Shown: positions 1-35,104, counted from the first letter of the stretch. The stretch: DNA of 35,104 nt from Octopus sinensis (GCF_006345805.1 NW_021832935.1:1-35104), one strand, 5' to 3'. Numbers and translations: made by a program. The notes: generated by a model not told the origin, from the letters alone.

Positions 1-556
1 ACAATCTTCAGTCGGGAACCGATCATCTTAGCAATTTCGGCTGATTAATCCTGATATCGCTCGGATACGGCCAGCCCCAAAGAAAAACTAAGCTACGGGC
101 ATTAGATTTCTTGGAAAGAGGATCGAATGTATACGAAACAAGGACAGGATGCCACACGAATATAAATACAAGAAACAAAAAATAGAAACAAAAACAAGAA
201 TAGTAATAACAGGACAAAACAGCGGATGTCTTATGACTTCAGACATTTTTTAACTTATCTTGGCTGGCGTATTTGAAAAAATGCCTTTGCGGCAAACGAA
301 GACAACAGTGTTAACATGGCAGCGGTCAAGCCGAAAAGACCAGTTTGAAGGCAGTCACGTGAGAGTGCGGAAGAAAGAGAAAGAAAAGCAGGGGGCAAGG
401 AATCAAAGAGAGAGTACGGGGAACGTTTTGAATATGCAAATAAAGCTCCTTCTGTATTATGGTCGGCGACAGTCTAATGATGCTGACCGGTGAACCACTT
501 TTGGGGCTTGCATTGAGCAGTACCGTTACAATGTAAGATAAACATGATGACAATAA

Positions 557-734
557 CAATAATCATTGGGTGGAAATTATAAATATTTTAATGCATCGCT
601 ACGCGCGTTTCCACAAATTACATGTCTCTTAAAATCACAGGAGTATGGACTGTGATTATAAGAAACATGTGATTTGTGGAAATGCGCGTAGCGATGCATT
701 AAGATACTTTACAAATTCCAACCAAGGATTACTG
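557..734. mobile_element. Fold-back (MITE-like) inverted repeat
   Basis: Arms 588-640 and 650-702 are reverse complements at 49/53 positions around a 9-nt loop (gagtatgga). Weaker pairing extends to about 557/734. No ORF. Confidence 0.7.
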
Positions 735-747
735 TCATTATTACTAC

Positions 748-800
<53 letters not shown>
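748..800. repeat. (TA)n(TG)n compound microsatellite
   Basis: Direct reading. Confidence 0.95.
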
Positions 801-803
<3 letters not shown>

Positions 804-1688
804 TAGCAGTTTCTTGACGAAGCGGGTTTGGCCATGGGCTCTTAGGAGCCTAGTTCGATTTGTTTGCCCCCGCCTCTGTTCTGTTTTTGTTTTTTCCAAC
901 GGATTTCCTATTTCTTCTGAGAGAAAGACACAATATGGTCTCATTATTCAATCGGAATTTGGTAAATTGTGCCTTTCGAAACACGTGTAGAATGAAATAA
1001 ACGATTTCTGTTCAATCTTCGTTCAACTAATTTCTTCAATTCACTAATAATATAATATATATATTGTGTGTGTGGTGTGTAGATATATGTATATAATATA
1101 TATATATATTACTTCTCTCCCAAAACAGTAAATCACATCGGCACTAGCAATTATAAAACCATGTAACTTGAGACTGAAACTACTAACAAATACTTTTTCA
1201 ACATTGGAGCCATTTAGAAAATCAGAGGGGATGACGTCATAAACATTTTCCTCTGCCCCCTGCCCCCCACCCCCACCTCGAAGATATAATAATAGCTATC
1301 AATATTGATAATGATAATAAATGACTATATATTACATGTAGGAAATTAGATTGCGGGTGAGAAATGGAAGGACAGGCTTTGAACTATGAATGATGGTGTG
1401 TGATAGCTTCAAAAAGACTCCCACTTGCGAAGTTTAGAAAAAAAAACAAACAAATAATAATTATGAAAATATAAATATGCAATGAGTGAGAAAAAGGCTA
1501 ATTAACTATAATATTATTTATTTCGCATATTAAACAAACATTACTTGAAGTCATGTTATTAAGTCATTAATATATAAAGTTTAATTATCATTCCCCGATT
1601 AATTACAATTAAACAACAAGAAAAACAAACAAACCCATAACAGGGTTGGTTATACAAAAGCTCGGATTGATGTGAAGTTAATAATAAA

Positions 1689-1690
<2 letters not shown>

Positions 1691-1738
<48 letters not shown>

Positions 1739-1795
1739 TAGTAGTAGTAGTAGTAGTAGCAGCAGTAGTAGTAGTTGCAGCACCAGCTGCAGTAG
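1691..1795. repeat. (GTA)n microsatellite
   Basis: Direct reading. Confidence 0.95.
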
Positions 1796-3057
1796 TATTG
1801 GAATGAAGAAAATTAGTAGAAAAATTCGTATGCTACTGACTTGAAACCACCCAAAAGAACACATGCAATGATTTTATCTCTGCAGAGCCTAGAGAGGTTG
1901 TGGCCTGATCCAGTTTGTACTTTTTTAGAAAATCGCCACCATTGGACAGGTCAAATAACTTAAAATAACTAACGAATGGATTCTAAAACTTGTTGAAAAT
2001 CACGAGGCGTAAGAAGTAGAGTAAAAAATTTGCGGTTGGTTTCCTGCATGACACCCAGGCTGAACAGTCTTAGAGAAGTATGACAACCGTTATTGCAATG
2101 AAGGTAAAATTAACGGCTTAGAAAAAAGCACAAGGACAATTGGCAGGTAGATGGGAGCAGAAATATCTGCATGGCCAATATGTGACCAGTAGCAAACAAA
2201 CTGATGTCGACCAGAGATACACCCATCAGTGGCTACGGAACTCAGGACTAAAAGCAGAGAGCGAAGGTTTTATCTCAGTTGCACAAGATCAAATTTTATT
2301 GACCCGAAACTACCAAGCCAATGTGATGAGAAATGGAATAGATCCAAAGTGCTGATTTTAATATGATGAGATTGAAACAGGGGACCACCTAATTTACACT
2401 GTATGTAAATTTTTAACACCATTAGAGTATAAGTCAAGACATGACAAAGTTGGCCAATATCTACACTGGTTAATATTTCGGCATTATAAAACTAAATCTA
2501 TTGACAAGTGGTATAATCGCTAATCTGAGGCCGTAAATGAGGGAGAAAGTGTAGCGATTCTTTCGGTATTTCCAGTACATACGGACAGAACCATCAAAGC
2601 TAATAAAACGAATATTGTTGTAAAAGACCAAAATAATAAACTCTATTTATCAACATGAGTATTCCTTGTGATCATAATGTCTCGGCAAAGAATTTGAAAA
2701 CTTAGGAAATATAAATATTTGCTGATTGAAAATGAAAACACGTCGCGTCTCAAGGCAGTTAATATACGAATGATTCTAAGAGCACTTGGGAGATCAGAAA
2801 AAGGACTGAGAATTATTCGAGACTAATCCCTGCAAAATATTGTTTTAACTTGTAACTCACACGAATTAAGAAGAGCATTGTGACCGACAGAACGATGACC
2901 TTCCATGCAATTATCTTTTTTACGTAAGTTCATTTGATTTTGTAAATGAACACGCTTGTGTTTTTTATTATAATGGCCTCTCAAGGTATACAGTGAGGTT
3001 CTTTGCGCTAGGTGTCGAGAAGTACTCGGAAAGAAGTGGAAACAAAATTGAAAGAAG
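1796..3057 (+). mobile_element. 5'-truncated decayed R4/Dong-type non-LTR retrotransposon, copy L1 (post-RT region, degenerate Zn knuckle, RLE endonuclease, 3' UTR)
   Basis: Frame-broken translation includes RKIRMLLT, LCRA*RGCGLIQF, WILKLVENHE, KYLHGQY, HQWLRNSGLKAESEGFISVAQDQILLTRNY, RHDKVGQYLHW, PVHTDRTIKANKTNIVVKD, KYKYLLIE and HELRRAL*. Its 3' UTR resembles that of L2. Confidence 0.9.
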
Positions 3058-3657
3058 ATGCCCTGATGCAGTACCAGGATGCCCTGACGCAGTACCAGGA
3101 TGCCCTGATGCAGTACCAGGCAGTGGCTCTCATGGTTTCTGATCTTAACTGATTGGAAGTGTTAGCATGTACATTGTTTTGTCTTGGTATAAAAGATGGG
3201 CTACAGCAAATATTCTGCTCAATACCACAGATTTGCTTGTCAGTTGTTTGACCTTAACCAGTTGAGCATGTCCCTTAGTGGCTGACGATATGTGCATCTC
3301 TGATCACGAGCAGAAGTAGTGGGGGGGGGAGCATCATAGCCATGTGTTGAGAGGGATTCTTTGGGGTTTGAATAATTCACCTCTGGAAACATGGGTGGTT
3401 CTTTCAACATCCTTAAACAACCCTTATTCAGGGACCTTTTGAGCGGGATGGGCTACTCAACCTGAAGAAAATTCTAACTGGGCCCCACCTGCAAGGTCAT
3501 GTGCTGTTTATCTTGATATGAGATCACCATGTCGCGCACATATGGTTGTGATGCATGTGACTGGTGTACCTTTATCAGACGGGTAGTCATGATGGTATAT
3601 TGGGCTCGTATATTTTACCTCAGTGTCACTTTGATGGCATGCACTGCTCTCTCACTC
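3058..3657 (+). mobile_element. ~600-bp non-coding (AAT)n-associated element, copy A (three 21-bp head units)
   Basis: Same sequence recurs at 3728-4260, 4928-5528, 20020-20560 and 20587-20656. Head unit atgccctgatgcagtaccagg x3 at 3058-3120. Ends ctctcactc followed by (aat)n. Confidence 0.9.
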
Positions 3658-3670
3658 AATAATATAATAA

Positions 3671-3704
<34 letters not shown>

Positions 3705-3727
3705 TATTATTATTATTATTATTATTG
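3658..3727. repeat. (AAT)n switching to (ATT)n; tail-to-tail junction
   Basis: Strand polarity flips at about 3703. Confidence 0.9.
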
Positions 3728-4260
3728 GAGTGAGAGAGCAGTTCATGCCATCAAATTGACACTGGGATAAAATATACGAAGCCCAATATACCCATCATAA
3801 CTACCCGTCTGATAAGGGTACACCAGGCACATGCATCACAACCATATGTGCGCGACATGGTGATCTTATATCAAATAAACAGCACATGACCTTGCAGGGG
3901 GCCCAGTTAGAAATTTCTTCAGTTGAGTAGCCCATCCCGCTCAAAAGGTCCCTGAATAAGGGCTGTTTAAGGATGTTGAAAGATTCACCCATGTTTCCAG
4001 AGGTGAATTATTCAAACCCCAAAGAATCCCTCTCAACACATGGCTATGATGCTCCCCCACTACTTCTGCTCGTGATCAGAGATGCACATATCGTCAGCCA
4101 CTAAGGGACATGCTCAACTGGTTAAGGTCAAACAACTGACCAGCAAATCTGTGGTATTGAGCAGAATATTTGCTGTAGCCCATCTTTTATACCAATACAA
4201 AACAATGTACATGATAACACTTCCAATCAGTTAAGATCAGAAGCCATGAGAGCCACTGCC
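3728..4260 (-). mobile_element. ~600-bp element, copy B (head missing)
   Basis: Reverse complement of 3119-3657 with about 20 differences. Flanked by (ATT)n on both sides on the plus strand. Confidence 0.9.
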
Positions 4261-4338
<78 letters not shown>

Positions 4339-4350
4339 CATCATTATTAT

Positions 4351-4885
4351 CTTTTCCTTTCAATTTGCTTCCATTTCTTGCCGAGTGTCTTCCCGACTCC
4401 TAGGGCAAAGAAACTCATAGTATACATTGGTAGGCCATTAAACTAAACTCAATAGTTCGTTCATTTTTTTTTTTTAAAGTTAAAAAACTTTTACTACATG
4501 GGTAGTAATAGTTCTCACAGCGACAATGCTCTTCTCAATACGTGTGATGTACCAGTTAAGACAATCTTTTGCACTTCTTGCAGGGATGGTAAGCCAGGGA
4601 TCATTCTCATATAAATTTCGGTTCCCTTCTTGATCATTCCTAGTGCTCCTACGATCACTGGTATTGTAACCGCCTTGAGATGCCACATTTTCTCAATTTC
4701 AATGAGCAGGTCTTTATATTTTCTGAGCTTGTCAAACTCTTTCGCCGAGATATTATGATCACAGGGGTTGCTCATGTCGATCAATAAGCAAACTTTATTG
4801 TTTTTGTCTTTCACAACAATATCTGGTTTATTGGCTTTGATGGTTCGGTCTGTATGTACCGGAAAGTCCCACAGAATCGTTACAC

Positions 4886-4887
<2 letters not shown>
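4351..4887 (-). mobile_element. 5'-truncated R4/Dong-type LINE, copy L2, uninterrupted RLE-domain frame plus 3' UTR
   Basis: Open frame 4887 to 4515: VTILWDFPVHTDRTIKANKPDIVVKDKNNKVCLLIDMSNPCDHNISAKEFDKLRKYKDLLIEIEKMWHLKAVTIPVIVGALGMIKKG...GTSHVLRRALSL*. This is a PD..D..K RLE motif. (AAT)n flanks both ends on the element strand. Confidence 0.93.
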
Positions 4888-4927
<40 letters not shown>

Positions 4928-5528
4928 GAGTGAGAGAGCAGTGCATGCCATCAAAGTGACACTGAGGTAAAATATACGAAGCCCAATATACCCATCATGA
5001 CTACCCGTCTGATAAAGGTACACCAGTCACATGCATCACAACCATATGTGCGCGACATGGTGATCTCATATCAAGATAAACAGCACATGACCTTGCAGGT
5101 GGGGCCCAGTTAGAATTTTCTTCAGGTTGAGTAGCCCATCCCGCTCAAAAGGTCCCTGAATAAGGGTTGTTTAAGGATGTTGAAAGAACCACCCATGTTT
5201 CCAGAGGTGAATTATTCAAACCCCAAAGAATCCCTCTCAACACATGGCTATGATGCTCCCCCCCCACTACTTCTGCTCGTGATCAGAGATGCACATATCG
5301 TCAGCCACTAAGGGACATGCTCAACTGGTTAAGGTCAAACAACTGACAAGCAAATCTGTGGTATTGAGCAGAATATTTGCTGTAGCCCATCTTTTATACC
5401 AAGACAAAACAATGTACATGCTAACACTTCCAATCAGTTAAGATCAGAAACCATGAGAGCCACTGCCTGGTACTGCATCAGGGCATCCTGGTACTGCATC
5501 AGGGCATCCTGGTACTGCATCAGGGCAT
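4928..5528 (-). mobile_element. ~600-bp element, copy C (three 21-bp head units)
   Basis: Nearly identical reverse complement of copy A. (AAT)n on both sides on the element strand. Confidence 0.92.
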
Positions 5529-5549
5529 TTATTATTATTATTATTACTA

Positions 5550-5599
<50 letters not shown>

Positions 5600-5663
5600 T
5601 ATATTATTATCATCATTATTGTTATTTTTATTATTATTATTATTATGCAGCAAACTGGCATAG

Positions 5664-5714
5664 AGGTGGCGTGTTGGTAGAATCGTTAGCACGCTGGGCA
5701 AAATACTTGGCGGT
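5664..5714 (+). mobile_element. Duplicated 5' head fragment of the adjacent SINE
   Basis: Repeats 5788-5838 together with its upstream flank. Confidence 0.75.
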
Positions 5715-5787
5715 ATTATTATTATTATCATCATTATTGTTATTTTTATTATTATTATTATTATTATTATGCAGCAAGCTGGCATAG

Positions 5788-6000
5788 AGGTGGCGTGTTG
5801 GTAGAATCGTTAGCACGCTGGGGAAAATACTTCGTGATATTTCACCCGTCGCGACGTTCTGAGTTCAAATTCCACCGAACTCGACTTTGCCTTACATCGC
5901 TTCGGAATCGATAAATTAAGTACCAGTCAAGCACTGGGGTCGATATAATCGACTAGTCCCTCCCCCGCCAATTTCAGGCCTTGTGCCTATGGTAGAAAGG
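5788..6000 (+). mobile_element. tRNA-derived SINE, family 1, tail type a, ending in (ATT)n
   Basis: Box A-like tggtagaatcgttag and box B gagttcaaattcc. Body matches 21761-21993 and 32142-32374; the 3' tail differs. Confidence 0.88.
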
Positions 6001-6047
<47 letters not shown>

Positions 6048-6168
6048 CATATTATTATTATCATTATTATTATTATTATTATATTATATATTATTATTAT
6101 TATTATTATTATTTTTATCATTATTATTATTATTATCATTATTATTATTATTATTATTATCATTATTA

Positions 6169-6213
<45 letters not shown>

Positions 6214-6289
6214 TATCATTATTATCATTATTATTATTATATTATTATATTATTATTATTATATTATTATTATCATATTATTATTATTA

Positions 6290-6331
<42 letters not shown>

Positions 6332-6389
6332 CATTATATCATTATTATTATTATTATATTATTATTATATTATTCATTATTATCATTCA

Positions 6390-6422
<33 letters not shown>

Positions 6423-6433
6423 CATTATTATCA

Positions 6434-6468
<35 letters not shown>

Positions 6469-6545
6469 GTATATTATTATATCATATTATTATTATTATA
6501 TTATTATTATTATTATTATCATTATTATTATTATTATTCTTATTA

Positions 6546-6576
<31 letters not shown>

Positions 6577-6662
6577 CATTATTATCATTATTATATTATT
6601 ATTATTATTATTATTATTATTTATTATTATATTATTATTCTTATTATCATTATTATCTATTA

Positions 6663-6698
<36 letters not shown>

Positions 6699-6712
6699 CA
6701 TTATTATCATTA

Positions 6713-6745
<33 letters not shown>

Positions 6746-6776
6746 CATTATTATCATTATTATTATTATTATTATA

Positions 6777-6819
<43 letters not shown>

Positions 6820-6909
6820 CATATTATCATTATATATTATTATTATTATCATTTTATTATTATTATTATATTATTATTATATTATATTATTATTATTATC
6901 ATTATTATT

Positions 6910-6940
<31 letters not shown>

Positions 6941-7000
6941 TATTATCATTATTATTATATTATATTATCATTATTATCATTATTATTATTATTATTATTA

Positions 7001-7043
<43 letters not shown>

Positions 7044-7143
7044 CATTATTATCATTATTATTATTATTATATTATCATTATTATTATTATTATTATTATC
7101 ATTATTATTATTATTATAATTATTATCATTATTATTATTATCA

Positions 7144-7178
<35 letters not shown>

Positions 7179-7271
7179 TATTATTATTTATTATCATTAT
7201 TATCATTATTATTATTATTATTATTATCATTATTATTATTATTTATTATTATATTATTATTATTATTATTT
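6001..7271. repeat. ~1.27-kb imperfect (ATT/ATC)n array
   Basis: Direct reading. Source of the spurious 378-aa ORF. Confidence 0.95.
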
Positions 7272-8455
7272 ACTTTTAATCTGCATGTTTGTTACAATCA
7301 TTTGCCAAGACACACCCAGCGAGTGAAGGATAAGAGATGTTAGAGTATGACTGAAAGCTTGTGGAGGGGATGTGGCAGTGGCACACATTTATATTGATGG
7401 GGTTTTTCTAAGAATGTAGACAGTACTTGTTAGCACAAACTTTTTGATTTCTCTGAGACATGGTTCTCCTGGGACATTATCTAGATGTTTTTGACATCCC
7501 TTTCTTATCATACCTAGGACACCCACAATAACAGGAACAGTTCTCGCGATAAGATGACACATCTTTTGCATTTCAATTTCTAGGTCCTTATATTTACTTA
7601 ATTTGTCAAATTCCTTTACAAATATATTTTTATCAGTGGGAAAACTTACATCTATTAGTCTACAAGTATTTTCTTCCCTGTCTTTAATGACTATGTCTGA
7701 TCGATTAACGTGAATCGTTTCGTCGTTGTTGACTGAAAAATCCCAGCGGATAGTGATATTTTACCTTCAACGACTGGCTCAGGGTGATGTTAATACCAGT
7801 AAGCAGGAGTGCTGATTTTGTAGTGTTTACTTATTTTTCAATGTAAATGGTCCTGCCCTATCGTGGCGATTTTTGTACGCGTTTGGTTTCAGCACAAGAC
7901 ATCCCGAGACGAGATGGTCTATTGGTTCGTCAAATATATCACAGAATCTGCATTTAGAGTCAGAACCGTTTTGAAAAACGTTAGCCTGGTAGTTTTTGGT
8001 AAAGAAGCTTTGGTCTCGTGCCACCAATATGAAACCTTCAGTCTCTGCTTTCAGCCCTGAGCTTCTCAGCCACTGACGGGTTGTTGCTTAGTTTACATGA
8101 ATTTGTTTCTGTCCGTTCTTTTTTGCAGTCTGTTTGATCCGTTTTGCCTGTTCAGTGGCAGTGGTTTCAGGTTCTTCATCTAATTCAAAGTAAATGCCGA
8201 GTTCCCTTGCGAATTTACAAGCTTCCTTGACAATAGAATGTGACTTTTTGCGGCTTTCGTATTTGTACAAAGCAGCATCCAGTGCTCTGTACTAGATAAT
8301 TACCTGTTCATTGCTATTGTAGAGGTCCTATAGTACAGTTCTACCTGCATCATCCCCCCATTACTTCTAGGTAGGTACAGACGATCAATGTCTGCTTCTG
8401 AGTGGTGCATGTTCTTCGAAGTTAATAGTTTTCTTGTCTTCCTCTATATGCGCAT
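7272..8455 (-). mobile_element. 5'-truncated R4/Dong-type LINE, copy L3
   Basis: RKTRKLLTSKNMHHSEADIDRLYLPRSNGG, QWLRSSGLKAETEGF, intact CCHC knuckle CRFCDIFDEPIDHLVSGC, RLE region with KEFDKLSKYKDLEIEMQKM and TSTVYILRK. (AAT)n at both ends on the element strand. Confidence 0.92.
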
Positions 8456-8618
8456 TACCATTATTATTATTATTATTATTATATTATTATTATTATTATT
8501 ATTATATTATTATTATTACTATTACTACTACTACTACTACTACTACTACTAGTATTATTATTATTATTATTATTACTACTACTACTACACTACTACTACT
8601 ACTACTACTACTACTAAC

Positions 8619-8663
<45 letters not shown>
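8456..8663. repeat. (ATT)n/(ACT)n microsatellite
   Basis: Direct reading. Confidence 0.95.
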
Positions 8664-8664
<1 letters not shown>

Positions 8665-9240
8665 TGCCCAAAACCAATATAAAGTCGTGGCGACACGCTA
8701 AGGTAGCGAAAGTGCTGCGTTGGAAACTGCAACACGTGGTATGATCATAAACCACAGAGAGTGGTGGAGTCGGAACCCTATATAATCCCGTGGGATTTCC
8801 CAATGCAAACAGACCAAGCGCTTGAGTACAACAAGCCGGACCTAGTGGTGATGGTCATGGTTAGACCACATGTGCTCTCTAATTGGTGTCGCGTGCCTCT
8901 CTGACCCACGAATAGTTATGAAAGGATGCGAAAAAACAGACATATAAAACTCTCTTAAATACGAGACAGCTTGAGAGTAGAAAATAAAGAAGGTGAGGAG
9001 AGTGCCAAACATTTTTGGTTCCTTGGGGACAGTAACAGAAGCATTTAAGAGGAATATAATGGTAATAGGAAAAAGGTGCCCAGTAGAGGCTGTTGCAAAA
9101 CGTTTGTCTCCTTGGCACGGCCAGAATCACCAGCAAGATATTAGGTACTTAAAGAGAACAGATGGCATGGAACCGTAGTCTGCAGGTTGCAATGCCAGAC
9201 TCCAGGAGTTTCAAAACTACCTGAGTTAAACGAATAAAAA
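8664..9240 (+). mobile_element. Older 5'-truncated R4/Dong-type LINE, copy L4 (distinct subfamily)
   Basis: AQNQYK, WRHAKVAKVLRWKL, WYDHKPQRVVES, WDFPMQTDQALEYNKPDLVV, VPNIFGSLGTV and GTARITSKILGT*. AAT-like 3' flank. Confidence 0.85.
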
Positions 9241-9603
9241 TCATTATAACAATAATGATAATGTACTGCATTTTGAACCTTCTTTTTCCTCTTTCACTTC
9301 CTCCTCCTCATCATCAACTTCCTAATTATCATTTTCATTATCATTATTATCATTATCAATAACAGCATCAGAAGCGACAACCATAACAATTACAACAACA
9401 ATATAAAGAACAAGACCAGTTAAAACAACGACAAGGCCACTACTAGACTTCCAACAACCATCAACAACAAACAAAAACAGAAAAGTCGAACTGCTAGAAG
9501 TAGCTGCGAAATCCCTTTTTGAATCACATAAACTGTTTACCTGGAGTAGAATACAGCAGGCATCCATAGAGGATGATGTATGCTATCCATTATATGACTT
9601 ACG

Positions 9604-9705
9604 AGAACTAGGTTTACAAAGAATAAGACTTGGGGCCGATTTACTCAACTAAAGTGGGGTGCTCCAGCATGGCCGCTGTCAAATGACTGGAACAAATAAA
9701 AAAAT
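9604..9705 (+). mobile_element. 3' fragment of SINE family 2
   Basis: Matches 21240-21335 (gctccagcatggccgc...aaatgact). Confidence 0.75.
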
Positions 9706-9719
9706 ATAGATAGATAAAT

Positions 9720-10241
9720 AGATAACATGTATATACATATATATATGTATACACACACAGATATATGTACATATGCATATATAACATATGAGATATATTT
9801 TCAGCATGTTACATAACATGCATAACACATATTATGCATATTAACGAACATATATATACATACACACATATATACATATAGATATATAATATACATATAT
9901 ATTTATTATTTGTTGTAGAAAGAGTACCTTATATATTATATTTTAAATATTTATATATATATATATATAATATATATATATATATATAATATATATATAT
10001 ATATATGTATATACATATATTATGTGTATATACATATATATATATATACGTATATATGTATAAAATATATTTTAGGTGTTAATATATTTTATATGTTTTA
10101 TAAATATACGATATATTTATGTATTATGTTATATAAATACACCATGTGTGTCATATATATATATATATCATGTTAAATATTAACTATTATGTGTAATATG
10201 TTATGTTCTATATATGTTATATTTATATTATATTATATATC

Positions 10242-10292
<51 letters not shown>

Positions 10293-10346
10293 ATATGTTA
10301 TGTTTTATATTGTTATATTTATTTATATTATATTATATATCATATA

Positions 10347-10381
<35 letters not shown>

Positions 10382-10722
10382 TGTTATATGTTATATATTA
10401 CAATATATGGTTTAGCGAATTCTTACAGATTTCAAAACGCAATTATGGTTACTGGCAGCTCTACCATTTCGTGTTATCTTTATTATTGTTCTTGCAATAG
10501 GTTTTGATGCTGTTGTTGTTGTCACTGTTATAGGCATCTCGTCTACTTCTTCTCCTTATCTCTCTCTGTCTTTCTCTCTCGCGCTTATTTCTCTTTCTCC
10601 GTCTCTACGTCTTTGGGAGATTTCAAACACAGATTCCAATATATTGGTAAGTCAGGGACATTATGATGACTCTGGAGCCACCATATATTGCTGGTGCAGT
10701 ATAAATACATACATAGGTATAT

Positions 10723-10767
<45 letters not shown>

Positions 10768-10791
10768 ATATATATATATATACATACACAC

Positions 10792-10841
<50 letters not shown>

Positions 10842-11344
10842 CCTTAATGTGTATGTGTATACACATATAGACGTATGTTATAAATATTCAATAATATATG
10901 TATGTAAGTATTTTTATATGTATATATGTAGTTATACATGTATTTATATATGTATTAGCCATATATATTTATGTGTATATATGATTATTTATATAAGAAA
11001 GAAGAGGGGGAAACGGAGAACTAAAAAGACAGAGCTACTTCCAAAGATATAGAAATATAACGCATTAAACACTCGCACACACTGACACACACATATACAC
11101 ACACACGCGTGCACACAATCACACATATAAAACTTATTTGTTTTTGTATGTACGTATGTATGCAGGCATGTGCGCATGTATGTATATTTTGTACGAGTGT
11201 ACATATGTTTGTATATAAGGATGGATTCTTATATGAATAAATTCAGATTCGGCGAGGGACAAGCTTACGACAGACAACACAGTGGAAGAGAAAGGGAGAG
11301 AGAGAGAGAGAGAGAGAGTGTGTGTGTGTGTGTGTGTGCATGCA

Positions 11345-11375
<31 letters not shown>

Positions 11376-11652
11376 GACGTGGGTGAAAGATTGGGAGAGA
11401 GGGAGAGAATGCGTTGGTTGTGGGGAAAGTTGTCATGTGATATCAAAGTGTGAATAAATATATATGGATACAGATATAACCACATTTTCCTTGTATTAAT
11501 ATCCAGTCCTTATTAATATTCATATCAATGCTTTCCTATTCATAGCATTCTATTGGATTTTAGAATTTGCATACAAAGATTTTTCACGCGCACATACACG
11601 CACAAACTGATACATATACATATATATATATATAATATAAATGTGATATATG

Positions 11653-11719
<67 letters not shown>

Positions 11720-11858
11720 GCAAATGCACAAGCATGCATGTACATATACATATAAATATGTATATACGGACACAAACATATGTTGTGTATATATATGTAT
11801 ATATATATATATATATATATAATATCATATTATATATATATATATATATATTATATAT

Positions 11859-11897
<39 letters not shown>

Positions 11898-11930
11898 TAT
11901 ATATTTACATATATATACACGCATATACAT
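9720..11930. repeat. Extended (TA)n/(TG)n/(GA)n low-complexity block
   Basis: Direct reading. Source of the many poly-IY, CV and HT ORFs. Confidence 0.9.
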
Positions 11931-12225
11931 TTTTAACTTCGCTTTAGAAACGTTAAGAATTTAACATTCTTCTGCATGTATGTAATAGGAAAAATGCCAT
12001 ATTAAATGCCGTATGTATGTATTATGCATGTATCTATCTATCTATTTATGTGTACATGTATGCGTGTATGCTTTCTTCTGCTTTTAATTATTTGAAATCT
12101 TCCTACCAGAAAGGAACTGGTTTCTAACAAAGATACAAAGCTCCATTGTTGGAATGTAGATTACACAAACAATGTCACATTTTGCACTTGAGTAAAGTCT
12201 TGCATATTTTTACTGTTCCACTTAC

Positions 12226-12408
12226 AGATTGTCTTTGTGATGTAAAAAGTTAGCTGGTTGTTGTAGTTTTCTGAAAACCCCAGCTTGTCCAGATTGTCCC
12301 AAAACTGAGTACACCAATCTTTGCTGGTATAAATGAATTTATGGTCTACGTATGCAAGCTGAAAGTTTCGAAGCAATTCTCCGTTTTTATTCCGCTTCTC
12401 TTTGATTT
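12226..12408 (-). other. Possible 183-bp symmetric (phase 1-1) coding exon of an unidentified gene or element
   Basis: Acceptor tctcttaag, donor gtaagt and open frame IKEKRNKNGELLRNFQLAYVDHKFIYTSKDWCTQFWDNLDKLGFSENYNNQLTFYITKTI. No family recognised and no partner exons found. Confidence 0.25.
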
Positions 12409-13710
12409 CTTAAGAGATATGCACAGCAGCAGAGCAGGACAGCTGATCACTGTAACGTACATATTGTTTCTTGCTTGTTCAAACAACGAATCTGGTCTTT
12501 TATGATAGAAGTTTTAATGGGAATATTCCACCATTACATCTTGTAATTGATGTATTTGTATATATATATATATATTCAATAGCAGAGTAGAACCTCTGTA
12601 TTTATTCCAGGACAGGGAGAGAGATGGCATCGCACATTGCTTTAGCGACAGCCTGGTGTCACATTGAGAGATAGTACGTTAAGGACATTTGAGGGTATCT
12701 GCTGATCATAAGAGTGCTATCTTACACAGAAATGTGATACGATTTACATTTGCGGTGCATCATGAAGCTTCGGTCTTCATTGTTTCTTTTATTTATTAAG
12801 CATTTTGTAGCAATTTCCTGCTTTTAGATTCCAAATGCATAACCTTCTAATTGGGATGTAATGGTGCATCATAAATTCAAGAGATGCAAGTCTGTCTGTC
12901 TGTATGTATATATGTATGTCATAGTTCAGTTTTATTTCAAGTTTTCTTGTCAATAGAAAAAGAGCCGATTTGTAACCTAGAACCAAGGCTCCATTGGAAT
13001 TTCAGAAACAACAGGGTATTTTAGTATATATGTATGTATACGTGCAGATTTGTATGTTTTGTTTTATGTATGTATTCTCGTGCATATACTTGCATATCTA
13101 GACATGCTCAGAAATAATTAAATAATAAACTTCTGGTAGAGTTTTACAGATCTGTAGTCTTCGAATCAGCCTTCTCTTTTCTGGTTTTAAGAAGCCCTAA
13201 TTTCTCAAGATTGGTTTTTAGTCAGTGTGTTACAATATTTCAGGCCCCCCAATTATTACAGGTATAAACCTGAACTTGTAATCTCGACTGAGTGGCATAT
13301 ATGTGTGTATGTATGTAAGGATGGATGGATGGATGGATAGATGGATGGATGGATGGATGGATGGATGGATGTGTATATGTATATTTCCTCTTTTATTTTT
13401 ACCCAGAAGGAATTAATTTCTAACACATACAAAGCTCTGATATATGCATATTTGTATGCTTGTGTACGGTTGTATGCATGTATGTATGTGTGTGTGTGTC
13501 TCTGTCTCCCTATATACATATATATATATATACCTGTATGTATGTAAGTATATATGTATCTACATACGTATATGTATGTATATATACGTATATATACATA
13601 CATATTCATGTGTATATATATTTGTATGTATGTATATATATTTGTATGTATGTATGCACATTATCTATAGCTATATATTATATAAATGTACGTGTATATT
13701 ATATATATGC

Positions 13711-13761
<51 letters not shown>

Positions 13762-13828
13762 GTGGTGTATATTTGTCTGTTTATTTATATGTATGCATAT
13801 ACGTATGTTTTCTATGCGTGTATATGAT

Positions 13829-13940
13829 GCACGGACTTAATGGTTACGGTGTTGGTCTCCCGATCATAAGGTTGTGTTTTCGATTCCCAGATTGGTTTAT
13901 ATCTTGAGCCTTGGAGCAAGGTATTTCACTTCACATTGCT
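13829..13940 (+). mobile_element. Diverged tRNA-like SINE head
   Basis: Box A-like taatggttacgg, box B-like tttcgattccc, then ccttggagcaaggtatttcac. Confidence 0.6.
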
Positions 13941-14084
13941 CTCTCTCTATTTCTCTCTCTCTCTCTATCTCTCTCTCTCTCTCTCTCTCCCTCTTCCACT
14001 CTCCTCTCCTTGCATCTGTGTGATAGCTGAATGAGCTTCTCTGCTTACGACCAAAGAATCAACTAAAACAAATTAGTGAGACGA

Positions 14085-14245
14085 CGAGTTTCTTTTATTT
14101 TCCGTCTGCCAAATTCATCCACAAGGTTTTGGTCGGCCCGACTCTATAGAAGGAGACATTTACCCAAGGTGCCATGCAGTGGTACTGAACTCAGAACCAT
14201 GCGGTTGGGAAGGAAGCTTCCTACCTCACAGACAAGCCTGCGCCT
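14085..14245 (-). mobile_element. 5' part of SINE family 2
   Basis: Reverse complement of 20935-21095. Confidence 0.8.
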
Positions 14246-14892
14246 AAAGTGTAAAGTTTACCTCGTTAGCTTTTATACTTTAGAGAACACAGAAAGTTTC
14301 TGGTTGCTACGAAGCCCTATTGGTCTGTCCGACGTCATTCCTCGATTGAAATAAAGACACTTGTATTTAAAGAATCTTCTGGATTGAAATTGGATTATCC
14401 AAATTTCCAAGATCAGCTCCGTCTTTGGAAATGGAGCTTCGAGCAACTTTTTAGAATTTCTTGAAGCATGAACGACAAATGACGATCAAGAAAGAAAAAT
14501 CTCTTCATATTCTTGACAACTTTGCCTCAATGGTATTGAAAGGAATCAACCATAACCATGTGTCCTGTGGTCATTCCACAGACAATCTTACCATTTTCTA
14601 CAAATAGCCAGACAATATGGCTTCAGAATATAGATGTCATATGACTCGTAGATTAGACCAGAATCTCTCATAACCATTCCAAACTTATCACGAAAGAATC
14701 AGCAAATGTAGTCAGAAAGTTTAATTCATCGATTTTAATCTCTCCAGAGATTTGAAGTTATAGGAAATCTATGAAAACATTAGTGTGTATGTGTGTGTGT
14801 GTGTGTGTGGTGGCGGTGTTGGGTGGCAGTGGTGTGTGGGGTCGGGGTTGCGCATAAACAGTTAAATTCTGTTTGTTAACAGAGAAGTTGTT

Positions 14893-15671
14893 TTAACCCT
14901 TTAGCATTCATATTAGTCAGTGAAACGTAATGCTTATTTAATCACATTTATTTTTTCTATTTATCATGTAGGAGCAAAACGTCCTCCCACCGCCGTCCAA
15001 TGGACGGTGCTGAGTTGTCAAACATTTAAACTAAATTTTCTCAAAACAACTTGTCCGACCATCCCATAGGCCTCCCCTTTCAGAAACACTGATTTAACCT
15101 AAATTTGAGACACCAGCAAAAAATGAAATAAAGATAGACTTTTTTCTATTCCAAAGAAAAACGATTTTATTCACACAAATATGCAACCGAAGAGTTTAAA
15201 GTACCAGTAATGATAAGGCTGCTGACTGGGAGAACACAAACATGGTTTAAATAATAAGCTTGTCAGGAAAGAAACGTGCCTTTAAGCAGTTCAAAAGCAA
15301 CAAAATATGGAAGGTGCAGGACGGAAGAAAAGCAGGACAAAAACGGCTTTATCGATCGCCTTCTCACCTGGAATCGATGTTTGTATTTTTTTCAAGACTT
15401 AAACACGCCCTGATACCATCGGTATCTACATATCAAATTTGAGTGCAATCAGATGGGGGATGCCCGAGATCCTAGAAGACACACACACAGGCAGACAGAA
15501 CGGATTTTATATAATAGATAATTTCATAGCTGCGAGATTTCGGTGATGCCACTGCTTATTTTTAGAATGGCATTGAAGGGTAAGTGTGAAAGGCCAGATC
15601 TGGCCGGTTTGAACATAAATGAGGAAGAAATGTTGGATCAACTGTATCCGGTTTTTAATGCTAATATTTAA
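14893..15671 (+). mobile_element. TTAA-type (piggyBac-like) MITE, interrupted by the 14971-15518 insertion
   Basis: Starts ttaaccctttagcattca. Both halves align to the uninterrupted copy at 31623-31834. Right end degenerate. Confidence 0.65.
14971..15518 (-). mobile_element. Helitron-like non-autonomous element
   Basis: Inserted between A and T with no TSD. Minus-strand 5' end TCTATTATATAAAATCC followed by (GTCT/GT)n. GC-rich hairpin 14988-15009 near the 3' end. The canonical CTRR terminus is absent. Confidence 0.55.
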
Positions 15672-15882
15672 AGGAGCGTTATCTAAACTTGCAACAGGAT
15701 AATTCGAAGGTACTATTTTATATCCTATGCACCTCCTAATTTCAGAAGTAAATAGACACCTTTAATTTTCAAAATTTCTGATCTAGGCGTCTTAATATAT
15801 TTTCAGCAGTGTAGAATTTACAATGTAATTATTCTTTATTCATTCCAGGTGCCATTATATTAAACTTTTGTGAAAAGTAACC

Positions 15883-16266
15883 ATGTCACGCACAAAAAAT
15901 TCAGCAGAACTGTCAGATTTTCAAAGAGGTCGTATTGTTGGGGAATCTGAGGCTGGTCTTTGCCAGCGAAAACTTGCCGAAAATCTTCAAATTCCTCTTG
16001 CTACATTTATTAGTATTATAGTGCAATTCAAAAGCCAAGGAACAGAATCAACAGATTCTCCTCTCGGGCGACGACCTAGGCCCTCGGAAAGGAAGCTTCA
16101 CTGTTTGAAGAGAATTGTGGAAAACGAAACCCGTTCGAAGGCTTCTGATATTGCAAAACAGCAAGAAGTTAGTCCAAGAACGTGTGTTACATATCTGCAT
16201 AAGTTCAGGTATTATGGACGAGTAGCTAGAAGAAAACCTCACCTTCAACCAATTAATATCAAATAA
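15883..16266 (+). pseudogene. Tc1-like transposase, N-terminal paired-type HTH DNA-binding region only
   Basis: ELSDFQRGRIVG...GRRPR...SPRTCVTYLHKFRYYGRVARRKPHLQPIN. No DDE domain follows. Confidence 0.85.
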
Positions 16267-16334
16267 AAGATTTTGAAAAGTAAAGGTGTCTATTTACTTC
16301 CTGCATGTCTGTGTATATTCTATTTGCCTTGTAT

Positions 16335-16495
16335 CAGTCATAGGACCGCGGTCATGCTGTGGCAACGCTTTGAAGGGAAGAACCAATGCAATTGACACCT
16401 GTACTAAATTTTTGAATCTTGCTACTTATTCTATCGGTCTCTTTTCAAGAACTGCTAAGTTACGGAGAGAGAAAAATGATCCAACACCAGATATC
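16335..16495 (-). mobile_element. Diverged 3' fragment related to SINE family 2
   Basis: tacttattctatcggtctcttt...gctaagttacgg matches 32980-33030. Confidence 0.6.
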
Positions 16496-16575
16496 AAGAC
16501 ATATATATGTGTGCGTGTGTGTATGTGTGTATTTGCGTGTGTGTATGTGAACGTGTGTACATATATACACACACA

Positions 16576-16581
16576 TAGATG

Positions 16582-16653
<72 letters not shown>

Positions 16654-16700
16654 TGTAGGTTGACAAAATGATTGATTGGTTGACTGATTGGTTCATTGAC

Positions 16701-16736
<36 letters not shown>

Positions 16737-16757
16737 ATTGATTGATTAATTGACTGA
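16576..16757. repeat. (TAGA)n and (TGAT)n tetranucleotide repeats
   Basis: Direct reading. Confidence 0.95.
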
Positions 16758-17124
16758 CTTATACTCGTACGTCCGTTGGAAATTGAATGTTTTTCATGTA
16801 CAACTTTCAGGTGTGGCAATCCTACTAACAACAACAATGACAACAGCAACAACAACATCAGAAACAACAACAACAACATCAACAACAGGAACAACAACGT
16901 CAGCAACTACATTTACCAGTCATCCTGATAGCATCTCTGCAAATGGTAGGGTAATTGGCGGTGACCCCTAAATAGGGAGGTGGGATGAAAGAGGGCAGCA
17001 TCTTTGGGCGGACGGGAAGATGGGAAAATGATCGATGACGGTCTCTTTTTAGTGGAGTTGGTACAGGAGGTAGTAGTAACACTAAAACTACTACTGTTAC
17101 TTCAACAATAACAATGAACAGTAT

Positions 17125-17168
17125 TACAGCAGCAGTAGTAATAGTAGCAGCAGTAGCAGCAGCAGTGT

Positions 17169-17203
<35 letters not shown>

Positions 17204-17271
17204 ATGATGGTGGTGGTGGCATTAGTAGAAGTAGTAGTAGTAGTAATGATGGTGGTGGTGGCATTAGTAGA

Positions 17272-17304
<33 letters not shown>

Positions 17305-17445
17305 GGTGGTGGTGATGGTAGTAGTAGTAGTAATGATGGTAGTGGTGGTGGCATTAGTAGCAGTAGTAGTGGTAGTAGTAATGGTGGTGTCATTAGTAGT
17401 AGTAGTAGTAGTAGTAGTAATGATGGTAGTGGTGGTGGCATTAGT

Positions 17446-17497
<52 letters not shown>

Positions 17498-17498
17498 A

Positions 17499-17533
<35 letters not shown>

Positions 17534-17535
17534 CT
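17125..17535. repeat. (GTA)n/(GTG)n compound repeat with a higher-order unit
   Basis: Recurring atgatggt(g/a)gtggtggcattagtag. Confidence 0.9.
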
Positions 17536-18067
17536 TTGATGTCAGTGGCATTAAGCTGCATCCAGCACCAGGTGTCGCTATTCTGGTGGTGGGTGGTGGT
17601 GGTGAAGATAGTGGTGATGGCGGAGATGATGGCATCGGTAGTGGTGATGGCGGTGGTGGTGGCGGTGGTGCTTTTGGTGGTGGTGGTCAGAATATGAAAG
17701 CCACTCCATCCTAACCAAAGCCATTTTCTCTATCATATCCGACAACGACGTCTCCGTGTCACGATGATAAATGACAAAACTATCGATGTCACACAGAAAT
17801 GAGGGTGGGAGGAAGGTCGGGTGAGCTGGGGTGAGGGAGAACAGTGAAGCGGATGGTAATCCTATATAAAATGTCCCCTGTCCCCATCGACACCAACACG
17901 TCCAGTACCACCGCCTGCGCCACCACCACCACCACCAACACCACCACCACCACCTCCACCTCCACCTTTACCTAAAACTTACTAAAACTGACCTGCAGAA
18001 TTTGAATGTTAGCCTGCACGTGAACATGTGTCGTAACTACACACGCAAATACACACACACACACAAA

Positions 18068-18107
<40 letters not shown>

Positions 18108-18304
18108 TACATACATACATACATACGTACATACATACATATATAGATTCTGGCACACACACATGTATATATACATATATATGTACAAATATATACGTAC
18201 ACACATATATATATATATTCATATATATGTACATATATATATATAGAGAGAGAGAGGGGGGAGGGGAGAAATAGGAAGATAGATAGATTGATAGATAGAT
18301 AGAT

Positions 18305-18340
<36 letters not shown>

Positions 18341-18606
18341 GGATGGATGGATGGTTAGATAGACAGATACAGATATAGATTCATACGCACATATATTTCT
18401 ATTCAGATATGTGTATAAATGTATGCATATATACATGCAGACACACGCACACACGCATATATATATATATATATATTTTTTAAATTTAAATATCTATAGT
18501 TGAATGTATGCGTAATCAAGCAGGTATATGCATATATATTGCAATGTGTTTTGACGCAAATATATATACACACATTTACACATGGGTTTGCATACAGACA
18601 CATTCA

Positions 18607-18662
<56 letters not shown>

Positions 18663-19167
18663 ACAAATACGCACATACATTTTTATATACACACATATCC
18701 ATCAGATATGCACATATAAACATATACATACATATATAAACATATAACCATATATTCACACTTATACATCTACTGGTATAGACACACATACACACATGCC
18801 GTCACGTATATACACATATACACATATACACACAACTTCCTTTTCCTCAACACCCACACTAAAATCCAGGCAAAACCGCCAAAAGTACACGAAAATCGAA
18901 TGAGGGGCGTGTCAGAAAGGTCATCCCGTGTCAGTGCTTAATGGAGAGGCGGTGGTCGGTGATGGTTATGGTGGGGATATTTACTAAGGGACAGAAAAAT
19001 AGTCGGATTGTTTTGTGTGACTTTTGCTGTTTAACCCCAGGTCGACTCTCATCCAGAATGATCAAGTATGTTCTAGAAGTGACCAATGTCTATTTCAGCT
19101 GGACTTACTATATTTAGGACTAACTGGCACATTGTGGCTATTAAAACAACAACAACAGCAACAATAA

Positions 19168-19331
19168 TCTATTATAGGCGCCTGGCCTGAAAATTGGCGG
19201 AGGATCATAATCGATTACATCAATCCCAGTACGCAACTGGTATTCGGCGGGGTTGATCTTAGAAAGCGAAGGACGAAATACCGCTAAGCATTTCGCTCGG
19301 CATGCAAACGTGTCTGTTAGCTATCCGCCTT
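19168..19331 (-). mobile_element. Internally deleted SINE family 1, tail type a
   Basis: Minus strand aaggcgg...gaaatgcttagcggtatttcgtc...gatgtaatcga...ttttcaggcc. Confidence 0.75.
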
Positions 19332-19341
19332 AATGATGATG

Positions 19342-19433
<92 letters not shown>

Positions 19434-19434
<1 letters not shown>

Positions 19435-19931
19435 GGCACACACCAGAAAAGGTCACAGAAAACGAGAAAGCAACCATACTCTGGGATATGCCGATACACA
19501 CAGATAGAGAAATTAAGGCCAACAGACCATATAGTTGTCAGAGATCATGAAGAAAAAAGCTTTCTAATTGATGTTCAATACCGGCAGATGACAACGTGTC
19601 TCTAAAAGAAATGGAGAAACTTTCAAAATACAATACCTGGAAATAGAGGTAACCAGAATGTGAATCTAAAAACAGAAACAATTCCTATCATAGTAGGTGC
19701 ATTAGGCATGATAAAAAATATTCAGACAAATACATAACAAAAACACCATGACTTACAAACACATGTAACATACAGAAAATTGCACTACTAGGCACTGCAC
19801 ACATCCTACGCAGAACACTTTCCATACAATAACCATCAGAGCATCACAACAAATCACAGCACATACCCAAGGCACACAAGCTGCGCTCGGTAGTGAAGTG
19901 AAAGCACGCTATAAAAAAAAACTACTGAATG
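19434..19931 (+). mobile_element. 5'-truncated R4/Dong-type LINE, copy L5, between two (AAT)n tracts
   Basis: RHTPEKVTENEKATILWDMPIHTDREIKANRP, KEMEKLSKY, ETIPIIVGALGMIK and QKIALLGTAHILRRTLSIQ* (stop 19830-19832), with about five frameshifts. ~100-bp 3' UTR. (AAT)n at 19332-19433 and 19932-20019. Confidence 0.93.
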
Positions 19932-20019
<88 letters not shown>

Positions 20020-20560
20020 GTACCAGGCAGTGGCTCTCATGGCTTCTGATCTTAACTGATTGGAAGTGTTATCATGTACATTGTTTTGTCTTGATATAAA
20101 AGATGGGCTACAGCAAATATTCTGCTCAATACCACAAATTTGCTTGTCAGTTGTTTGACCTTAACCAGTTGAGCATGTCCCTTAGTGGCTGACGATATGT
20201 GCATCTCTGATCCCGAGCAGAAGTAGTGGGGGAGCATCATAGCCATGTGTTGAGAGGGATGCTTGGGGTTTGAATAGTTCACCTCTGGAAACATGGTGGT
20301 TCTTTCAACATCCTTAAACAACCCTTATTCGGGGACCGTTTGAGCGGGATGGGCTACTCAACCTGAAGAAAATTCAAACTGGGCCCCACCTGCAAGGTCA
20401 TGTGCTGTTTATCTTGATATGAGATCACCATGTCGCGCACATATGGTTGTGATGCATGTGCCTGGTGTACCTTTATCAGACGGGTAGTCATGATGGGTAT
20501 ATTGGGCTTCGTATATTTTACCCCAGTGTCACTTTGATGGCATGAACTGCTCTCTCACTC
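20020..20560 (+). mobile_element. ~600-bp element, copy D (head truncated by 13 bp)
   Basis: Colinear with copy A. (AAT)n on both sides. Confidence 0.92.
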
Positions 20561-20586
20561 AATAATAATAATAATAATAATAATAA

Positions 20587-20656
20587 ATGCCCTGATGCAG
20601 TACCAAGCAGTGGCTCTCGTGGCTTCTGATCTTAACTGATCGGAAGTGTTAACATG
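20587..20656 (+). mobile_element. ~600-bp element, copy E (single head unit, first 70 bp only)
   Basis: atgccctgatgcagtaccaagcagtggctctc directly after (AAT)n. Confidence 0.85.
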
Positions 20657-20657
20657 C

Positions 20658-20795
20658 TCCAGTTCGCTAAGTTGGCAAAAGTGAGTAATTTTGCGACGGA
20701 CTGGCGTCCTATCCCGGGGAAAAATATATGCGTCACGGAAACCGAGAAAACCGGGCCCTATTGATCTGAATGACTCAGGAAGAATCTTTATCCTC
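20658..20795 (+). mobile_element. Probable SINE 3' fragment
   Basis: gcgacggactggcgtcctatcccgggg motif, typical of SINE bodies (recalled, not searched). Confidence 0.45.
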
Positions 20796-20934
20796 TTCTA
20801 ACCTATTCAAGGAATCCGAGAGATTCAGGATCACCCTGACCATCAACGCACACATCCCCACCCAACTGCTTTTCTCCATTCTACAGGTGCAGGCCAGCAA
20901 TTTTAGAGGAAGAAGTTTAAAAAATTATTTCGAT

Positions 20935-21350
20935 AGGCGCAGGAGTGGCTGTGTGGTAAGTAGCTTGTTAACCAACCACATGGTTCCGGGTTCAGTCCCA
21001 CTGCGTGGCACCTTGGGCAAGTGTCTTCTACTATAGCCTCGGGCAGACCAAAGCCTTGTGAGTGGATTTGGTAGACGGAAACTGAAAGAAGCCTGTCGTA
21101 TATATGTATATATATATATGTGTGCGTGTGTGTTTGTGTGTCTTTGTTTGTCCCCCTAACATTGCTTGACAACCGATGCTGGTGTGTTTACGTCCCCGTC
21201 ACTTAGCGGTTTGGCAAAAGAGACCGATAGAATAAGTACTGGGCTTACAAAGAATAAGTCCCGGGGTCGAGTTGCTCGACTAAAGGCGGTGCTCCAGCAT
21301 GGCCGCACTCAAATGACTGAAACAAGTAAAAGAGTAAAAGAGTAAAAGAG
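20935..21350 (+). mobile_element. Full-length tRNA-derived SINE family 2 with internal (TA/TG)n and (AGTAAAAG)3 tail
   Basis: Box A tggctgtgtggtaag, box B gggttcagtccc and CORE-like accttgggcaagt. Fragments recur at 9604, 14085 and 32891. Confidence 0.9.
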
Positions 21351-21351
21351 T

Positions 21352-21490
21352 ATACCAGTAATTCACTGGTACTTCATACTATCATCCCTGAAAGGATGAA
21401 AGGCAAAATTAATGGAAATTGAACTCAGAACATTAACAACCAGAACAAATACCGCAAAGCAGTTTTTGTGATACTCTTATAATTCTGTTA
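21352..21490 (-). mobile_element. Diverged SINE family 1 fragment
   Basis: gaaaggatgaaaggcaaa...ttgaactcagaac. Confidence 0.65.
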
Positions 21491-21497
21491 TCCCAAG

Positions 21498-22290
21498 GTG
21501 AGGGCACATAGCTAAGTGATTAAGATATTCGGCTCGTTCATGCTTATTTCTTTATTGCCCACAAGGGGCTAAACACAGAGGGGACAAACAAGGACAGACA
21601 AAGGGATTAAGTCGATTACATCGACCCCAGCGCGTAATTGGTACTTAATTTATCGACCCCGAAAGGATGAAAGGCAAAGTCGACCTCGGCGGAATTTGAA
21701 CTCAGAACATAGCGCCAGACGAAATACGGCTAAGCTTTTCGCCCGGTGTGCTAACGTTTCTTATTTCTTTATTGCCTACAAGGGGCTAAACATAGAGGGG
21801 ACAAACAAGGACAGACAAAGGGATTAAGTCGATTATATCGACCCCAGCGCATAACTGGTACTTAATTTATAGACTCCGAAAGAATGAAAGGCAAAGTCGA
21901 CCTCGGCGGAATTTGAACTCAGAACGTAACAGCAGACGAAATATCGGTAAGCATTTCGCCCGGCGTGCTAACGTTTCTGCCAGCTCGCCGCCTTTCGGGT
22001 GGCTCATGCTTGTAAAGTCATGAGTTCGATACCTGGCGATGCACTGTGTCTTTAAGCGAGACACTTTATCTGACGTTGCTCAAGTCCACTCAGCTGGCCA
22101 AAATGAGTAGCACCTGTATTTCAAAGGGCCAGCCTTGTCACACCTTTATAACGTTGAATATTCCTAAGAACTACGTTAAGGGTACGCATGTCTGCGTAGC
22201 GCTCACCCAATTGCAAGTGAATTTCATGAACAGGCTGTTCCGTTTTATGGACCAACTAGAACCCTCATCGTCGTAACCGACGAAGTGCCA
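21498..22290 (+). mobile_element. tRNA-derived SINE family 3, split by the 21546-21993 insertion
   Basis: Head gggcacatagctaagtgattaag...gagttcgatacc is interrupted. Body continues to gtcgtaaccgacgaagtgcca. Confidence 0.75.
21546..21993 (-). mobile_element. Head-to-tail dimer of SINE family 1, tail type b
   Basis: Full copy 21761-21993 plus 5'-truncated copy 21546-21760. Degenerate 18-bp TSD at 21528-21545 and 21994-22011 (15/18). Confidence 0.9.
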
Positions 22291-22859
22291 GCTCTCGCCG
22301 GAAAAACAATAAAACTATATTAATCCATTGTAGTTCATATTTTGAGATGAGTGTGTAATAAAATATTAATAATGTAGACACGAAATATCATGAAGTGCTA
22401 TAAATGAATTTAAGTTATGATTGGAAAATTATATATTGTGCACAACGTCGCATGAAACAGGAAAACAGGACATCCATAATGGATCGCAAAGATGGGAGAA
22501 TAAAGAGAAAACAAAAGAAATCAAAAAATATGGTGGTAAGGACGGGTGTGTAGAGGAATAATAACAGAAGGTGGGAAACGTTGAGATAAATCATGTAAGA
22601 CAAATATTTTTGTTAAAAGTGAAACTTGCTGGTAATTTATAAACATTGCTATGGAGGTTGTAAGATGGTAATCATTTGGGGGTAAAGGATAATATTATTA
22701 ATTGAGTTGTATATTGGCGGAGTGAACATGGGAAGGAAGGAATGTGTAGCAGAAAGGTAACATAAATGTGTGTGCGTGTACGTATATATATATAGTTACA
22801 TATATATATGTAAGTATATATAATAACATATATACACGCACATGTATATGTGTGTGTGT

Positions 22860-23166
22860 GGAGGCGCAATGGCCCAGTGGTTAGGGCAGTGGACTCGCGG
22901 TTGTAGGATCGCGGTTTCGATTCCCATCCCGAGCGCTGTGAGTGTTTATTAAGCGAAAACATCCAAAGCTCCACGAGGCTCCGGCAGGAGGTGGTGGCGA
23001 TCCCTGCTGTACTCTTTCGCAAGACTTTCTTTCACTCTTTCTTCTGTTGGCCTGCTCGCTTACCCAGTGGGGTGGCGTCATTTGAAGACTAAATCAATGC
23101 GAAGCGCATTGTGATCAGCGATATATAGCATCATCTGAGAGCCTGGTCGGTCACGGGATCACGTGA
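22860..23166 (+). mobile_element. tRNA-derived SINE family 4 with (TAGA)n tail
   Basis: Box A tggcccagtggttag and box B ggtttcgattccc. Confidence 0.85.
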
Positions 23167-23212
23167 TATAGATAGATAGATAGATAGATAGATGGATAGA
23201 TAGATATAGAGA

Positions 23213-24066
23213 AGAGTGCGGTGAATAAATTGTCTAAATTACGCAAAAATGAAAAGAAGACTAACATCTTATTTTAACAGTTATATTTACTAAAATTGCG
23301 TAAAAATATTTTGAAATGCTAAAGAGTAAATTTATTTAATAAAATCGTCATTGGCTTCAACCAGACGACGTCGGAATCTCCTGCAACTCTTCTGGACGGT
23401 GTCCTCGTTTAAGTTGATGAATGCTGCCACAATCCTTGCCTTCAGTTCATGTTTGGTGTTTTAAGGAGTTTTGTTGGTCTCTCACTCAACTGCGCCCTAC
23501 ACATTATAATGAACGGAGTCTGTTGAGTTAAGTATGATGTGTTCGCAGAAATTGTCTGGCAATCATGACTGGGTTCTCCTGTTTGTGTGGCATGGTGCAG
23601 AGTCCTGTTGCCTGACATAGGGTCTTCCAGCAGCCACCCTCTTGAGCCAGGGCAGTACTGGCGCCTCCAGGTACTTGATGTAGACCAACAACTTGAGTCT
23701 GAGGGCGTGTGGGAAGATGGATGGAAGCATAACGTCACCATCGTTAGTGATCACTCGAAACAATATGATGTTGACTGGATGTTTGATTTTTATCACTCTC
23801 GGTACATGTTCTCAGATTGCACTGTCCTAATACTGACATCCAGGCACTCTGAAATGTTCGTATTGGAGCTTCCGGCGTGAGTGCCAAGCAGAACAGCATG
23901 TCATTTCCAAATTTCCGGTGAACAGAATTGCATCATAATGCTTTTTTTCTCAAAGACGGTGCCAAAGTGACCCTACTATACTGAGTAGCTGACGAAATCA
24001 AAGACAAACAGTATGCATGCTCGAAATTAAAAATATAAAATGGCGACAATTTATCCATCGCACCGC
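23213..24066 (-). mobile_element. Internally deleted maT-like (Tc1/mariner superfamily) transposon with both TIRs
   Basis: TIRs gtgcg(g/a)tg(a/g)ataaattgtc at about 23216-23234 and 24045-24063 (17/19). Remnant KHPVNIIL...LPWLKRVAAGRPYVRQQDSAPCHT...V*GAVE...ELKARI. Subfamily assignment is from motif recall. Confidence 0.8.
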
Positions 24067-24350
24067 ACACGTGTCTGTGGATTGCTCAGCCACTTGAGCG
24101 TTAAAACATACTTAGTCGCGGTAACAAAGTGAAGTGGGTTCGACTCCCTCGAGGAAAAGAAAATCTTCTTGATTCTGTCGAGGGCCTATATGCCGCTTTA
24201 TTAGGCTATTTTCCTTAGTCACTGCACGGTAATCGCCATACGCTTTAAACTTATATAAAAATACCATTATTATTATTTACAGGATTGTGAAAACGGCGTT
24301 GTATAGAAAACATTCATAGGGAAAGCAGTATATATATATATACACATAGT

Positions 24351-24388
<38 letters not shown>

Positions 24389-24690
24389 ATTTTTCTGTCT
24401 TTGTTACCGTACACATTTACTTCCTCCCAAAATATTTAATGCTCTTAGCTTACATTTTAGGGGACAACCAGATTTGTACAGTCTCAAGTGTAACCGGCTG
24501 AAATTGTAAGGATAATCTGGAAACTTCACCGAGGAGAGAAGGCCAGGAATGACCCATCCTTCTTTCTTCCTGTCCGTCTTTGTATTAACTATCTGTTGCG
24601 TTCTTGTTCTATTTTGGGGATTTATGTATATGTATGCATATATATATATATATATATGTATGTGAATATATGGTTAGACATATAAATATG

Positions 24691-24721
<31 letters not shown>

Positions 24722-24827
24722 AATTATGTATGGACATGCATATTTTATGTATGTATATGTATATATATATATTAATCTATACACACACATACACACATAT
24801 ATGATGTAAGTGTACCAGAAGTATCAG

Positions 24828-24829
24828 TG

Positions 24830-24878
<49 letters not shown>
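24828..24878. repeat. (GTA)n
   Basis: Direct reading. Confidence 0.95.
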
Positions 24879-24880
<2 letters not shown>

Positions 24881-25331
24881 AAACCAAGTTTTAACGACAT
24901 GGTCTGTTAAGACTAAATTGATTGGACTTTAGTAATAAACACAGCTGTCGGTTTTTACAGGGTCGTATAAGAATTATTTGTGGGTGTTTTAAATTTATTT
25001 CGGTTTATGAACTAGGGAGTATATGGTTGATATATAGAGAGATAAATAACACCTGCGTATGAGCGCGCGCAGGAATGTGTGTGTATGTTTGTGTGTGCGT
25101 GGATGTCTGTGTGTTTTGTTCTATATTCGGTCTGTGTCATAATTAGTTGCTGTCACTGAGTATCGAAACAGCGTTCGCTGTAGAATTAGACACGAGATAA
25201 AGAATACGTAACTATTTATTGAATGCTGCTTTTTTTTATATCTGTTAGTCCTGTTCTTACTATAAAATATGGGTATATTTCAATATAAATTCACACTCAT
25301 TCATCCATACATATATGAATGAAGACTATGG

Positions 25332-25555
<224 letters not shown>

Positions 25556-25799
25556 AACGATGCTGCAATCTTCATTTACTCAGCTTCAACTTATTCAATA
25601 CTGGGTGGAAAGCAAAATAAAATTTATATTTTAAACCCCGGAAAGAAGCTCTTTTAAAATGAAATGCAATACTATGTGTCTGTCTTGGTTTAAATTATAA
25701 TGCCTGCGTGGGTGTGTGTATGTGTGTGTGTGTGTGAGCGCCAAAGGCGTCTGTTTGTGAACGTGCAAATGTATACAACTCGCTTGAGTTGTATCAAGC

Positions 25800-30610
<4,811 letters not shown>

Positions 30611-30925
30611 GCCATTTCTACGTCAAGTAAAACTATTTTCCTTTCCCAGGTGGTTTTAATAACAAATAAAATCAATTAACTTAATTTAATTTATATTTAT
30701 TAATTGTCATTAAAACTACGACTGCTTCGAAAAATGACATATTAACCTCACACGAAGTAATTAGTCCCGTACACATATGAAATTATGTCTTAATTAGTGT
30801 AAGTTACATATTAATCACACCTTTAAGATCTAGGGTGATAAGTTCGAATGACATCAAATCCATTTCTAGCACTCACGTTTCTGAGATCAGTGATTTTCTG
30901 TTGGTGAGCCAGCAGTTTTATTATA

Positions 30926-31491
30926 TTGGGTTGTCCAGAAAGTTCGTGCCGGTTTTTAAAGGAAAGAAAAGGGCCAATAAATACTTGCCATTACATTTTT
31001 AATCAACCAAATATGAACCATTTTGTTGCACAATGCGTCTCCATTTTTCCTTTGACTTGAAAATACCCTCTTCCCAGAATTGAGGTGGTTTCATGTCAAA
31101 GAATTCATCAAGGCATCTTTTTACGTCATCCAGGGAATTAAAATTTTTATCATTAAGACTATTCTACAGAGACCTGAATAAGTGGAAATCCAAAGGAGCT
31201 ATATCTGGTGAATATGGAGGGTGGGGTAACTCATCCCAGCCGAGCTGCAGCAATTTTTGTCTGGTTCCCAAACCATCAAGTGCCGAAAATAAACTTTTTT
31301 ATCTTCCATTTTAAAGGGTTACAGAATTAACACAGGTTATAGGGACATAAACCTTCTTCCACGAAAAGATAGCTTAAACAGTGCTCTAAATGGAGGTGTA
31401 GTCAAATCCAATTTTATGGATTCAACCGTGTTCTAAAATAAGTCGAAAGGTAATCTACTATAAATTGGCATGAACTTTCCGGAAAACTCAA
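30926..31491 (-). mobile_element. Internally deleted mariner (DD34D-type) element with TIRs and TA duplication
   Basis: TIRs ttgggttgtccagaaagttcgtgcc and its complement ggcatgaactttccggaaaactcaa, each flanked by TA. C-terminal remnant LGWDELPHPPYSPDIAPLDFHLFRSL*...KEKWRRIVQQ. Confidence 0.92.
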
Positions 31492-31622
31492 TAGTAAAGA
31501 ACTTGATGACATGGGATATTTGATTCAGTTCTTAGGGATCAAAGTTCGAATCCTGCCGAGATCATCATTTCTTTTCATTCCTTCAGATTCGATAAAACAA
31601 AGTCATAGTGAACGGCGGTGGC

Positions 31623-31834
31623 TTAACCCTTTAGCATTCAGTCTACCCTGCTAAATGTAAGGCTTATTTATTCACATTGTTTTGAACTAATCATGCGTTA
31701 TCTCATAGCTTTGAGATTTCAATGTTGTGATTGTTTGTTTTTAGAATGACATTGTAGGATAGGTGTGAAAGGCCAACTTTAGTCAGATTAAACATAAAAC
31801 CGGTAGAAAATTTGGTTTGAATACTAGAGCATTA
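31623..31834 (+). mobile_element. TTAA-type MITE, uninterrupted copy
   Basis: Starts ttaaccctttagcattca. Colinear with 14893-14970 plus 15519-15671. Confidence 0.65.
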
Positions 31835-31958
31835 GTGGAAGAGTAAAGTCCTGGGAGAAGTGCCCTGTATTTGTTCCACTTCTTTGTGGCCTGATTTGCT
31901 TCATAGTAATCTTTAACTGTCACCCAATTAAAACCCCTACCTGTTCGTCGAGTATCTT

Positions 31959-32374
31959 ATTTCTTAACTACCCACAAGGGGCGAAACACAGAGAGGACAA
32001 ACAAGGACAGACAAACGGTTTAAGTCGATTATATCGACCCCAGTGCATAAATGGTACTTATTCAATCGACCCCGAAAGGATGAAAGGCAAAGTCGACCTC
32101 GGCGGAATTTGAACTCAGAACGTAGCGGCAGACGAAATACCTATTTCTTTATTACCCACAAGGGGCTAAACACAGAGGGGACAAACAAGGACAGACATAG
32201 GTATTAAGTCGATTACATCGACCCCAGTACGTAACTGGTACTTAATTTATCGACCCCGAAAGGATGAAAGGCAAAGTCGACCTCGGTGGAATTTGAACTC
32301 AGAACGTAGCAGCAGACGAAATACCGCTAAGCATTTCGCCCGGCGTGCTAACGTTTCTGCCAGTTCGCCGCCTT
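31959..32374 (-). mobile_element. Head-to-tail dimer of SINE family 1, tail type b
   Basis: Full copy 32142-32374 plus 5'-truncated copy 31959-32141. Perfect 15-bp TSD ttcgtcgagtatctt at 31944-31958 and 32378-32392. Confidence 0.93.
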
Positions 32375-32890
32375 AATTTCGTCGAGTATCTTGAGTGGAG
32401 TTCCCTCTGTGACAAGCAGCCAGGTTAGGTCATCGGATGAAGATAACTTTCCTGCTTCCCTCAACCAGAGACGGAGATACTGAAAATATAAAGGACCCTA
32501 TACACTTCCCTTCCCTTCCTCACTAAATGATTAAAAACACAGCCCGTTTTTCTACATAACTACTGTTTACTCAATAGTTAAGAGGGGTATGTACCCCGAG
32601 CAACCTAATAGTATACATCCCTCTTAGAGAGGGTCATTACGCCAATGTTATTAGCACAAGCACTGGTTCAAATCCCCTTCTTTATTATTAGTCATTTGGT
32701 TAAGTATCTTTCCTTAATCGATTATTTGTTTAACTTGTTTAAACAATAAGCTGTTTCGTTGCTGTATGAAACTGGTGCGTGTGTTAGTAATATTGGCATA
32801 ATGACTCTCCTTAGACACAACCAAATTTGTTTCAACACACGAATTCACACAAAGAATCTTGCAAACTAGATACAAACACCTACAAATATA

Positions 32891-33118
32891 TTTTACTTGA
32901 TTCAGTCATTTGACTGTGGCCATGTTGGAGCATCCCCTTTAGTCGAGCAACTCGACCCCAGGACATATTCTTTGTAAGCCTAGTACTTACTCTATCGGTC
33001 GGTTTTGCCGAAGCACTAAGTTACGGGGACATAAACACACCAGCATCGGTTGTCAAGCGATGTTGGGGGGAAAAACACAGACACACAAACATATATACAC
33101 ACGCACACACACACACAC
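32891..33118 (-). mobile_element. 3' half of SINE family 2
   Basis: Reverse complement of about 21130-21335. Confidence 0.85.
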
Positions 33119-33159
33119 AGACATCCTCACCCAACACACACACATATATATATATATAT

Positions 33160-33291
33160 TTCTTAACTACCCACAAGGGGCTAAACATAGAGGGGACAAA
33201 CAAGGATAGACGAAGGGATTGAGTCGATTATATCGACCCCAGTGCGAAACTGGTACTTTATTTATCGACCCCGTAAGGATGAAAGGCAAAG
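33160..33291 (-). mobile_element. 5'-truncated SINE family 1, tail type b
   Basis: Matches 31959-32092. Confidence 0.85.
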
Positions 33292-33327
33292 AGAGAAAGA
33301 GGGTGAGATATATAAATAGAAAGATAG

Positions 33328-33359
<32 letters not shown>

Positions 33360-33876
33360 GTGAATATATATGCATATAATTATTATTTACATATATATAA
33401 GTAATATTCGTAGCCACTTTAACATCGCTGTCCGTTCGAGCAGACTCTACTGCAATTTTTTAACCCCAAGAGGACATATCCTCTTGCTGGTTAACGATGC
33501 ACAGAGATTTTAGAACAAGCATTTTTCCTTTTATATATATATGTGTGTGTGTGTGTGTGTATGTGGTGTGTGTGTGTGTATGTGATTTAAAAAAAAGAGA
33601 AAAAAGACAACAAAAGACAACACGAGGGCATGGTACATGCAACGTATTAATAAGACGCTCGGAGAAGCAAAGGAAGAGTGGTTGTTTTACGTTTCGAGCA
33701 AAGCTCTTCTTCGGAAACAGGAGACATAGGAAAGTCCAAAAGAAAAGGAAGAACGAGGAAAAAATTGCCAACATCCACGTACGCGCTTCTCTCTGTCTGT
33801 CTTTTTATCTATGTATTTAACTAACACTTATCTATGTACCTATCTATCAATATTGTATATGTCATTATATATATAA

Positions 33877-34159
33877 ACAAATATTCTATACTTATAAACA
33901 TAATTATAACCAGGTGTCAGTTAATTGCTTCACCACGCACTGAATTTAGAAATAGGAGTTAAAATGCATTTTCTACTACTATTAGAGATCTCCTAGTCAA
34001 TAACACACTTTTTTGCGTGGGCAAAATGTCTGATATTGACTGGGAGATCTCTAATAGTTGCAGAAAAGGCATTTTAACTCCTATTTCTAAATTCGGTGCG
34101 TGGTGAAGCAATTAGCTGACCCCTGATTATAATTATGTTTATGATTATAGAATATTTGT
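33877..34159. mobile_element. Long fold-back (MITE-like) inverted repeat
   Basis: ~126-bp arms 33877-34002 and 34034-34159 with scattered mismatches and a 31-bp spacer. Confidence 0.8.
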
Positions 34160-34504
34160 ATAATTTTATCTAAACAGGTTATTTTAACGTACCGAACTAC
34201 TTGGTAAAAGTATTAATTAATTAATTAATAAATTTCATTTAAGTATATATATAATAATATAATATATATATATATATATACACACAAAATTTAGAGGAAT
34301 GACCATTAAAGTGGAAACCCTATATGCTAAACATAGACGTCAACTCAATGTTAATCTTCTTATTAATCTTCGGATTTAAAAAAAAATATGCTAAGCCACT
34401 GGTTTTAATTGATTAATATCAATTTCTACCCTTATTATTTAATTATATATATATACATATATAAATATATATATATATGTTTGTATATATATATATATAT
34501 GTAT

Positions 34505-35104
34505 ATATCTATATTGTAAGAGGGCATTATTACACATAAATGCCTCACACTAGGAGGGACAAAGTCCATTACTACCAAAATTATACTAATCATACCCAAA
34601 TGCAGTTTTTCAAAGCAAGACATTTAAAAAAATGAATTTAGTTTGTATCACCGTGATTTCACATTCAACTTACGTCTAATGATCGTCAGCAGAACTGATT
34701 CTGAACACATCATAAATAAACTACCAACCTTACGTAGCGAAGACGAACAGACAACTGCTCAATCCGGCCAAGCACATGGAATGTTTATAAATCATATATC
34801 CGGTAAATGGCGGGCTTTTTACGAACTGTATGTCGGGTAATGAAAAGTATTTCGGAATAAGTTTAACAATTAAGGATAATCTCTTAATAAGGGATCTTAA
34901 CAAGAAATATCGGTAGCTAGCGTGAAAACCTCATAAAAGAAAAGAATTCGAAAATAATTTTTTCTTTTGAACAAATTAATTATATCTATATTGTATAGAG
35001 GGCATTATTACACATAAATGCCTCACACGAGGAGGGACAAAGTCATTACTACCAAAATTATACTAATCATACCCAAATGCAGTTTTTCAAAGCAAGACAT
35101 TTAA
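34505..35104 (+). repeat. Direct repeat of at least 120 bp at ~477-bp spacing, running off the window end
   Basis: 34505-34626 and 34982-35104 differ by only a few positions. Confidence 0.85.

What the first reader, a model, noticed from the sequence alone, without database searches (positions are those of the whole stretch)
3058..3657. Unclassified ~600-bp passenger element: no Pol III promoter, no ORF, 21-bp tandem head
Five copies in 35 kb. The 3' end (ctctcactc then aat) is invariant in four, while the 5' end varies (three units, three units, one unit, -13 bp, head lost), which fits TPRT polarity. I see no box A/B and no similarity to the four LINE 3' UTRs in the window, so its transcription and recognition are unexplained. 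The head can fold (tgccctg...caggca). It could be an internally deleted LINE derivative analogous to R2 SIDEs, processed from host transcripts, or a new SINE-like class.
Basis: partly seen in the sequence, partly recalled or inferred. Interest (0 to 1): 0.7.

Follow-up and report, generated by a model that had tools for sequence, protein, structure and literature searches.

The report
Octopus retroposon riding on (TAA)n-specific LINEs
The 600-bp repeat is a real, young, non-coding mobile element in an octopus genome that always sits inside TAA microsatellites beside restriction-like-endonuclease (R2-supergroup, Dong/R4-like) LINEs, so it is most likely a parasite of those LINEs rather than a new kind of element.

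Summary
The window has four near-complete copies (A 3058-3657+, B 4928-5528-, C 20020-20560+, D 3728-4261-; 96-99.8% alike) and one 70-bp head fragment (E 20587-20656+). Four share one exact 3' end followed by (AAT)n. A, B and E start at the same base, and C and D lack about 55 and 60 nt. There is no ORF, no Pol III head and no terminal inverted repeat.

B, C, D and E are also preceded by (AAT)n, so the element lies inside (TAA)n arrays in a fixed orientation. Those arrays are the tails of four decayed LINE fragments in the window. The fragments encode RT, a CCHC motif and a restriction-like endonuclease, and they end in (TAA)n. That is the Dong/R4 pattern, which is reported as (TAA)n-specific in molluscs and abundant in Octopus.

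My best reading (about 0.6) is a non-autonomous retroposon copied by target-primed reverse transcription into (TAA)n by a Dong-like LINE, analogous to R2 SIDEs.

Three things remain unproven. The parent LINE is not in the window, I found no 5' ribozyme or promoter, and no genome-wide copies could be fetched.

Moderate interest: a new member of a known kind.

The parts
3058..3657 (+). Copy A, full length (600 bp). The head of three 21-bp units is at 3058-3120. The 3' end is ...CTCTCACTC.
   Evidence: It abuts the 3' UTR of LINE X directly, with no TAA repeats between them.
3658..3704 (+). The (AAT)n tail of copy A. At about 3700 it meets the oppositely oriented tail of copy D (3705-3727).
3728..4261 (-). 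Copy D. It lacks the first 60-61 nt, so the head is lost. It is 96.6% identical to A and B, and its 3' end has one extra C.
4261..4350 (-). The (AAT)n tail of LINE X'. Copy D sits at its downstream end.
4357..4886 (-). LINE fragment X', 5'-truncated. It carries an intact C-terminal 120-aa reading frame with the KPD...D...K restriction-like endonuclease motif, followed by a 3' UTR.
   Evidence: It is 91% identical to the independent contig L004, which ends in (AAT)n.
4887..4927 (-). The (AAT)n tail of copy B. It also forms the repeat upstream of X'.
4928..5528 (-). Copy B, full length (601 bp). The head of three perfect 21-bp units is at 5466-5528. (AAT)n lies upstream of it at 5529-5646.
1803..3057 (+). 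LINE fragment X, decayed (end of RT, CCHC, restriction-like endonuclease, 3' UTR). It belongs to the same family as X', at about 72-80% identity.
19331..20019 (+). (TAA)n at 19331-19434, then decayed 5'-truncated LINE fragment Z at 19435-19927, then its (TAA)n tail at 19928-20019.
20020..20560 (+). Copy C. It lacks the first 55 nt, keeping 8 nt of the last head unit. It is 97.6% identical to A and B. Its (AAT)8 tail is at 20561-20586.
20587..20656 (+). Fragment E: one head unit plus 49 nt (element positions 43-112). It starts at the same base as A and B and then breaks into sequence that is unique in the window.
6001..8452 (-). LINE fragment Y (7271-8452) with a 1.27-kb (AAT)n tail, which reads (ATT)n on the + strand at 6001-7270. 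It shows that the window is a cluster of (TAA)n-tailed LINEs of this type.

Best explanation
The element is a non-autonomous, non-coding non-LTR retroposon of an octopus genome, about 560-600 nt long, with a (TAA)n tail.

Proposed mechanism:
1. Its RNA ends in UAA repeats.
2. A LINE of the restriction-like-endonuclease type (Dong/R4-like) nicks (TAA)n/(TTA)n microsatellite DNA.
3. The TTA strand primes reverse transcription on the UAA tail (target-primed reverse transcription).
4. The copy is laid down in a fixed orientation inside the microsatellite.

This gives one exact 3' end and either a full-length or slightly shortened 5' end. Every LINE or element insertion brings a new (TAA)n tail, so insertions pile up next to each other: X-A, X'-D, B-X' and Z-C-E.

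What is shown: the copies, their ends, their position and orientation in (TAA)n, the type of the neighbouring LINEs, and that the copies are younger than those LINEs.

What is inferred: that a Dong-like enzyme does the copying, that the tail rather than a shared 3' UTR is what is recognised, and how the RNA is made. The identical 5' base in A, B and E implies a defined transcription start or processing site, possibly in the 21-nt repeats.
For: Ends.
- Four copies share the 3' end ...CTCTCACTC followed by (AAT)n.
- A, B and E start at the same ATGCCC.
- C and D are cut short by 55 and 60 nt.

Position.
- B, C, D and E have (AAT)n on the upstream side as well.
- A starts where the tail of LINE X should begin.
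- Perfect (TAA)n runs make up about 6% of the window, so exact abutment of eight element ends on such runs is not chance.

Neighbouring LINEs.
- tblastn finds LINE fragments X, X', Y and Z plus a small fifth fragment at 8665-8850. Each of the four large ones is followed by (TAA)n in its own orientation, and each 600-bp copy is collinear with them.
- The family has RT, CCHC and a C-terminal restriction-like endonuclease. A full-length relative (L002) aligns from RT through the endonuclease to solved R2 proteins (E about 1e-21). It has no AP-endonuclease domain in Pfam and ends in (TAA)7.
- A second octopod-like contig, L004, also ends in (AAT)n.

Literature.
- Dong/R4 elements carry RT plus a REL-endonuclease, and their target is (TAA)n in insects, molluscs and cnidarians (PMC7998251).
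- Dong-R4 is abundant and recently active in Octopus vulgaris (PMC13282606).
- Window repeats match O. bimaculoides at 90-93%.

Age.
- Element copies are 96-99.8% alike in a star-like pattern.
- The flanking LINE copies X and X' are about 72-80% alike. The element therefore inserted independently into old LINE tails.

Not a classical SINE or a DNA transposon.
- No tRNA or Rfam head, no box B and three internal T-runs.
- No terminal inverted repeats.
- No ORF or protein homolog.
Against: - No sequence similarity links the element's ends to the 3' UTRs of the LINE families present, so no parent or partner is identified.
- No 5' HDV-like ribozyme was found, although Bombyx Dong and the R2 SIDEs have one. 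No promoter was found either.
- Fragment E lacks everything after position 112, which target-primed reverse transcription alone does not produce.
- There are only five copies, in two clusters of one 35-kb window, and no genome-wide data could be obtained.
- A and D face each other tail to tail, which a strictly orientation-specific insertion into one array does not explain.
- The assignment of the LINEs to the R4/Dong clade, rather than HERO or another clade with the same endonuclease, rests on architecture and target, not on a phylogeny.
Confidence: 0.6

Rival explanations
1. It is the same kind of retroposon with a different driver: a LINE with an AP-type endonuclease and a microsatellite tail, such as an octopus RTE. 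The (TAA)n location would then arise only from tail/target microhomology and the AT-rich nicking preference of that endonuclease.
For: RTE LINEs are abundant and reportedly active in octopus, and the described RTE-2_OV has a microsatellite as most of its 3' UTR (PMC9115989). No 3' UTR similarity ties the element to the Dong-like LINEs in the window.
Against: Every LINE fragment found next to (TAA)n in the window is of the restriction-like-endonuclease type. Four of five copies have the microsatellite on both sides and no recognisable target-site duplication, which is the pattern of site-specific insertion. The repeat unit of the RTE tail is not given in the paper.
Confidence: 0.15
2. It is not currently mobile. 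The five copies would be local DNA-level duplicates, spread by unequal crossing-over, gene conversion or inverted duplication within a (TAA)n-rich block.
For: All copies lie in two clusters (3.0-5.6 kb and 20.0-20.7 kb). X-A and X'-D form a palindrome-like layout centred at about 3700. A and B are 99.8% alike only 1.3 kb apart. No copy was found in 30 kb of O. bimaculoides or in any searchable collection.
Against: The flanks are not co-duplicated: X and X' are about 72-80% alike while A and D are 96.6% alike. Each copy has its own 5' end point and its own tail length. The copies differ from each other in a star-like pattern.
Confidence: 0.1
3. The true orientation is the reverse, with GAGTGAGAG... 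as the 5' end and the 21-bp repeats plus (TTA)n as the 3' end. Alternatively, it is a DNA-level element such as a Helitron or Crypton that targets AT-rich repeats.
For: Read in the reverse orientation, E would be an ordinary severe 5' truncation that keeps the 3' end and tail.
Against: In the reverse orientation C and D would be truncated at the 3' end with perfect 5' ends. A would have no tail and would abut a LINE 3' UTR. The tail would be (UUA)n, antiparallel to every LINE in the window. There are no terminal inverted repeats, no 5'-TC/CTRR-3' Helitron ends and no 3' hairpin. No hammerhead was found.
Confidence: 0.05

Closest known systems
R2 SIDEs, the short internally deleted elements of the rDNA-specific LINE R2 (Eickbush and Eickbush 2012, PMC3414825)
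   Same: They are short, non-coding and lack a Pol III head. They are presumably copied in trans by a LINE of the restriction-like-endonuclease type, they insert in the same specific target as that LINE, and they have a precise 3' end.
   Different: SIDEs demonstrably keep the parent's 5' HDV-like ribozyme and its 3' end. Here no ribozyme and no similarity to any available LINE end was found. The target is a (TAA)n microsatellite, not rDNA. The head is a 21-bp tandem repeat.
Dong (Bombyx mori) and Dong/R4-clade LINEs
   Same: The target and tail are (TAA)n with fixed orientation, and insertions are clustered or nested. The neighbouring LINE fragments have the RT, CCHC and restriction-like endonuclease architecture.
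   Different: The element has no ORF and no detectable homology to these LINEs. Bombyx Dong is released from a (TAA)n co-transcript by a 5' ribozyme (PMC3774820), which was not found here.
Classical SINEs, including the tRNA-like octopus SINEs present in the same window
   Same: The size is similar, there is no ORF, it depends on a LINE, and its tail repeat is shared with that LINE.
   Different: It has no tRNA, 5S, 7SL or snRNA head and no box B, and it has internal T-runs. No LINE-derived 3' region was identified.
Persaeus, a SIDE of the CR1 LINE Zenon in Lepidoptera (PMC6740152)
   Same: It is a non-autonomous element without a Pol III head that spread with a LINE partner.
   Different: Persaeus shares both ends with its known parent and is not specific to a microsatellite.

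Membership tests
Classical SINE | A 5' head derived from tRNA, 5S, 7SL or snRNA with an internal Pol III promoter (boxes A and B) | tested here: not met
   ARAGORN found no tRNA. Rfam gave nothing at gathering score, and the sensitive scan gave no above-chance match inside the element apart from the A/D tail hairpin. There is no box B and only 2-mismatch box-A strings, and three T4+ runs lie in the sense strand.
Classical SINE | A 3' region or tail shared with a partner LINE | tested here: inconclusive
   The (TAA)n tail is shared with all four large LINE fragments. There is no 3' UTR similarity above shuffles, but the three LINE families also share none with each other.
SIDE (internally deleted LINE derivative) | 5' and 3' ends homologous to a parent LINE | tested here: inconclusive
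   The 3' ends of families X, Y and Z show no similarity. No LINE 5' end and no young LINE is present in the window, and no genome search was possible.
SIDE of R2/Dong type | An HDV-like self-cleaving ribozyme at the 5' end | tested here: not met
   There was no Rfam ribozyme hit at E<=10. My own descriptor gave 0 hits for cleavage sites from -30 to +90, against 0.22 in shuffles. Nucleotides 1-7 have no perfect partner anywhere in the element. Caveats: the descriptor had no positive control, and Rfam also found nothing in the Dong-like locus L002.
SIDE of R2/Dong type | The same specific target site as the parent LINE | tested here: met
   B, C, D and E lie within (TAA)n and A lies at a LINE 3' UTR/tail junction. 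All are collinear with the LINEs.
Non-LTR retroposon inserted by target-primed reverse transcription | A constant 3' end with a repeat tail and variable 5' truncation | tested here: met
   Four copies have identical 3' ends. The 5' ends fall at position 1 (A, B), 43 (E, a unit boundary), 55/56 (C) and 60/61 (D). One anomaly remains: E is cut at position 112.
Dong/R4 clade (applied to the neighbouring LINEs X, X', Y, Z) | RT, CCHC and a C-terminal restriction-like endonuclease, with no AP endonuclease | tested here: met
   The relative L002 aligns to solved R2 proteins 9nl3 and 9dou from RT through the KPD...D...K motif. Pfam finds only RVT_1 and zf-RVT. The window fragments match its C-terminal 130-370 aa.
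Dong/R4 clade (applied to the neighbouring LINEs X, X', Y, Z) | Insertion in (TAA)n with a (TAA)n 3' junction | tested here: met
   This holds for X', Y and Z in the window, and for L002 and L004 elsewhere. The literature gives the same target.
Dong/R4 clade (applied to the neighbouring LINEs X, X', Y, Z) | Phylogenetic placement of the RT within R4/Dong rather than R2, HERO, NeSL or CRE | not tested
DNA transposon, MITE or Helitron | Terminal inverted repeats with target-site duplication, or 5'-TC...CTRR-3' ends with a 3' hairpin | tested here: not met
   There are no terminal inverted repeats. The ends read ATGCCC... and ...CTCACTC.
Penelope-like element or retrozyme | A hammerhead ribozyme in the terminal repeats | tested here: not met
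   The sensitive Rfam scan gave no hammerhead hit on either strand. The head has CUGAUGC, not the CUGAUGA core (read from the sequence).

The most novel reading that the evidence does not exclude
The element may be a distinct type of LINE parasite with neither a Pol III head nor any LINE-derived sequence. It would be mobilised only because its RNA ends in the (UAA)n repeat that Dong-type enzymes prime on. Its 21-nt tandem head would be a new kind of start or processing signal that fixes the 5' end at one base. That would make microsatellite-tail mimicry sufficient for trans-mobilisation by a site-specific LINE with a restriction-like endonuclease.
Probability: 0.2. Interest if true: 0.6.

Novelty: new member of a known kind. 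Interest (0 to 1): 0.38.

Why it matters
Non-autonomous partners are well documented for LINEs with an AP endonuclease. For site-specific LINEs with a restriction-like endonuclease they are rare, and the R2 SIDEs are the main case.

A young, abundant-looking passenger of the (TAA)n-specific Dong-type LINEs in Octopus would have three uses:
- It would help classify part of the large 'unknown / unclassified SINE' fraction of cephalopod repeats.
- It would show how (TAA)n arrays grow into nests of elements.
- It would offer a short RNA substrate for asking what a Dong-type enzyme recognises, the tail or a 3' UTR structure.

It has no bearing on a host gene in this window.

Tried and rejected
Searches for more copies (all negative):
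- A six-frame translation of the element against the 5.8-billion-protein collection, in the hope that spurious ORFs on octopus contigs would lead to more copies, gave no hit.
- Exact 35-mer and 21-mer scans of JGI metagenome contigs and GTDB genome contigs gave 0 hits.
- Sequence strings were searched in paper texts and in the held supplements of two octopus papers, with no hits.
- 30 kb of O. bimaculoides chromosome (L005), reached through a Tc1 homolog, contains no copy and no (TAA)n array.

RNA structure:
- Folds of the head, the 3' end and the whole element are not better than shuffles.
- Covariation was not attempted, because four copies at 96-99.8% identity carry no signal.

Ribozyme search:
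- A loose HDV-like descriptor hit everywhere (902 hits) and was discarded. The stricter version gave nothing.
- I had no positive control for the descriptor. The obvious one is the ribozyme of a human virus. While planning I began to recall that sequence in my reasoning, then dropped it.

Readings considered and rejected:
- X-A, X'-D and Z-C as single co-transposed LINE-plus-element units (3' transduction). Rejected because the LINE parts are far more decayed than the element parts.
- A palindromic sequencing artefact for X-A/D-X'. Rejected because the arms differ (A/D 96.6%, X/X' about 72-80%).
- The sequence after E (20657-20933) as the continuation of a parent LINE. It has no similarity to anything held and no LINE-like ORF.

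Full report
**1. What is there**

The stretch 3058-3657 is one copy (A) of a repeat of about 600 bp. blastn and a profile search find exactly four long copies and one fragment in the window:
- A 3058-3657 (+).
- B 4928-5528 (-).
- C 20020-20560 (+).
- D 3728-4261 (-).
- E 20587-20656 (+).

A and B are full length. Both begin with three tandem copies of ATGCCCTGATGCAGTACCAGG. E begins at the same base, has one unit, and stops matching after element position 112. C lacks the first 55 nt and D the first 60-61 nt.

A, B and C end in CTGCTCTCTCACTC followed by AAT repeats, and D has one extra C. Identities are A-B 99.8%, A/B-C 97.6%, A/B-D 96.6% and C-D 96.1%. That is a star-like pattern with two small subfamilies.

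**2. What it is not**

- No tRNA gene was found, and no Rfam family reaches gathering score in the whole window.
- In a sensitive Rfam scan of 2950-3760, the only matches above chance level are 'microRNA precursor' hits caused by the hairpin that the A and D tails form with each other.
- There is no box B and no good box A, and the sense strand has three T4+ runs that would stop Pol III.
- The longest ORF inside the element is 56 aa. A six-frame query against the large protein collection found nothing.
- There are no terminal inverted repeats.
- The head, the 3' 150 nt and the whole RNA fold no better than shuffled sequence (z between -0.5 and -1.55). 'The head can fold' therefore carries no weight.

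**3. The context**

B, C, D and E are preceded, as well as followed, by (AAT)n, so the element lies inside (TAA)n arrays. A is the exception. It starts exactly where the tail of a neighbouring repeat, X, should start.

X (1803-3057, +) and a second copy X' (4357-4886, -) are the 3' parts of a LINE. X' still has an open 120-codon C-terminal frame (...KPDIVVKD...LIDMS...KLRKYKDL...GALG...LRRALSL*).

tblastn with a full-length relative finds four large fragments of this kind plus a small fifth one at 8665-8850:
- X, followed directly by A.
- X', followed by (AAT)30 and then D, with B's tail immediately upstream of it.
- Y (7271-8452, -), whose tail is the 1.27-kb (ATT)n array at 6001-7270.
- Z (19435-19927, +), preceded by (TAA)n and followed by (TAA)30, C, (AAT)8 and E.

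Every 600-bp copy is collinear with the LINEs relative to the microsatellite.

**4. What the LINEs are**

Pfam has no model for the C-terminal domain. The protein search gave 253 homologs from marine invertebrates, some carrying the zf-RVT domain.

In locus L002, a tandem array of such LINEs in an ENA assembly, the element encodes about 1,200 aa. Pfam recognises only RVT_1 and zf-RVT and finds no AP endonuclease. The protein aligns from the RT through a CxxC...H...C motif and a KPD...D...K motif to the solved R2 retrotransposon proteins 9nl3 and 9dou (E about 1e-21). Its 3' UTR ends in (TAA)7. Contig L004, 91% identical to X', ends in a long (AAT)n.

The architecture is RT plus a restriction-like endonuclease, and the junction is (TAA)n. 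[quoted passage not shown] I did not place the RT in a phylogeny, so 'Dong/R4-like' is an assignment by architecture and target.

**5. Organism**

The SINE families of the window match a 30-kb stretch of Octopus bimaculoides chromosome CM046617.1 at up to 90-93%. The best named homolog of the window's Tc1 remnant is from O. bimaculoides. The window is therefore from an octopod.

Dong-R4 LINEs are reported as abundant in coleoids (PMC8967140). In O. vulgaris they are reported as recently active, with 5 families and 1,129 young insertions. That genome also has 893 'unclassified SINE' and 58 'unknown' young families (PMC13282606).

**6. Mechanism proposed**

The constant 3' end with a repeat tail, the three identical 5' starts and the two short 5' truncations form the signature of target-primed reverse transcription. 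Position and orientation inside (TAA)n, next to LINEs that make and target (TAA)n, point to a Dong-type enzyme as the driver. In this reading the (UAA)n end of the RNA pairs with the nicked TTA strand.

Each insertion adds a new (TAA)n tail and so a new target. That explains five copies in 35 kb, found in only two places, as a pile-up rather than a very high genome-wide density.

The element copies are much younger than the LINE fragments beside them: 96-99.8% identity against about 72-80% for X/X', with many stops in X, Y and Z. They therefore entered old tails independently and were not carried along with those LINEs.

At A's 5' junction, comparison with X' and L004 shows that the tail and the last few bases of X's 3' UTR are missing. 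I read this as a small target deletion at the 5' junction. That reading rests on my general knowledge of R2-type insertions and was not tested.

**7. What remains open**

- *Partner.* The element shows no similarity to the 3' UTRs of X, X', Y or Z above shuffled controls. The three LINE families show none to each other either. The negative result is therefore weak, and the active partner may simply be absent from the window.
- *RNA 5' end.* Bombyx Dong is cut out of a (TAA)n co-transcript by a 5' HDV-like ribozyme (PMC3774820), and R2 SIDEs keep such a ribozyme (PMC3414825). I found none here. Rfam gave nothing. A stricter home-made descriptor gave 0 hits for cleavage sites from -30 to +90, against 0.22 in shuffles. 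The first seven bases have no perfect pairing partner anywhere in the element. The descriptor had no positive control, and Rfam also finds nothing in the Dong-like locus L002, so this is a qualified negative. The identical first base in A, B and E still implies a defined start or cut.
- *Fragment E.* Its sequence after position 112 (20657-20933) is unique in everything I hold. It could be a later deletion or the head of a related longer element.
- *The tail-to-tail meeting of A and D* at about 3700, with X and X' as outer arms, is unexplained.

**8. Orientation**

If the element were read on the other strand, E would be an ordinary 5'-truncated copy. However, C and D would then be truncated at the 3' end with perfect 5' ends. 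A would have no tail. The tail would be (UUA)n, antiparallel to all LINEs in the window.

**9. Rivals**

- An RTE-type driver. RTE is active in octopus and is described with a microsatellite 3' UTR.
- Local DNA-level duplication.
- Reverse orientation, or a DNA transposon.

I rate these at 0.15, 0.10 and 0.05. The remaining weight goes to unresolved variants, for example that the element is part of a longer unit.

**10. Limits**

No eukaryotic genome or repeat library could be searched by DNA. Scans of the JGI metagenome and GTDB genome collections, of paper texts and of held supplements were all negative. Copy number, genome-wide truncation polarity and the parent LINE are therefore untested. 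A match in Dfam, Repbase or the published octopus libraries cannot be excluded.

**11. Verdict**

The element is most likely a new member of a known kind: a non-autonomous passenger of a site-specific LINE with a restriction-like endonuclease, closest in logic to the R2 SIDEs. Interest is moderate.

Noticed in passing
window 2546-4888, centre about 3700: The layout is palindrome-like: LINE X - copy A - (AAT)n meets (ATT)n - copy D - tail - LINE X'. The arms are not equally diverged (A/D 96.6%, X/X' about 72-80%), so it is neither a simple inverted duplication nor a fold-back artefact. How two (TAA)n arrays of opposite polarity came to abut is unexplained.
   Followed up: partly
window 6001-7270: A 1.27-kb (ATT)n array (432 units, 86% matches) serves as the tail of LINE fragment Y (7271-8452, -). 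That is very long for a LINE tail and suggests microsatellite expansion or repeated insertions.
   Followed up: partly
window 8460-8850: An (ATT)n/(CTA)n array at 8460-8664 is followed by a short LINE fragment of the same type on the + strand (8665-8850). It lies head-to-head with Y, making a second junction of opposite polarities.
   Followed up: no
window 15744-16318: This is an internally deleted Tc1/mariner copy. An intact 127-aa HTH N-terminus (15883-16266) is 84% identical to the product of ENA contig L006. The DNA is 92.7% identical to L006 positions 98-611 and then jumps to 1310-1366, so the DDE domain is deleted.
   Followed up: partly
window 20934-21340; also 14081-14246, 32872-33109, 9604-9745: A tRNA-like SINE family (GGCGCAGGAGTGGCTGTGTGG...GGTTCAGTCCCACTGCG) is shared with Octopus bimaculoides at about 90%. 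ARAGORN does not call it as a tRNA.
   Followed up: partly
window 21543-21978, 31958-32325, 33157-33291, 5788-5961: A second SINE-like family (…CCCACAAGGGGCTAAACACAGAG…) occurs as head-to-tail dimers with periods of 217 and 184 bp. It is about 92% identical to copies in O. bimaculoides locus L005.
   Followed up: no
L002 1-12858 (ENA ERZ25067903): This is a tandem array of at least four Dong-like LINE copies in one orientation in an unidentified invertebrate. One of them ends in (TAA)7 at about 7050-7070. It is a useful full-length reference for the family.
   Followed up: partly
L004 1-1983 (ENA ERZ22666216): A metagenome contig carries octopod-like DNA. A Z-like LINE 3' end with an (ATT)n tail in reverse orientation abuts a 5'-truncated X'-like LINE (91% to the window) with an (AAT)n tail. 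It is another opposite-polarity junction.
   Followed up: no
literature (PMC9115989): The octopus LINE named RTE-2_OV is described with an N-terminal zinc finger, an RT, a C-terminal endonuclease and a microsatellite 3' UTR. That domain order resembles a LINE with a restriction-like endonuclease more than a typical RTE. It is a candidate partner worth comparing with this element.
   Followed up: no
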